From: an uncultured Acidobacteriota bacterium
GTDB lineage: Bacteria; Acidobacteriota; Thermoanaerobaculia; Multivoradales; JAHEKO01
NCBI GenBank assembly: GCA_963713825.1
Contig: CAVQNG010000003.1
Location: 512,001 to 576,000, forward strand
Reading direction: 5' to 3'
Length of the DNA: 64,000 nucleotides
Shown here: positions 1 through 64,000 of the stretch, piece by piece
Layout: each line of letters begins with the position of its first letter
How positions within the stretch are numbered: the first letter of the stretch is position 1
Translations under genes and position numbers: made by a program
The notes under the pieces: generated by a model
The model's database searches: none
Seen by the model: only the letters and a program-made list of their open reading frames with translations
Told to the model about the DNA's origin: nothing

Positions 1-744
1 TCATGGTCTGGGACTCTCGTTGGGGGATGCCGACTTCTTCTTGGCCGGCGCTTGGTACTGGTCATCCTCGTAAGCCAAACAGCACAGGAGACGCCCACAC
101 TGACCGGAGATCTTCGAGGGATTGAGACTGAGGCTCTGGCGTTTGGCCATCTGAATCGAGATGGGTCGGAAATCCTGCAACCAGGTGGAGCAGCACAGCG
201 TGCGCCCGCAGACCCCGATGCCGCCGATCAGTCCCGCTTCGTCCCGCGCACCGACCTGCATCATCTTGATCCTGGCTGCAAAGCGACGTGAGATCTCCCG
301 CACCAGTTTGCGAAAGTCGATCCTTCCTTCCGCCGTAAAGTAGACCACCGCCTTGGAGCCGTCCAGGGCGAAGTCGACCTTGGAGACCTTCATTTCGAGG
401 CCCAGGTTCTTGGCCCGCTCGCGGCAGAACTGCTTGGCGGCGAAGTCGTTCTCGAGCTTCTTTTCGAAATCGGCCTCGTCGTTGTCGTTGGCTCGACGCA
501 TGATCCGTCGGGCCGCGACCTTCTGGCACGGCTTGAAGACCGGCATCGGCGACTGCTCGACCTTGCCCAGGGCCGGCCCAGGATCGAGGTCGACTACGAC
601 CCGCTCGTCCTTGCAGTAGATCTGATCACCCGTGGCGCAGAGAGTGAGGTTCGAGCCCTCGCCGACGCGGACTCCGACGTAGTTACCCTCCACACTGGTG
701 GACATGCCCTTGTAGGAGCACCCCTGACACGCTGACATATTCAC
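1..744 (-). CDS. ricT: PSP1-domain protein (RicT/YaaT family, Fe-S regulatory subunit)
   Basis: Motifs YFTAEGRIDFRKLV, GARDEA, GGIGVCGRTLCC, AKRQSLSLNPSKISGQCGRLLCCL are characteristic of the PSP1 C-terminal domain. Confidence 0.85.
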   Translation of the reverse strand: MNMSACQGCSYKGMSTSVEGNYVGVRVGEGSNLTLCATGDQIYCKDERVVVDLDPGPALGKVEQSPMPVFKPCQKVAARRIMRRANDNDEADFEKKLENDFAAKQFCRERAKNLGLEMKVSKVDFALDGSKAVVYFTAEGRIDFRKLVREISRRFAARIKMMQVGARDEAGLIGGIGVCGRTLCCSTWLQDFRPISIQMAKRQSLSLNPSKISGQCGRLLCCLAYEDDQYQAPAKKKSASPNESPRP

Positions 745-873
745 GCCACCCCTTCGACACGCAAAACAGATAACAGGCCGCGGCTGTCGGGACCTCTGTC
801 AGAATCCCTTATTCCCTTGAAAATCCAAGGGATAGGCCGGTCTCCGTTGTCGTAGTTCTGACAGTCGAATGCC

Positions 874-902
874 ATTATGGCAACGCCCTGTTGTCGTGTC
901 AA
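874..902 (-). promoter_or_regulatory. sigma70-type promoter for ricT
   Basis: Minus strand TTGACA (902-897), 17 nt spacer, CATAAT (879-874). Confidence 0.7.
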
Positions 903-942
903 CGCGACCCGAATCGGTCGCTGAATGGGTCTGGAAGGAAGC

Positions 943-2220
943 TCAGGCCTCTCGCGTCAGCACGCGCCGGCCGATATCGCGACGCATCACCTTGCTGGGC
1001 CATTGGATCCGGCCCGCCGCTTCATATGCCAACCTGAGAGCATCTTTCAGATTGGAGCCGGAGCCGCACACGTTGAGCACCCGGCCGCCGGATGCGATCA
1101 GCTTGCCGTTCTTCAAAGCCGTGCCGGCATGGAACACCTCTACGCCGTCGAGCTCTCGAGCCGCCGTGATCCCGCTGATGGGTTCGCCCTTGACCGGATC
1201 GCTGGGATAGCCCGCGCTGGCCAACACGATGCACACCGTGGCCGCCTTGCGGAAATGGAGTCGTGAGACTTCGAACTTCCCAGCGGCCCCGGAGGCCAGC
1301 ACCGGCAGCAGGTCGTCCTCCAGTCGCATGAAGAGCGGTTGGGCTTCGGGATCGCCGAAACGAACGTTGTACTCCAGGACCCTGGGACCGTCCTCGGTCA
1401 ACATGAGACCGGCGTAGAGGACTCCGATAAAGGGCCGGCCCTCAGCAGCCATGCCGGAGATCGTCGGGCGCATGACGCTCTCCAACACCCCCGAGGCGCT
1501 TTCGCCGGACAGCACGCCGGAAGGGCTGTGCGCTCCCATGCCACCGGTATTGGGCCCCGTGTCATCTTCGCCGATGCGCTTGTAGTCCTTGCTGGTGGCG
1601 AAGTTGAGAAGGCGCTCGCCGTCGCTCAAAGCGATAAAGGAGAGCTCTTCGCCCTCGAGACATTCCTCCACCACGACCCGGTCCGCCGCTCGGCCGAAGC
1701 GCCGATCATCGAAGAGCATCTTCAGCGCGGCATCGGCTTCGACGAGATTGCTGACAATCAACACACCCTTGCCGGCAGCCAGGCCATCGGCTTTGAGGAC
1801 CACCGGAAATCCGAACTTGGCCATCGCTGCCTTGGCCTCGTTGCCATCGTGGACAACCTCGAACGCCGCCGTGGGGATGCCATGCCGGGCCATGAACTCC
1901 TTGGCGAAGACCTTGCTGCCTTCGAGCTCGGCGGCCGGCTGCCGGGGTCCGAAGACGGCCAGGCCCCTCTCGTCGAGCTCATCGGCCAGACCCAGAGTCA
2001 GGGGCAGCTCGGGCCCCACCACCGTTAAGTCGATGTTCATCTCCTGAGCGAAGTCCGCCAGCTTCTGGACCTCGTCTGGTGCGATCGGCACCAGGTCCGC
2101 GACCTCCGCGATGCCGGGGTTTCCAGGCGCACAGTAGAGCTCCGTCAACAGGGGGCTCTGACGCAGCTTCCAGCACAGGGCGTGCTCTCGACCTCCACTG
2201 CCGACGACGAGTACTCTCAT
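943..2220 (-). CDS. purD: phosphoribosylamine--glycine ligase
   Basis: VLVVGSGGREHAL, KADGLAAGKGV, GPNTGGMGA, EYNVRFGDPE motifs. Confidence 0.97.
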   Translation of the reverse strand: MRVLVVGSGGREHALCWKLRQSPLLTELYCAPGNPGIAEVADLVPIAPDEVQKLADFAQEMNIDLTVVGPELPLTLGLADELDERGLAVFGPRQPAAELEGSKVFAKEFMARHGIPTAAFEVVHDGNEAKAAMAKFGFPVVLKADGLAAGKGVLIVSNLVEADAALKMLFDDRRFGRAADRVVVEECLEGEELSFIALSDGERLLNFATSKDYKRIGEDDTGPNTGGMGAHSPSGVLSGESASGVLESVMRPTISGMAAEGRPFIGVLYAGLMLTEDGPRVLEYNVRFGDPEAQPLFMRLEDDLLPVLASGAAGKFEVSRLHFRKAATVCIVLASAGYPSDPVKGEPISGITAARELDGVEVFHAGTALKNGKLIASGGRVLNVCGSGSNLKDALRLAYEAAGRIQWPSKVMRRDIGRRVLTREA

Positions 2221-3110
2221 GGTTCACCTCGTTCAGGTTCGCGATGGTCACCCTCTGTGGCGACTGGCCACTCGAGGATAGCCTGTTCCACCTCATCGAT
2301 CACGTAGTCCGGTGTCGATGCGCCCGCGGTGAGCCCGACGGTCCCAACACCGTCGAACCACTCGGGCTGCAGATCTCGCGGGCCCTGGATGAGATGCGAT
2401 GGCTTCAAATCGCGACAGATCTCCCAGAGATGGCGAGTATTGGCACTCTGTTTGCCACCGACAATCAAAACAAGTCCCACGGCAGGATCGGCGCATAGGG
2501 CCTGGGCCGCATCCTGATTCTCTTTTGTGGCATAGCAGATCGTGTCGGCGCGTGATACATCAGCTGTCTTGGCTTCGATGAGCTTCACGACCTCTTCGTA
2601 GTCTTCCGAGTTGAGCGTCGTCTGATAGAGGACCTTTACCTTCGGATAGCGGCTCCAGTCTATCGCTTCGACCTCTTCGGCGGCCTTCAGAACATGGTAG
2701 GTGGCCGGATCCCGATCCCTTGTGTAGCCGATGACTTCGCGGTGCTCAGCCTCGCCGATGAAGACCAGATGCGAACCTTCGTCGAGAGCTCGGTCGGCCT
2801 CCTCGTGAATGTCGTAAACGAAAGGGCAGGTCGTGTCGAGAATCTTCAAGCTGCGACTCTGGGCCTGACTGTGAAACGACGGCGGCACTCCATGAGCAGA
2901 GAAGACCACAGTACCCTCATCAATCTCCTCGAGCGACTGGATGGTCGGCACTCCGAGCTGCTCCATCTCCTCGACCACGCGCTCGTTGTGGACCACCTGG
3001 CCGAGGATCTTGCCGTCGGCTCCGCCCAGAGACGCGAACTTCTTGACCTTGCGGTCAGCGACTCGCACGCCGGCGCAGAATCCGTACTTCTCGGCTCGTT
3101 GGACTCTCAT
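2217..3110 (-). CDS. ispH: 4-hydroxy-3-methylbut-2-enyl diphosphate reductase
   Basis: GFCAGV, FSAHGV, DTTCPFV, TICYAT, SANT, TAGASTP; 4-nt ATGA overlap with purD; start moved to ATG at 3110. Confidence 0.95.
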   Translation of the reverse strand: MRVQRAEKYGFCAGVRVADRKVKKFASLGGADGKILGQVVHNERVVEEMEQLGVPTIQSLEEIDEGTVVFSAHGVPPSFHSQAQSRSLKILDTTCPFVYDIHEEADRALDEGSHLVFIGEAEHREVIGYTRDRDPATYHVLKAAEEVEAIDWSRYPKVKVLYQTTLNSEDYEEVVKLIEAKTADVSRADTICYATKENQDAAQALCADPAVGLVLIVGGKQSANTRHLWEICRDLKPSHLIQGPRDLQPEWFDGVGTVGLTAGASTPDYVIDEVEQAILEWPVATEGDHREPERGEP

Positions 3111-3341
3111 GACAAGGCGGCGCGATTGTAGCAAACGACAGCGTCACAGCGAGCTGCCGAAAGCGTCCTCAGAAAAGGTCGTTTTCGCCAACCCATCAGA
3201 CCACTGGAAGCCTGCATGCTTCGGAAAAAACTACGTTTAGAAGGATTTTCAAGTGAGTTCTCCAACGCTGCCAACCTGGCACCCGGGTTGCTGTTCCTTT
3301 CTGTGGAGAGCATAGGAAACCTCGAACGAAAGGAGACGCCC

Positions 3342-4064
3342 GTGCGCCATACACTGAAAGCCCTGCTCGTAGTCATGAGTCTCTACTTCGTCTCTCTGCC
3401 GGCTCTCGCTCAGTACCCGAGCCGGCCGTACACCGGACCGCAAGCGCCCAAGAACCAGCTGCGGCTCAATGTCGGCTACTTCACCCCGAACGGGGGTTCG
3501 GACTACTGGAACGACAAGCAGCTCGACTTCACCGGCTCCTCAGAAGACTTCGCGAACGCCACTGTGGGATTGGACTACATCCGTCTGCTGACCGGCCGCC
3601 TCGGCCTGCTGGTGACGGCGAACTTCTGGGACGGCGACTCGAACCAGTCGTACCGGGACTACACGGATGACGTCGGCGCCAACATCACCCACACCACCAA
3701 GGTCTCGACCAACTCTCTCGAAGTGGGTCTGATCTACAGCTTTCTGCCTCGGCAGGCAGCGGTGATTCCCTACATCGGCGGAGCCGGAGGCTACTACGCG
3801 TGGGAGCTCGAGGAGGCCGGAGACTTCATCGACTTCGGTGCCTTTCCTCCGCAGATCTTCAGCGACAGCTTCTCTTCGAGCGGCGGGACCTTCGGTTGGT
3901 CCGGCATCTTCGGGCTCGAGATTCCTTTCGGCCAGAAATGGTCACTCCTTCTCGAAGGCCGGTGGCAGGGTGTTCAAGCCGAGCTGGAGGGTGACTTCGA
4001 GGGCTTCGGCACTCTGGACCTGTCGGGTGGCAGTGCTCGAATTGGAGCGTCGTATGGATTCTAA
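3342..4064 (+). CDS. outer-membrane beta-barrel protein (OmpW/porin-like)
   Basis: AAGGAG RBS then GTG; signal peptide ending ALA; amphipathic beta strands, PYIGGAGG, C-terminal Y-x-F. Confidence 0.75.
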   Translation: MRHTLKALLVVMSLYFVSLPALAQYPSRPYTGPQAPKNQLRLNVGYFTPNGGSDYWNDKQLDFTGSSEDFANATVGLDYIRLLTGRLGLLVTANFWDGDSNQSYRDYTDDVGANITHTTKVSTNSLEVGLIYSFLPRQAAVIPYIGGAGGYYAWELEEAGDFIDFGAFPPQIFSDSFSSSGGTFGWSGIFGLEIPFGQKWSLLLEGRWQGVQAELEGDFEGFGTLDLSGGSARIGASYGF

Positions 4065-4087
4065 GGAGACGGCTAGGCCCTCTCCCA

Positions 4088-4144
4088 TTAGGGGGGCTTA
4101 GGGGCTTAGGGGCTTAGGGGCTTAGGGGCTTAGGGGCTTAGGGG
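4088..4144 (+). repeat. tandem 8-mer array (TTAGGGGC)n, 7 G-tracts, G-quadruplex-prone
   Basis: TTAGGGGGGC + 5x TTAGGGGC + TTAGGGG read directly; flanked by inverted repeat GCTAGGCC (4072-4079)/GGCCTAGC (4150-4157). Confidence 0.95.
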
Positions 4145-4152
4145 AGCAAGGC

Positions 4153-4761
4153 CTAGCAGAAGGCTTCTTCGTAATCTTCGATGGCGGCACTCACGACCTT
4201 GAGCGCATGCTCGCGGCCGTAAACGGCCTCCACCACCATCTGGGACTCCTGACCAGGAACCATCTTGTAGGTCCCGAAGTAGTGCCGCAGCCGTTCGACG
4301 AGAATCTCCTGGAGATCCGAGATCTCATCCATCGAACCGTAGAAGTAGTCGTCTTCTAGAACGGCCACGATCTTGTCGTCGGCCTCACCGCCATCGACCG
4401 CCTGCAGCCCGCCGACAATCTTGGCGTTCAGGATCACTTCACTCCTGTTGATCGGGCGCTCGCTGAAGACGCAGATGTCCAACGGGTCGCCATCGCCCCT
4501 TTCCGCGTTGGGCGAGAGTGCGTTGACCCGTTCGGCACAGTAGGTCTGTGGAATGAACCCGTACAGGGCCGGCGGCTGGGATGAGCTGCGCTGCGGTCGA
4601 TCGACCCGCAGGTAACCGGTCACCTTGTCGACCTCGTACTTCACCAGGTCGAAGGGCGTGATCTCGATGTAGGCGTGGACCAATCGCGGTGGTCGTCGTC
4701 CGACCTCCAGACCATGCCAGGGATGCGGTCGCCAGCGAAAGAAAGAGGTCGCTTCGGCCAT
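4153..4761 (-). CDS. ppa: inorganic pyrophosphatase (family I)
   Basis: HPWH, KYEVDK, YGFIPQT, DGDPLDI, DDKIVAV motifs. Confidence 0.92.
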
Positions 4762-4765
4762 TCAT

Positions 4766-5518
4766 CTATCCTTTCGTGTCGGGGAGATAGTCCACCAGTG
4801 CTGGCGGCTCCAAGGAAGGGTCCTCGAGCAGTGCGAGCGCAGCCTCGATGACGGCCACCTGCTTGGCGGGATCGTTCGGCGTGTCGAGCGGGTAACCATG
4901 GCGGAAGGGCACCAAGAGTCCCCTCGGAGGACGGACCTTCTCGGCCACGAACCTCAGCAGCTGGATGACAACCGTCGAGATCCCATGGCGCTCCAACTCG
5001 GCTGCGATCAGACCCACGGTCTGATTGCAGGTCGGTCACACCGGAACCAACAGAGCGACATCCACACCCTGAGCCACTAATCTCTCCCGCGCCGTAGGCA
5101 ACACGTCCCGCACCATTCGACCGGTGGCCGTGATCGACCCCATGAAGGTCAGATAGCTCTCCGACAGCGAGCCGATGCGCCCCATCTCCAGTAGTTCCCG
5201 CATCCTGTCCAAGGGGAACGCGATGTTCGGATCCTGCTCGACACCCCGGTGGTCCCACGATTCACTGCGGTGATTCTCGACCAGCCGGCTGACATCCGAG
5301 TCCCAAGGAACCTCGCGGTAGGAGGCGTCGCCCCCTTTGATGCTCTCGTCGAAAGGTGTCTGGTCATCCAGGGTCAGGCCGGCGGTAGACACCAGGCTCA
5401 GCCGACACTCGGACAGCGGCTTACTCAGTGGCGTCCACGGTACCGGATCGATCCGCCGCCACCGGTAGGTCTTGATGAACGCCTTGACTCCAAACGAGAA
5501 CTCACTCATATCTCCCAT
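4766..5518 (-). CDS. selenoprotein B family (PrdB/GrdB-like) protein, Sec at in-frame TGA 5036-5038 (UxxC)
   Basis: ORFs 5036..5518 and 4766..5017 share a frame; junction reads ALLVPV-TGA-PTCNQTVGLIAAELERHGISTV; PLSECRLSLVSTAG, GDASYR, D-P-N-x-x-FPLDR typical of PrdB-like proteins; SECIS-like hairpin follows. Confidence 0.9.
5002..5030 (-). promoter_or_regulatory. putative SECIS element of PrdB-like gene
   Basis: mRNA AUCAGACC-GUG-GGUCUGAU 8-bp stem plus lower CUGC/GCAG stem; G-starting loop 18 nt after UGA. Confidence 0.75.
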
Positions 5519-5569
5519 GGCGGCCCTATCCTAACTCGCAAGGGCTGAGGCACCCGGCAGTCCTGCCGG

Positions 5570-5650
5570 GTGATCTTTGAGGGCTTGGGGGTTGGAGCGA
5601 TCGGGCGTGCCTTCCGATCGACCTTTGAGCAGTGGGGGTCCCCCTCCCGT
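5570..5650 (+). repeat. dispersed modular intergenic repeat (copy)
   Basis: TCTTTGAGGGCTTGGGGGTTG...CGATCGG-GCGTGCCTT-CCGATCG...TTTGAGCAGTGGGGG; related to copies at 11.0-11.5, 12.5, 50.2, 51.6 and 56.0 kb. Confidence 0.75.
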
Positions 5651-5776
5651 CACAGCTCCTGGCCCAACGCGTCATTGCTTCACCGGTGCCAGGGGTTCGG
5701 TGCGGGACCCAGGACCCAAGCCCCGGGACTGCTGGGCCTGCGGGCCAGTCGGACAGACCTCCACATTCCTCGTGGT

Positions 5777-6766
5777 TCAATCTGAGTCTGAGTCAACTGG
5801 CTCGGCCGGCTTCGGCACTGCATCTCGGACGATGGGGCGGGGGTTGCGGTCGACAGTGAGCTGGAAGACATCCGGACGACCGTAGTGACCGGCCACGTCG
5901 AGCTGGAAGCGCGGGCCCTGCATCAGCGCGGGATCGATCTCCCCGTAAAGGATCTCCTGGCTTTCCATCACCGGCTCGGTCACCCATTTGCCATCGGGAT
6001 CGACGATCGCGCTGCCGCCGGGATTGATCCACTCCATCCCTGGAGGAAGAAACTCCTCCTTGAAGGCGAAGCTATCGGGGACGTCGTCGCGCCGCATCGC
6101 ACTGCAGCAGCCGACTACGTAGACCCGACCCTCTTTCGCGATATGTCGTAGCGTCGACAGCCAGGGTTCACCCCTGTCCCACGTCGGGGCCACATGGATC
6201 TGGGTACCGCTAGCGTACAAAGCGAAGCGCGCCAGGGGCATGTAGTTCTCCCAACAAATCAATCCGCTCAACCGACCAACAGGCACGTCGTACACCCGCA
6301 GCGTGCTGCCGTCCCCTTGACCGTGCACGAAACGCTCGCCGACGGTCGGCACCAACTTGCGGTGGCACCCGAGGATCTGGCCATCGGGACCGATGAACAG
6401 CAGTGAGTTGTAGAGCGTGGCACCGCTTGCCTCCGCATTGCGCTCGTTGAGGCCCATGACCACCGTCACCTCGGCATCGCGAGCCGCCGCACAGAGCCTC
6501 TCAGTGGCCGCGTCGGGGACGCTCACAGAGTTGCCGAGGAGCTCGGTGTAGAGCTCCCGATGAGCCTTGGTGTTGCCGGAGGGAATGAACCAGACCCAGA
6601 ACGGGTAGCCTGGTAGGTAGCCCTCGGGAAAAACGACGAGACGTGCTCCTTTTTCTGCCGCCTCGGCAATCAGGGCACACGCCCGTTCGAGCGTCGATTC
6701 GCGATCCAGAAAGATCGGCGACGCTTGGACAGCTGCGACCAGGAACGGCTCACTCGAGTGCTTCAT
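5777..6766 (-). CDS. nitrilase (carbon-nitrogen hydrolase family)
   Basis: VAAVQASP, VFPEGYLPGYP, HRKLVPT, ICWENY (Glu-Lys-Cys triad), DVAGHYGRPDVF; start moved to ATG 6766. Confidence 0.9.
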   Translation of the reverse strand: MKHSSEPFLVAAVQASPIFLDRESTLERACALIAEAAEKGARLVVFPEGYLPGYPFWVWFIPSGNTKAHRELYTELLGNSVSVPDAATERLCAAARDAEVTVVMGLNERNAEASGATLYNSLLFIGPDGQILGCHRKLVPTVGERFVHGQGDGSTLRVYDVPVGRLSGLICWENYMPLARFALYASGTQIHVAPTWDRGEPWLSTLRHIAKEGRVYVVGCCSAMRRDDVPDSFAFKEEFLPPGMEWINPGGSAIVDPDGKWVTEPVMESQEILYGEIDPALMQGPRFQLDVAGHYGRPDVFQLTVDRNPRPIVRDAVPKPAEPVDSDSD

Positions 6767-6801
6767 CGATCCCTCCAGCTTGGGCTGTGACGGCTGCGCC
6801 C

Positions 6802-7464
6802 TCAGGGCGAAGGAAAGCCGAGCTTGGAAACCCTGCCTGCTGGCTCCGCGAATGGCACTGAGAGACCGGTCCAATGCACGGCGCTTCTCTCGACCAATTC
6901 GGACCAGACTGTCTCGGGGGAGGGATCGAAGACGAGGGACGGCTCTGCGGGCAGGATGCGCCAGCCTCCCCGCGCCAGCTCCGCGTCCAGCTGTCCTGCT
7001 GCCCAACCGGCGAACCCCAGGTAGAGCCGAAACTGCTTGTCGGAATCTCCCTCCGAGGCCAATTGCCGCAGCAGATCTCCACTGCCACTGAAGTAGATGT
7101 CCGCAAAGACATGCCGGGCGTCACCGGGCGCTTCGTCAGCCTGGACGAGTAGCGTGATCTGCCCTCGTTGTACCGGGCCACCAATGAACACCCGATGTTG
7201 GTTCTCCGTCAGCCCCTCGATGTCGGGCAGCACATGATCGGCGGTTATCTCTGTGGGCCAATTGATGATGAGGCCGAGGGCTCCCGTCTCATCGTATTCC
7301 AGCAGAAGAACGACGGTCTCGGAGAAGTTGGAATCCCTCATCTCTGGACCGGCGATCAGGAACTTGCCTCTCGCCGGCTCCTCCGCCTGCGGTGCCGACG
7401 CCACCCCCAGACCCCTGGCGAGGAGACCGAGCAGCAGGACACCGATCTGGATTCTGAATCGCAC
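6802..7464 (-). CDS. YqgE/AlgH (DUF179) family protein with N-terminal signal-like segment
   Basis: DSNFSETVVLL, GALGLIIN, FIGGPV, YLGFAGWAAGQLDAEL..GGW; start uncertain. Confidence 0.85.
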   Translation of the reverse strand: MRFRIQIGVLLLGLLARGLGVASAPQAEEPARGKFLIAGPEMRDSNFSETVVLLLEYDETGALGLIINWPTEITADHVLPDIEGLTENQHRVFIGGPVQRGQITLLVQADEAPGDARHVFADIYFSGSGDLLRQLASEGDSDKQFRLYLGFAGWAAGQLDAELARGGWRILPAEPSLVFDPSPETVWSELVERSAVHWTGLSVPFAEPAGRVSKLGFPSP

Positions 7465-7625
7465 GTTCGAGCCTTTCACCCGCTTCCTGTTGGCATTCTC
7501 TCTCAACCCTCTCGATTCGGCCAGTCGAGAACCCCAGTTCGAGGGACCCGCGCTCGGCAGCGCCAACCGTCTACCTCTAGAATCATGGCCAGGGAATCGC
7601 AAACCGACCATTGGAGGACGATGCC

Positions 7626-8162
7626 GTGTCAGGAACACTCCGCAGACTCTCCACCCTGTTCAGCCTCACAGCCCTGCTCGGCGCTACAGCGCTTCTAGGA
7701 CTGGACGCCAATCCACAACCGGTAGCCGCCGAAGTGCCAGCCCAACTGAAGCAACTCAATCAGACCCTGGCACAGATCGCCGCTCTGCTGGAACGCAACC
7801 TCGAAGGTCAGCGGTTGGGATTGGTGATGGCCCGGATTCAGATCAGCTCGGGTCGCTCGACCCGAGCCGAGGAGCAGTTGGCTACCGCTCGGGCCACTCG
7901 GGCCGATCTTCAGAACCAGAAAGCCAAGATGGAAGGTCAGCTCCAGATCTTCGCCGATCAAATGGACCTGGGGCAGGTCGACATGCCGCCGGAGCAGATC
8001 GAGGTCATGGCCGACGAGAGCGCGCTGCAGCTCGATCTACTCAAGAAGCGGATCAGGGGCATGGACCGGGAGATCATGGAGCTCGAGAATGCCCTGGCCC
8101 GTTACCAACAGGACCTCGACGACTGGCAGACGCTCGTCGATCGCCACCTGAGTGACTACTGA
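7626..8162 (+). CDS. hypothetical secreted coiled-coil protein
   Basis: GGAGG RBS, hydrophobic N-terminus, long Q/E/L heptad pattern. Confidence 0.65.
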   Translation: MSGTLRRLSTLFSLTALLGATALLGLDANPQPVAAEVPAQLKQLNQTLAQIAALLERNLEGQRLGLVMARIQISSGRSTRAEEQLATARATRADLQNQKAKMEGQLQIFADQMDLGQVDMPPEQIEVMADESALQLDLLKKRIRGMDREIMELENALARYQQDLDDWQTLVDRHLSDY

Positions 8163-8716
8163 GTCGAGGCGTCCCCTAGCCGGTCACTACTGTAGAGCTC
8201 GCTGCTCTTGAAGGGCACCAGCGCCAGCAGGATCGCATGCTCGTAGAGCTCACGACGGTCGATCACTTTGCCGGTCAGCAGTCCCAAGGCGCCTTCCTTC
8301 TGCTTCGAGTTGCGTCGCCCGAAGACGATGTCGTCGGCGTCCCCCAACTCCCTGCCGGCACGAACCAGGTCGCTCACGGGCGCGGGTAGAACAAAAGATC
8401 CTGACCGACCTCTGGAACTGAAGCCCCCTGACCGCACCACGACCCAGGCGAAAGCCAGGAGCTCACCGTCGCTCTCCTCGACCCCGCCTTCGATGCCAAC
8501 CCAGAAGTCGGCCTCAGCCCGCTGCTCCTCAGCAGCTTGCGCCCGCTGCGCCGCTCCCCGCAGAGTCTCGGCGTCGCTCATCGGCTGGGCCCCAACTCCC
8601 GAAGGTACCTTCGCACCGTCGACTTCGAATCGGACAGGCGCGAACATGCGGCTGAAGGCGTTCAGGGTCGCCTGGATCTTGACCGGGTTGCCAGAGGCCA
8701 CGATCACCTTCTTCAT
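8156..8716 (-). CDS. yjjX: inosine/xanthosine triphosphatase (YjjX family)
   Basis: VASGNPVKI, SGVGAQP, VGIEGG, GRELG, NSKQKEGALGLLT. Confidence 0.9.
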   Translation of the reverse strand: MKKVIVASGNPVKIQATLNAFSRMFAPVRFEVDGAKVPSGVGAQPMSDAETLRGAAQRAQAAEEQRAEADFWVGIEGGVEESDGELLAFAWVVVRSGGFSSRGRSGSFVLPAPVSDLVRAGRELGDADDIVFGRRNSKQKEGALGLLTGKVIDRRELYEHAILLALVPFKSSELYSSDRLGDASTQ

Positions 8717-9249
8717 CGATCCGCCTCCAATTCGACTCCCAGGCCGTCCGCGATGCGGTTGACGAACGCGAAGTAGGCCGTGATCGTGCAGATGTCGTGA
8801 ATCCCCCGGTCATCGAAGCCTGCGGCTCGCAGCTCCCCCACGTCGGTCTGGCGGACAGTGGCTGGCGCCTCGGTGAGTTTGAGGACATAGTCGAGCATCG
8901 CCTGGTCCATGCTCTTCAAAGGCGCTTGCCGGTGGTCCGAAATCAGAGCGGAAAGCAGCTCGGTTTGCTCTTGCTCGCCCATGCCATGTACAGAAAGAAG
9001 TCGACGGAGCCCCGCCCCGTGATGTTGGACTCAGTAGTGGCAGTCGTTGGCGGCTGAAACCACGACGGCGATCATCTCGCGCTGCTCGCGGCTCAACGGC
9101 CCTCGGCTGTACATCAACTCGCGGTAGAGGTCGAAGTGCTGCCGCATCGTCCTGCTATGAACACCGTGGATGCGCAGAATGTTGTCGTGGTCCGGAACTC
9201 GATCGGCTTCCGGCACCTCGTCCTCCGGGACGTAGTCGATGAACGCCAT
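8713..9249 (-). CDS. AhpD/carboxymuconolactone decarboxylase-like peroxidase, selenoprotein (CxxU; TGA 9031-9033)
   Basis: ORFs 9031..9252 and 8713..8982 are in frame; junction REMIAVVVSAANDCHY-TGA-VQHHGAGLRRL matches the E-x11-C-x2-C-x3-H AhpD core; C-terminal AYFAFVNRIADGLGV; true stop overlaps yjjX start (ATGA). Confidence 0.9.
9004..9020 (-). promoter_or_regulatory. putative SECIS element of AhpD-like gene
   Basis: mRNA ACGGGGC-GGG-GCUCCGU 7-bp stem (one G-U), loop 17 nt after UGA. Confidence 0.6.
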
Positions 9250-9283
9250 CACAGAGCTCTCCGCAAATTCGAAGCTCCGACTC

Positions 9284-9607
9284 TCAAGGCGTCAGCCTTG
9301 TGCTCACTTCCCGCTGCGAGCCGTCAGGGTTCTGCCAGGCGACGATGGCATTGAAATGAATTCCTGTCCCGGTGGTGATGATGGCCTGCACTGACCGCTG
9401 CTCGCCGGCGCCGAGCTCGGCAATGGGGAACTTCTTCTCCAATTCACTTTCCAGCACAGGAGTGTTCTTGTCGCCTTCTGACTCGATCCTCAGCTCCACG
9501 TTGCGAGCCGCTGCGGGACCCTCGTTCTCGACTGTGAAATGGCGATCCCCACCGACACCGCTGAGGAAAACCAGCACATCCGCCGTCACGGGATTGTCAG
9601 CTTGCAT
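9284..9607 (-). CDS. hypothetical protein (small beta-sandwich/CARDB-like)
   Basis: GGAGAAAGGA RBS; VENEGPAAARNV...L-GAGEQR pattern. Confidence 0.55.
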   Translation of the reverse strand: MQADNPVTADVLVFLSGVGGDRHFTVENEGPAAARNVELRIESEGDKNTPVLESELEKKFPIAELGAGEQRSVQAIITTGTGIHFNAIVAWQNPDGSQREVSTRLTP

Positions 9608-9754
9608 CTTCCTTTCTCCTCCGTCGGGCTTTCGAGCCCGTCTTCGATGAGACCATTTGCGGGGCCTAATATATCCTTCCCCTTCTGATCGTCGACACCT
9701 ACCTTGACGGCTGACCCGAACGCACCTGTGACCACCTGCGAGGATTCACCGACC

Positions 9755-11008
9755 ATGACGCGAGATCTCACAGATCTGGCTCAACGAATCGCCAACCAGG
9801 CCCCGGAGGAGTTGAACCTCACCAACGGCCAGCATCTCGATCTGGCTACCCAGGCCGCCGATGCGATTCTCGACGCTGTGGCCTCCCACGAGGAGCTGGT
9901 GGTTTTCGAGCAGCGGTTGTTCGAAGCGGATCAGGCGGCTCCGCTCCTCGTCCACCTGGCGGCCAAGCTCGCTTGCAGCAAGAGCCTCGTAAAGAGGCTG
10001 CCAGATCCCGCCCATCTGTCGGTGATCTTCGCGATGTACAAGGAGCACAACCGGATCCTGGAGCCCGAGGCGCACCCTCACGGAGAGGACTTCCTGCGTC
10101 GCAAGGCCGCTCAGCTCGAGTGGCTCTTCGAGGGGAATGAGCACATCGACTGGCGGATCTTCGCCGTCGATGACGGCTGTCCCGAAGGTAGCGGTCAGAT
10201 CGCGCAGCAGATCCTGCAGCAATCCGGACCCGAGCTGCGTGCCGAAGTCTTGTTCCTCGAAGAGGCCATTCGTCGGGAGGTGCCTGTGACCCGGCCCCTC
10301 GAGCAGACATCCGACAGCCAGAAGGGTGGCTCGATCCAGCTCGGCATGTGGCATGCCGCTCAGCGGAACGACCCCGGGCATGTCGTCTTGTTCACGGATG
10401 CCGACCTCTCGACTCACCTCGGGCAGGCCGGGCTTCTGATGGTTCCGATTCTGGCCGAGGGGGCCGATGCCGCAATCGGGTCACGTCGCGAAACCACTTC
10501 GGTAGCCATCAAGAAGGGCAAGCGCAATGTGCGCGGCAAGCTCTTCATCTACCTGTGGAAGCGACTGTTGCCCACGCTCGCCCGCGTCGTCGACACGCAG
10601 TGCGGGTTCAAGGCCTTTCGAGCCGATGTGGCCCGTACCATCGTCGTCGATTCTCTGGAGAAAAAATTCGCTTTCGACATCGAGCTGCTGCTGCGCACCG
10701 AGCTGGCCCGACCCGGCTCGATCGCCAAGGTGCCGATCGCGTGGATCGACAGTGAGGCGGCGTCGACCACGACCGACCTCGAGCCTTACCTGCCGATGCT
10801 CCAGAGTATTGTCGGTTTCTACCGCCACTACCTGACAGCCAATCCGGAGTCCGACACCTTCGCAGCGTTCATCGAGGGTCTCGACGAAGAGTCATGGAAT
10901 CGCCTCCTGGAATCGATCCCCGCCGAGATTGCTGAGGGCGACCCCAACCACTTCGGTGATCACGCACCGGTCACTACCGCCGATCTGCAAGCGATCCTCG
11001 CCTGCTGA
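9755..11008 (+). CDS. glycosyltransferase family 2 (polyprenol-phosphate glycosyltransferase-like)
   Basis: VDDGCPEGS, KGG, FTDADLS, IGSR, DTQCGFKAF, FAFDIELL. Confidence 0.85.
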   Translation: MTRDLTDLAQRIANQAPEELNLTNGQHLDLATQAADAILDAVASHEELVVFEQRLFEADQAAPLLVHLAAKLACSKSLVKRLPDPAHLSVIFAMYKEHNRILEPEAHPHGEDFLRRKAAQLEWLFEGNEHIDWRIFAVDDGCPEGSGQIAQQILQQSGPELRAEVLFLEEAIRREVPVTRPLEQTSDSQKGGSIQLGMWHAAQRNDPGHVVLFTDADLSTHLGQAGLLMVPILAEGADAAIGSRRETTSVAIKKGKRNVRGKLFIYLWKRLLPTLARVVDTQCGFKAFRADVARTIVVDSLEKKFAFDIELLLRTELARPGSIAKVPIAWIDSEAASTTTDLEPYLPMLQSIVGFYRHYLTANPESDTFAAFIEGLDEESWNRLLESIPAEIAEGDPNHFGDHAPVTTADLQAILAC

Positions 11009-11029
11009 TCGCTGATTGTCGGAGGCCCG

Positions 11030-11555
11030 TCCGGGTGGTTCGCCTCGAGGGTTGAGGCGCCCGTCGTGCCTCCGACCGTTCTTTGAGGGCTTGGGGGCTG
11101 AACCGTCCGTCGTCCCTCCGGCCGGCCTCTAGGGGCTTGGGGGAACCAAACTGGGCGGGCCCCAGACCCCTAATCGCCCAGACGTCCCCTATTGCCATCA
11201 GCGGTGCTCAAGAGGTTCGTTCGGGTGGTTCGTCAGGGGGTGCCGAGTCGAGCGCAGCGCAAGGGCCATCGAAGAGCACAAGAGATCCGGCGCGATGACG
11301 AGACAAGGTGGCGGCCCGTCCATTGCAGTCTGAGTAGCCGACGCCGTCCCCCAGGCGGATCACCCGGACGGACTTCCCGGAACCAACAGAGGTAATAGGG
11401 GCATAAGGGCTTAGGGGACTCTTGACCAAGCGGCATCCAGGGTTCGGCGTGGGACCCCCACACTGCCCCAAAGGCCGGCCGAAACGAAGTGCGGTCGGCT
11501 CAGCCCCCAAGCCCTCAAAGAACGGTCGGACGAAGTCCGAACGCTTCAACCCCCT
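11030..11555. repeat. composite cluster of dispersed repeat modules including a ~190-nt element
   Basis: Inverted GAGGGCTTGGGGGCTG modules at both ends; 11190-11376 homologous to 56137-56340; degenerate TAGGGGC 8-mers at ~11396-11418. Confidence 0.75.
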
Positions 11556-11560
11556 CGCTC

Positions 11561-12331
11561 TCATTGCTGAGCAATGAGGGCGAGGGTATTGTCGACGAGG
11601 TCCCAGCCGCCGGGCTGCCCGTGGCCCGGGACGATCAGGGCCGCTGTGGGATAGCGCGCTCTCACCTTCTCAACGCTCGCCGCCCAACGGTCGACTTCGG
11701 CATCCCCCAGATAGCCGATGTGCTTCGTGGCCGCGTTCTTGATCAGACAACCGCCGAACAGCACCTTGCGGTCTTCAAGCCAAACCACGATGTTGTCGTG
11801 ACTGTGACCGGGCCCCGGATAGAACAGCTCCAGGTGGTCCCCACCCAATGACAGCTCCATGCTCTGCGCGAAAAGCACTTTCGGCGGCTGGCTGCCGTCT
11901 TCGCGGGCGAGCTCTGCCGTCAGGGACAGGCCGTAGGTTGGAACCCCTCGTCGGTGGACAGCTTCGATCCCTCCCATGCAGTCCGAGTGGAAGTGGGTTG
12001 CGATGACACCTGCTACCGAGAGCCCGCGATCCTTTTCGATCCAATCCAGTAGGCGCTCAGTCTGGTCCTCGGTCCAGGGGGTGTCGATCAGCAGTGCCTC
12101 TTTCTCAGTCATCAGTAGAAGCCCATTGGCAGGCGTCGGTCTGCTGACCAGGACAAATGTGGAGACATGTCTCCAGAGCCCCGGCTCCAACTCGATCAGC
12201 TTCAGATCCTCGGCCAGGGTGATCTCAGCTGGTTGCGATGACGACTCCTGCGCGAGCAGATGGCAAAAGCCTGCGGTAGTCCACATCCACAGGAAAATGA
12301 CAAGCCAGAGTTGTCGACTCATTCGGACCAT
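11561..12331 (-). CDS. bla: subclass B1 metallo-beta-lactamase
   Basis: Signal peptide; NG..LLIDTPW; THFHSDCMGG; YPGPGHS; LFGGCLIK; GYLGDA; VPGHG, i.e. all six Zn ligands (H,H,D,H,C,H). Confidence 0.88.
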   Translation of the reverse strand: MVRMSRQLWLVIFLWMWTTAGFCHLLAQESSSQPAEITLAEDLKLIELEPGLWRHVSTFVLVSRPTPANGLLLMTEKEALLIDTPWTEDQTERLLDWIEKDRGLSVAGVIATHFHSDCMGGIEAVHRRGVPTYGLSLTAELAREDGSQPPKVLFAQSMELSLGGDHLELFYPGPGHSHDNIVVWLEDRKVLFGGCLIKNAATKHIGYLGDAEVDRWAASVEKVRARYPTAALIVPGHGQPGGWDLVDNTLALIAQQ

Positions 12332-12399
12332 GGTCACAATTCTCCCGTTACTGCGATCCGACCTGCAAGCCATCCTGAAACCCTGACCGTTCTGCCCAT

Positions 12400-12600
12400 A
12401 TGAGGTCCGTCCAGGTGGTCCGCAGGCGGACGGCGTCGGCTACTCAGACTGCAACGGGGGGCCCACGCCGAATCCTCACACAACCTACGACTCAGATGAA
12501 TGCCCGCTGCCTCAAAGGTAGGCCGGAGGTACGACAGGCTCCTCAACCCCCAAGCCCCAAAGATCGGCTGGGAGGTACGACCGGCCGCCTCAACCCCTCT
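12400..12600 (-). repeat. dispersed repeat cluster (inverted relative to 11.3 kb copy)
   Basis: 12428-12454 is the exact reverse complement of 11323-11349; CTCAACCCCCAAGCCCCAAAG module at ~12542. Confidence 0.75.
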
Positions 12601-13378
12601 TCCTTCGTCGGGCGAAGAGGAGGCCCGACCAGGTCTCGTCGATAGAGCAGATCTTGTAGTCCACGAAGTCCGCGTCCAAGCCGAATGACCGCACGGCCGC
12701 CTGCGTGAGATCGGTAGTAACACCTGATGCCTTCTTGGGCCAGGCGATCCACAGCCCGCCGCTTTCGGCCAAGCAGCGGGTCGCGGTCGGAAATCGCCGC
12801 CCCATCTCGGCCTTGGATTTGACGAAAAGGAGGATCAGAGTCGCGGCCCCTCGCGCGCTACGCTTGAAGCGCACGTTCTCCGGAAGGGGCTGCAGCACCG
12901 CCTCGAAGTCTTCCGGAGCGCCGAGCAGGGCCACAACCGAATCGGGCTTGATTCCCAGTTTGCGAGGCAAGGGTGTCCCCGAATAGCCCGCCAGCGCTGA
13001 AGAAGGTACAACCGGGTCAGCAGGAGGATTGGCGATGGCGTGCTGGAGTCCGCTGCTGATTCGGGCCCACGGGATATAGATCGCATCGGGCAGTGCTGCC
13101 TCGATCTTGGCGCTCTTCTCAGGCTCGCCACCGGCGAAGACGAGCGGTAGGAAGCGACTACTCTTCGATTGTCGAAGGAGAAAGGCCACGTCCCGTCCCT
13201 GACTGGGTATGCGATCCAGATCGATCACCACAGCGTCGGGTGGATCGGCCCGAATGCGCCTCAGGGTCGGCGGCCCCTGAAAGGGCTCATAGGTCACCCG
13301 GTAGCCCGCTTTCTCCAACGCACTCACGCGGGCCTGGGCCTCGGCCGGCTTCCAATGAATGAGCTGCACCCGTTGCAT
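12590..13378 (-). CDS. receiver-like domain fused to DUF3052-like domain
   Basis: N-terminal PDAVVIDL..G receiver-like fold; C-terminal AGYSGTPLPRKLGIK, GGLWIAWPKKAS, VDYKICSIDETWSGL. Confidence 0.75.
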   Translation of the reverse strand: MQRVQLIHWKPAEAQARVSALEKAGYRVTYEPFQGPPTLRRIRADPPDAVVIDLDRIPSQGRDVAFLLRQSKSSRFLPLVFAGGEPEKSAKIEAALPDAIYIPWARISSGLQHAIANPPADPVVPSSALAGYSGTPLPRKLGIKPDSVVALLGAPEDFEAVLQPLPENVRFKRSARGAATLILLFVKSKAEMGRRFPTATRCLAESGGLWIAWPKKASGVTTDLTQAAVRSFGLDADFVDYKICSIDETWSGLLFARRRKRG

Positions 13379-13902
13379 CAGGCGACTCCTGCTGCCTCCC
13401 ATGAGGCCTTGTCGATGCCGTAGACACCGACCTCGTCTCCAAAGAAATCGACGGTTCTTTCGAACTGCTCTCCAAGCCGCTTGGCCAGCGCGAGAGATCT
13501 CGTGTTGTCCGGATGAATGAGACTGATCACATGTTCACGCTCTAGCTTCAGAAAGGCATGCTCGAGGGCCACCTGCGCCGCTTCGAAAGCCAGTCCGTGC
13601 CCCCAGAAGGGCCGGGCGAGAGCCCATCCCAGTTCGAAACCGGGCCAACCCGGTGGGTCGATGAAGCCGACCCGACCCACGAAAGCACCGGTCTGTCGAT
13701 CTTCGAGAGCCCACATTCCATATCCCAGGAGCTGCCAATGGCCCAAGATCGCGGCTATCTGTCGCCAGCTCTCTCCCCGGGTCCAGGTGCGACCTCCAAG
13801 GAAGCGCATCACCTCCGTGTCGGAACACATCTGGGCATAGGACTCGAGATCGCTCTCGGTGAAGAGGCGCAGAATCAGACGTCTGGTGTCGAGAGTGCTC
13901 AT
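13378..13902 (-). CDS. GNAT N-acetyltransferase (RimJ/RimL family)
   Basis: LDTRRLILR, ELGWAL..FWGHGLA-EAA, IHPDNTRS..LAKRLG. Confidence 0.88.
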   Translation of the reverse strand: MSTLDTRRLILRLFTESDLESYAQMCSDTEVMRFLGGRTWTRGESWRQIAAILGHWQLLGYGMWALEDRQTGAFVGRVGFIDPPGWPGFELGWALARPFWGHGLAFEAAQVALEHAFLKLEREHVISLIHPDNTRSLALAKRLGEQFERTVDFFGDEVGVYGIDKASWEAAGVA

Positions 13903-13918
13903 GGCGCCCCGCTGCAAC

Positions 13919-14218
13919 TCAGCCCAGCAGACGGTACTTCCTGAGGTCCAGCTCCTGAGCCAGCAGGTCCGGAAACTCCTGCAGTGCGCTGGCAATATGG
14001 TCCGTGCTGAAATGGGCCTCGAGTGCCGATTCGCCCTGCCACTCCTCGATAAAGGTGAACTCCCGGCGATCCTCGAGGTTCTCGAGGAGCTCGTAGCCGA
14101 TGCAGCCCGGCTCCTCGCGGGTAGGCTCGATCAGGCCGACCAACACTTGCTTGAGATCGGCTTCCTTACCTGGCTGTGCTCTAACTCGGGCAATGACTCT
14201 CAGCGTGCTGTCTGCCAT
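13919..14218 (-). CDS. antibiotic biosynthesis monooxygenase (putative quinol monooxygenase)
   Basis: TREEPGCIGYEL, FIEEW...ALEAHF..H. Confidence 0.85.
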   Translation of the reverse strand: MADSTLRVIARVRAQPGKEADLKQVLVGLIEPTREEPGCIGYELLENLEDRREFTFIEEWQGESALEAHFSTDHIASALQEFPDLLAQELDLRKYRLLG

Positions 14219-14272
14219 GGCAGTCTCCTCTCCAATTCCCATCCCAGACCCTTTGGCCCTAACCAATACCGC

Positions 14273-14953
14273 TCATCGAGTGGCCTTGGATCTTCTCGCC
14301 ACGGCCTTGCGGATGTAGGTGGGGGCATCAGGCGTCTTGCAGCTCGTCTCGCCGTGATCCACCTCCACCTTACCGATCCTCTTGGCCGCCGCAAGAGCCT
14401 TGCGCTCGAGCTTCGGATTGCGGATTCCGATCGCGATCAGGGCGCTGTTCATGGAATGACGGCTTCTGTTCTTGCGGCCGTGAATCTCGGTCTCGATCGT
14501 CGCGAGATACTCTTCGAGCTCCTTGTCTGTCAGCTCGGGATCCTGTCTCGCCAGTCGGGCCAACACATTCCACCCCGCCGCACCGACAAACTCCTGGGCG
14601 GACCTGGTCCACCTACCGACCTTGGTCTTCGCAAATGGAGTCTGGCTCACCAGGTCGGAGAACGCGTCGGTCAGGACATAGTTGTCCAGATCCCGCACCC
14701 AGGCATCCAATAGCGAGCTTCGGATCTCCTCCGGATCAGCGATCATGGCCGCGAGGATCCGTGCGTCGTGGTTGCCGCTCTCCCAAAGGCCGATTGCCAA
14801 CTCCGTGTCGCCTCTGTTCTTCTTGGCCAGTTTTCCCTGGTTTGCATAGCTCACACCATACAGGGGATCGCCGACCCCGTGACGTCGATAGACCTTGCGA
14901 TTCTGCCCGGTCCCAGCAGCCTCTAGAGCTGCCAGCGCACGTTTCAGATCCAT
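14273..14953 (-). CDS. DNA alkylation repair protein (AlkD-like HEAT-repeat family)
   Basis: YGVSYA, LWESGNHDARILA, MNSALIAIG, IGKVEVDHGETSCKTPDA. Confidence 0.8.
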   Translation of the reverse strand: MDLKRALAALEAAGTGQNRKVYRRHGVGDPLYGVSYANQGKLAKKNRGDTELAIGLWESGNHDARILAAMIADPEEIRSSLLDAWVRDLDNYVLTDAFSDLVSQTPFAKTKVGRWTRSAQEFVGAAGWNVLARLARQDPELTDKELEEYLATIETEIHGRKNRSRHSMNSALIAIGIRNPKLERKALAAAKRIGKVEVDHGETSCKTPDAPTYIRKAVARRSKATR

Positions 14954-15093
14954 ATTCGCTCCAACCGATGATGAGCTGCTGCCGCCAATTCTGCCACAAC
15001 CCTCGAACAGAGGGAGCCCACCGCTTTCCGGTTCAGGCCAGGGCGTATACTTCAAGCCTCGGGGTGACGGCATAACTCCGTCGAGGATTCATC

Positions 15094-15840
15094 ATGGACT
15101 CGGATGTACGCATCGTTAGCCAAGGCGCTTTGACCTCCATTCCGACGGTCGAGTGGAAACAACTGGTCCTGGCAGCGATCAAGAGGGGCCGAAAGCGTCT
15201 CGACTTCATGTCCGACGAGCACCATGCGATTCGACGGTCCGCAGTCACCGAGCTGGTTCGAACCGGACAGCCCATCGCACCCGAGACCTTCTCTCGGCAG
15301 CTGGGAATCTCGACTTCGCGCACGGACGAAATCCTCGACGACCTGGAGCGCAATCTCTTCTTCTTGGTACGCAACGAAGAAGGGGCGGTCTCTTGGGCCT
15401 TTCCCGTGACGGCGGACCGCACTCCTCACGAGCTCACTTTCAGTACAGGGGAACGCCTCTACGGCGCCTGAGCGGAGGACGCCTTCATAGCGCCCTTCGT
15501 GCAAGGGCGATTGACCGACAGGTTCACCAAGGCCACGATCGAGACGTCCTGCGGCCACTGCGATCAGCCAATGCGACTGACCGTCGACAGTGAGATGAAG
15601 GTTCAAGTGGAGTTGGCCGGATCGAAACCGCTGTTCTTCGAGCCCCAGATCGACTGGCCGAGGTTCCAAGAGCCCAACATCATCCACGCCTACTGACGCA
15701 ATAGCGTCTTCTTCTGGTCAGAAGATCACGCCCTGGAGCACTTCGAAGCCGGCAAGCTCGTCGACGGAGATCTCCTGACGCTCGAGCACAGTTCGTACGC
15801 TTCACCGATCGGCCAGGCTGCCTTGTTTGGCCTGGACTGA
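15094..15840 (+). CDS. MerB (alkylmercury lyase)-like protein with two in-frame TGA/Sec codons (15469-15471, 15694-15696), 248 aa
   Basis: One continuous frame: wHTH-like N-terminus...AFPVTADRTPHELTFSTGERLYGA-U-AEDAFIAP...IETSCGHCDQPMRLTV...IIHAY-U-RNSVFFWSEDHA...LFGLD*; aligns with MerB LYAW-C96-ALD99, SH-C117 and SF-C159-CHVHFFAS; a hairpin follows each UGA. Confidence 0.88.
15491..15509 (+). promoter_or_regulatory. putative SECIS for first UGA of MerB-like gene
   Basis: CGCCCUU-CGUGC-AAGGGCG perfect 7-bp stem; loop begins 26 nt after UGA, G at loop position 2. Confidence 0.65.
15710..15725 (+). promoter_or_regulatory. putative SECIS for second UGA of MerB-like gene
   Basis: UCUUCU-GGUC-AGAAGA; GGUC loop (as in the E. 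coli fdhF SECIS) 19 nt after UGA. Confidence 0.7.
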
Positions 15841-15865
15841 TTGGCTTGGCGCGGGCTCGCCTGTC

Positions 15866-16369
15866 CTAGCTCTCTACAGCAGATTTCAGGTCGCGGGGAG
15901 AGAGAACTCCAGCCGAAGTGGCTTCCCCGGTGACGCAACGTCGGTGGTAGTCGATCTGGCCCAGATGGTAGGCGAGGTGGGCCACGAGATGGACCAGGAA
16001 TTCTCCGACAGTCGGCCGAACACCGGCGATCTGCTGCGGAAATGGACGATCCGTGGCGCCCTCTTCCAGACTGGCGAAGGTCGCATCGAGCGCGACGATG
16101 GTCTGGTCGAGCTCGCCCACAAGCTCGGCCACTGAGACGTCACGGCGACTGAACTCCGCCTCCCGGTCGCGGACGAATCCCGAGTCCCCAAGCTGTGCGC
16201 CGACGAAGTGCTGCAGGTTGCCGGCCACATGGAGACCGATCGTGCCAGCCGTGTTCGGCAGGCCTGGTACGGCACGCCAGATGTCGCCTTCGTTCTGGTA
16301 GGCCAGCAGCTCGCTCTTCAGGCCTTGAAGCTCCCGAATCATGATGCGGTGGATGGGCTCGATGAACAC
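15866..16369 (-). CDS. DinB/DUF1572 family protein
   Basis: NTAG..HVAGNLQHF, RDREAEF, HLAYHLGQI; GGAGG RBS before GTG 16369. Confidence 0.82.
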   Translation of the reverse strand: MFIEPIHRIMIRELQGLKSELLAYQNEGDIWRAVPGLPNTAGTIGLHVAGNLQHFVGAQLGDSGFVRDREAEFSRRDVSVAELVGELDQTIVALDATFASLEEGATDRPFPQQIAGVRPTVGEFLVHLVAHLAYHLGQIDYHRRCVTGEATSAGVLSPRDLKSAVES

Positions 16370-16437
16370 GACTCTACCTCCTCCAACACTGGCCGGCGCG
16401 TCGTTGCAAGGGATGACTCTTACAGGATCTCTCTTGC

Positions 16438-16839
16438 TCACTCGCCGCGAGGGGACAAGCGGATCGTCGCCTTTTGCGACGCCACGACTTCGCCGCCTTC
16501 CTGACGCTCGACAGCGTAGACCACGGTGGTCCCATCAGGGCTGATCGCAATCGTGAACTCCAGGATGCCACCCGTCGGTGTCGACGAGGTCACGCTGGCC
16601 GGGTCCTCTCCCTTGGGAAACGCGAGCGTGGGCACCGACAGCACCTCGCCGCTCTCCGCATCCTGGATTTGCGCCGTCACTTCGTAGATCCCGGCCGCTT
16701 CGGAGGACGGCGCGAGATCCAACTCCACCGTCAGCCCAGCGGCCTCGACCGCTGTTGGAATGATCCCGGCAAGGACCAAGACGACCATCAACATCAGGCA
16801 TCGCAACGGGAATCGGTGCACGATCGGTCTCCTCTTCAT
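16438..16839 (-). CDS. hypothetical secreted protein
   Basis: Signal peptide ending VEA; beta-rich mature part. Confidence 0.55.
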   Translation of the reverse strand: MKRRPIVHRFPLRCLMLMVVLVLAGIIPTAVEAAGLTVELDLAPSSEAAGIYEVTAQIQDAESGEVLSVPTLAFPKGEDPASVTSSTPTGGILEFTIAISPDGTTVVYAVERQEGGEVVASQKATIRLSPRGE

Positions 16840-16870
16840 CTCGCTGCCAATCGACACGGCATCGGGAGGG

Positions 16871-17146
16871 TCAATGCCGAACTCCGAAATTGGAGAACTC
16901 TTCGTCGTAGTCCAGCTCTTCCACTCGCACCTGGCGCACGACCGCCAGAGGTGGGCCCTCCCCCACCCACGCGATCAGGGCATCCACGGCCGCAGTCTCA
17001 CCTGCGGCGACGATCTCCACCGAACCGTCTGCCATGTTCCGAGCGTAACCACGGACCCCCAACAGCTTCGCCTCCTGCATGGTGTTGGCTCGGAACCAGA
17101 CACCCTGCACGCGGCCCATCACGATTGCCTTGACCTTCTTCATCAT
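16871..17146 (-). CDS. acyP: acylphosphatase
   Basis: GRVQGVWFR, GYARNMADGSVE, GPPLAVV. Confidence 0.92.
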   Translation of the reverse strand: MMKKVKAIVMGRVQGVWFRANTMQEAKLLGVRGYARNMADGSVEIVAAGETAAVDALIAWVGEGPPLAVVRQVRVEELDYDEEFSNFGVRH

Positions 17147-17238
17147 CGATCGACCCTCGAGGGGGATTGCGCGAACGATAGCACTTCGGGTACCCAGCCC
17201 CGCGTCGATACATTGGATCAGTTGCCGGAAGCGGCGCT

Positions 17239-17490
17239 CTACGAACGACTGGCCAGGGCGTTGTAGAGCCAAGCAAAGATGGCGCCGCCGATCGCACCAT
17301 CCACCAGGCCCCAGACCAGACCCGTCAGACTACCTGTGGCATTGAGTCCATAACCTCGATAGATCTGACCGATAAAGGTCATGCGATCCGACGAACCATC
17401 GAGAATGATGATCCACCAGGTTGCCAGGAACAGCCCTAGTCCCATCAGGAGTCCACAGGTGATCGCGAAAGCCTTGACATCTAGTTTCAT
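17239..17490 (-). CDS. small membrane protein (uncharacterised, holin-like family)
   Basis: 83 aa, hydrophobic helices, IYRGY...GLVWGLVDG..GAIFAWLYN; AAGGAGG RBS. Confidence 0.65.
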   Translation of the reverse strand: MKLDVKAFAITCGLLMGLGLFLATWWIIILDGSSDRMTFIGQIYRGYGLNATGSLTGLVWGLVDGAIGGAIFAWLYNALASRS

Positions 17491-17574
17491 GGCGCCCTCC
17501 TTGCAGACAGCCTACACCCACCGGGACCTCTCGCGTCTCACAACAGGCAAGAAGCCAAACTTGCCCGCCCGAGC

Positions 17575-18225
17575 TCACTCCGATTGGTTGTCGCCGAGCT
17601 CTAGCGCCAGTTCCTTCAGGTAGGCGAGCATGAACTCCGTTCGCCTCCGGGCCTCCTTGTGTCCGGCCTCGGTCTGCATGCTGTCGGCCAGCAAGAGCAG
17701 CTTGGTGTAGAAGTGGTCGATCGTGGACACCGCATCGTCGGCAGCCCGCGCCTCACAGAACGGGTCCTCGACATCGTAGAGAGGGCGTTCGAGACTGCCT
17801 CCCAGCATCAGACAGCGGGCGACCCCGATGGCACCCAGAGAATCGAGCCGGTCTGCGTCCTGAACGATCTTGGCCTCAATCGTCCGAGGAGCGATTCCGG
17901 CAGTGAAGCTGTGGGCCTCGATAGCGTGCGCAATTCCGTCGAGGTAGACCGGATCGTAGCCAGAAGTCCGGAGCCACTGGCGTGCCGTTCGAGCCGCCAA
18001 CGCGGAAGCCGTCGATCTGTTCGGAGAGTCCTTGGCGACGACGACGCAATCGTGCAACCAGGCTGCGGGAAGGACCACCTCGAGCCCAACTCCTTCGGCT
18101 GCCGCCAGGACAAGCGCATTGGCCACGACTCGTCTGACATGGTCCAGCCCGTGAGCCGGATCGGCATCGCCCCCGTCGCGTAGGTAGCTCTCGAAAACCT
18201 CTTCCCATCGGTCCTGGTCCAGCAT
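17575..18225 (-). CDS. HD-domain phosphohydrolase (YedJ-like)
   Basis: DPAHGLDHVRRV, AWLHD, IEAHSF, VQDADRLDSLGAIG, HFYTKLL. Confidence 0.88.
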   Translation of the reverse strand: MLDQDRWEEVFESYLRDGGDADPAHGLDHVRRVVANALVLAAAEGVGLEVVLPAAWLHDCVVVAKDSPNRSTASALAARTARQWLRTSGYDPVYLDGIAHAIEAHSFTAGIAPRTIEAKIVQDADRLDSLGAIGVARCLMLGGSLERPLYDVEDPFCEARAADDAVSTIDHFYTKLLLLADSMQTEAGHKEARRRTEFMLAYLKELALELGDNQSE

Positions 18226-18281
18226 GGCTCTCCTTTCGAAGACTCCGAGAGGCTCGTGCGGTGAGACCGAGCCGTACTCTT

Positions 18282-18968
18282 CTACATCGCATCCAGATAG
18301 GACGGTCCGCCGAGTTGCTCCATCTGGCGAAGGATCCAGTCGGCGCGTTCTTCCACATACGGAGAGGGTCGGCCCGGGGACATCCTCTTCGGACTTGGAA
18401 GCACGGCCGCCATCAGGGCCGCTTCCCGAGCACTCAACTGCGAGGCCGGCTTGTTGAAGAAGCCTTCGGCAGCGGCCTCGGCTCCGAAGATGCCTGTTCC
18501 GAACTCCGCTATGTTCAGATAGATCTCCAGAACTCGCTGCTTCGGCCACAGGACCTCGACAAAGACGGTGAGATAGGCCTCGAGGCCCTTCCGGATCCAA
18601 CTGCGGCCGGACCAGAGAAAGAGATTCTTGACGACCTGCTGCGAGATGGTGCTGGCGCCTCGTCCCCTGGACCCCTCCTCTTCCAGGGCCGATCGGATGG
18701 ACTCGGTGTCGAATCCGCGGTGCTCGGGGAATTTCTGATCTTCTGACGCCACAACCGCAATCGGCAGGTGGGGAGAGATCGCCTCCCACGGAACCCATCG
18801 CTGATGGACCTCCACGCCCTCGGCCTGGGCCCGCATCATGAATGCGCTCGCCGGCGGCTCGAGCCAGCGCCAGGGCAACACGATCAGAATCGGTAGGCCG
18901 ACGGCACCCACAAGCGCCAGGTAGAAGGCTCGCACCCAGCGCTTGCCGCGTTGGCCCTTCCGACTCAC
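18282..18968 (-). CDS. mtgA: monofunctional biosynthetic peptidoglycan transglycosylase
   Basis: ASEDQKF..HRGFD, RGASTISQQVVKNLFL, RKGLE, KQRVLEIYLN, LPSP. Confidence 0.93.
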   Translation of the reverse strand: MSRKGQRGKRWVRAFYLALVGAVGLPILIVLPWRWLEPPASAFMMRAQAEGVEVHQRWVPWEAISPHLPIAVVASEDQKFPEHRGFDTESIRSALEEEGSRGRGASTISQQVVKNLFLWSGRSWIRKGLEAYLTVFVEVLWPKQRVLEIYLNIAEFGTGIFGAEAAAEGFFNKPASQLSAREAALMAAVLPSPKRMSPGRPSPYVEERADWILRQMEQLGGPSYLDAM

Positions 18969-18978
18969 AACTCGGCCC

Positions 18979-19317
18979 TCAAGAACTTCTTGGGCTGGAG
19001 AACTCGAGAAACTCGATCGGTGCACCGTCATCGACGATGAAGGCAACGGTGACTCCATCGGAGGGGCTATTGGGCTCGATCAGGATCTCTCTGCCGGCGA
19101 TGACGGCCGCTAGATCGGGCACCTCGAAGGCGACATGTGGAACGCGCTTCACGAGGTCGGGGGTCGGGCTGTCGTCCTCGAACCTCAGCCACTCCACACC
19201 AAACGGGCTTCGATCAAAGCTCGAGATGTAGACCTTGAACTCGGGCAGGTACTCCTCGTCGTCGCGCTTCTGCTGCGTCGGAATTCCGATGTGGTGGTAC
19301 TTCAGCTCAGTCGACAC
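18979..19317 (-). CDS. VOC/glyoxalase-like protein
   Basis: YHHIGIP, PHVAFEV-DL, VAFI..DGAPIEFLE. Confidence 0.7.
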   Translation of the reverse strand: MSTELKYHHIGIPTQQKRDDEEYLPEFKVYISSFDRSPFGVEWLRFEDDSPTPDLVKRVPHVAFEVPDLAAVIAGREILIEPNSPSDGVTVAFIVDDGAPIEFLEFSSPRSS

Positions 19318-19891
19318 CGTAAAACTCCTCGACGATCTCGAGCGCGGGCCTCGAGACAACGACATACGAAGGCAGCCCCAACCGCTTCCAAAGCCGGAAG
19401 CGATCTTCGGGATTCGGCTCGGACACCAGAAGCGAGATCACCGTTCCGTGGGTGACGACGGCCAGTGTCTCGTCGGGAAACTCGTCGAGCACGCCTTCGA
19501 TGGCCGTCGTGAAGCGAGTCCGAGTATCCTCGGCCGTCTCGTTGCCCACCACGACCATGTCCGGCTCGGCGAAGAACCGGCGGAAGGTCTCACGGTAGGC
19601 ATCGGCGCCGACGAATCCGAGACCGGTGCGATCGTTCTCCTGTAGATCCGGTCGAACGATATGACTACGACTCAATTCGGCGGCGAGGATCTCTGCCGTC
19701 TCTATCGCTTTCGGCTCATTGCTAGAGACGATTCGAGCGAGGTCGAAGCGTCGCAGCTTGTCAGCCAAGGGAGCGCAACGCTTGCGCCCCTCCTGGGACA
19801 GATGCCAGAACCGGGACTCCACCTGGATCTGCATCTCGGGAAGAGAGTGCTTGATCAGGACGAGTCTTGACTGCGTTTCTCGATCGGTCAT
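19307..19891 (-). CDS. histidine phosphatase (phosphoglycerate mutase-like) family protein
   Basis: LVLIKHS, LSQEGR, SSNEPKAIETA, VVTHGTVI; degenerate RHG motif. Confidence 0.75.
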   Translation of the reverse strand: MTDRETQSRLVLIKHSLPEMQIQVESRFWHLSQEGRKRCAPLADKLRRFDLARIVSSNEPKAIETAEILAAELSRSHIVRPDLQENDRTGLGFVGADAYRETFRRFFAEPDMVVVGNETAEDTRTRFTTAIEGVLDEFPDETLAVVTHGTVISLLVSEPNPEDRFRLWKRLGLPSYVVVSRPALEIVEEFYGVD

Positions 19892-19922
19892 CTCGATCCG
19901 CCGAATCCTCGGCCGACTCCCC

Positions 19923-20585
19923 TCAGGAACCGGCGATAGGAATCACGTAGAAAAGCACTGCAAAGAAGTGCAGCACGCTGCCAGCCAGGACGAACAGGTG
20001 CCAGACAGCGTGGTGATATGGCATCCGACGCAATCCGTAGAAGATGACACCTCCGGTGTATGCCAACCCCCCGAGTAGCAGCAGAAGTAGTCCTCCCGGA
20101 GCCACAGCGGAAAGCAGCGGCTTGGTCGCGACCACTACGACCCAACCCATGGCGACGTAGAGGACCACCGAAACGACCGTCCACTTTCGCAACATGGTCA
20201 CCTTGAAGACGATGCCCAGGGTGGCGATGCCCCAGACGACGCCCAAAATGGACCAGCCCCAAGGCCCTCGAAGATTCACCAGCATCAACGGCGTGTAGGT
20301 GCCGGCGATGAGCAGGAAGATCGCACAGTGGTCGAAAATGCGCAGAATCGACTTCGCCCGGGCGCTGGGTATGCTGTGGTAAAGCGTCGAGGTCAAGTAG
20401 GAAAGGACTAGTGTCGCACCGAAGATACTGCAGCCGACGATGTGCCAGGCGGTGCCGCGCAGGACTGCGAACGCAACCAGCGTCGCCAGCCCAGCTATGG
20501 CGAGGAGTAGGCCGACACCATGCGTGATGCTGTTGGCAATCTCTTCAGCCGTACTGTATCGGGCCACCTGGGTTCGCGTGCTCAT
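19923..20585 (-). CDS. hemolysin III / PAQR family membrane protein (TrhA-like)
   Basis: EEIANSITHG, STLYHS, DHCAIFLLIAGTYTP, HAVWHLFVLAGS. Confidence 0.92.
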   Translation of the reverse strand: MSTRTQVARYSTAEEIANSITHGVGLLLAIAGLATLVAFAVLRGTAWHIVGCSIFGATLVLSYLTSTLYHSIPSARAKSILRIFDHCAIFLLIAGTYTPLMLVNLRGPWGWSILGVVWGIATLGIVFKVTMLRKWTVVSVVLYVAMGWVVVVATKPLLSAVAPGGLLLLLLGGLAYTGGVIFYGLRRMPYHHAVWHLFVLAGSVLHFFAVLFYVIPIAGS

Positions 20586-20631
20586 CGACTGAACTCTATC
20601 TCACTGTGAACAAGATCTGCCTTGGCAAGGC

Positions 20632-21327
20632 TCACATCCCCGCTAGTGCCACCAGACTGGCCAGGTCGGGGATCTCCAGGTCGGGGGAGGCCTGCGTGGG
20701 CTTTGCAACTCCGACACCCGGGCAGCGGCTAGCACGATTCACCCAAACGGTGGTGAAGCCGAGCTGTTGGGCCGGGGCATGATCATGAAAGAGACTTTGG
20801 GCCACATGCAGTACCTGCTCTTGCGGCACCTGGAGGCGCTCCAAGGCAACTTGAAAGTTCAACAGTGACGGCTTATAGCTCTCGACCTGCTGGGCCGTGA
20901 TGACTTCGTCGAAGTCGACTCCCAAGCCCGCTTCCGTCGCGGCGAAAAGATCATCATCGATATTGGACAGGATGACCAGCTCGAAACCCATTTGCAGGCG
21001 TTGCAGAGCTTCGACACTGTCGGCAAACGGCGGCCACACTCCGACCGACTTCGGCAGCGCCAGAAAGTCGGCCTCGGACGGAGTGAATGCCAGCTCGTGC
21101 CCCATGCCATCCATCACTCCCATCAGGACCCGCTTGTAGGTCTTATAGGTACCGGCCTCCTGCTCCGCCTCGAGTCGAGCGTACAACTGCAGGATTTCGG
21201 CCTCTTCAATGGAGACCCCGTGGCGCTCCAACACGGCATTGACGGCCGAGAGAATTCCAGTCTCCCAATCGATGATTGTGCCGTAGCAATCGAACGTCAG
21301 GTGAGTGAACTTCTCGAAATCGATCAT
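20632..21327 (-). CDS. HAD-superfamily hydrolase (haloacid dehalogenase type II-like)
   Basis: TFDCYGTIIDWETG, ILSNID, SYKP, HVAQSLFHD. Confidence 0.88.
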   Translation of the reverse strand: MIDFEKFTHLTFDCYGTIIDWETGILSAVNAVLERHGVSIEEAEILQLYARLEAEQEAGTYKTYKRVLMGVMDGMGHELAFTPSEADFLALPKSVGVWPPFADSVEALQRLQMGFELVILSNIDDDLFAATEAGLGVDFDEVITAQQVESYKPSLLNFQVALERLQVPQEQVLHVAQSLFHDHAPAQQLGFTTVWVNRASRCPGVGVAKPTQASPDLEIPDLASLVALAGM

Positions 21328-21376
21328 CGCAGTAATCACTGGGGCCGCGAGCCGGGAACTCGATTCTCGCTCTTGC

Positions 21377-21940
21377 TCATGATGCCGCGTATGCCTTTTT
21401 CATCCAGGCGACGAGCTCCGGATTCACCTCGTTGGCGGCGCTCAGACGGACCCGGTGAGAGACCATCGCATTGAAGCTCCCTGAAGCCTCGAGGCGCTCG
21501 GTAGGCTCGGCACCTTTGAGGTTGATTCCCACATCGACCCGGGTCTTCGTCGAGGGCTGAATGATCCCGAACTGCTGGTTGCGTCTCAGGCTCACATAGG
21601 CCTTCTTGGGAGCGATCTCGACGTCCGGCCCGAATTTCGAGATCTCGGCGATCAAGGCGTCGTAGATGGGGCGCAAATCCGCTTTGGGTCCAGAGTATTG
21701 GCTCTCGACCAGTTCGTTCTCCGTCGGCTGAGGCTGTCCAGCCCGCAGGGTCTCGTGGGCCACCATATTCGCGTACCCGTGGGTCATGCCGTGCTCCGAC
21801 TTCAAGAGCTTGACGATCTGACCGTGCTTCTCGAGCCCGCTGGCCCTGGTGATCTCGAGCCAACCAGCCAGGTCCTTGCCCGTCTTGTCTTCGAGATTGG
21901 CGATCATCGAAGCTGCCATTTCCTCGGGGGTCTTTGCCAT
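21377..21940 (-). CDS. DUF4287/DUF5655 domain protein
   Basis: NLEDKTGK..W, KSEHGMTHGYAN, PKKAYVSLRR..QF. Confidence 0.75.
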   Translation of the reverse strand: MAKTPEEMAASMIANLEDKTGKDLAGWLEITRASGLEKHGQIVKLLKSEHGMTHGYANMVAHETLRAGQPQPTENELVESQYSGPKADLRPIYDALIAEISKFGPDVEIAPKKAYVSLRRNQQFGIIQPSTKTRVDVGINLKGAEPTERLEASGSFNAMVSHRVRLSAANEVNPELVAWMKKAYAAS

Positions 21941-21987
21941 AGGGAGTCCTCCTGCCATTTCGTGTTCGGCCAGCGACTTCAACTCAC

Positions 21988-23409
<1,422 letters not shown>

Positions 23410-23442
23410 TTCAGGTCTCCTTCGAACCGGGATCCAAGAGCG

Positions 23443-24759
23443 TCACAGCAGGAGGCGCCGCAGATCGGAAAGCAGCCCACAGAGGTAGGTCGTGAATCGA
23501 ACTCCCAGAGCGCCGTCGATGACCCTGTGGTCGTAGGACAACGAGATAGGCAGCATCAGTCGGGCAGTGAACTCATCGCCATTCCAGACCGGGCGCATCG
23601 CCGCCCGCGACACTCCCAAGATAGCCACCTCGGGAGCGTTGACGATCGGTGTGAAGTCGGTGCCACCAATGCCGCCGAGGCTGGTGATCGTGAACGACGC
23701 CCCCTGGACCTGATCGGGTCGCAGCTTGCCCTGTCGTGCTTGTTCGCTGGTCTCGGCCAGCTCTTTCGCCAGTTCGAAGACCCCCTTCTGATCGACGTTG
23801 CGGATGACTGGCACCATCAGACCCTGCTCGGTGTCTACCGCGACGCCCAGGTGGTAGTACTTCTTCAGGATCACGTGCTCGCCGTCCGGGTCGAGAGAGC
23901 TGTTGACACGGGGGAAGTGCTGCAAAGCACCCACCGTAGCTTTCATCAAGAAGGCGACGGGAGTCAGGTTGAACCCTCGAGCTCTGGCCTCTTCGGCGTG
24001 GGCGCGTCGAAACGCGTCCATCTCGGTGATGTCCGCCTCGTCGTGCTGCGTGACATGGGCAACGTGCAACCAGCTCCGGTGCACATTGGTCTTGGAGATC
24101 ATCTGAATGCGGGTCAGCGGTTGGCGCTCGACCTCTCCAAAGCGGGAGAAATCGATGACCGGCATCTCGGGTAATCCGGCAGAGCCCTGGCCCTGCGGTT
24201 GAGACAGCGTCTTCTTGACGAAACCCTGCACGTCTTCTCTCAGGACCCGCCCCTTGCGGCCGGTGCCCTTCACCCTCGCCAGGTTCACTCCGAGCTCGCG
24301 AGCATAGCGTCGAATGGCCGGGCTGGCATGAGTCGTGGTGTGCGGAAACTCGTCGACAGGAGCCGGAGACAGGTCCGCCCGCGATGCAGAGATCGTCGGA
24401 GTCGCGGGCGCAGGCGCCACGGGCTCTGCAGCCTGTGGCTTCTCCACGGGCGCGGGAGGTGCAGGGGCTTCTGGCTTCGACTCCTCCGGAGCCGGCGCGG
24501 ATTCCGCGGCCGCCGCCTCGTCGATCTCCAGCACGAGGATCACCGCGCCTTCGCCGATCTTGTCGCCCATCTTGACCTTGACCTCGACCACTTTGCCGGC
24601 GAGCGGTGATGGCACCTCCATCGTCGCCTTGTCGCTCTCCAGGGTGATGAGGGGGTCTTCGACTTCGACCGCGTCGCCCGGACTCACCAGCACCTCGACG
24701 ATCTCGACGGAGTCGAAATCACCGATGTCCGGAACCAGGATCTCTTCAGTTTTGGGCAT
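23443..24759 (-). CDS. aceF: pyruvate dehydrogenase E2, one lipoyl domain
   Basis: ESDKATME lipoyl site, HASPAIRR E3-binding domain, YDHRVIDG. Confidence 0.94.
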   Translation of the reverse strand: MPKTEEILVPDIGDFDSVEIVEVLVSPGDAVEVEDPLITLESDKATMEVPSPLAGKVVEVKVKMGDKIGEGAVILVLEIDEAAAAESAPAPEESKPEAPAPPAPVEKPQAAEPVAPAPATPTISASRADLSPAPVDEFPHTTTHASPAIRRYARELGVNLARVKGTGRKGRVLREDVQGFVKKTLSQPQGQGSAGLPEMPVIDFSRFGEVERQPLTRIQMISKTNVHRSWLHVAHVTQHDEADITEMDAFRRAHAEEARARGFNLTPVAFLMKATVGALQHFPRVNSSLDPDGEHVILKKYYHLGVAVDTEQGLMVPVIRNVDQKGVFELAKELAETSEQARQGKLRPDQVQGASFTITSLGGIGGTDFTPIVNAPEVAILGVSRAAMRPVWNGDEFTARLMLPISLSYDHRVIDGALGVRFTTYLCGLLSDLRRLLL

Positions 24760-24770
24760 CGGTCAGCTCC

Positions 24771-27464
24771 CTACACCGTCCAAGGATCCGGCGCCTCGGG
24801 ATCGATGTCGTACTTCTGGATCGCTTCGGCTACCTTGGCTGCTGGCATCTTGCCGTTATCAGCCAGCGCCTTGAGTGCCGCCACGGCCACCTGATAGCGA
24901 TCGACTTCGAAGAAGCGCCGCAGCCGCTGCCGGGTATCACTGCGACCGAATCCGTCGGTCCCCAAGGTCAGATAGCGGCCTGGCACCCAGGGGCGGATCT
25001 GGTCGGCAACTGCCCTCATGTAGTCGGTCGAGGCGATCACCGGGCCCTCCTGACCCTCCAGGCACTGCTCGACGTAGCTCTGCTTCGGCTTTGCGGTTGG
25101 ATGGAGGCGATTCCAGCGCTCGGTCGCCATACCGTCTCGGCGCAGCTGGTTGAAGCTTGTCGTGCTCCAGATATCGGACCCGACGCCGAAGTCCTGCTGC
25201 AAGAGATCGGCACCGGCAATGACCTCTCGCAGGATAGAGCCACTGCCCAGGAGTTGCACTCTGGGCTGCTTCGACTTGGGCTTTCCCCCTGCCGCCTTCC
25301 GCAACAGATACAGACCCTTGCAGATGGCCTCCTCGACTCCCTTCGGCATCGGCGGATGAGGGTAGTTCTCGTTCAGCAGCGTGATGTAGTAGAAGACCGA
25401 CTCGTCGTCCGCATACATCCTTTTGAGACCATCCTGCAGAATCACTGCCAGCTCATACCCGTAGGTCGGGTCGTAGGAACGACAATTGGGTACCGTCGAG
25501 GACAACAGGTGGCTGTGGCCGTCCTGGTGCTGCAGCCCTTCCCCGTTGAGGGTTGTGCGCCCCGAGGTTGCACCCATGAGAAAGCCCTTGGCCTGCATGT
25601 CGGCAGCGGCCCAGATGAGGTCGCCGATGCGCTGGAATCCGAACATGGAGTAGAAGATGAAGAACGGCACCATCGGAATGCCGTGGTTGACGTGGGATGT
25701 CCCGGCGGCGATCCACGACGACAGGGAGCCCGCCTCGGAGATGCCCTCCTGCAAGATCTGCCCGTGCTTCTCCTCGCGGTAGTAGGCCAACTGGTCCGCA
25801 TCCTCGGGCGTGTAGAGCTGCCCCGTCGGTGCGTAGATGCCGACCTGTCGAAACATCCCCTCCATGCCGAACGTCCGCGCCTCGTCCGCCACGATCGGCA
25901 CGATGTGATCCTTGATCTTTTTGTCGCGGGTCAGGGACATGAGGAGTCGAACAAAGGCCATGGTGGTAGAGACTTCGCGGTCGCCACTGCCTTCCGCGAC
26001 GCTGCTGAAGGTGGACAGATCGGGAACGTCCAGCTTCTCTGCCGCTTCGGGCCGCCGAATGGGGATGTATCCCCCGAGAGCCTCCCGGCGCTCCCTCAAA
26101 TACCGCATGGGGGCGCTGTCCTCGGCCGGCTTGTAGAACGGCAGCCCCTCCACCCGGTCTTCGGCGATAGGGATGTTGAATCGATCCCGGAACAGGCGCA
26201 GCTCTTCCTCGCCCATCTTCTTCTGCTGGTGGGTGATGTTCTGCCCCTCGCCAGCCTCACCCATTCCATAGCCCTTGACGGTCTTGGCCAGGATCACGGT
26301 GGGCTGGCCCGTGTGCTTGACGGCTGCCGCATAGGCGGCGTAGACCTTCTGGGGGTCATGTCCGCCGCGACCGAGCCGCCAGATCTCCTGATCGGACATG
26401 TTCGCCACCATCTCTGCCAGCTCCGGATAGGCGCCGAAGAAGTGCTTGCGAATGTAGTCACCGTCGGCCGTGACGTAGGCCTGATACTCGCCATCGACAG
26501 TCTCTTCCATTCGTCGCCGCAGAAGTCCCGACGTGTCCTTGGCCAACAATGGGTCCCAGTTCGAGCCCCAGACGACCTTGATCACGTTCCATCCGGCACC
26601 CCGGAACACCGCTTCCAGCTCCTGGATGATCTTGCCGTTGCCGCGCACGGGGCCATCGAGGCGCTGCAGGTTGCAGTTGATGACGAAGATGAGATTGTCC
26701 AGTTTCTCCCGCGAGCCCAGCGAGATGGCCCCCAGCGACTCCGGCTCGTCCATCTCCCCGTCGCCCAGAAAAGCCCAGACCTTGCGACCCTCGGTGTCGA
26801 TGATGCCCCGGTTGTGGAGGTACTTCATGAAGCGCGCCTGGTAGATCGCCGAGATCGAGGTGAGACCCATGGAGACCGTGGGAAAACGCCAGAAATCCGG
26901 CATGAGCCAGGGATGGGGATAGGAGGGAATCCCCTCGCCGCCCACCTCCTGCCGGAAATTGGCCATCTGCTCTTCGGTGATACGGCCTTCGAGAAAGGCT
27001 CGAGCGTAGACGCCTGGCGAGCTGTGACCCTGGATCATCACCAGGTCGCACCGGTGATCGTCCCCAGGGCCATGAAAGAAGTGATTGAATCCGACCTCCA
27101 GCAGAGTTGCCACAGATTGGTAGGTCGCGATGTGACCGCCCAGATCCAGGCCTTCCCGGTTGGCTCTCACCACCATGGCCATGGCATTCCACCGGATGAT
27201 GCTCTTGATCCGACGCTCCAGGGCTGGGTCGCCTTGCCGGCGCTCTTCCTGATGCACGGGAATCGTGTTCAGGTAGGCGGTCGTTGCGTTGTAGGGCAGA
27301 TAGGCGCCCGAGCGGCGCGCCTTGTCGACCAATGACTCAATGAGAAAGTGGGCCCGCTCGGGGCCGTCTCTCTCGATGACCTCCTCGAGCGCCTCTTTCC
27401 ACTCCCGGGTCTCTTGAGAGTCGAGATCCTGATCGAGGGGGTTGTTCTCTCGTTCCGTATTCAT
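24771..27464 (-). CDS. aceE: pyruvate dehydrogenase E1, homodimeric type
   Basis: QGHSSPG, FPTVSMGL, GDGEMDEPES, NCNLQRLDGPV, GEGLQHQDG. Confidence 0.96.
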   Translation of the reverse strand: MNTERENNPLDQDLDSQETREWKEALEEVIERDGPERAHFLIESLVDKARRSGAYLPYNATTAYLNTIPVHQEERRQGDPALERRIKSIIRWNAMAMVVRANREGLDLGGHIATYQSVATLLEVGFNHFFHGPGDDHRCDLVMIQGHSSPGVYARAFLEGRITEEQMANFRQEVGGEGIPSYPHPWLMPDFWRFPTVSMGLTSISAIYQARFMKYLHNRGIIDTEGRKVWAFLGDGEMDEPESLGAISLGSREKLDNLIFVINCNLQRLDGPVRGNGKIIQELEAVFRGAGWNVIKVVWGSNWDPLLAKDTSGLLRRRMEETVDGEYQAYVTADGDYIRKHFFGAYPELAEMVANMSDQEIWRLGRGGHDPQKVYAAYAAAVKHTGQPTVILAKTVKGYGMGEAGEGQNITHQQKKMGEEELRLFRDRFNIPIAEDRVEGLPFYKPAEDSAPMRYLRERREALGGYIPIRRPEAAEKLDVPDLSTFSSVAEGSGDREVSTTMAFVRLLMSLTRDKKIKDHIVPIVADEARTFGMEGMFRQVGIYAPTGQLYTPEDADQLAYYREEKHGQILQEGISEAGSLSSWIAAGTSHVNHGIPMVPFFIFYSMFGFQRIGDLIWAAADMQAKGFLMGATSGRTTLNGEGLQHQDGHSHLLSSTVPNCRSYDPTYGYELAVILQDGLKRMYADDESVFYYITLLNENYPHPPMPKGVEEAICKGLYLLRKAAGGKPKSKQPRVQLLGSGSILREVIAGADLLQQDFGVGSDIWSTTSFNQLRRDGMATERWNRLHPTAKPKQSYVEQCLEGQEGPVIASTDYMRAVADQIRPWVPGRYLTLGTDGFGRSDTRQRLRRFFEVDRYQVAVAALKALADNGKMPAAKVAEAIQKYDIDPEAPDPWTV

Positions 27465-27575
27465 GATTCCTACACCTCTAGGTCTGTGTGGCGGCCGGAA
27501 ACCACCTCACCCAACCTGATCCTTCCGGTTCTTCGCGGTGTCCTTCGCGAGCGTCGGCGTATTCTATGCCACCGT

Positions 27576-28847
27576 CTACGAGGCCGGGACCTCCGCACCC
27601 TCACCCAGAAGAAGAGTCAACGGAATCTCTGCTACGCGCAGATGCGAACTCTCACCCTCGGCCACGTCCACCCAGATCAGAAAAAGCTGTTCCTCGATCC
27701 GCTCGAGGCGAGGGAAGCCACTGGCTCGGGCATTCTGGGTCTCCGCCACGACGAAGGTCCGTTCGAGGTTCCCGGCCGAGGACAGCAAGCCCAGCATCAC
27801 CCTGGCCTTGTCGCTACCGCTCGCCAGCCAGCTCACGACCGCAACACCCTCACCCGCCGAGGCTAGATCCACCCGGCCAACGGGATTGTCCGCATCGATG
27901 AGGATCGGCTCTCCGAAGCTGGTGCCGCCATCCCGCGAAATGGCAGCCTTCACGCATGGCTCGTCTGAGGCCGCGGTGAACCAGGCCACAAAGAGGTCTT
28001 CGCCCGCAATGGCGGTGGCTGGGCCGTTGACAGGGCAGCCCGGAATCACCCACTCATCCGACGCCACCGGCGTCGTGGGGCTCCATTGCCCTACCTCGCG
28101 TCGCACGATAGCGATATCTCGGACCTCTGTTTGGCTTCGATCTCGAAACACCACGAGGGGCTCCCCGCCAACAACAGCCGCCGTTGTGGCGCAACAGTCG
28201 CAAACCCGCTCATCCAGGACCTCGGAGGGCGAAACCTCTTCCCGAACGACCGTTGTACGTAGGCTCATCGGCCCCTCGTCGAGCATCGCTCGGCCATCAA
28301 GCCAGAATGCCCGCACCGCATCTCCTTCCGTTACCCAGGAGACGAACCCATGCTCCGTCGGGGTCACGTCGTCGTTCAGTGGGCCCAGCGGTCGCCAGGT
28401 CAGACCCTGATCTGTGGAGCGTGCGAGAAGGATCGAGTAGGCGTAGGTTTCTCCCCCTGTCTTGGCGAGCCAGTGGGCGAGAAGACTACCGTCGTTCGCC
28501 TCGATCAAAGCTGGAATATCGGCCCAATTGGCAAAGAAGTCGCCGCCTTCAGCAATCGTCGTGGGCACCAGCCAATCACCATCAACCAGGCGGGAGAACC
28601 GCAACCGATGGCCCGAGCCTTCGGCCTGGGGCTCGCCTACTTCCAACCACGTAGCTGCCAATCGGCCGTCTACGACGGCCAGGTTCGGAGCCAGGGCACC
28701 AGGCCTGGCGGGCGGATCGACCGCCCTCCACTTCAGATCGACTTCTGCCAGGGTTCCAGGGGGGTCTTCAAGCTCTGGGGACGAGCCACCATCCGGCGAA
28801 CATGCTGCAAAGCAGACCACCCACGCCAGCACGCCGCAGGAAAGCAA
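27576..28847 (-). CDS. BNR/Asp-box (sialidase-like) beta-propeller lipoprotein
   Basis: FAAC lipobox; Asp-boxes STDQGLTW and SRDGGTSF; NWADIP, CDCC and GCPVNGP motifs. Confidence 0.75.
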   Translation of the reverse strand: MLSCGVLAWVVCFAACSPDGGSSPELEDPPGTLAEVDLKWRAVDPPARPGALAPNLAVVDGRLAATWLEVGEPQAEGSGHRLRFSRLVDGDWLVPTTIAEGGDFFANWADIPALIEANDGSLLAHWLAKTGGETYAYSILLARSTDQGLTWRPLGPLNDDVTPTEHGFVSWVTEGDAVRAFWLDGRAMLDEGPMSLRTTVVREEVSPSEVLDERVCDCCATTAAVVGGEPLVVFRDRSQTEVRDIAIVRREVGQWSPTTPVASDEWVIPGCPVNGPATAIAGEDLFVAWFTAASDEPCVKAAISRDGGTSFGEPILIDADNPVGRVDLASAGEGVAVVSWLASGSDKARVMLGLLSSAGNLERTFVVAETQNARASGFPRLERIEEQLFLIWVDVAEGESSHLRVAEIPLTLLLGEGAEVPAS

Positions 28848-28873
28848 CCAGCTCGCTGACCGAGTAGGGCTCC

Positions 28874-29530
28874 TCAGTCCACCGCCTCCGGGTTCCCTGG
28901 AACCTCTTCCTCTTCCATCTCGACCATTCCCGGCACCTCTTCCAGGCCTTCCATGACAACGGTGCCACAGGCCAGCCGTGCCCCGGCGGCGCCGGTAGGC
29001 TGAGATTCGAGGTCGTCCTCGCCCTCGTGCAGGATCACGGCCCGACCGATGACCGTGGTTTCGGCGCCGGGCTCGACCGTCAGCATGTCGGTCAGGAGCT
29101 CGAGATGGCCGGAGCCATCGGCTCCGACGTCGATGTTGCCGAAATCACCGGCGTGACGGATCGAGTCGCTCGGGCCACCGTGCGGGTCTCCGGTGGGATT
29201 GAAATGACCACCTGTGGAAGTGAAGTCGCCAGCGCTGCAATCGCCTTTCTCATGCAGATGGATCCCATGCAGACCGGGAGCGACTCCGGAGACGTGGGCT
29301 GCGACTACGACACCCTCGCCTGTCTGGGTGAACGTCACCGTTCCCGCAACCTCCGTGTCGGCACGAGGTGTCAGGATCGCGACGGCTACCAGGGCCTCTT
29401 CCACAACCTCGACGACCTGTTCGGCGGACTCCGAAGAGGCTTCGGGCGCTGGCGATTCTGCCTTGGGACCACAGGCCGTGACAGAAACGAGAAGAGCAAG
29501 TACGAGCATAGAAAGTGAGAGCTTGGACAT
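28874..29530 (-). CDS. sodC: Cu/Zn superoxide dismutase, lipoprotein
   Basis: VTAC lipobox; HGIHLH, GGHFNP, PHG, RHAGD, ILH, GARLACG. Confidence 0.92.
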   Translation of the reverse strand: MSKLSLSMLVLALLVSVTACGPKAESPAPEASSESAEQVVEVVEEALVAVAILTPRADTEVAGTVTFTQTGEGVVVAAHVSGVAPGLHGIHLHEKGDCSAGDFTSTGGHFNPTGDPHGGPSDSIRHAGDFGNIDVGADGSGHLELLTDMLTVEPGAETTVIGRAVILHEGEDDLESQPTGAAGARLACGTVVMEGLEEVPGMVEMEEEEVPGNPEAVD

Positions 29531-29711
29531 GATGTCTCCTTCCGAGATTCTGATCTGTTTCAAGGAACCTACGATTCTAGCGGATCAGCCGACAGGGCGT
29601 CGTTGGTCAGGCCCCAGGCACAGTGGATGGGGCCAGGCTACGCTGTGCTAGCCTTCCCGCCAACCCACGACCTCGTGGGGGATACCGCGTCTTCAATTCT
29701 GGAGGGATTCA

Positions 29712-32303
29712 ATGCGCGACAAGCTCCTAGCCCTGATCGTCGGACTCCTGCTGGCGACGGCGGTATTCGCAGTCCCACCCACTCCCGAGGAGTTCCTGGG
29801 CTTTTCTGTCGGCACCAACCGCAAGCTCGCCTCCTATACCCAGGTCCTCTCCTATTTGCGTCAGGTGGCCGCGGCTTCCGACAGGGTCTCCATCGACGAG
29901 TTGGGGGAGTCGACGCTGGGCAATGAAATGGTCGCGGTGGTGTTGACCTCCGCTGCGAACCAACTGAACCTCGATCGCTATCGGGAGATCGCTGGCCAGC
30001 TGGCCAACGCCGATCAGCTCTCCAGTGACGAGGCCGCCCTCCTCATCGACGAAGGCAAGGCCATCGCTCTCGTCACCTGCACCATCCACTCGACAGAGGT
30101 GGGCTCCACCCAGATGGCCATGGAATTCGTTCACGACTTCGCGACGACCGTCGATCCCGAGAAGCTGGCCTGGATGGAAGAAATGATCGTGCTGCTCATG
30201 CCGTCGATCAACCCGGACGGCCAGGTGATGGTCGTCGATTGGTACAACGAACATCTCGGCACCAAGTTCGAGGGCGGTCAGATGCCGTGGCTCTACCATC
30301 ACTATGTCGGCCACGACAACAATCGCGACTTCTACATGCTGACCCAGAAAGAGTCTCGAGTCGTCAACCAGGTCCTCTACCATCGGTGGTTCCCCCAGGT
30401 CTTCCTGGACGAGCATCAGATGGGCTCGACAGGGCCTCGGATGTTCGTGCCCCCGCAGACCGATCCGCTGGCACCCGAGATTCACTCCCTGATCTTTCGA
30501 CAAGCCGACTTGATCGGTACCAATATGAGCTATCGCCTCGAGGAGTCGGGTCGCACCGGGGTCGGCCACAACATGATCTTCGACAGCTACTGGCCGGGTG
30601 GCACTCGCAATACTGCCTGGTGGAAGAACGTCACCGGTCTGCTGACCGAGGTGGCTAGCGTCCGGATCGCCACGCCGATCCAGATCGATTCCGGCGAGCT
30701 CAGGGGAGGCAGCAAGGGCCTGCCCGAGTACACCCGAAGAGCCAATTTCCCCTCTCCCTGGCCGGGCGGCGACTGGACTCTGCGAGACATCGTCGACTAC
30801 GAGTTGGTCGCCACCTGGGCCCTGGTGGAGACCGTGTCGGAGAACAGACCTGAGTTCCTGCGCAACTTCTACCGCATGGCCAACGAGGCGACAGAGGCGG
30901 GAGTCACCGAGTCGCCTTCCGCTTGGATCGTCTCGCCCGACCAGCACGACCCGGTAGCCGCAGGCCGCATGGTCGAGCTGCTCTTGGAGCACGGCATCAG
31001 AATCTACACCTCCGACCGGCCGTTGCAGCTGGGCATGACGACCTACCCGGCAGGAACACACATCATCCCCGCCGCACAGCCCTATCGAGCCTTCTTGCTC
31101 ACCATGCTGCGACCCCAGCGCTATCCAGAGGTGGTTCCCTACCAGGGTGGACCCATCTATCCGCCGTACGACGTGACTTCCTGGTCGCTACCCATCGCTT
31201 TCGGGGTGGAGGTCGCCGAGACGGATCGTGCCCTGCCCGGAACACTGCGACGCATCGACACGCCCGTCTGGCCGCAGGTCGTTCTAACCGAAGGCTCTGG
31301 CGGCTACCTGATCCCGCACAGCTCGGACTCCGCTTTCACGGCCCTCAATCGCCTGCTGCGGGATGGCAAGGAGATCTACTGGCTGCTCACGCCACCAGAG
31401 GAGGGTCAGGTAGGCGACATCTGGCTACCGTCCGATGCGCTCTCCTCGAGTGAAGCATCGGCCCTTGCCGAAGAGTTGCACCTGCCGATCCGCTCACTCG
31501 ACTCGGCTCCCACCGGCGACCGACTGCGCGTCCGCTCTTCACGCGTCGGGCTCTTCAAGCCTTGGGTGGCCAGCATGGATGAGGGGTGGACCCGCTGGGT
31601 CCTGGAACAGTACGACTTCCCCTTCATCAATCTGAACAACCAGGACATCAAGGAAGGCTCTTTCCGGGGCGCCGCGGATGTGCTCCTGTTTCCCGATGTC
31701 AGCTCCTCGATCATCACCCAGGGAGAGCCGGACTCTCCCTGGGCCAAGCAGTTCTGGACGCCGCTGCCGCCGGAGTACTCGGGCGGCATCGCACCCGAAG
31801 GTGAGGAGGAGATCAAGAAGTGGGTCGAGGCGGGCGGCACGGTTGTCGCCATGGACTCGTCCACCAACTACTTTATCGAGCTGTTCGGCCTGCCGGTCAG
31901 CAACGTTCTCGAGGGACTCGAGGACGACCAGTTCTCGGCCCCCGGCACGATGGTCAAGCTGCTCGTCGATGTCGACCACCCCGTGGGATTCGGAATGCGC
32001 CCCGAGGAGGTCGCCTACTTTGCCGACTCGGCAGCCTTCCAAACCCGCGTGCCCGACCCCCGTTTCGGTCGGCAGGTGATCGCCCGCTACCCGAATGACG
32101 ACACCGACATTCCGGTCAGCGGTTACATCGAAGGAGCCGAGTTGCTAGAACGACGCGCTGCCGTGGTCGAGTACAGGGTTGGAGAGGGTCGAATCGTACT
32201 GATCGGGTTCCGCCCCCAGCACCGCGCGCAGACCGTAAGGACGTTCAAGCTGCTGTTCAATGCTCTGTATTTACCTGGCCTGGAGGTGGTGCCTGGCGAC
32301 TAG
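29712..32303 (+). CDS. secreted M14 family zinc carboxypeptidase
   Basis: Signal peptide; IHSTE (HxxE), NPDG, HDNNRD, DEHQMG. Confidence 0.88.
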   Translation: MRDKLLALIVGLLLATAVFAVPPTPEEFLGFSVGTNRKLASYTQVLSYLRQVAAASDRVSIDELGESTLGNEMVAVVLTSAANQLNLDRYREIAGQLANADQLSSDEAALLIDEGKAIALVTCTIHSTEVGSTQMAMEFVHDFATTVDPEKLAWMEEMIVLLMPSINPDGQVMVVDWYNEHLGTKFEGGQMPWLYHHYVGHDNNRDFYMLTQKESRVVNQVLYHRWFPQVFLDEHQMGSTGPRMFVPPQTDPLAPEIHSLIFRQADLIGTNMSYRLEESGRTGVGHNMIFDSYWPGGTRNTAWWKNVTGLLTEVASVRIATPIQIDSGELRGGSKGLPEYTRRANFPSPWPGGDWTLRDIVDYELVATWALVETVSENRPEFLRNFYRMANEATEAGVTESPSAWIVSPDQHDPVAAGRMVELLLEHGIRIYTSDRPLQLGMTTYPAGTHIIPAAQPYRAFLLTMLRPQRYPEVVPYQGGPIYPPYDVTSWSLPIAFGVEVAETDRALPGTLRRIDTPVWPQVVLTEGSGGYLIPHSSDSAFTALNRLLRDGKEIYWLLTPPEEGQVGDIWLPSDALSSSEASALAEELHLPIRSLDSAPTGDRLRVRSSRVGLFKPWVASMDEGWTRWVLEQYDFPFINLNNQDIKEGSFRGAADVLLFPDVSSSIITQGEPDSPWAKQFWTPLPPEYSGGIAPEGEEEIKKWVEAGGTVVAMDSSTNYFIELFGLPVSNVLEGLEDDQFSAPGTMVKLLVDVDHPVGFGMRPEEVAYFADSAAFQTRVPDPRFGRQVIARYPNDDTDIPVSGYIEGAELLERRAAVVEYRVGEGRIVLIGFRPQHRAQTVRTFKLLFNALYLPGLEVVPGD

Positions 32304-34095
32304 CCGCCTCCATCTGGTCGATCAGGTCCTCGACGACCGAGAAGCCGCCGCGCCAGAAATCCGGATCGGTGATATCGACACCGACCTGCGTCAGAATCTC
32401 CTGCGGCCGCTGGGATCCTCCGGCGGCCAGTAGCTCCAGATAGCCGGGGATGAAGGCCTCGCCCTGCTCCTTGTAGCGCCGATACAGCGCCAGCACCAGC
32501 ATCTGCCCAAAGCTGTAGGCATAGCAGTAGAACGGCGTGTGGTAGATGTGGGGAATGGTGATCCACTCGTGCTGGAAGTCGGAGTCGATCTCCACGCTGT
32601 CCCCAAACTGTTCTTCCAACTCGGCCAGATAGAGCGCATTCAGGTCGGCGACGGTCTTGCCGGCCCGCACCGCGTCGTGGGCCGCAATCTCGAAGCGAAC
32701 GAAGAACGCCTGCCGGAGCACGGTGGCGTAGATGTCGTCGACTGCCGAGGCCAGCAGGTCGCGCCGCACCATTGGGTCCTGCTCTTCCGCCAGCAAGCGG
32801 TCGGTCAGCAGCATCTCGGCGAACACCGAGGCCGTCTCGGCCAGCGGCAGCACGGGATGCTGGGTCAGTACCGAATGGTCGGCGGCCATCATGCTGTGAA
32901 TGGCATGGCCGAGCTCATGGGCCAGAGTGGCCACATCCCTTACCCGACCAGTGTAGTTGGCCAGCAGCCAGGGTGTCTGGCTCGGCAGCACGGTGTAGCA
33001 GAAAGCTCCTCCCTTCTTGCCCTTACGGATGGCGCTATCGATATGGCCTTCGGCAAAGACCCTCTCCGCCCTGGCCGCCACCTCCGGATGGAAGGAGGCG
33101 AAGGTGTCGAGCACCAAGCCCACTCCCTCAGAGTACGGGATCTCCTTCTGGGACCCGGCCAACGGCGCGTAGACGTCGTACCGGCGCAGACGTTTCATAC
33201 CCAACAGCTCCGCCTTGAGGCGAAAGTAGCGCTGGTAGATGCTGCTCTTCTCGCGCACCACCTCCAGAAGAGTCTCGACTGCCTCATCGGGAATGTCGTT
33301 GGCCATGTTACGAACCGCGATCGGCGAGGTGAACCCTCGCAGCTGCACATTCTCGCTGTACCAATCACGCAGCCGATGAATGTAGATCTGACCCAACAGG
33401 GTCGCCTCGCTCTCGAAACCCCGGAACAGCTCTCGATACGTTGCTTCGCGTAGATCCGGGTCCGGTGAGTAGACATTGGCGACAAGCTGGTCGCGCGTCA
33501 GTGACTTCTGCTCGCCATCGACCTCCAGCTGGAACTCCAGCCTGTTCGTGAGCATGGAGTACAGCGTCAGCACCGCATCCATGCCGTCCGCATCCTTCAA
33601 GTTGATGAGCTGCTCGGAGTGCTCTTCGAGAGTGAAGGGTCGAAGACGCCGCAGATTCTGTAGGAAGTGGCGACTGTCGGCGTGCTCGGAACCCTCTGGC
33701 AAGAGGGCGTCGGCCGATTCGTCGTCGAGCTGCTTCCACCACAACGAGAAGAACAGCACCCTGTTCTGAACATCCGTCAGGACCTGCTCGATCCGATTCT
33801 TGAAATCCAGGGCGTTCTGGTCCTGTGTATCCGCGGCGAACCAGAGATATCCGTAGGCCGCCAGCACATCCACCTGCGCGACCAGAGCCTCGTACTGGCG
33901 TACGACTTCGAGGAGCGCCGCCTGTCCCATTTCGGCGGACAGGCCGTCACGTCTACCTTCGAAGGACTGCACCATGACTTCCAGCGAAGCCAGACGCTCG
34001 ACGATGATTTCTTCGCTCGCCGCGGGTAGAAGCTCGCTCAAGTCCCAGGCCGTGGGCTCGAGCTGGCCGACGTCGAGGCTATCCGTGACTGTCAT
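32257..34095 (-). CDS. pepF: M3B oligoendopeptidase F
   Basis: WDLSEL, GKKGGAFC, TLAHELGHAIH, LAETASVFAE, IPHIY..PFYCYAY. Confidence 0.92.
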   Translation of the reverse strand: MTVTDSLDVGQLEPTAWDLSELLPAASEEIIVERLASLEVMVQSFEGRRDGLSAEMGQAALLEVVRQYEALVAQVDVLAAYGYLWFAADTQDQNALDFKNRIEQVLTDVQNRVLFFSLWWKQLDDESADALLPEGSEHADSRHFLQNLRRLRPFTLEEHSEQLINLKDADGMDAVLTLYSMLTNRLEFQLEVDGEQKSLTRDQLVANVYSPDPDLREATYRELFRGFESEATLLGQIYIHRLRDWYSENVQLRGFTSPIAVRNMANDIPDEAVETLLEVVREKSSIYQRYFRLKAELLGMKRLRRYDVYAPLAGSQKEIPYSEGVGLVLDTFASFHPEVAARAERVFAEGHIDSAIRKGKKGGAFCYTVLPSQTPWLLANYTGRVRDVATLAHELGHAIHSMMAADHSVLTQHPVLPLAETASVFAEMLLTDRLLAEEQDPMVRRDLLASAVDDIYATVLRQAFFVRFEIAAHDAVRAGKTVADLNALYLAELEEQFGDSVEIDSDFQHEWITIPHIYHTPFYCYAYSFGQMLVLALYRRYKEQGEAFIPGYLELLAAGGSQRPQEILTQVGVDITDPDFWRGGFSVVEDLIDQMEAASRQAPPPGQVNTEH

Positions 34096-34192
34096 CCGCT
34101 ACCCTCCGCAGTACACACGAGAACCGCAGGGGACCTTCACAAAGACCGGTCGGGGTTTGTGGCCCTGCAGTCAGTCTTGCTTCGACACTTCT

Positions 34193-34648
34193 CTACTCGG
34201 TCGTGATGCCGTCGCTGTCATCCTCGATGGCAGCCTTCAGGGTGTGCCAGGCCAGGGTGGCGCATTTGACCCTGACGGGGAACTCTCGCACGCCGGCGAA
34301 GACGGCCAGCTTGCCGAGCTCCGGACCGACTTCCGCTACGACACTCGGATCCCCGGTGAGCAACTCATGGAACGACTCGAATAGTGCCTCCACCTCCGAG
34401 AGGGTCTTGCCCAGGACCACCTCGGTCAAGATCGACGCCGAGGCGGTGGAGATGGCGCAACCCTGCCCCTCGAACCGAACTTCCACGACTCGATCCCCGT
34501 CCATCTTGAGGTAGAGCGTCAACTGGTCTCCGCACAGCGGGTTGTCGCCGCGAGCGCAGTGATCTGCGTGTTCGATCTGTCCGAAATTTCGGGGGTGCTT
34601 GTTGTGATCGAGAATGACCTCCTGGTAGAGGTCCATGAGCTCCGACAT
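34193..34648 (-). CDS. sufU: SUF system NifU-family sulfur-transfer/scaffold protein
   Basis: LYQEVILDH, NPLCGD, GCAISTASAS, RVKCATLAWH. Confidence 0.93.
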   Translation of the reverse strand: MSELMDLYQEVILDHNKHPRNFGQIEHADHCARGDNPLCGDQLTLYLKMDGDRVVEVRFEGQGCAISTASASILTEVVLGKTLSEVEALFESFHELLTGDPSVVAEVGPELGKLAVFAGVREFPVRVKCATLAWHTLKAAIEDDSDGITTE

Positions 34649-35919
34649 CAGCTGAAGATCTCCTGCACCCTGGCCACTCCGCTCACCAGTTGATCGATTT
34701 CCTGACGCGTGTTGTAGAGGGCCAGCGAGGCGCGAACCGTGGCGGGAAGGCCGAAATGGTCCATGACCGGCTGCGCACAGTGGTGTCCGGCTCGCACGGC
34801 GATGCCCTCACGGTCGAGGATAGTGCCGACATCATGGGGATGAACGCCGTCGATGACGAACGAAACAACGCTCGCGCGGTGGGTCGCGGTCCCCACGAGC
34901 CGCACCCCCGGTACAGCGGAGAGCGCTTCGGTTGCGTAGTCCAGTAGGCCGCTCTCGTACCGACCGATCGCCTCGAGACCGATTCCCTGCAGGTAGTCCA
35001 CTGCGGCACCCATGGCGATCGCACCGACGATATTCGGCGTACCGGCCTCGAACCGGGCCGGTGGATCCGCGTACTCGGTCTTGGCAAACGTCACCGACCG
35101 GATCATTTCTCCGCCGCCCTGATATGGAGGCATGGAAGACAGGAGATCCCAGCGGCCGTAGAGGGCACCGATGCCGGTCGGCCCGAACATCTTGTGCCCA
35201 GAGAAGACGAAGAAGTCGCAGTCCAGAGCCTGGACGTCCACCTTCACATGCGGTGCCGCTTGCGCGCCATCCACCAGCACAGGCACACCCCGGGCGTGAG
35301 CCATCTCGATCATGCGCGCTACGGGGTTGATGGTTCCAAGAGCGTTGGAGATGTAGACCATCGCCACCAGCCGAGTGCGCTCGCTGAGCAGCTTCTCGTA
35401 CTCCTCGAGGATAACTTCGCCCCGATCGTCGATGGGCGCTACCTTGAGCGTCGCACCGACCGCGTCGCAGAGCATTTGCCAGGGAACGATGTTCGAATGG
35501 TGCTCCATCTCGGTGATGAGCACCTCGTCGCCCGCCTTCACCCGACTGCGGCCGAAGGTGGACGCCACCAGATTGATTCCCTCGGTCGCACCCCGTACGA
35601 AGACGATCTCTTCCGATCGGGCCGCGCCGAGAAAGCCCTGCACCTTGCGCCGCGCCTCCTCATAGGCATTCGTGGCCTGCTGTGAGAGGAAGTGCACGCC
35701 CCGATGGACGTTGGAGTAGTACTCCCGGTAGCAGCGGTCCGCCGCATCCAGCACCGCTTCTGGTTTCTGGGTGCTCGCCGCGTTGTCCAGGTAGACGAGC
35801 GGCTTGCCGTGAACCCGCAAGGAGAGGGCGGGGAAATCCTGCCGAACCTGCGCGATCTCGAACGGCTTCTCGGCCGCCGGAGCAGCTTCGGCTTGCTTGA
35901 CTTCGTCGAGCTCAGGCAT
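34648..35919 (-). CDS. sufS: cysteine desulfurase
   Basis: YLDNAASTQKP, FSGHKMFGPTG, VRAGHHCAQP; start moved to ATG 35919. Confidence 0.95.
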   Translation of the reverse strand: MPELDEVKQAEAAPAAEKPFEIAQVRQDFPALSLRVHGKPLVYLDNAASTQKPEAVLDAADRCYREYYSNVHRGVHFLSQQATNAYEEARRKVQGFLGAARSEEIVFVRGATEGINLVASTFGRSRVKAGDEVLITEMEHHSNIVPWQMLCDAVGATLKVAPIDDRGEVILEEYEKLLSERTRLVAMVYISNALGTINPVARMIEMAHARGVPVLVDGAQAAPHVKVDVQALDCDFFVFSGHKMFGPTGIGALYGRWDLLSSMPPYQGGGEMIRSVTFAKTEYADPPARFEAGTPNIVGAIAMGAAVDYLQGIGLEAIGRYESGLLDYATEALSAVPGVRLVGTATHRASVVSFVIDGVHPHDVGTILDREGIAVRAGHHCAQPVMDHFGLPATVRASLALYNTRQEIDQLVSGVARVQEIFS

Positions 35920-35933
35920 CAGCGCACCGCAGC

Positions 35934-37274
35934 TTATACCGCCTGCCGGACGATGTCGCCCTTGGGCAGGCGCCGGAAGAGGAACTCCTCCAGATCCTGA
36001 CGAACCGCTCCGACCTTGATGCGTTCCACGATATCGGCCGCGAAAGCGTAGGTCAGCAGGCTCCGCGCTGCCTCTTCGCCGATGCCGCGTGAACGCAGAT
36101 AGAAGATCGCCGTCTCGTCGAGCTGACCGACCGTCGAGCCGTGAGTGCATTTCACGTCGTCAGCGAAGATCTCCAGCTGAGGATTCGAATTGCACAGCGC
36201 ATCGGGTGACATCAGCAGGTTTCGATTCGTTTGCTTGGCGTCGGTCTTCTGGGCTCCGTGGTGCACATAGATCCGGCCGTTGAAGACCGCCCTGGCCTTG
36301 CCCTCGAGAATCCCTTTGTAGAGCTCGTGGCTATCACAGTGTGCCGCGACGTGATCGACGCGCATGTGGTTGTCCACCAACTGGGTCCCTTCCACCATGT
36401 AGAGACCGTTCAGTGTCGCCTCCCCACCTTCTCCGTCTAATACAGCGTTCACATCGTTACGCACCAATCCACCTCCCCAGGAGATGGAATGCGAGGAAAC
36501 GTTGCTATCGCGGCCCAGTTGGAGCTGGAAGGTGGCCATGTGAAACGCCTCCGTAGACTCCCGCTGCAGCTTGTAGTGATCGACAACCGCGTTGTCCCCG
36601 GCAACGATCTCGGTCACGGGAGCGGTGAGATAGGCCCCTTCGCCCACGGTCACATACTGCTCGACCACGGTGACCTGACTGCTCTCGCCGCCGACGATCA
36701 GGTTGCGCGGAAAGAACGCGATCGGCTCGGCCGACGGGCTGCCGACCAGGACCAGGTTGATCGGCTGCTCTACCACCTGGTTTCGCGGCACCCAGATGAA
36801 GATGCCGTCACGATAGAAGGCGGTATTGAGAGCCACGAAGGGATGGTCTTCGAAGCTGGCCAACCTGCCCAGGTGGGGCTCGACCTTCTCCGGGTGCTTG
36901 GCCAGTGCTTCGTCCATGCTACAGACGACAATGCCGTCGGGAAGGTCCTCGAGATCCGACAATTCGGGAACGAAACGCCCATTGACCAGGGTCAACTGAA
37001 CGGTTCCCTCGTAGGAGAAGCGTTCGATGCTGCCTGCCGTCACGGCATCGACGGTAACGTCGAGGCTGAAGGGCGTGCGGGCGATTGGGCCCACATTCGT
37101 GAAGCGCCACTCCTCCTGCCGGAGGGTGGGAAAGCCGAGCTCCGAGAAGCGACCGATCGCCTGGCGCCGCTGTTGTCGCAAGCTCTCGGGCTGCGAGGCT
37201 GGCAGCGCCTGCTCGAAGGCGTCGAACGCTTCTACGAAACGATCCGTATCGCTGGCTGTCATTGTGGTCGTCAT
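35934..37274 (-). CDS. sufD: Fe-S cluster assembly protein SufD
   Basis: EEWRFT, VFNGRI, PQLEIFADDVKCTHG, FYLRSRG. Confidence 0.93.
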   Translation of the reverse strand: MTTTMTASDTDRFVEAFDAFEQALPASQPESLRQQRRQAIGRFSELGFPTLRQEEWRFTNVGPIARTPFSLDVTVDAVTAGSIERFSYEGTVQLTLVNGRFVPELSDLEDLPDGIVVCSMDEALAKHPEKVEPHLGRLASFEDHPFVALNTAFYRDGIFIWVPRNQVVEQPINLVLVGSPSAEPIAFFPRNLIVGGESSQVTVVEQYVTVGEGAYLTAPVTEIVAGDNAVVDHYKLQRESTEAFHMATFQLQLGRDSNVSSHSISWGGGLVRNDVNAVLDGEGGEATLNGLYMVEGTQLVDNHMRVDHVAAHCDSHELYKGILEGKARAVFNGRIYVHHGAQKTDAKQTNRNLLMSPDALCNSNPQLEIFADDVKCTHGSTVGQLDETAIFYLRSRGIGEEAARSLLTYAFAADIVERIKVGAVRQDLEEFLFRRLPKGDIVRQAV

Positions 37275-37298
37275 GGTTGCTCGATCTCTCTTTCAGGC

Positions 37299-38081
<783 letters not shown>

Positions 38082-38117
38082 ATCCCTTCCAATGTTCTTC
38101 TTCGCTCGGTCTTCGTC

Positions 38118-39572
38118 TTAGCCGACGCTGCCTTCCAAGCTGATTTCGAGCAGCTTTCTGGCCTCGACGGCAAATTCCATGGGTAGCTCGTTGAAGACTT
38201 CCTTGCAGAAGCCGTTGACGATCATCGACACGGCATCCTCGGTCTCGATGCCACGTTGGTTGCAGTAGAAAATCTGGTCCTCGCCGATCTTCGAGGTCGA
38301 GGCTTCATGCTCCATCTGAGCGCTTGGGCTCTGCACGTCGATGTAGGGAAAAGTGTGGGCGCCACATTCTTCCCCGATCAACATGGAGTCGCACTGTGAG
38401 AAGTTGCGGGAGTTATCGGCCCCGCTCAGGATCTTCACCGCGCCCCTGTAGGTGTTCTGGCCATGTCCTGCAGAGATTCCCTTCGAGACGATCGTCGAGG
38501 TGGTGTTCTTGCCGACATGGATCATCTTGGTGCCCGTATCCGCCTGTTGCCGCCCCTTGCTGAGCGCCACCGAGTAGAACTCGCCCACCGAGTCGTCCCC
38601 CTTGAGGATGCAGCTCGGGTACTTCCAGGTGATTGACGAGCCGGTCTCCACCTGGGTCCAGGAGATCTTCGATCGTCTCCCGGCAGCCAGACCCCGCTTG
38701 GTAACAAAGTTGAAGATGCCGCCGACGCCGGTATCGGGATCACCCGGATACCAGTTTTGTACCGTGGAGTACTTGATCTGCGCCTCTGCATCGGCATAGA
38801 GCTCGACCACTGCAGCGTGCAGCTGATTCTCGTCTCGCATCGGCGCTGTGCAGCCTTCCAGATAGCTGACGTAGGAGGCCTCTTCCGCGATGATGAGGGT
38901 CCGCTCGAACTGACCCGTGTTCTGGGCATTGATGCGGAAGTAGGTCGACAGCTCCATCGGGCAGCGCACTCCTTTGGGAACATACACAAAGGAACCGTCG
39001 GAAAACACGGCCGAATTGAGAGCCGCGAAGAAGTTGTCGCTGTAGGGCACGATCGTGCCCAGATACTTCTTCACCAGGTCGGGATGCTCACGGATAGCCT
39101 CTGAGATGGGACAGAAGATAACGCCGGCGTCAGCCAGCTTCTCCCGGAAGGTGGTTGCCACCGAAACGCTGTCGAAGACCGCATCCACCGCGATTCCCGC
39201 CAGCATCTTCTGCTCCTGCAGGGGAATACCCAACTTTTCATAGGTGCGCAGAATCTCGGGATCCACATCGTCCAGACTTTGCGGGCCTTCCTTCTTGGAC
39301 TTCGGCGCGGAGTAGTAGGAGATCGCCTGATAGTCGACGGGCTCGTACTTGATGTTCGCCCACGTCGGCTCCTCCAGGGTCTGCCAGTGTCGGAAGGCCT
39401 TCAACCGCCACTCCAGCATCCAATCGGGTTCGCCTTTGAGCCCCGAGAGTCGACGGATGACATCCTCATCCAACCCCGGCGCAAAGGTCTCCGCTTCGAC
39501 CTCGGTGACGAATCCGGCCTCGTACTTCTGATCGACGTGTTGTTCGAGTAGCTCTGTATCGCTCGGTGCCAT
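38118..39572 (-). CDS. sufB: Fe-S cluster assembly protein SufB
   Basis: [43 protein letters not shown]. Confidence 0.96.
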
Positions 39573-39613
39573 CTTGATTAGTTCCTCTGACCTGTATGGG
39601 GAAAGACCGCCCT

Positions 39614-40078
39614 TCAACCTGCCGTCACATCCGGTGCCGCCTCGCGGCCTCCGAGAGTGACCAGGACCGCCGAAGCGGGCCGTGCCATTTCCTCCAGGGT
39701 TATCTCACTCAATGCGTCTCGCAAAACGTGGTTGATGTGCTGCCAATTGCCGCGCACTCGGCAGAAAGCCTCCTGGGAGCACTCTCCAGGCGTCTCCTCG
39801 ATGCACTCCGTGACCGAGATGGGACCTTCGAGTGCCTCGATGATCTCGGCGACGGAGATTTCGGCCGCGGACCGCGCCAGGCAATAGCCGCCCTTCACAC
39901 CCCGGTGCGATTCCAGCAGTCGGCCGCGGGTCAGCAGCTTGAGGATCTTGCTGACGATCGGCTGCGGCAGTCCGGTCCGGGTCGCCAGCTCCGTAGCGCT
40001 CAGAAACCGATCTTCCGTGGAAACGACGTGTGTCATCAAAACGATGGCGTAGTCCGACTGTTTGGTGATTCGCAGCAT
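39614..40078 (-). CDS. Rrf2-family SUF system regulator
   Basis: [27 protein letters not shown], three Cys (TEC-x7-C-x5-C); first gene of suf operon. Confidence 0.88.
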
Positions 40079-40115
40079 GGTGGTGATGTAACTCGGTACT
40101 GGACTCGTTGATACA

Positions 40116-40130
40116 GGACCTTCATGGTCC
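40116..40130. promoter_or_regulatory. palindrome GGACC-N5-GGTCC, candidate operator of the Rrf2/suf operon
   Basis: Perfect dyad ~40 bp upstream of the regulator start codon. Confidence 0.4.
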
Positions 40131-40198
40131 GATTTAGAGACTGATGATACCAGCGGCTTTCCGGATGTCAAGACTCGGGCGGATTGCCGGCGCTCGAC

Positions 40199-42643
40199 TC
40201 AGTGCGAGTCCAGCACTTCGCGCAGTCGCTGAGCGAGGAGGTCGGTGGAAAAGGGCTTCTGCAGGAAGTTCTTGGCGTCGGAGACCAGTCCGCTATTGAA
40301 GAAGGCTTCGGCGCCCTCACTGTAGCCGGACATGAAGAGAATCCTGACTTCGGGCAACTTGGCTTCGAGACGATGGGCGAGCTCGAAGCCACCCATTCCG
40401 GGCATGACCAGATCGGTCAATAGAAGGTCGATTCGGCCCGCTTCGCTCTCGACCACCTTCAGAGCCTCTTCGCCGTCGGCCGCTTCCAGGACCCGATAAC
40501 CCTTGCCGTCCATGAACCGCCGCAGCAAACCCCGGACGGCAGCTTCGTCCTCGACCAGCAAGACAGTCTCGGAGCCGCTCGGGCTGGTCGGCTCGACTAC
40601 CTTTTCCTGTAGCGGCTCGACAGTCTCGGAAACCGCAGGTAGATAGACCTCGAAGCAAGCTCCCCGGCCCGGCTCGCTGTCGACACGGATGTGGCCGTTG
40701 GATTGCTGCACAATGCCATACACCGTGGCGAGGCCCAGACCGGTCCCCTCTGCGGGGTCCTTGGTGCTGAAGAAGGGTTCGAAGATCTGACCCCGAATAC
40801 CCGGATCGATTCCCGTTCCCGAATCTTCGAAGCGCAGGAAGACATAGGGCACCGGATCCAGGCCGTACAAGGCCAGGGCCGACCCGGGGCTCACCGTGAC
40901 ATTCGCGGTATCGATCACCAACCGACCACCACGCGGCATGGCGTCCCGGGCATTCAAGGCCAGGTTCAGGATCACCTGCTCCATCTGTCCCGGGTCTGCC
41001 TTGACGTTGGCGAGATTCTGATCGAAGTGCGCGACCAACTCGACCTGCTCGCTGATCGAACGGCGCAGCAGGCTTTCCATGTTCTGTACCAGGTCGTTCA
41101 GATTGATGGCCTGGGGCGAGGTGGATCGACGTCGGCTGAGCACCAGCAGTTGACGGGTCAACGCCGCCGCCCGATCTCCGGCCGCCTTGATCTCGTCGAC
41201 CTCGGCGACAAGGGGACTGCCGGGGTCGAGTTGGGAGCGCAGCAGGTCGCTGCGGCCATTGATCACCGTCAGCAGATTGTTGAAGTCGTGGGCAACACCG
41301 CCAGCCATTCGGCCCACCGCCTCCATGCGCTGAGAGCGCAATAGCTGTTCCTCGAGGGCGCGCTGCTCGCTGACGTCACGCAGCATTCCTCGCAGGGCAT
41401 AAAGGTCACCCGACTCACTCCGCACTGCTGCGGTCGTCTCCAGGACCGTCACCTGGCTACCGTCCTTGCGTCGCAGGCGCAGCTCGAAGTCCCGCAAGAA
41501 CCCCTCCTGCCCGAGTCTGTCGAGCCCGCTCTGCCGCACCTCGGGATCGACGTAGAGCTCCTCGATATCCACCTGCAGCAGCTCTTCCTTGCTGTCGTAT
41601 CCGAGAAGACGAAGACCTGCCGGATTGATATCCAGCAGATGCCCTTCAGGTGTGCTGATGAAGAGCGTGTCGAGGGAGCCCTCGAAGATCTCGCGATACC
41701 GCTCCTCCGAAGACCGCAGTGCCTGCTCTGCCCGCCTATGGTCGGTGACGTCGCGGTGCGTACCCCAGAGGCGCACCAGAAACCGATCCTCGAGAATCCC
41801 AGTCAAGTTGATCTGGTGGAAACGTGAGCGACCCCGCCGATCGACCTCCTCGATCTCGGCCTCCTCGAGGTCGTAGTCGGACTTCGCGAACCGATGCAGC
41901 TGCTCCAGAACCTGTGGGTCGTCTTTGGGTAGCAGGCGTTCCAGCGTGGCACCCACGAGCTGTGATGGTGACTCCAGTCCGACCATGAAGGAGAGCGCAC
42001 TGTTGCATTCCGCGAAGTGTCCGTGCTCGTAGAGAAATTCGACCTGCTCGGCCAGGGGCAACGAGACCGGCATCGGCTCGTCGAGCTCCAGGCGCCAGAT
42101 TCCCTCGGCGCTGTGAGCCAGGAAGTCGCGATAGCGCTCCTCGCTGGCCCTCAACGCGGCTTCCGAGGCTCGGACCTCGGTCACGTCCAAAGCCACCCCT
42201 ACCGTTCCTATGACCGATCCGTCATCGTCCCGCAGAGGCTCCACCAGAGAGTGGAAGCTCTGTCCGCCCCACTCCAACTCGAAGGCGAGAGACTCGCCTG
42301 CGATCGCTTGGCGGTGGGCCACAATGGCCGGAAACTCCTCGTCATCCGTGCCGAAGTACTCGAAGATCGTTTGGCCGACCGCCTGATCCGGCTGCAACCC
42401 GAGGCCCACCAGGGCGGCGCCCCGGCTCGAGGTGAACTCCAATTGGGCATCGGTGGTCCAGACAACGGCTGGGAGCTGCTCGAGCATGACCCGCAGCCGC
42501 GCCGCGTCGTGCTGAAGCGTCTGTTCGACCTCCAGCAGTCTGTCCCTCTCGCGGCGCAATCGACGGAACTGCGCGACTGCCCAACCGACGGCGCCCAGGG
42601 CGAGAGCCAGGGAAAGAGCCGCCAAAGCGAAGGAGCCTGTCAA
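40199..42643 (-). CDS. hybrid sensor histidine kinase (TM, 3 PAS, HisKA, HATPase, REC)
   Basis: GVAHDFNNLL, NLALNARDAM, FEPFFSTK, GTGLGL, LLVED..LLTDLVMP. Confidence 0.92.
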   Translation of the reverse strand: MTGSFALAALSLALALGAVGWAVAQFRRLRRERDRLLEVEQTLQHDAARLRVMLEQLPAVVWTTDAQLEFTSSRGAALVGLGLQPDQAVGQTIFEYFGTDDEEFPAIVAHRQAIAGESLAFELEWGGQSFHSLVEPLRDDDGSVIGTVGVALDVTEVRASEAALRASEERYRDFLAHSAEGIWRLELDEPMPVSLPLAEQVEFLYEHGHFAECNSALSFMVGLESPSQLVGATLERLLPKDDPQVLEQLHRFAKSDYDLEEAEIEEVDRRGRSRFHQINLTGILEDRFLVRLWGTHRDVTDHRRAEQALRSSEERYREIFEGSLDTLFISTPEGHLLDINPAGLRLLGYDSKEELLQVDIEELYVDPEVRQSGLDRLGQEGFLRDFELRLRRKDGSQVTVLETTAAVRSESGDLYALRGMLRDVSEQRALEEQLLRSQRMEAVGRMAGGVAHDFNNLLTVINGRSDLLRSQLDPGSPLVAEVDEIKAAGDRAAALTRQLLVLSRRRSTSPQAINLNDLVQNMESLLRRSISEQVELVAHFDQNLANVKADPGQMEQVILNLALNARDAMPRGGRLVIDTANVTVSPGSALALYGLDPVPYVFLRFEDSGTGIDPGIRGQIFEPFFSTKDPAEGTGLGLATVYGIVQQSNGHIRVDSEPGRGACFEVYLPAVSETVEPLQEKVVEPTSPSGSETVLLVEDEAAVRGLLRRFMDGKGYRVLEAADGEEALKVVESEAGRIDLLLTDLVMPGMGGFELAHRLEAKLPEVRILFMSGYSEGAEAFFNSGLVSDAKNFLQKPFSTDLLAQRLREVLDSH

Positions 42644-42717
42644 CGATGCCTCCAGAATCTCGAGCGTTTCCCGATCACGGCGATTGAAACTATCAGCTGG
42701 GTCTCCGGTGCGCTATC

Positions 42718-43431
42718 TCAGCTCTCAATGCCCAAGGCTGCCAACTGAGCTCTCGCCTGACCCTGCCAATCGCGATTGGCCGCCGGGCTCGCCGGACTTG
42801 GATGGAGGATTCCCGCCACCCGCACGTCGAGGCCCTCGAGAGCGCGTCTAGCGCTCGCCTCCGCGAACCGGCCGACGCCGATGACCCATGTCGGGTCGAG
42901 CTCCTGAACGGAGAGCCGCAGCGCTTCGTCACAGGCTTTCAATAGGGGGGCTCGCTCTCTCGCGGGTAATCGATCCGGCGTCCGATTGCGGCCACTGGAC
43001 TCGAGGAACATCAGCGGACAGTAATTGGCGATGAAGAAGCGTTCGAAGAAGCGCTCCGGCGTCTCGAAGCGCTCTTTCGCCCATCCCCAGACTCGCCGAC
43101 CACTCACCTCACTCCTCGAACAGGCCAGACCTTCTACCGGTCGTTTCGGGTGCTCGGAGTCGGGGCGACCCACGGAACTTTCGATCGCCAGCCAGTCCTT
43201 GACGAAAGAGATCTCCCCGAAGGGGACTCCCGTCTGTGCCATGCCCCACGGGCCCGGGTTCATCCCCACCAGGACGACTTCCTTCGGACCCTGCCCGAAG
43301 CGCCGCAGGTACTCCCGATGCGCCGGCCAGGCGTAGTCGAGCGGGTCGTAGACGTGAGTCACCGGTGCAGCGAACCGGAGTGGGCGCAAAGCCGCCGAGA
43401 GGTTCTTCGCAACAGCAGGTAGACCAGACAC
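42718..43431 (-). CDS. SMUG1-like uracil-DNA glycosylase (UDG family 3)
   Basis: GMNPGPWGMAQTGVPFG, SEVSGRR, NYCPL, HPSPASP. Confidence 0.9.
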   Translation of the reverse strand: MSGLPAVAKNLSAALRPLRFAAPVTHVYDPLDYAWPAHREYLRRFGQGPKEVVLVGMNPGPWGMAQTGVPFGEISFVKDWLAIESSVGRPDSEHPKRPVEGLACSRSEVSGRRVWGWAKERFETPERFFERFFIANYCPLMFLESSGRNRTPDRLPARERAPLLKACDEALRLSVQELDPTWVIGVGRFAEASARRALEGLDVRVAGILHPSPASPAANRDWQGQARAQLAALGIES

Positions 43432-43447
43432 GCGGCGCCCTCTCCGA

Positions 43448-43987
43448 CTACCCGTGCGCGGTCACCATGTTGGCCAGGAGCTCTGCCGGATCGACCCCCA
43501 TGGCCAGAGCGACCTTTTCGAGCACATCGCCGAAGCGTTCCGGGTCGAGTACCACAAAGAGCCCGACCGCTTCGGCCAACGGCTCGCCACCCTCGTCGAG
43601 CAGCCTGCCACGAGTTGTCACCTTTCTACCGGTCGCCTCTTCGACCCACGCTTCCAGGAGGGCGTCCGTTCCCAGGGGAATCATTCTCGAGAAATCGACC
43701 TCGAGATGTGCCGCCACCGAGGCGTAGCCACTCGACCAGGCTGCGACCCCCATGGCCTCATCGAGGACGGCAGCAATGCTGCCACCGTGCGCATGGCTCG
43801 GTGGACCGGCCGCTCCCGGTCCAAACCAGGCCCGACCCACGACCGCACGATCGCCCCGTCGTTTGAAGTACTGGACCCGCAAGAGACCGCTCTTTGGCTT
43901 GCCGCTGACGAAGGACCTCTGTCCTCCTTCCAGAGCGAGAGCCACGAACGGCTCCCAATCGGGCTCCGCTACCACTTCGGGTGGCAT
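43448..43987 (-). CDS. PaaI-family hotdog thioesterase
   Basis: GPPSHAHGGSIAAVLDEAMG; start uncertain. Confidence 0.82.
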   Translation of the reverse strand: MPPEVVAEPDWEPFVALALEGGQRSFVSGKPKSGLLRVQYFKRRGDRAVVGRAWFGPGAAGPPSHAHGGSIAAVLDEAMGVAAWSSGYASVAAHLEVDFSRMIPLGTDALLEAWVEEATGRKVTTRGRLLDEGGEPLAEAVGLFVVLDPERFGDVLEKVALAMGVDPAELLANMVTAHG

Positions 43988-44061
43988 CTCGGAGAGGCCC
44001 ACTTCACTCTTCGTACCGCGTCGATTTTCCACCGCTATAATCCCTGCAGGATATCGCCGAC

Positions 44062-46515
44062 ATGAGGCCATCTCCACCCCCCTCGCCCTCCCTGACTCAG
44101 GCCGAGCATTGGTTCAGAATCTTAGCTGAAACCATGCCGGTGGCCATCTTCGTCCACCGCGAGAAACTGCTCTATGTAAACCCGGCCGCCGAGGCGATGA
44201 CCGGGTACTCGGCCCCCGAGTTGATGGACATGGGCTTGCACGATCTAGCCAAGCCTCTGTCCACCAGCGATAACGGGTCCACGGCACGCTCTCTTCCCGA
44301 AGACGAAGCAGAAATCTGGAAACTCCGCCGCAAGGACGGGCAGGAGCGCTGGATTCGGCTGACCTCCGGATACGTCGAGCTCGACTGGCAGCCAGCCACC
44401 CTGGTCACGGCCTTCGACGTGACCGTCCAGGAGCAGTCGGCCATCGCGCTCCACGACGTTCGGCAGCGGCTTGCATTTGCCCAACAGGCTGCCCGGTCGG
44501 TGACCTGGGAATGGGACCCCGACAACGACGCCCTGACAACGTCTGAGCTCATCGATCAGGTTTTTGGTTTGCCCCTGCACGACCAGATCACCAGTGGTCG
44601 CGGATTCCTGGAGCTCGTTCACCCGGAGGATCAACCGAGTCTGGAACAAGCGCTGCTGCGCCTGATCAAAGGCGAGGACGAGAACCTGTCTGTCGACATC
44701 CGCTGCCTGTCGCCTCGCGGCGAGATCCGTTGGCTGGCCGAGAGAGCGGTCGCGATGCGCCATCCGTCGGGTCGCGTGCAGCGGGTCATTGGCGTCGCGC
44801 ACGACATTACCGAGCGAAAGATCGCTGAGAACGCCCTATTCCAGGAAAAGGAACGGGCCTTTGTCACGCTAGCCTCGATCGCCGATGGGGTCATTCGGAC
44901 CGATGCCCGGGGCATCATCGACTACCTCAACCCAGTCGCCCAGAAGCTCACGGGGTGGACCCTCGAGGAGGCGTACGGCCAAGAGGCCGAGGCGGTCTAT
45001 CGAGTGGTCGACGAGGCGACCGGTAAGAAGGTCCTCGACCCGGTCCACCACTGCCTGGAAGAGCGCCGGGAGGTCGCCTTCCTCGGCCAACGTCTCCTGG
45101 TCCGCAGGGATGGAAGCACGTTTCCCATCCATGACTCGGCCGCACCGATTCGCAACCAGGAAGGCAAGGTCATCGGCTCGATCCTGGTCTTCAAAGACCT
45201 GACCCAGGTGCGTCGCGTGGAAGACGAAATGGAGCACCTGGCCAGCCACGACCCGCTGACCGGCCTGATCAATCGTCGCGAGTTCGAGCGCCAGCTCCGT
45301 CAGACCTTGCAGGCTCGCGACGGACTGGGTGGCAGACACGCACTGTGTCAGCTGGATCTCGACGCGTTCAAGTTGGTGAACGAGACCTGTGGCCACACCG
45401 CGGGGGACCAGTTGATCCGGAAAATCGCCTCGGTCATCGAGGACCGGGTCCGACAACAGGACGTCCTGGCGCGCCTCGGTGGCGACGAGTTCGGCATCCT
45501 CTTTCGAGACTGTCCCTCGGAGGAAGCTGAGAAGCGCGCCAAGGAGATCGGCGAAGCCATACACAGCTTTCGCTTCCATTGGGGCGGCCGCACCTTCACC
45601 AACCGGGTCAGCGGCGGTTTGGCACCGCTTTCCACCTCACACTCCGGGGCGGACGCGCTGCTGAGTGCCGCCGATGCTGCCTGTTTCGTGGCTAAAGACA
45701 AAGGCGGTGGAACCATCCACATCTATCAGCCTGGCGACCGCGAGATTGCCGAACGGTATGGCGAGATGCAGTGGATCTCACGCCTCCAAAAGGCCCTCGA
45801 CGAGGACCGCTTCAGGCTCTATCACCAGATCATCAAACCGCTTGGCGCGAGCAATAGCGAACCGCCCTTGAGCGAGCTCTTCATTCGATTGATCGACGAG
45901 GAGGGCAAGCTCGTCTATCCGGGATCTTTCATCCCTGCAGCCGAGCGGTACGGGTTGATTCCAACAATCGACCGCTGGGTCCTGCGCACCGCTCTGCATC
46001 TGCTGGCGGACGGCGGCAAAACCGTCATCGCTGACAACAGCCGCTTTGCCATCAACCTCTCGGGTCTCAGCCTCGGTGCCGAAGGCTTTCTCGACTTCGT
46101 CGTCGATGAGCTCGACAAGACCAGGATTCCACCCGACCGGGTCTTCTTCGAAATCACGGAGACCTCCGCCATCGCCAATCTGCCAACGGCCATGCGCTTC
46201 ATCTCGGTGTTGAAGGGCATGGGTTGCCGCTTCGTACTGGACGATTTCGGGCAGGGCTTAAGCTCGTTCGGCTATCTGAAGAATCTCCCCCTGGACTTCC
46301 TCAAGATCGACGGCGGCTTCGTGAGAGAAATGGTCGCCGACCCGATCCAGGCGGCGCTCGTGGCTTCGATCCACGAGATTGGCGAAGTGATGGGCCTTGG
46401 CACCATTGCCGAGTCGGTCGAAGACGAAGCTACACTCGAGGCGCTGCGCCAGATCGGAGTCGATTACGTTCAGGGGTACCTTTTCCAGCGGCCACGGCCG
46501 CTGAGCAAAAGCTAG
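44062..46515 (+). CDS. PAS-GGDEF-EAL c-di-GMP signalling protein
   Basis: 3 PAS-like repeats, HDPLTGL-NRR, RLGGDEF, ELFIRL, FEITET, LDDFG, AESVE. Confidence 0.92.
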   Translation: MRPSPPPSPSLTQAEHWFRILAETMPVAIFVHREKLLYVNPAAEAMTGYSAPELMDMGLHDLAKPLSTSDNGSTARSLPEDEAEIWKLRRKDGQERWIRLTSGYVELDWQPATLVTAFDVTVQEQSAIALHDVRQRLAFAQQAARSVTWEWDPDNDALTTSELIDQVFGLPLHDQITSGRGFLELVHPEDQPSLEQALLRLIKGEDENLSVDIRCLSPRGEIRWLAERAVAMRHPSGRVQRVIGVAHDITERKIAENALFQEKERAFVTLASIADGVIRTDARGIIDYLNPVAQKLTGWTLEEAYGQEAEAVYRVVDEATGKKVLDPVHHCLEERREVAFLGQRLLVRRDGSTFPIHDSAAPIRNQEGKVIGSILVFKDLTQVRRVEDEMEHLASHDPLTGLINRREFERQLRQTLQARDGLGGRHALCQLDLDAFKLVNETCGHTAGDQLIRKIASVIEDRVRQQDVLARLGGDEFGILFRDCPSEEAEKRAKEIGEAIHSFRFHWGGRTFTNRVSGGLAPLSTSHSGADALLSAADAACFVAKDKGGGTIHIYQPGDREIAERYGEMQWISRLQKALDEDRFRLYHQIIKPLGASNSEPPLSELFIRLIDEEGKLVYPGSFIPAAERYGLIPTIDRWVLRTALHLLADGGKTVIADNSRFAINLSGLSLGAEGFLDFVVDELDKTRIPPDRVFFEITETSAIANLPTAMRFISVLKGMGCRFVLDDFGQGLSSFGYLKNLPLDFLKIDGGFVREMVADPIQAALVASIHEIGEVMGLGTIAESVEDEATLEALRQIGVDYVQGYLFQRPRPLSKS

Positions 46516-46663
46516 TGACTCTCGAGCCGACCGACACCCCTGTACCTCGGCCCAGCAGAGGTCTGACCTGCAGTCTTGCTGATATATTGAAAGTCTCCGA
46601 AACGGCGGCCGGTTCGGGCCCCGTGAGCCCGAAGTCCGACCAATAGAAGAAAGGCCAAATCCG

Positions 46664-48511
46664 ATGAGATTTACCTCGCCCCAAAAAGCTCCGCCTACCT
46701 CGAACCCGAAATTGCTGGCCTGGGTCGAGAGAGTCATCGACCTCTGCAACCCGGGCAAGGTCTGGTGGTGTGATGGATCGACCGAGGAGTATGACGAGTT
46801 GGCCCAGATCATGACCGAGACTGGAACGGCTCGATGGCTGGACCAGGAGTTGCGTCCCAATTCGCTCTATGTGCGCTCAGATCCGGCCGATGTGGCCCGC
46901 GTCGAAGACCGCACATTCATCTGTTCCCAGCGTCATGAGGATGCTGGACCGACGAACAACTGGGGTGATCCTGCGGAGATGAAGGCCCACCTGCGAGGCC
47001 TCTACGACAGCTGTATGGAAGGCAGGACGATGTTTGTCATTCCCTACTCCATGGGCCCCATCGGCAGCCCCATCGCCAGAATCGGCATCGTCATTACCGA
47101 CTCGCCCTACGTCGTCTGCAACATGCACATCATGGCTCGTGTGGGCACGAAGGTCCTGGAGGCACTCGGCGACGGTGAAGACTTCGTTCGCGGGATCCAC
47201 TCGGTGGGATACCCCTTGGACAGCCAGAAGAAGCCCGATCAGCCCTGGCCCTGTAACGCCGACAACAAATACATCTGCCACTTTCCCGAGACCCGGGAGA
47301 TCTGGTCCTACGGCTCCGGCTACGGCGGCAACGCTCTGCTCGGCAAGAAGTGCCACGCGCTGCGCATCGCCTCGGTCCAAGCGCGCGATGAAGGTTGGCT
47401 GGCCGAGCACATGCTGATTCTCAAGCTCACCAACCCGCAAGGGCAATCCAAGTTCGTCGCGGCGGCCTTCCCATCAGCCTGCGGCAAGACCAATCTCGCG
47501 ATGATGAATCCCACGCTGCCGGGCTGGAAAGTGGAGACCGTGGGCGACGACATCGCCTGGATGAAGTTCGGTGACGACGGCCGGCTCTACGCCATCAATC
47601 CCGAGGCCGGCTTCTTCGGTGTAGCACCCGGCACCAGCATGCACTCGAACCCGAATGCCATGCTGTCGCTGGCCAAGAACAGCATCTTCACCAACTGCGC
47701 CCTGACTCGGGAAGGTGACGTCTATTGGGAGGACATGCTAGACGAGAAGCCTGCCTTCCTCGTCGACTGGCTGCGCCGCCCATGGACATCGGAAAGCAAG
47801 CGGTCGGCCGCCCATCCCAACGCCCGTTTCACCGCTCCGGCCAGTCAGTGCCCAGTCATCGCGGACGAGTGGGAGGATCCGGCCGGAGTGCCGATCGACG
47901 CCATTCTCTTCGGTGGACGCCGGGCAAAGGTCGTGCCACTGGTGACCGAGGCCTTGGGTTGGGAGCACGGCACCTTCCTGGGATCGATCATGGCGTCGGA
48001 AAAGACAGCCGCCGCCTCGGGCAGAGTTGGCGTCGTACGCCGAGATCCCATGGCCATGCTGCCGTTCTGCGGCTACCACATGGGTGACTACTTCGCCCAC
48101 TGGCTCGAAGTCGGAGCCAAAGGGGGTGCCGAAGGCAAGAGTGAATGGGGATCGATGCCGCGGATCTTCTACGTCAACTGGTTCCGCAAGGATGAGGACG
48201 GCAACTTCCTGTGGCCCGGCTTCGGTGAGAACAGTCGCGTTCTCAAGTGGGTCTTCGAGCGCTGCAACGACGAGGGCGATGTCCAGGAGAGCTTCATCGG
48301 CCTCCATCCGACCGCCGGTGGTCTGGACCTGGAAGGTCTCGACATCTCACAGGAGGACCTCGATCAGCTACTCGCAGTCGATGCCGAAGACTGGCGGCGA
48401 GAGGTCACGCTGCTGCACGACCACTACTTCCAGTTCGGTGATCACCTGCCGAAGGCCCTCGCCGATCAGCTGGCCGAGCTCGAGAGCGTGCTCAAGGCGA
48501 TGACGGACTGA
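46664..48511 (+). CDS. pckG: phosphoenolpyruvate carboxykinase (GTP)
   Basis: [52 protein letters not shown]. Confidence 0.96.
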
Positions 48512-48590
48512 CTCGACGTGGCCTGGCCTCCAGGTCACTTGTGAATCAACGAACGACCCAATTGCGATACGTTGAGCGAGGAGAACCAAC

Positions 48591-50219
48591 GTGGACATCG
48601 AAGGTAGCAAGGTACTCGTCCTGGGCGGCTATGGCCTGGTGGGGATGGCGGTCTGCCGGGAGTTGTTGGAGCACAAGCCGCGAGAGATCCAGATCCACAG
48701 CCTGCGGCAGGAAGAATCGGCAGAGGCTCGTGAGCTGCTGACGCCGTTTGCGGAAGGCGTCAAGCTCTCGATCTCGAGTGGCGACATCTTCGGACTTGCC
48801 GAAGAAGCCTCCAGAATAGAGCGCATCGCGGCTCAGCTGAGCCCCCTTCGCGACTCGGATTGGGGAAGGTTCCTGCTGTACCGGTTGCTGGTCGATGGCA
48901 AGCCGGACATCGTGATCGATTCCGTCAACACCGCGACTGGCATCGCTTACAGGGACGTCTATTCGGCCTCGGCAAAGGTGCTGAAAAGCCTGGAAGCCGG
49001 CAGCTCGCAGTGCGATCAGGTCGAGGATCTGCTCGAAGCCCTCTATGTGCCGCGACTGATCCGCCACATGCAGCTCCTGTATGGAGGCATGATCGACGCC
49101 GGTACTCGTGCCTATTTCAAGGTGGGGACCAGCGGCACGGGTGGCATGGGCCTCAATGTTCCCTACACCCATTCCGAAGAGAAGCCGAGCCGTGTTCTGC
49201 TCTCCAAGAGCGCCATGGCGGGAGCCCAGTCCATGTTGCTGTTTCTCATGGCCCGCACGCCGGGAGCTCCCATCACCAAGGAGATCAAGCCGGCGGCCGC
49301 TATCGCCTGGAAGAAGATCGACCACGGGCCCATCTACCGTGGACGAAAGCCCATCTACATCATGGAGGCCACCCCCCAGACCCTGGGCGAAACCTTCTCA
49401 ACCAACGATCCGACGGCAGCCAAGGCCACCGAGAGCATTCTCGAGACGGCCTACATCGATACCGGTGAGAACGGCATCTTCAGCGTCGAGGAGTTCGCGA
49501 TGCTCACCACGTCTCGACAGATGGAGTTCGTGACGCCCGAAGAGATCGCTCAGTACCTCATCTTCGAGATCGGCGGGGGCAACACGGGGCACGACGTCAT
49601 CAACGCACTGGACAACGCGGTACTGGGTCCCACCTATCGGGCCGGTCTCATGCGCCATTGGGCTCTGGAACGAATGATGGAGTTCGAAGCGCAGGGCAAA
49701 ACCAAGAGCGTCGCTTTCGAGATGCTGGGGCCGCCACGCAACACCAAGCTGCTCTTCGAGGCTCACCTCCTCCGAGAGGCGTTCGTCACGATGACGGCTG
49801 TTCGCGAAGCGACCCCGGACGAAGTTGTCGAGAAGATAGAAACGATGCTTCGGGAAGAGCCGCGGCTTGCCAACGAAGTGGTCTCGGTTGGTATTCCCAT
49901 CCTCTTGTCTTCAGGCGAGATCCTGCGGGGCCAGGAGGTCATCGTGCCAGCCGAGGCGGACCACGAGCCGATCACCCCCGAGAAGCTGGAAGCCTGGGTG
50001 CACGACGGGTGGGTCGACTTGCGGCGCGAGAACTGCGCCAGTTGGATCGATCGGATGCAGCGTATCCACGACGACACGGCGGCCATTCCCAAGGACGACA
50101 CCTCGAGTCGCCATTTGCGGAATGTCAGGTTCTGGGACGAGGAGAAGAGGATTCAGCCCGGCAAGATCCTGGGGTGGATTCTCTCAGTCGAGGAGCACGG
50201 CGCCCGCTTCAAGCACTGA
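48591..50219 (+). CDS. uncharacterised Rossmann-fold (SDR-like) protein
   Basis: GAGGAG RBS; N-terminal VLVLGGYGLVG; GTSGTGGMGLNVPYTHSE, DTGENG segments. Confidence 0.65.
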   Translation: MDIEGSKVLVLGGYGLVGMAVCRELLEHKPREIQIHSLRQEESAEARELLTPFAEGVKLSISSGDIFGLAEEASRIERIAAQLSPLRDSDWGRFLLYRLLVDGKPDIVIDSVNTATGIAYRDVYSASAKVLKSLEAGSSQCDQVEDLLEALYVPRLIRHMQLLYGGMIDAGTRAYFKVGTSGTGGMGLNVPYTHSEEKPSRVLLSKSAMAGAQSMLLFLMARTPGAPITKEIKPAAAIAWKKIDHGPIYRGRKPIYIMEATPQTLGETFSTNDPTAAKATESILETAYIDTGENGIFSVEEFAMLTTSRQMEFVTPEEIAQYLIFEIGGGNTGHDVINALDNAVLGPTYRAGLMRHWALERMMEFEAQGKTKSVAFEMLGPPRNTKLLFEAHLLREAFVTMTAVREATPDEVVEKIETMLREEPRLANEVVSVGIPILLSSGEILRGQEVIVPAEADHEPITPEKLEAWVHDGWVDLRRENCASWIDRMQRIHDDTAAIPKDDTSSRHLRNVRFWDEEKRIQPGKILGWILSVEEHGARFKH

Positions 50220-50236
50220 TCCCACCCGCCCTCCCG

Positions 50237-50388
50237 AGGGTTGAGGCGGCCGGGCGTACCTTCCGGCCGATCTTTGAGGGCCTGGGGGTTGAAGCGGCTG
50301 GACTTTGTCCGTCCGGTCTCTGGGGCAGTGGGGCGCAGGTGGTGTTGGGCCCGGCCTCCCCTAAGCCCTTAAGCCCTTACCCCCCTCC
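50237..50388 (+). repeat. dispersed modular intergenic repeat (copy)
   Basis: GGGTTGAGG-CGGCCGG-GCGTACCTT-CCGGCCG-ATCTTTGAGGGCCTGGGGGTTG; CCCCTAAGCCCTTAAGCCCTTA 8-mers. Confidence 0.75.
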
Positions 50389-51485
50389 CGAAAGTCGCTG
50401 AGGCGGACGGGTAGCCGGCGTGCACCCCAATCCCCCGGGCTGCCATCGAAGCGTCCCGCACATGGCGTGCCACAGGCGCGGCAACTGCCGTCTGCCGTCA
50501 GTCGCCAATCGTTCAAGACATACCAGTCACGACCGATGAGCCTCTCGCCACACTCGTGGCAATAGGTACTGCCGCCTTCGTGGTCGTGAACGTTGCCGGT
50601 GTAGACATAGCGAACACCGTTGCCCATCGCGATGCGTCGAGCTCCGCTCAGCGTCTGATGCGGCGTCGGCGCGCGGTCCATCATCTTCCAGTCGGGGTGA
50701 AAAGCGGTGAAATGCATCGGCACGTCTCGGCCCAGTTTGTCCACCACCCAGCGCGACATCGCGTCGATCTCTTCGGGTGAGTCGTTTTCGCCTGGGATCA
50801 GCAGCGTGGTGATCTCGAACCAGACATCCGTTTCGTGCTGCAAGTAGACCAGGGTTTCGAGGACAGGCTGTAGGTGTGAGCCGCAGATCTCCCGATAGAA
50901 CGATTCGGTGAAGGCCTTGAGGTCGACATTGGCGGCATCCATGTGGCGGTAGAACTCCTCGCGCGGCTCGGCACAGACCTCTCCTGCCGTTACCGCCACG
51001 GCCTGGATGTCGAGCTCATGACAGGCCTGGGCAACATCGATCGCGTACTCGTGGAAGATGACCGGGTCGTTGTAGGTGAAGGCGACGCTGCGGCAGCCCA
51101 GTTCTCTTGCTGCTCGGGCGATGGTCTCCGGAGCTGCCTGATCGGCCAGGGTGTCGAACTGCCGGGACTTGGAGATGTCCCAGTTCTGGCAGAAACGGCA
51201 GGCCAAGTTGCAGCCCGCCGTTCCGAACGACAGCACCGGGGTGCCCGGAAAGAAGTGGTTCAGGGGCTTCTTCTCGATGGGATCCACACAGAAGCCACTC
51301 GAGCGACCGTAGGTAGTGAGAACCACCTCTCCGTCCAGGCAGCCACGTACGAAGCACAGCCCACGCTGTCCCTCACGGAGCTTGCAGAAACGGGGGCACA
51401 GATCGCACTGCACCCGGCCATCTTCGAGCTCATGCCAATAGCGAGTCGAAACGACGCTGGCGTCACGAGTGATGGGTACGTCCAT
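50361..51485 (-). CDS. amrS: AmmeMemoRadiSam system radical SAM enzyme
   Basis: VQCDLCPRFC, DPIEKKPL-HF, GCNLACRFCQNWDIS (CxxxCxxC), FTYNDP, YVYTGNV, TYCHECG. Confidence 0.88.
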   Translation of the reverse strand: MDVPITRDASVVSTRYWHELEDGRVQCDLCPRFCKLREGQRGLCFVRGCLDGEVVLTTYGRSSGFCVDPIEKKPLNHFFPGTPVLSFGTAGCNLACRFCQNWDISKSRQFDTLADQAAPETIARAARELGCRSVAFTYNDPVIFHEYAIDVAQACHELDIQAVAVTAGEVCAEPREEFYRHMDAANVDLKAFTESFYREICGSHLQPVLETLVYLQHETDVWFEITTLLIPGENDSPEEIDAMSRWVVDKLGRDVPMHFTAFHPDWKMMDRAPTPHQTLSGARRIAMGNGVRYVYTGNVHDHEGGSTYCHECGERLIGRDWYVLNDWRLTADGSCRACGTPCAGRFDGSPGDWGARRLPVRLSDFREGGKGLRA

Positions 51486-51584
51486 GCCTGAGGCTTCCTC
51501 TCAATGCAACCAACCAAGACTGCACCGAATTCCAGTCAATGACGTACTTTCGGAGGTCCGTTGCGGGGCGTAGGAGCGTGAGGG

Positions 51585-51725
51585 ATGGGCCCCCCACTGC
51601 TCAGAGAATCAGCCGCCGGAGTCGGAGGCTGATTCAACCCCCAATGCCCAAGAGCCGGCTGGAGGTACGACGGACGGTCCAACCCCCAAGCCCCCAAAGA
51701 GCGCCCGGCGGTGAGCCGGGCGCCT
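51585..51725 (-). repeat. dispersed modular intergenic repeat (copy) with terminal GC hairpin
   Basis: Two CAACCCCCAA modules with GGAGGTACGAC core; hairpin GCGCCCGGC/GCCGGGCGC at 51701-51723 just after the nuclease stop. Confidence 0.7.
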
Positions 51726-51736
51726 CCTCCCCCCGG

Positions 51737-54700
51737 TCAGGGATTCACGAGCTTCACCCAATTGCGCATTGCACCCAAACTGCAGCCGAACTTCTCGTGG
51801 CCTTTGCCCAGATGCTGCGCCTCGATGATCTGCTCGCAAGAGCAGCCCCCTGTGTCACCCACCGTGAAGAAATCGGTGGGGCCACTCTGGAGCCGCCTCT
51901 GGTTACCACGGCCACCGGGGGCCGTCGTATCGAACACCCCGTCCTCATCCACCAGCGCGTACCGATTGACTCCCAGACGATCCGTCGGTACCGACTCCGG
52001 AATCACCGTCGCCGGACAGACATCCACGTCATCGGGCACCCCGTCGTTGTCAGCATCGCTGGCCACGAAGAGAACAAGCCCGTCGTGATCGGATGAGCGC
52101 AGGGGCGTCGTGTCGTCGTTGATCAGATCGACGAAGGCGTCGGCGTTGCCACGACCGAACTCCAGACCAGCCAGGAAGTCGTCCAACCCTTCACTCGTCA
52201 GCGCATGGTCGAGGGCTTGACCGTTCCCAGTGAAGATGTAGGAGTAACGTTCCGCCTGATCCAGTTTCGCTGTCTGATTCGTCAGATCGGGCTCCACCAG
52301 ATCAGCGCATGGGTTCGTGTCGCAGACGAGATTGTCGGCTGGCTCGAAGTCACCCACGATCTGGCCGACTGCGTCGACGTACCCGTCGGTGAATTCAAAA
52401 GCGTTGTAGTCACCGATCACCACCAGGTGCACTTCAGGGTTCGCCGACTGCAGGGCCTGGACCTTCTCGGCAATGGACTGGGCCTGTTCGTAGCGCTTCT
52501 GCCTTACCCTCTCGCCACCGCTTGGATCATCGATCCCACCCAGGGAACGATTGTGGACCGTCATGACCGCAATGGAGAACGACCCAAACTCGAGCTCGAA
52601 AGCACCCTCGAGTAGCAAAGGTGGACGATCGTGCAGTAGCGAGCCGTCATAACTCAAGATCTCGTCCTCGCCGAGTTGGGTGATCTGGTCAATCGTCACT
52701 GTGTCACGCACCATGAAGCCGACATCGATGCCGCCAACGTCGTTGCCCTCGATCAGGATCGGCGTGTAGATCACAGACGAATCCTCGAAAGCGATGTCCA
52801 CGGCCAGGTCCTCGAGGACCTCGATTTTCTCCGCCTCCTGGACAGCCAAGACATCGGGGGCATCGAGAACGTCGAGGATGTAGTCGACAAACTTGGCCTT
52901 CCGTCCGAAGTACTCGGCATTGTCGAAGAAACGCAACATGTTCAAGCTGCCCACTGTAAATTCTCCTGCCGCGCGCGCTCTGACCGGGCGCAACACATCC
53001 GGCACCGGCCCCACCGACATCATCTTGGGTACAACCTTGTATCGACCGAAGGTGAAGTTCAGGGGGCCATAGCCCGAAATCGCCTGGCCGGCGAATACGG
53101 GGTCGGAGATGCCATCCAGGCCATCCGTGTCGACGTCGAAGACTTCGGGGTTTCCATCCCAGACGGGAAGATCTGATAGGCCCGGAAAGATGATGCCGGG
53201 CTCTCGGAAGGGCCGCGGATTATCGACAACGAGACTGACCTCGCCGAACCGATTCGTCGGCCCTGAAGCGATGCCATCGAAGCTGACCAGCATACCCTCG
53301 AATCGCTCGAGATCCGGAACCGGAAACGGCTGGTCCGAAGGTGTCGTCGCATCGAACGGAGTTACTGTAGGCAGGGGTTCGCCGCCCCCCAGGATGTCCA
53401 CAGTTGGCGAGTCCGTGATCTCCGTCAGTTCGAAGTACTCCTGCACCCGCCCAATGACTCGTACGCGGTCTCCAATAGAGACCATTGGTGGGTCCACGCC
53501 CGTGTAGACGTAGATACCGTCCGAGGTATAGGGATCATCATCGCTGTCTGCGTCAGGTGTCTGCATGTAAAAGCTGCGAAAGGCCACTGCTGTGACCACG
53601 TTTTCGGTTGTCTTGACTTCCATGCCCTCATAGGGCGAGTAGAGGCCATCGCCCTGGATCTCCCAGATCTCCACCGTCGGGGGTCCCGGCGGTGGCTCGA
53701 CTCCAGAGGTGACCATGAGGTTCTGAAAGGCGATGGCCTCCGAGCCACCATCGGTATTCGCCGTCAGGATCAGGGTGAGCGTTGAGCCGGTGCCCGTGAG
53801 CGGCGCGTAGAACGGGGCCATGTCATTGTTCAGCAGGTCTCCGTTCACCAGCATCGGGTCACTTAGGGTGACGATCGCACCGCCCTCCATCGTGTAGTCC
53901 TGCGAGGCATCCTCGTCGATCGAGCTCTGAAACGCCGTCTGTACCGCGCCACCGTCGATGCTGTAGCTCCAGTTAAAGAAATCATTCGCCGCCTCGAAGT
54001 CCCCCATCGCTCCCATGTCGATCGACAGCCCGAGATCCGACGCACCATAGATGTCGAAGACCCAGGTCGCAACTACGTCACGACCCGAGGTGTCGCCATT
54101 ATTCGTGTCGACAATCCCGAAGAACTCGTCCGTATTCCCTGTCTTGATGATGCCGAGCGTATCCCCCGGGAAGGAGCCCGCAGAGTCGTCCACCACCGCA
54201 AAAGGAATCGACGCCGATACTCCCCGCTGGAACTTGTTGAAACCATCCCCGGCAGAGGTGAACGGAATTGCCGGGTCGTCCGTAAACGACAACAGGTTCT
54301 GCGACGCCGAGCTCACCATGTCAAAAGCGATGACTGTCGGTGGCGGTGGTGGCCCGACTCCCGCGGTGATGACGAGGTTCTGAAAGGCGATCGCCTCCGA
54401 GCCACCATCGGTGTTCGCCGTCAGGACCAACGTCAGCTGCGAACCGGTTCCCGAGAGAGCCGTGAAAAACGGGGTCAGGTTATTCGTCAGCAACACCCCA
54501 TTCATCAACATCGGATCACTTAGGGTGACGATCGCACCGCCCTCCATGGTGTAGTCCTGCGAGGCATCCTCGTCGATCGAGCTCTGAAACGCCGTCACTG
54601 CCGGACTGCCGTCGATGCTGTAGCTCCAGTTGAAGAAATCATTCGCCGCCTCGAAGTCCCCCATCGCTCCCATGTCGATCGACAGCCCGAGATCCGACGC

Positions 54701-55750
54701 TCCACTGATATCGAAGACCCAGGTCGCAATTACGTCACGACCCGAGGTGTCGCCATTATTCGTGTCGACAATCCCGAAGAACTCGTCCGTATTACCTGTC
54801 TTGATAATGCCCAGCGTATCCCCTGGGAAGGAGCCCGCAGAGTCGTCCACCACCGCAAAAGGAATCGACGCCGATACTCCCCGCTGGAACTTGTTGAAAC
54901 CATCCCCGGCAGAGGTGAACGGAATCGCCGGGTCGTCCGTGAACGACAACAGGTTCTGCGACGTCGAGCCCACCATGTCGTAGGCAACCGCCATCGGCAC
55001 AGCAGTACTGACGATGAGGTTCTGGAAGGCGATCGCCTCCGAACCACCATCGGTGTTCGCCGTCAGGACCAACGTCAGCTGCGAACCGGTTCCCGAGAGA
55101 GCCGTGAAAAACGGGGTCAGGTTATTCGTCAGCAACACCCCATTCATCAACATCGGATCACTTAGGGTGACGATCGCACCGCCCTCCATGGTGTAGTCCT
55201 GCGAGGCATCCTCGTCGATCGAGCTCTGAAACGCCGTCACTGCCGGACTGCCGTCGATGCTGTAGCTCCAGTTGAAGAAATCATTCGCCGCCTCGAAGTC
55301 CCCCATCGCTCCCATGTCGATCGACAGCCCGAGATCCGACGCTCCACTGATATCGAAGACCCAGGTCGCAATTACGTCACGACCCGAGGTGTCGCCATTA
55401 TTCGTGTCGACAATCCCGAAGAACTCGTCCGTATTACCTGTCTTGATAATGCCCAGCGTATCCCCTGGGAAGGAGCCCGCAGAGTCGTCCACCACCGCAA
55501 AAGGAATCGACGCCGATACTCCCCGCTGGAACTTGTTGAAACCATCCCCGGCAGAGGTGAACGGAATCGCCGGGTCGTCCGTGAACGACAACAGGTTCTG
55601 CGACGTCGAGCCCACCATGTCGTAGGCAACGACCTGAGCCTCCGACGCGGTCGGTAGAGCCAGCAGTAATGCCATCAAGGCCAAGAACAGAGTGGAAACC
55701 GAAACAAACCTCGAGGTCTTTGCGAGCATCACCATTCTCCTCCCAGGCAT
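51737..55750 (-). CDS. large secreted ExeM/NucH-like extracellular nuclease (3 N-terminal repeats, OB-fold, EEP domain, TSP3-like/C-terminal domain)
   Basis: Signal peptide; IWEIQG..SPYEG OB-fold; ERFEGMLV; EEP motifs VLAVQE, VIGDYN, LDH, SSDHDG; DNDGVPDDVDVCP. Confidence 0.85.
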   Translation of the reverse strand: MPGRRMVMLAKTSRFVSVSTLFLALMALLLALPTASEAQVVAYDMVGSTSQNLLSFTDDPAIPFTSAGDGFNKFQRGVSASIPFAVVDDSAGSFPGDTLGIIKTGNTDEFFGIVDTNNGDTSGRDVIATWVFDISGASDLGLSIDMGAMGDFEAANDFFNWSYSIDGSPAVTAFQSSIDEDASQDYTMEGGAIVTLSDPMLMNGVLLTNNLTPFFTALSGTGSQLTLVLTANTDGGSEAIAFQNLIVSTAVPMAVAYDMVGSTSQNLLSFTDDPAIPFTSAGDGFNKFQRGVSASIPFAVVDDSAGSFPGDTLGIIKTGNTDEFFGIVDTNNGDTSGRDVIATWVFDISGASDLGLSIDMGAMGDFEAANDFFNWSYSIDGSPAVTAFQSSIDEDASQDYTMEGGAIVTLSDPMLMNGVLLTNNLTPFFTALSGTGSQLTLVLTANTDGGSEAIAFQNLVITAGVGPPPPPTVIAFDMVSSASQNLLSFTDDPAIPFTSAGDGFNKFQRGVSASIPFAVVDDSAGSFPGDTLGIIKTGNTDEFFGIVDTNNGDTSGRDVVATWVFDIYGASDLGLSIDMGAMGDFEAANDFFNWSYSIDGGAVQTAFQSSIDEDASQDYTMEGGAIVTLSDPMLVNGDLLNNDMAPFYAPLTGTGSTLTLILTANTDGGSEAIAFQNLMVTSGVEPPPGPPTVEIWEIQGDGLYSPYEGMEVKTTENVVTAVAFRSFYMQTPDADSDDDPYTSDGIYVYTGVDPPMVSIGDRVRVIGRVQEYFELTEITDSPTVDILGGGEPLPTVTPFDATTPSDQPFPVPDLERFEGMLVSFDGIASGPTNRFGEVSLVVDNPRPFREPGIIFPGLSDLPVWDGNPEVFDVDTDGLDGISDPVFAGQAISGYGPLNFTFGRYKVVPKMMSVGPVPDVLRPVRARAAGEFTVGSLNMLRFFDNAEYFGRKAKFVDYILDVLDAPDVLAVQEAEKIEVLEDLAVDIAFEDSSVIYTPILIEGNDVGGIDVGFMVRDTVTIDQITQLGEDEILSYDGSLLHDRPPLLLEGAFELEFGSFSIAVMTVHNRSLGGIDDPSGGERVRQKRYEQAQSIAEKVQALQSANPEVHLVVIGDYNAFEFTDGYVDAVGQIVGDFEPADNLVCDTNPCADLVEPDLTNQTAKLDQAERYSYIFTGNGQALDHALTSEGLDDFLAGLEFGRGNADAFVDLINDDTTPLRSSDHDGLVLFVASDADNDGVPDDVDVCPATVIPESVPTDRLGVNRYALVDEDGVFDTTAPGGRGNQRRLQSGPTDFFTVGDTGGCSCEQIIEAQHLGKGHEKFGCSLGAMRNWVKLVNP
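53713..55630 (-). repeat. three tandem ~620-bp intragenic repeats (offsets 642 and ~657 bp)
   Basis: Copies 1 and 2 nearly identical at DNA level (identical antisense ORFs 54630..54983 and 55272..55625); copy 3 more diverged. Confidence 0.92.
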
Positions 55751-55994
55751 GCAAATGGATGGATACCAGCCAGAGACACGCCTCCCGTGTACATGTCCTC
55801 GTACCGGGTGGCCTCCATGCCTGTCTCCCTCCAGACATTGCTCACCTGCGCTGCGGGTGAGCGGATTCCAGGTGTACTACTAACTTAGCCCACCCAGCGA
55901 AGGAGTCAAGCAGGTATTGACACTTGTCTATGGGTCTTCCTCGCGTCGACACGCCGGCAAGGGAACACTCCCTCCCAATCGTCCAGAGGCGTGG

Positions 55995-56340
55995 GTCTTG
56001 GGGTTGAAGCGTCCGGTCGTCCCACCCGGCCGGTCCTTGAGGGCTTGAGGTTGAAGAGCCCGTCGTCCCTCCGGCCTACCTTTGAGGCAGTGGGTCTCCC
56101 TCCCGTTTTCCTAAGCCCTTAGGCCCCTACGCCCTTATTGCCTTCAGCGGTGCCAGAGGTTCGTCCCGGGGCCTCTCGACAAGCGCAGCGCAAGAGCCAT
56201 GGCAATGCTAGACAGATCCGGTTCGCAGGTGGCGGCCCGCCCTTGAAGTAGGGGAGGGGCTTGCCCCCTCCCACTGGAGCCCTCAAGGGGCTCCCCTACA
56301 TTGCCGACGCCGTCCCCCTGCGAGCCACCCGGACGGATCT
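55995..56340 (+). repeat. dispersed repeat cluster with ~200-nt element
   Basis: Two GGTTGAAG..GTCGTCCC..CCGGCC modules, 8-mer run CCTAAGCCCTTAGGCCCCTACGCCCTTA, then a block homologous to 11190-11376. Confidence 0.75.
56248..56299. repeat. GTAG-type REP doublet
   Basis: GTAGGGGAG...CTCCCCTAC outer inverted repeat enclosing two short hairpins. Confidence 0.7.
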
Positions 56341-56367
56341 CAATTCGAGAACGGCCCCGAGACACTG

Positions 56368-56399
56368 AATAAGAGAACGGCCGGCAGGGGCGCCGGCCG
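56368..56399 (-). terminator. Rho-independent terminator after PCD gene
   Basis: CGGCCGGC-GCCCCT-GCCGGCCG stem followed by TTCTCTTATT on the minus strand. Confidence 0.55.
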
Positions 56400-56424
56400 C
56401 TTGAGGATTCTCACGTATGTGATG

Positions 56425-56769
56425 TCAGTCGCTGGTGCCGCCCTCGAGGCGGTCGGCCTTGGCGGCCCAGACGAAGTCGCTTTCGGTCAGGCCGTCGATC
56501 TTGTGGGTCCAGATCTTCAAGCCTACCTTGCCCCAGGTCAGGAAGATCTCGGGGTGATGGTTCACCTCTTCCGCCAGCTCCCCGACCCGATTCGTAAAGG
56601 CGAGTGCTTCGACGAAGTTACCGAATCGATACTGCTTCTCGAGGTGATGGCTGTCCACCAATTTCCAGTCGTTCCCGAGCCGTTCGTAGAGACCCGCCAG
56701 TTCTTCGCCTTCGAGAGGAGGTACGCCTCCCCTGCAAGGTACACAAATGCCATCCGCAAGCTCACTCAT
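56425..56769 (-). CDS. phhB: pterin-4-alpha-carbinolamine dehydratase
   Basis: CVPCRGG, AEEVNHHPEI, IWTHKIDGLTESDF..AAK-D. Confidence 0.9.
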   Translation of the reverse strand: MSELADGICVPCRGGVPPLEGEELAGLYERLGNDWKLVDSHHLEKQYRFGNFVEALAFTNRVGELAEEVNHHPEIFLTWGKVGLKIWTHKIDGLTESDFVWAAKADRLEGGTSD

Positions 56770-56816
56770 CCGCAGTCTCCTTCGGCTTGCCTTCGGTTCG
56801 CTGTCGCGTCACCGAT

Positions 56817-57545
56817 CTAGTTGCTGTCACTGTAGTTGACCATGGCCTGCGTCCCGTCGTCGGTAGCAGAGATGATCACCATTACCGTGCGATCCTCAGT
56901 CTCTTGGGAAGCGATGACCTGGCCACCCTTGCCGTCGGGTCCCGAGTACTCGGTCTTCTGGACGCTCCACTCGTCGTCTTCGAGCTGCTCGACGTAGAAA
57001 GCCAGCACGTCATCCACCGATTCCGAGGTGGTCAGTTGGAACGATCCACCCACGCCGTCGGGTGTCGACGCCGAGTAGGTGCCTGTCGTCGTGCCGCCGG
57101 GAAAGACCGGCACCCAATCCGGCAGGCTGTCCATGTCGGAGCTGCCGACTCGCATGGTCTCCCCACCATCCGTCGTCACTGTGAACAGACCCTCTTCGGG
57201 GTCGCCCGAGGCACTGAACTCCATCTCTCCCTCGTCCGTCTCGAAGCTCAGCTTGCCCTTTTCGATGTCGGCGTAGTTGACCGTGATGACCTCGCCACTG
57301 TCCTTCTCGCGAATCGTGATCGTGCCCGCATCCCGATCACTGTCCACGAGCTCGAGATCCGGGTTCATCTTGATCAACATCTCGGCCGCCGCCTCTGGAT
57401 TCTCCTGAAAGTCCTCAGCGAAGTCACCGACCTTCTTGGCTACGAAGAAGCCGCTCACCGACACGATGATTGCACACACCACCAGCAGGCCACCGCAGCC
57501 AATCGCCACCCAGGCCCACGGGCTCAGACCTTTCTTTTCGGTCAT
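56817..57545 (-). CDS. hypothetical membrane-anchored acidic protein
   Basis: WVAIGCGGLL TM segment; LPDWVPVFPG and V-AFYVEQL..W motifs; AAGGAG RBS. Confidence 0.65.
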   Translation of the reverse strand: MTEKKGLSPWAWVAIGCGGLLVVCAIIVSVSGFFVAKKVGDFAEDFQENPEAAAEMLIKMNPDLELVDSDRDAGTITIREKDSGEVITVNYADIEKGKLSFETDEGEMEFSASGDPEEGLFTVTTDGGETMRVGSSDMDSLPDWVPVFPGGTTTGTYSASTPDGVGGSFQLTTSESVDDVLAFYVEQLEDDEWSVQKTEYSGPDGKGGQVIASQETEDRTVMVIISATDDGTQAMVNYSDSN

Positions 57546-57682
57546 AGGATCTCCTTTCCGCGCTGTCTCTCGAACAGAGACAAAAACTACCACAGCCCCG
57601 TCTCGGTCCCGCCTGACGGTGAACTGGGATCGGTGGAACCGCCAGAGGCAACTGGAGCCTTCAACCTGTCGAGGTCAGGCGG

Positions 57683-58483
57683 TCAGCCCGTCGATACCTG
57701 GTCGAGGATCGACTTTCGAAGGGACTCCGGGAGTCGATCCAAGTCGAGCTGCCGACAGGCATCGAAGGTCAGGTCGAGCGTCGACATCACCGACTTGCAG
57801 CGCGAGCAAAGCTCATCGGGAGGGACCGGAAACTCGACCCCTCGATCGAGGGCCTCTTGCTTGGCACTCAGAAGATCCAGGCAGACTTTCTGGGAGTGAT
57901 CCGGTGGCGGTGCCGCCCGCTGGGGTAGCGAGTCGGCCAATTCCTTGCGCAGCGCCAAGCGGCCACGGTGAACCCTGGTCTTGACCGTCGCCTCTTTGAG
58001 ACCCAGGATGTCGGCGATCTGCGACAGAGACAACTCGGTGATGTCCTTGAGAAGCAGCGGTAGCCGCAGATGAATCGGCAGACTGGCAAGCGCCTCATCG
58101 ACGCGCTCCTGAGCCTCCCTACGCAGCTGCTCATCGAGTTGGCTCTCCTCGGGAGAGGGTAGCGTCGCGACCATTGGCTGGCCCGAGGGCAAGAGCTCCG
58201 AGAGCGACTCGACCCTGGCCGGCTCGCCCGACCGCAGCCGATTGCGCCGCTGACAGATTCTCGCCGCGATCGTGTAGAGCCAGCTACTCGGCGCGGAGCG
58301 CCCTTCGAACTGATCCCATTTCCGGAAGGCCTGCAGGAAAGTCTCCTGCACCAGGTCCTCGGCTTCCTCGCTGTTGCCGCAGAGCTTCATCCCGAGGCCG
58401 TACATCCGCCCGCCCTCCTCATCCATGAGGCGTTCGAGAGCCAGATCGCGGGGCTCAGCAGCGAGTGAATCAGTATCCGTCAT
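57683..58483 (-). CDS. ECF RNA polymerase sigma factor with Cys-containing C-terminal extension
   Basis: EAEDLVQETFL, SWLYTIA, IADILG..TVKTRVHRGR; extension C-x24-CxxC-x13-C. Confidence 0.88.
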   Translation of the reverse strand: MTDTDSLAAEPRDLALERLMDEEGGRMYGLGMKLCGNSEEAEDLVQETFLQAFRKWDQFEGRSAPSSWLYTIAARICQRRNRLRSGEPARVESLSELLPSGQPMVATLPSPEESQLDEQLRREAQERVDEALASLPIHLRLPLLLKDITELSLSQIADILGLKEATVKTRVHRGRLALRKELADSLPQRAAPPPDHSQKVCLDLLSAKQEALDRGVEFPVPPDELCSRCKSVMSTLDLTFDACRQLDLDRLPESLRKSILDQVSTG

Positions 58484-58510
58484 GGGATTGGAATCAGTCG
58501 GCCCAGGTCG

Positions 58511-58548
58511 AAAAAGCAACTGGCCGCCGGAGATAGCCCGGCGGCCAG
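58511..58548 (-). terminator. Rho-independent terminator downstream of tRNA-Asn
   Basis: 11-bp stem CTGGCCGCCGG/CCGGCGGCCAG followed by TTGCTTTTT. Confidence 0.75.
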
Positions 58549-58558
58549 AAATTTGAAG

Positions 58559-58633
58559 TGGCTCCCCGGGAGGGAGTCGAACCCCCGACCAATCGGTTAA
58601 CAGCCGACCGCTCTACCACTGAGCTACCGAGGA
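58559..58633 (-). tRNA. tRNA-Asn (GTT)
   Basis: TCCTCGG TAGCTCAGTGGTAGAGC GGTCGG CT-GTT-AA CCGAT ... GGTTCGACTCC ... CCGGGGA GCCA; 75 nt cloverleaf with encoded CCA. Confidence 0.97.
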
Positions 58634-58666
58634 ATATGGGGCCTTTGAGAGGCCTTCAAAGGCGAG

Positions 58667-58695
58667 ATATTAGGAGCCGAAGTCCTCTTTGTCAA
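58667..58695 (-). promoter_or_regulatory. sigma70 promoter of tRNA-Asn
   Basis: TTGACA, 17 nt spacer, TAATAT on the minus strand. Confidence 0.75.
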
Positions 58696-58725
58696 TCGCT
58701 GCCTGGTGCGCAATATCCAGTCGAA

Positions 58726-60441
<1,716 letters not shown>

Positions 60442-60445
60442 GATT

Positions 60446-62218
60446 TCATTCCTCCGGGCCGCGATGCAAGGCTCTACTGAGAGCAGTCTTCTCCTCGAGC
60501 AGGGTCCGCAGACGATCATCGTCACCGGCTCGTTGCGCTTCGGAGATCTCGCCCGAGAGAACTCGCAAGCGGTGCTGCACCCAACGCCGATTCAGCTGGC
60601 CCAATGCCACACCCAGGCCGTTCGCCCCTTCAGCGATCGAACCTTCTAGCAGAAGCCGAGCCACTTGGTCAACTTCTTCGCTGTCGAGGGGCACGCTGGC
60701 CACGACCTCTTTCACTGCTGGCCGACGACCCTCTCCGTCCCTATATAGATCACAAAAAGTGCTGTAAATATTCCTGCAAGCAGGGATCAGGAACGCCTCC
60801 GGAGGAGGTAAGTCGTCGAACGAAGGGAGCTCTTCGTCCCCAGCCAGTAGGAGTTGCAGCGTCTGTTCTTCCAGACTTCGCACCAACTTGGGGCTTTTCT
60901 GGACATCGTCGGACGGGGCCTTCGCGTCCAGGTCCGGCTTGCCGCCGACCCTGCGCCAGAGGATCTCGACTGGCACGCCGAGCCGTTCCGAGGCCTTTTG
61001 ACTGTAGCTGTATCGCAGAATGCTGTCGCGAACCGACTGCAAAAGCTCGCTCACCTGCTTTCCTGCTTGGGCTTGCAGGCGGGGGTTCTGGTGAACGGCC
61101 GGCGGAATCAAGCGCTCGAGCTCCATCAGCACAGCATCCTCTGCCTCGGTCACCGCCCCGAGGACCGCTTCCGGTCCGTCCAAAGTGCGCAGAGAATCCG
61201 GATCCTGGTCTTGGCCAAACCGCGCACGCCTTACGGTCAGCCCCTGAGAAAGGAGGAGTGGAAGAACGCGTTGAAAAGCCTGCTCGCCCGCTTCGTCCCC
61301 GTCATAGCCCACCACCACCTCGCTGGCGAAGCGACTCAGCAGCCGCGCCTGATCTTCGGTGAGAGCCGTACCCATGGTAGCCACGGTGGCATCTACCCCG
61401 GAAGCCACGGCGCCCATGACATCAAAGTAGCCCTCGACTACCAGGGCCGTGCTGCTCTCCCGAATCGCCCTCTTCGCGAGGTCCAGCCCGTACAAGACAT
61501 ATCCTTTGCGGAAGGCCGCGGTCTCGTGACTGTTGATGTACTTCGCCCGATCGTCGGCCAGAGTGCGCCCGCCAAATCCCAATAGCCGACCCGAAGCCGC
61601 CCGGATCGGGAACATCAGCCGCTGACGAAAGCGATCGTAGTACTTGCCGGATTTCTGCGAGATGCCGACCAGGCCCGCTGCCTTGAGGTCGGCCAGCGGA
61701 ATCCGGGGATGCAGTGCTTCGAGAAGATGAGTCCACCCATCGGGCGCATAGCCGACACCGAAACGCTCCACCAGCTCCTGCGGCATCTGTCGCTTCTCGA
61801 GATAGGCCAGCGTTTCGGGCGACCGCTTCAAGGCGTCGATGAAGAACTGCGCGGCCGCCTCGAGTGCCGGCTCGAGATCCGGCTCCCGCGGGCCCCCTCT
61901 CTGCTGGCGCGGCGGCGGCAAAGGAACACCATAGCGACGAGCCAGCGTCTCGATGGCAGCGGGGAAGTCGTCGCCACTGAGTAGCATGTGGAGCTTGATG
62001 GCGTCACCACCACGGCCACAGCCGAAGCAATAGAACAGCCCCTGGACCGGGTCGACGCTGAACGAAGGGGTCTTCTCCCGATGCAACGGGCAACGACCCA
62101 TGTGCCGTCGCCCGCTCTTGCGGAGACGGGTGTGCTCGCCGGCGATATCGACGATATCCACCACGTCGCGCACCGCCTGCACGAACTGCGGCGTGAGTTG
62201 GATGTTGCTCAACGCCAT
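60446..62218 (-). CDS. dnaG: DNA primase
   Basis: [15 protein letters not shown] zinc finger, FGGR, KYINS, VVEGYFD, YDGDEAG, DPD. Confidence 0.96.
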
Positions 62219-64000
62219 TTACGATCTCCTCATGGTGACCACGGTGGCCCCATCCCCTCCCTCGTTACCGCGCCCAGGTCTGGATCCCGACACCGCCGGG
62301 TGGTCCCGAAGCGACTCGCGCACCGCCCGTCGCAGTCGGCCAGAGCCAAAACCATGAACGACTCGGACCTCGCGATGAGGGCTCAGCAGCGCACGATCCA
62401 GATAGCTGTCCAACTCATCGAGGGCCGGCTCCACACGCCACCCAATGAGGTTCAGCTCCTTGTCCAGCTCGGCCTCGTCTTCAGCCTCGCGTTGTAGTCG
62501 CACGGCCGGCTTCGAATCGGCGGGACTCACATCAGAGCTGCCGGCCGGCGCCAGATCCTCCAGCTCACAGCGAAATCGCTTGCCCCGCACCAGAACCTGG
62601 GCTCTAGTATCCCGAATCTCCTGCAGGGTTCCTACCCAACCGAGGCTCGAGTGCCTCACCTCGTCTCCGACTTCGATCGACCCTGCCGTGAATTCTTCCG
62701 CCAGCTCGACCCTCGGCGCTGCTTGAAAAAGGCGCTCCACCGCGGCCTCCGGCACTCTCTTCTTTCTGCCGGCCTCGAGCTGCTGCCGCATGGTCTCGAA
62801 CTCGGCCTGGAGCTGCCCTCTCACTTTGCGCCGAAAGGAATCCAACTCCTCCTTGAGCTTGGTGCCCAGCTGGCGGCGCTCGTCTTCGAGGGCCTCCCGC
62901 TGTTCCGACAAGGTCTCCAGCTCGTCCTCGAGAGCGAGTCTGGTGCGCTCCTGGAGAGTCTGTTCGTCCGCCAACTGCCGACGCACGACCTCGACCTCTT
63001 GAAGGAGCCGCTGCAAGTTGCGGTGCTCTGGGCCCAGGAGCTCTTCGGCCCGTTCGAGGAGACTGTCGGGCAGCCCCAGCCTGCCGGCCAGGGCCAAGGC
63101 TTCGCTACTGCCTGGAGCGCCGGGACGCAAACGATAGGTCGGTCGCCCGGTCTCTGAATCGAACTCCATAGCGGCGCAGGAGGCACCTGGACGCTCCAAT
63201 GCCATGGCGGCCAATTGCGACAGGTGCGTCGTCAAGACCGCCAGAGGCTCTTTCTCCAGAAGCTCCTCGACCAGAGCAACGGCAAGGGCGGCGCCCTCGT
63301 CCGGGTCGGTTCCCGAGCCCAACTCGTCGAGCAGGATCAGGCTGTCGGGGCCGGCCAACTCCCAGGCCTCTTTCAATCGCAGCAACCGACCACTGAAGGT
63401 CGAGCGATCAGCCAGCAGGTCCTGCTCATCGCCAACCGTGGCCACGACAGAAGAGAAGAAAGGAAACCGGGTACCGCTGTCTGCGGGAACCGGCAATCCA
63501 CACTGATGGGCCAAGGCCAGCAGCCCGACTGTCTTCAGAGCCACGGTCTTGCCGCCAGCGTTGGGACCGGTAATGACCAACAGGCGGCGCTGCTCGTCGA
63601 GCTCGACATCCAGTGGCACAACAGGCTCGACATGGCCCGATTGCCCCAGAGCCAACTGCCTCAGCTCCGCCAAGGCTGGGTCGAGAAGCGGATGCCTGGC
63701 GCCGATCAGCCGCAGCGAGTGACCCTCGGAGATCTCGGCCAAACGGCCCGAGCACAGGTCGGCAAAACGATCCATGCTCTGCAGCAGATCGAGCTCAGCC
63801 ACGAACTCTACCGTCGCCTCCAGATCGACCAGGGACTCCCGCACCTCCGCCAAGAGCTCGATGAAAATCCTGCGGCGTTCAGCCTCCTCTTCCTCCAGGG
63901 TCTCCTGCAAGCCGTTGTTGGCTTCCACGACACTCAGGGGCTCGAAGTAGAGGCTCTGACCGGTCCCTGATCGACCATGCACCAAGCCCTTGATACGACC
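62219..64000 (-). CDS. mutS2: endonuclease MutS2 (5' part outside window)
   Basis: ARHPLL, ITGPNAGGKT, STFSG, LDELGSGTDPDEG, C-terminal Smr domain VHGFGSGRLR. Confidence 0.93.
   Translation of the reverse strand, partial: GRIKGLVHGRSGTGQSLYFEPLSVVEANNGLQETLEEEEAERRRIFIELLAEVRESLVDLEATVEFVAELDLLQSMDRFADLCSGRLAEISEGHSLRLIGARHPLLDPALAELRQLALGQSGHVEPVVPLDVELDEQRRLLVITGPNAGGKTVALKTVGLLALAHQCGLPVPADSGTRFPFFSSVVATVGDEQDLLADRSTFSGRLLRLKEAWELAGPDSLILLDELGSGTDPDEGAALAVALVEELLEKEPLAVLTTHLSQLAAMALERPGASCAAMEFDSETGRPTYRLRPGAPGSSEALALAGRLGLPDSLLERAEELLGPEHRNLQRLLQEVEVVRRQLADEQTLQERTRLALEDELETLSEQREALEDERRQLGTKLKEELDSFRRKVRGQLQAEFETMRQQLEAGRKKRVPEAAVERLFQAAPRVELAEEFTAGSIEVGDEVRHSSLGWVGTLQEIRDTRAQVLVRGKRFRCELEDLAPAGSSDVSPADSKPAVRLQREAEDEAELDKELNLIGWRVEPALDELDSYLDRALLSPHREVRVVHGFGSGRLRRAVRESLRDHPAVSGSRPGRGNEGGDGATVVTMRRS

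What the first reader, a model, noticed from the sequence alone, without database searches (positions are those of the whole stretch)
15094..15840. MerB-like lyase with selenocysteine at both catalytic positions, outside any mer operon
Seen: the three fragments (15094-15471, 15472-15696, 15697-15840) form one frame broken only by two TGA codons. The first reads LYGA-U126-AE-D129 and the second IIHAY-U201-RNSVFF, with a CGHC in between. Each TGA is followed by a hairpin with a G-containing loop (CGCCCUU-CGUGC-AAGGGCG; UCUUCU-GGUC-AGAAGA). Known: organomercurial lyase MerB uses C96, D99 and C159 in the contexts LYAWCALD and SFCCHVHFF, and the E. coli fdhF SECIS has a GGUC loop about 18 nt past UGA. 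Inference: this is a di-Sec MerB-family enzyme with the catalytic Asp intact. Selenolate binds Hg and other soft metals very tightly, so it may be a high-affinity methylmercury/organometal lyase or scavenger. No merA/R/T/P lies in the window, so its substrate and partner reductase may differ from classical mer. Sec-containing MerB relatives have been described (e.g. SaoL with a CU dipeptide), but this U-x-x-D plus second-U layout with an added CxxC looks different. Standard gene callers would report a truncated 125-aa hypothetical protein.
Basis: partly seen in the sequence, partly recalled or inferred. Interest (0 to 1): 0.92.

Follow-up and report, generated by a model that had tools for sequence, protein, structure and literature searches.

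The report
MerB-like enzyme with two selenocysteines
This gene encodes a relative of the mercury-carbon bond-cleaving enzyme MerB in which both metal-binding cysteines are replaced by selenocysteine; it belongs to a widespread soil and sediment family that gene callers cut short and that the selenoprotein lists checked do not include.

Summary
Window 15094-15840 (+) is one 248-codon frame with in-frame TGA at codons 126 and 201.

**Fold and residues.** The product passes Pfam MerB and folds confidently into the MerB fold. The two TGAs align with MerB Cys96 and Cys159. Asp129 aligns with Asp99.

**Evidence for selenocysteine.**
- The genome has selA, selB, selD and tRNA-Sec.
- In 87 related loci from at least 9 phyla, codon 201 is TGA in 87 of 87. 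Codon 126 is TGA in 83 and Cys in 4.
- Each TGA is followed by a hairpin that meets the published bacterial SECIS constraints.
- Synonymous codons are frozen only at those two hairpins.
- Sec and Cys exchanged at position 126 at least 5 times on the family tree.

**Relation to known families.** It is neither MerB proper nor SaoL, because it fails both NCBIfam cut-offs. It has no conserved gene neighbour. No MerA over cut-off and no HgcA match were found in the genome. Public records call its relatives hypothetical proteins or truncated lyases. A 2026 inventory of 119 selenoprotein families lists only SaoL (one Sec) as MerB-like.

**Open points.** Function (organometal lyase or very tight soft-metal site) is inferred, not shown. 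Some more distant relatives carry Ser, Gly or Glu at position 126.

The parts
15083..15087 (+). Shine-Dalgarno-like GAGGA, 6 nt before the ATG
   Evidence: Read directly from the 30 bases upstream printed; not scored by any tool.
15094..15840 (+). Coding sequence of the MerB-like selenoprotein: 248 residues, two Sec codons, TGA stop
   Evidence: frame; Pfam MerB 47.9 bits against a cut-off of 27; pLDDT 93.8; top 11 PDB matches all MerB; same frame in 87 loci.
15469..15471 (+). UGA-1, Sec126, equivalent to MerB Cys96
   Evidence: alignment (C96). TGA in 83 of 87 loci, TGC/TGT in 4; at least 5 Sec/Cys switches on the tree.
15478..15480 (+). Asp129 codon, equivalent to MerB Asp99
   Evidence: alignment. 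Asp in 86 of 87 loci (Asn in L057).
15491..15509 (+). SECIS-like hairpin 1: 7-bp stem, loop CGUGC, loop starts 26 nt after UGA-1
   Evidence: -9.8 kcal/mol. (93.9% of cells paired in 80 distinct sequences; 7 compensatory cells; 0 of 500 shuffles reach this). (codons 134-138 use one codon in 91-99%). (hairpin lost in 3 of 4 Cys126 loci).
15550..15561 (+). C153-G-H-C156 motif; C153 is equivalent to MerB Cys117
   Evidence: alignment (C117). C153 in 85 of 85, H155 in 78 of 85, C156 in 82 of 85 unique CDS.
15694..15696 (+). UGA-2, Sec201, equivalent to MerB Cys159
   Evidence: alignment (C159). TGA in 87 of 87 loci; 59 of 120 database relatives end exactly at residue 200.
15705..15730 (+). SECIS-like hairpin 2: core 15710-15725, loop GGUC starting 19 nt after UGA-2, plus a 3-bp lower stem
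   Evidence: -7.5 kcal/mol. (core pairs 17/32 to 22/27 paired in 81-82 of 82 distinct sequences; U-A to C-G in L092/L094). (codons 206, 207, 209, 210 use one codon in 95-100%).
15838..15840 (+). True stop codon (TGA)
   Evidence: relatives end at the same length with TAG or TAA (L021-L023 TAG). TGA ends 11 of 15 Pfam-supported ORFs nearby.

Best explanation
This is a working selenoprotein gene. The ribosome reads both internal UGA codons as selenocysteine. Each UGA is directed by its own SECIS hairpin inside the coding sequence, using the genome's SelA, SelB, SelD and tRNA-Sec. The 248-residue product has the MerB (organomercurial lyase) fold. Its active site is Sec126, Asp129 and Sec201, where MerB has Cys96, Asp99 and Cys159. 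That much is shown or strongly supported here. The rest is inferred. The two selenolates probably clamp a soft metal atom of an organometallic compound, most plausibly methylmercury or another organomercurial. Asp129 would then protonate the carbon, as in MerB, releasing the hydrocarbon and leaving the metal bound between the two Se atoms. Because selenolates are deprotonated and bind Hg far more tightly than thiolates, such a site would take trace organomercury away from cellular thiols. Release of the metal would then be the slow step. The conserved C153-x-H-C156 pair may be the hand-off site; this is speculation. The gene stands alone, with no merA and no conserved neighbour. It would therefore be a housekeeping detoxifier or scavenger rather than part of a resistance operon. 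My odds: real di-Sec MerB-fold protein about 0.93; carbon-metal lyase about 0.5; mercury as the physiological metal about 0.35.
For: **Frame and Sec sites:**

**MerB homology:** Pfam PF03243 47.9 bits against a cut-off of 27. The alignment to MerB 3f2g puts U126 on C96, D129 on D99, C153 on C117 and U201 on C159. The AlphaFold2 model has pLDDT 93.8 and pTM 0.90. The top 11 Foldseek PDB hits are all MerB, E 1.8e-11 to 4e-7, TM up to 0.79; the next hits have E above 0.05.

**Sec machinery in G000:** selA 460.9 bits, selB 320.3 bits, selD 339.5 bits with its own in-frame TGA, tRNA-Sec.

**TGA is not reassigned:** it ends 11 of 15 Pfam-supported ORFs nearby.

**Family pattern:** 83 of 87 loci are TGA/TGA and 4 of 87 are TGY/TGA. 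Asp129 is present in 86 of 87. All 7 matches in 6 of 401 genomes of the phylum carry 2 TGA. Position 126 needs at least 10 Sec/Cys changes on a 172-row tree, at least 5 of them forced by supported branches.

**SECIS:** both hairpins meet the loop, stem, spacing and energy limits of the bacterial SECIS model as given in PMC13188914, Fig. 2 legend (passage seen; energies). Synonymous codons are frozen only at codons 134-138 and 206-211: the top codon takes 0.87-1.0 there, against 0.27-0.86 elsewhere. Stem 1 shows compensatory changes. Three of the four Cys126 loci have lost hairpin 1.

**RNA libraries:** contigs from RNA libraries bridge TGA-1 (X16) and TGA-2 (X18; X17 at 90-95% likeness) with the TGAs unchanged.

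**Sec machinery in carriers:** selA is over its cut-off in 46 of 49 carrier genomes.

**Chemistry:** a synthetic selone mimic of the MerB site cleaves C-Hg in MeHg and EtHg at 21 C (passage of PMC10114901).
Against: - No enzymatic, selenium-labelling or proteomic evidence exists. The function is inferred from homology alone.
- The protein scores far below the curated MerB and SaoL cut-offs: 43.3 against 193, 40.1 against 200, 36.2 against 140.
- No MerA over cut-off, no HgcA match and no other MerB-domain gene were found in the 96%-complete genome. No conserved neighbour was found either; the largest neighbour cluster covers 6 of 85 loci. Nothing therefore ties the gene to mercury.
- A bis-selenolate Hg(II) product would be very hard to release, which argues against fast turnover.
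- Some relatives lack the first chalcogen. Among the 20 of 150 best cluster representatives that cover position 126, 9 have Cys, 4 Ser, 4 Gly, 2 Glu and 1 Trp. Among the 17 that cover position 201, 8 have Cys. These include P0151 (41% identical; Ser126/Cys201) and P0012 (47%; Ser126/His129/Cys201).
- Covariation in hairpin 2 does not exceed shuffles, because its stem hardly varies. The folding z-scores of the longer stretches are modest. Rfam has no match.
- The selA co-occurrence is weak evidence, because 162 of 201 genomes of the phylum have selA anyway.
- RNA-library contigs may derive from contaminating DNA.
- I could not obtain model coordinates, so the convergence of U126, D129 and U201 rests on alignment to MerB and not on measured distances.
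Confidence: 0.7

Rival explanations
1. It is a non-catalytic, very high-affinity soft-metal site. The two selenolates plus Asp, perhaps with CxHC, would bind Hg(II), Cd, Cu(I), Ag or a metalloid as a scavenger, chaperone or sensor. The N-terminal winged-helix-like part could make it a metal-responsive regulator.
For: - MerB keeps its Hg(II) product bound at the same three residues; mercury-bound MerB structures are among the best fold matches.
- A bis-selenolate would hold metal even more tightly (established chemistry).
- Weak fold matches of the N-terminal part to Fur, MarR and DtxR winged-helix regulators, E 0.05-0.3.
- No partner reductase or transporter was found nearby.
- The review PMC13188914 says that Sec residues in several newly found selenoproteins may act as metal ligands (passage).
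Against: - Asp129, the proton donor in MerB, is kept in 86 of 87 loci.
- The whole MerB fold, including its C-terminal catalytic domain, is retained.
- The winged-helix matches are not significant.
- A stoichiometric scavenger needing two Sec per metal atom would be costly.
Confidence: 0.2
2. It is a redox enzyme on a MerB scaffold. Sec126 and Sec201 would cycle between diselenide and selenols, resolved by the C153-x-H-C156 pair. The substrate would be a small oxidised sulfur, selenium or other compound, not an organometal.
For: - Most prokaryotic selenoproteins are thought to be redox proteins (PMC13188914, section 7).
- An extra, conserved CxHC motif is present: C153 in 85 of 85 and C156 in 82 of 85.
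- DinB/MST-like thiol-transferase genes lie next to the gene in two unrelated groups of loci, 5 + 5 of 85.
Against: - C153 corresponds to MerB Cys117. From recalled literature, that residue is buried and structural.
- Three of 85 family members lack C156 (L025, L043, L046).
- No redox-fold similarity was found.
- The positions of the two Sec are exactly the metal ligands of MerB.
Confidence: 0.1
3. It is a pseudogene with two nonsense mutations, or an assembly error, or the organism reads TGA as Trp or Gly.
For: - Standard gene callers stop at codon 125.
- JGI records show W at both sites, which would fit code 4.
Against: - The same two TGAs occur in 83 of 87 loci from at least 9 phyla, with the frame and downstream residues conserved.
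- Cys, not Trp, alternates with TGA at position 126.
- TGA ends 11 of 15 nearby Pfam-supported ORFs and this gene itself.
- The genome has 61% G+C and a full Sec machinery.
- The W residues occur on short JGI contigs. They are best explained as code-4 gene calls of TGA; this is inference, because the DNA of those records was not read.
Confidence: 0.02

Closest known systems
MerB, organomercurial (alkylmercury) lyase (PF03243; PDB 3f0o, 3f2f, 5c17)
   Same: - Same fold: Foldseek E 1.8e-11, TM up to 0.79.
- Pfam domain over its cut-off.
- The three active-site positions align, as does Cys117.
- Asp is retained.
   Different: - Both catalytic Cys are Sec.
- About 18% sequence identity.
- Fails the NCBIfam MerB cut-offs.
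- About 30 extra N-terminal residues.
- An added H155 and C156 next to the Cys117 equivalent.
- No mer operon; no MerA over cut-off in the genome.
- Found mainly in Chloroflexota and Acidobacteriota MAGs. In the MerB survey PMC8261052, Table 1 lists no MerB for Acidobacteria (passage seen).
SaoL, MerB-like organometallic lyase selenoprotein (NF040728; Haft and Gwadz, bioRxiv 10.1101/2022.07.06.499078)
   Same: - A MerB-superfamily selenoprotein with Sec at the MerB Cys159 position (passages).
- Truncated in databases at that TGA.
- Almost always Sec rather than Cys at that site.
   Different: - SaoL has one Sec in a CU dipeptide and Cys at the C96 position. Here the context is Y-U, and a second Sec sits at the C96 position in 83 of 87 loci.
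- Scores 36.2 against a cut-off of 140 on the SaoL model.
- SaoL marks a conserved nine-gene SAO locus in anaerobes. This family has no conserved neighbour.
- Conserved CxHC motif.
Other double-Sec metal-binding selenoproteins listed in PMC13188914 Table 1 (MbdU NF045648; UxxU metal-binding protein NF041115)
   Same: Two Sec residues thought to act as metal ligands. I know this from the review's table only.
   Different: Different folds and motifs (CU, UxxU). The NCBIfam scan of this protein and of 74 family members matched only the two MerB models and SaoL, so none of these families.

Membership tests
MerB superfamily (Pfam PF03243) | Match to the Pfam MerB model over its gathering score | tested here: met
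   47.9 bits against 27, residues 106-232. It is the only PF03243 match in the genome.
MerB superfamily (Pfam PF03243) | MerB three-dimensional fold | tested here: met
   Model pLDDT 93.8. The top 11 PDB matches are all MerB, E 1.8e-11 to 4e-7.
MerB proper (organomercurial lyase, NF033555 / NF009710) | Score over the curated NCBIfam cut-off | tested here: not met
   40.1 against 200 and 43.3 against 193. Best E-value among 74 family members is 2.5e-17; their bit scores were not shown.
MerB proper (organomercurial lyase, NF033555 / NF009710) | Catalytic Cys96, Asp99, Cys159 | tested here: not met
   Asp is present. Both Cys positions are UGA (Sec) here. The residues are chalcogen analogues, but literally they are not Cys.
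MerB proper (organomercurial lyase, NF033555 / NF009710) | mer operon context or MerA in the genome | tested here: not met
   No mer genes among 20 neighbouring ORFs scanned. Best MerA score in the genome is 382.7 against a cut-off of 454.45.
MerB proper (organomercurial lyase, NF033555 / NF009710) | Protonolysis of carbon-mercury bonds | not testable with these tools
   Needs an enzyme assay.
SaoL (NF040728) | Score over the curated cut-off | tested here: not met
   36.2 against 140.
SaoL (NF040728) | Cys-Sec (CU) dipeptide at the MerB Cys159 position | tested here: not met
   Sec is at that position but is preceded by Tyr (AY-U-R). The consensus of the family is also Y-U.
SaoL (NF040728) | Conserved nine-gene SAO neighbourhood | tested here: not met
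   No neighbour cluster covers more than 6 of 85 loci. The window's neighbours are AlkD-like, DinB_2, GNAT and MBL. The Sao family models themselves were not searched.
Bacterial selenoprotein (SelB/SECIS-dependent UGA decoding) | In-frame UGA conserved among homologues and aligned with Cys in others | tested here: met
   Position 126: 83 TGA and 4 TGY of 87. Position 201: 87 TGA of 87. Cys at 201 occurs in 8 of 17 more distant representatives.
Bacterial selenoprotein (SelB/SECIS-dependent UGA decoding) | bSECIS model: 3-9 nt loop, 4-16 bp stem, G in the first two loop positions, 16-37 nt from UGA to loop, MFE at most -7.5 kcal/mol (PMC13188914 Fig. 2 legend) | tested here: met
   Hairpin 1: loop CGUGC, 7 bp, 26 nt, -9.8 kcal/mol. 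Hairpin 2: loop GGUC, 6 bp plus 3 bp, 19 nt, -7.5 kcal/mol, which sits exactly at the limit. bSECISearch itself was not run.
Bacterial selenoprotein (SelB/SECIS-dependent UGA decoding) | selA, selB, selC, selD in the genome | tested here: met
Bacterial selenoprotein (SelB/SECIS-dependent UGA decoding) | Selenium actually incorporated | not testable with these tools
   Needs 75Se labelling or mass spectrometry.

The most novel reading that the evidence does not exclude
This family is a missing enzyme of mer-independent methylmercury breakdown. It would be a stand-alone, selenium-dependent demethylase whose bis-selenolate site strips methylmercury from thiols at the picomolar to nanomolar levels found in anoxic soils, peat and sediments. 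Surveys of merB do not see it, because gene callers cut it at codon 125 or 200 and because it lacks the canonical cysteines.
Probability: 0.2. Interest if true: 0.9.

Novelty: new variant of a known kind. Interest (0 to 1): 0.78.

Why it matters
MerB is the only enzyme family known to cut the carbon-mercury bond. Its environmental role is called unclear in the review PMC10114901 (passage). This finding adds a third branch of that superfamily, and in this branch both metal ligands are selenocysteine. No family in the 2026 inventory of prokaryotic selenoproteins has this arrangement.

The family is not rare. An exhaustive profile search of 1.84 billion cluster representatives gave 1095 matches at E up to 0.001 and 436 at E up to 1e-10; the weaker matches may include other MerB-superfamily proteins. 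Relatives occur in 141 stretches of species-representative genomes. Near-identical DNA is held in sediment and salt-marsh metagenome runs of several studies.

Public records give it as a 125- to 207-residue hypothetical protein or partial lyase. Metagenomic counts of demethylation potential therefore miss it.

It also offers a natural test of what selenium does for metal-carbon chemistry. Position 126 has switched between Sec and Cys repeatedly, whereas position 201 stays Sec in every locus of the core family read here.

Tried and rejected
**Things tried that led nowhere or gave weak answers**

- Rfam scan of 15000-15950 at E up to 10: only three sub-threshold chance-level matches and no SECIS family.
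- Conserved gene neighbours. Two clustering runs of flanking ORFs were made. The first used a greedy ORF choice that dropped real genes, for example the AlkD-like gene beside the window's own copy. The second used all ORFs of at least 80 aa within 3.5 kb. Neither found a partner in more than 6 of 85 loci. Pfam on 8 cluster representatives gave TPR, response regulator, DinB, ADH, ABC ATPase and AlkD-like, with no metal theme.
- Covariation in hairpin 2: shuffles are not exceeded, because the stem is almost invariant. I rely on synonymous-site freezing instead.
- selA co-occurrence: 46 of 49 carrier genomes, but the phylum baseline is 162 of 201, so the figure discriminates little.
- Model coordinates are not exposed to the script box. 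Se-Se and CxHC distances could not be measured.
- Read laying: the four RNA-library runs gave one short contig each. The flanks 14800-15187 and 15841-16100 had no cover, which shows nothing. Contigs cannot show strand, ends or expression level, and DNA carry-over is possible.
- Pseudogene, sequencing error and TGA reassignment were considered and rejected (see rival explanations).
The supplements of Haft and Gwadz 2022, and of the surveys cited in PMC13188914, could list this family without my seeing it.

**Basis of the claim "not in print"**

It rests on four full-text searches, on Table 1 of PMC13188914 read in full, on passages of PMC9312934, and on NCBIfam release 20.0 having no model that this family passes.
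Full report
**What is in the sequence**

Window 15094-15840 (+) is a single frame of 248 codons plus a stop. It starts at ATG, with GAGGA six bases upstream. It contains TGA at codon 126 (15469-15471) and at codon 201 (15694-15696), and it ends with a third TGA (15838-15840). Table-11 ORF listing breaks the gene into fragments of 125 aa and 65 aa.

TGA is not reassigned in this organism. It ends 11 of 15 Pfam-supported ORFs in the neighbourhood, and TAG ends the other 4. The genome has 61% G+C.

**What the product resembles**

With U read as C, the protein passes Pfam MerB: PF03243, 47.9 bits against a gathering score of 27, residues 106-232.

It falls far short of the curated NCBIfam models:

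| Model | Score (bits) | Cut-off (bits) |
|---|---|---|
| MerB NF009710 | 43.3 | 193 |
| MerB NF033555 | 40.1 | 200 |
| SaoL NF040728 | 36.2 | 140 |

All 74 family members scanned match only these three models. The best E-values are 2.5e-17, 4e-14 and 4.2e-16 in the order of the table.

A pairwise alignment to MerB structure 3f2g is weak on its own (E 0.75). It nevertheless places U126 on Cys96, D129 on Asp99, C153 on Cys117 and U201 on Cys159.

An AlphaFold2 model built on a 74-row family alignment is confident, with mean pLDDT 93.8 and pTM 0.90. For that alignment I used the window's own sequence in place of L013. I left out L014, which is near-identical to the window. I also left out L034, L039, L050, L053, L062, L068, L079, L082, L087 and L090, most of them because their automatic gene models were truncated or over-long.

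The 11 best Foldseek matches in the PDB are all MerB or MerB2 (E 1.8e-11 to 4e-7, TM up to 0.79). Everything after them has E above 0.05 and consists of winged-helix regulators matching the N-terminal part. I could not obtain coordinates. The convergence of the three residues is therefore inferred from the MerB alignment and not measured.

**Is it really selenocysteine?**

*The genome can make selenoproteins.* The genome is 5.42 Mb in 38 contigs, 96% complete. It has selA (460.9 bits), selB (320.3 bits), selD (339.5 bits, with its own in-frame TGA) and a tRNA-Sec.

*The two TGAs are conserved across the family.* A six-frame search of 401 genomes of the same phylum found the gene in 6 of them, counting G000. 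All 7 matches carry exactly 2 TGA. A scan of one genome per prokaryote species found 141 stretches encoding a relative, and the best 80 were fetched. By their record titles these 80 come from:

| Phylum | Loci |
|---|---|
| Chloroflexota | 38 |
| Acidobacteriota | 24 |
| Thermodesulfobacteriota | 7 |
| Gemmatimonadota | 2 |
| Bdellovibrionota | 2 |
| Myxococcota | 1 |
| Bacteroidota | 1 |
| Zixiibacteriota | 1 |
| Krumholzibacteriota | 1 |
| Unclassified | 3 |

. The closest records are titled Thermoanaerobaculia.

I examined 87 loci in all: 80 and 7, including the window's own copy. Of these, 85 have distinct coding sequences. Codon 201 is TGA in 87 of 87. Codon 126 is TGA in 83 and TGC or TGT in 4 (L078, L085, L089, L096). 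Asp129 is present in 86 of 87, the exception being Asn in L057. Outside my over-extended L082 model, no locus has any other in-frame stop. Most genes end in TAA or TAG.

*Database proteins show the same pattern*. One search returned 146 hits, of which 120 were listed:

| Form | Count of 120 |
|---|---|
| Cys126, ending exactly at residue 200 | 59 |
| Ending at residue 125 | 29 |
| W at both sites | 24 |
| Ser126/His129/Cys201 (P0012) | 1 |
| Other partial forms | 7 |

The W/W forms are all on short JGI contigs. I take them to be code-4 gene calls of TGA, but the DNA of those records was not read.

*An exhaustive profile search* over 1.84 billion cluster representatives gave 1095 hits at E up to 0.001, 436 at E up to 1e-10 and 76 at E up to 1e-30. 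Of the best 150, 91 end at residue 124/125 and 7 end at 199/200.

**The two RNA elements**

After UGA-1 lies CGCCCUU-CGUGC-AAGGGCG (15491-15509). It has a 7-bp stem. The loop starts 26 nt after the UGA, with G in its second position. The energy is -9.8 kcal/mol, and 2 of 200 shuffles fold as well.

After UGA-2 lies UCUUCU-GGUC-AGAAGA (15710-15725). Its loop starts 19 nt after the UGA. With a 3-bp lower stem (15705-15730) the energy is -7.5 kcal/mol, and 12 of 200 shuffles fold as well.

Both elements meet the bacterial SECIS constraints quoted in the Fig. 2 legend of PMC13188914 (passage seen). The second sits exactly at the energy limit. bSECISearch itself was not run.

The strongest evidence is synonymous-site freezing across the 85 distinct coding sequences:
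- Conserved residues elsewhere in the gene use their commonest codon in 27-86% of sequences.
- Codons 134-138 (CCC TTC GTG CAA GGG) use it in 91-99%.
- Codons 206, 207, 209 and 210 (TTC TTC .. TCA GAA) use it in 95-100%. Codon 211 (GAA) uses it in 87%.
- These stretches are exactly the two stems.

Pair counts give the following:
- **Stem 1.** I used the 81 TGA-126 sequences, dropping the 4 Cys126 loci; 80 rows are distinct. The stem is paired in 93.9% of cells. Seven cells carry changes on both sides, a value no shuffle out of 500 reached.
- **Stem 2.** The six core pairs nearest the loop are almost invariant. Two cells show U-A to C-G (L092, L094). Its covariation does not exceed shuffles.

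Three of the four Cys126 loci have lost hairpin 1. L085 keeps it. Rfam has no match.

**History of the two sites**

I built a quick maximum-likelihood tree of 172 rows. These were the 85 distinct loci plus 87 database proteins that cover residue 126 and reach residue 199. Position 126 was masked and the rows were cut at residue 200. Thirty-three of the 120 listed proteins were left out: 29 ending at 125, plus P0012 and short fragments.

The tree needs at least 10 changes between Sec and Cys at position 126, of which at least 5 are forced by supported branches. Shuffled labels need about 53. With the midpoint root the deep branches are all Sec, and the Cys forms sit inside one large subclade. 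The root is not established.

Position 201 is Sec throughout this core family.

**Results that cut the other way**

The best-scoring full-length representative, P0151 (41% identical), has Ser126/Asp129/Cys201. P0012 (47% identical) has Ser126/His129/Cys201.

Among the best 150 representatives:
- 20 cover position 126: 9 Cys, 4 Ser, 4 Gly, 2 Glu, 1 Trp.
- 17 cover position 201: 8 Cys, 4 Trp, 2 Arg, 1 Leu, 1 Gly, 1 gap.

Most of the Gly and Glu forms are distant (22-29% identical) and carry FFCSEEH in place of FFWSEEH. A minority of relatives therefore does without the first chalcogen. Either they have another function, or the family's chemistry does not always need that residue.

**Context**

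The gene stands alone. In the window it lies between a divergent AlkD-like DNA-alkylation-repair gene (14273-15073, -) and a convergent DinB_2/MST-like gene (15866-16441, -). A GNAT gene and a metallo-beta-lactamase-fold gene lie further upstream. No mer gene is among the 20 ORFs scanned.

In the genome as a whole:
- The best MerA-model score is 382.7 bits against a cut-off of 454.45.
- HgcA has no match.
- This is the only MerB-domain gene.

Across 85 loci, no neighbouring gene family occurs in more than 6.

selA is over its cut-off in 46 of 49 carrier genomes. However, 162 of 201 sampled genomes of the phylum also have selA (this tally includes the unpublished genomes G049, G152 and G024). 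The figure is therefore consistent with Sec use but discriminates little.

Near-identical DNA is held in 14 runs of 8 studies. Those runs that carry a label are labelled sediment or salt marsh, and one of the studies may be the window's own source.

Four RNA-library runs each hold one short contig on the gene:
- X15: 15188-15449.
- X16: 15344-15545. It bridges UGA-1 and hairpin 1 at 99% likeness or more.
- X18: 15562-15754. It bridges UGA-2.
- X17: 15526-15840. It bridges UGA-2 at 90-95% likeness, so it comes from a relative.

The TGAs are unchanged in all of them. Contigs from RNA libraries do not prove transcription.

**How it most likely works**

*Shown or strongly supported.* This is a conserved, expressed-looking gene read through two UGAs by the Sec machinery. 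Its product has the MerB fold with Sec, Asp and Sec at MerB's three catalytic positions.

*Inferred.* The chemistry is MerB's. Two chalcogenolates bind the metal of an organometallic substrate, and Asp protonates the leaving carbon. Selenolates are ionised at neutral pH and bind Hg much more tightly than thiolates (established chemistry). A selone mimic of the MerB site cleaves MeHg and EtHg at room temperature (passage of PMC10114901). The site should therefore capture and activate trace organomercury, but it would release Hg(II) poorly. The conserved CxHC may serve as an exit site. Alternatively, the protein may act as a scavenger.

**Comparison with what is known**

The closest known families are MerB and SaoL.

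*SaoL* (Haft and Gwadz 2022; abstract and passages seen) has Cys at the C96 position and a CU dipeptide whose Sec aligns with C159. It marks a nine-gene locus in anaerobes.

*This family* shares the Sec at the C159 position. It differs in five ways:
- It has a second Sec at the C96 position.
- The context of Sec201 is Y-U, not C-U.
- It has a conserved CxHC motif.
- It has no conserved locus.
- It scores below SaoL's cut-off.

Table 1 of the 2026 review PMC13188914 lists 119 families and subfamilies. I read it in full. SaoL, with one Sec, is the only MerB-like entry. PMC9312934 likewise lists one MerB-like entry (passage).

Four full-text searches found nothing on a MerB relative with two Sec. 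Public records name relatives "hypothetical protein", "Alkylmercury lyase" or "organomercurial lyase, partial", and all are truncated. In the MerB survey PMC8261052, Table 1 lists no MerB for Acidobacteria, and the paper describes Cys96, Asp99 and Cys159 as strictly conserved and catalytic (passages). Supplements could not be read.

**Verdict**

This is a real and widespread MerB-superfamily selenoprotein family with two Sec, and the sources I checked do not describe it. I rate it a new variant of a known kind. Its function is not established.

Noticed in passing
G000 contig C25:839157-840080 (outside the window; locus L010): The genome's selD matches the SelD model at 339.5 bits with one in-frame TGA. 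SelD is therefore itself a selenoprotein here, which is independent evidence that the Sec machinery is in use.
   Followed up: no
window 15866-16441 (-); loci L021, L022, L023, L014 and, separately, L032, L041, L077, L083, L097: DinB-superfamily genes (DinB_2/MST-like in Thermoanaerobaculia; PF05163 DinB in Chloroflexota) lie beside the MerB-like gene in two unrelated groups of 5 loci each, out of 85. This could be chance, because this superfamily is (from recall) abundant in these phyla. It could also hint at thiol-transferase chemistry.
   Followed up: partly
protein P0085 (JGI, 296 aa); window 13378-13995 (-): One database relative is a fusion of a GNAT acetyltransferase domain with the MerB-like domain. 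The window has a separate GNAT gene two genes upstream.
   Followed up: no
window 15808-15861 (+): There is a sub-threshold match to Acido-1 RNA (RF01686): 15.8 bits against 50, E 2.8. It overlaps the gene's last codons and the intergenic spacer. It is probably chance, but the genome is an acidobacterium by its nearest records.
   Followed up: no
locus L019 (G119, same genus as the window): A sister genome carries a second, 40%-identical paralogue that also has two TGAs. It belongs to a deep branch of the family together with L018, L092 and L094, which has MTFLFRN in place of LFFLVRN. G000 has only one copy.
   Followed up: partly
proteins P0161, P0167, P0217, P0222, P0228: These distant relatives (22-29% identical) lack Sec or Cys at position 126. 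They carry Cys within FFCSEEH (position 208), and most of them also have an FC[FL] motif near position 199. This suggests a sister subfamily with a different cysteine arrangement.
   Followed up: partly
window 21988-27464 (-): Pyruvate dehydrogenase complex genes lie in a row: E1 (24771-27464), E2 (23443-24759) and E3 (21988-23409). The E3 gene is one of the three best sub-threshold MerA-model matches in the genome.
   Followed up: no
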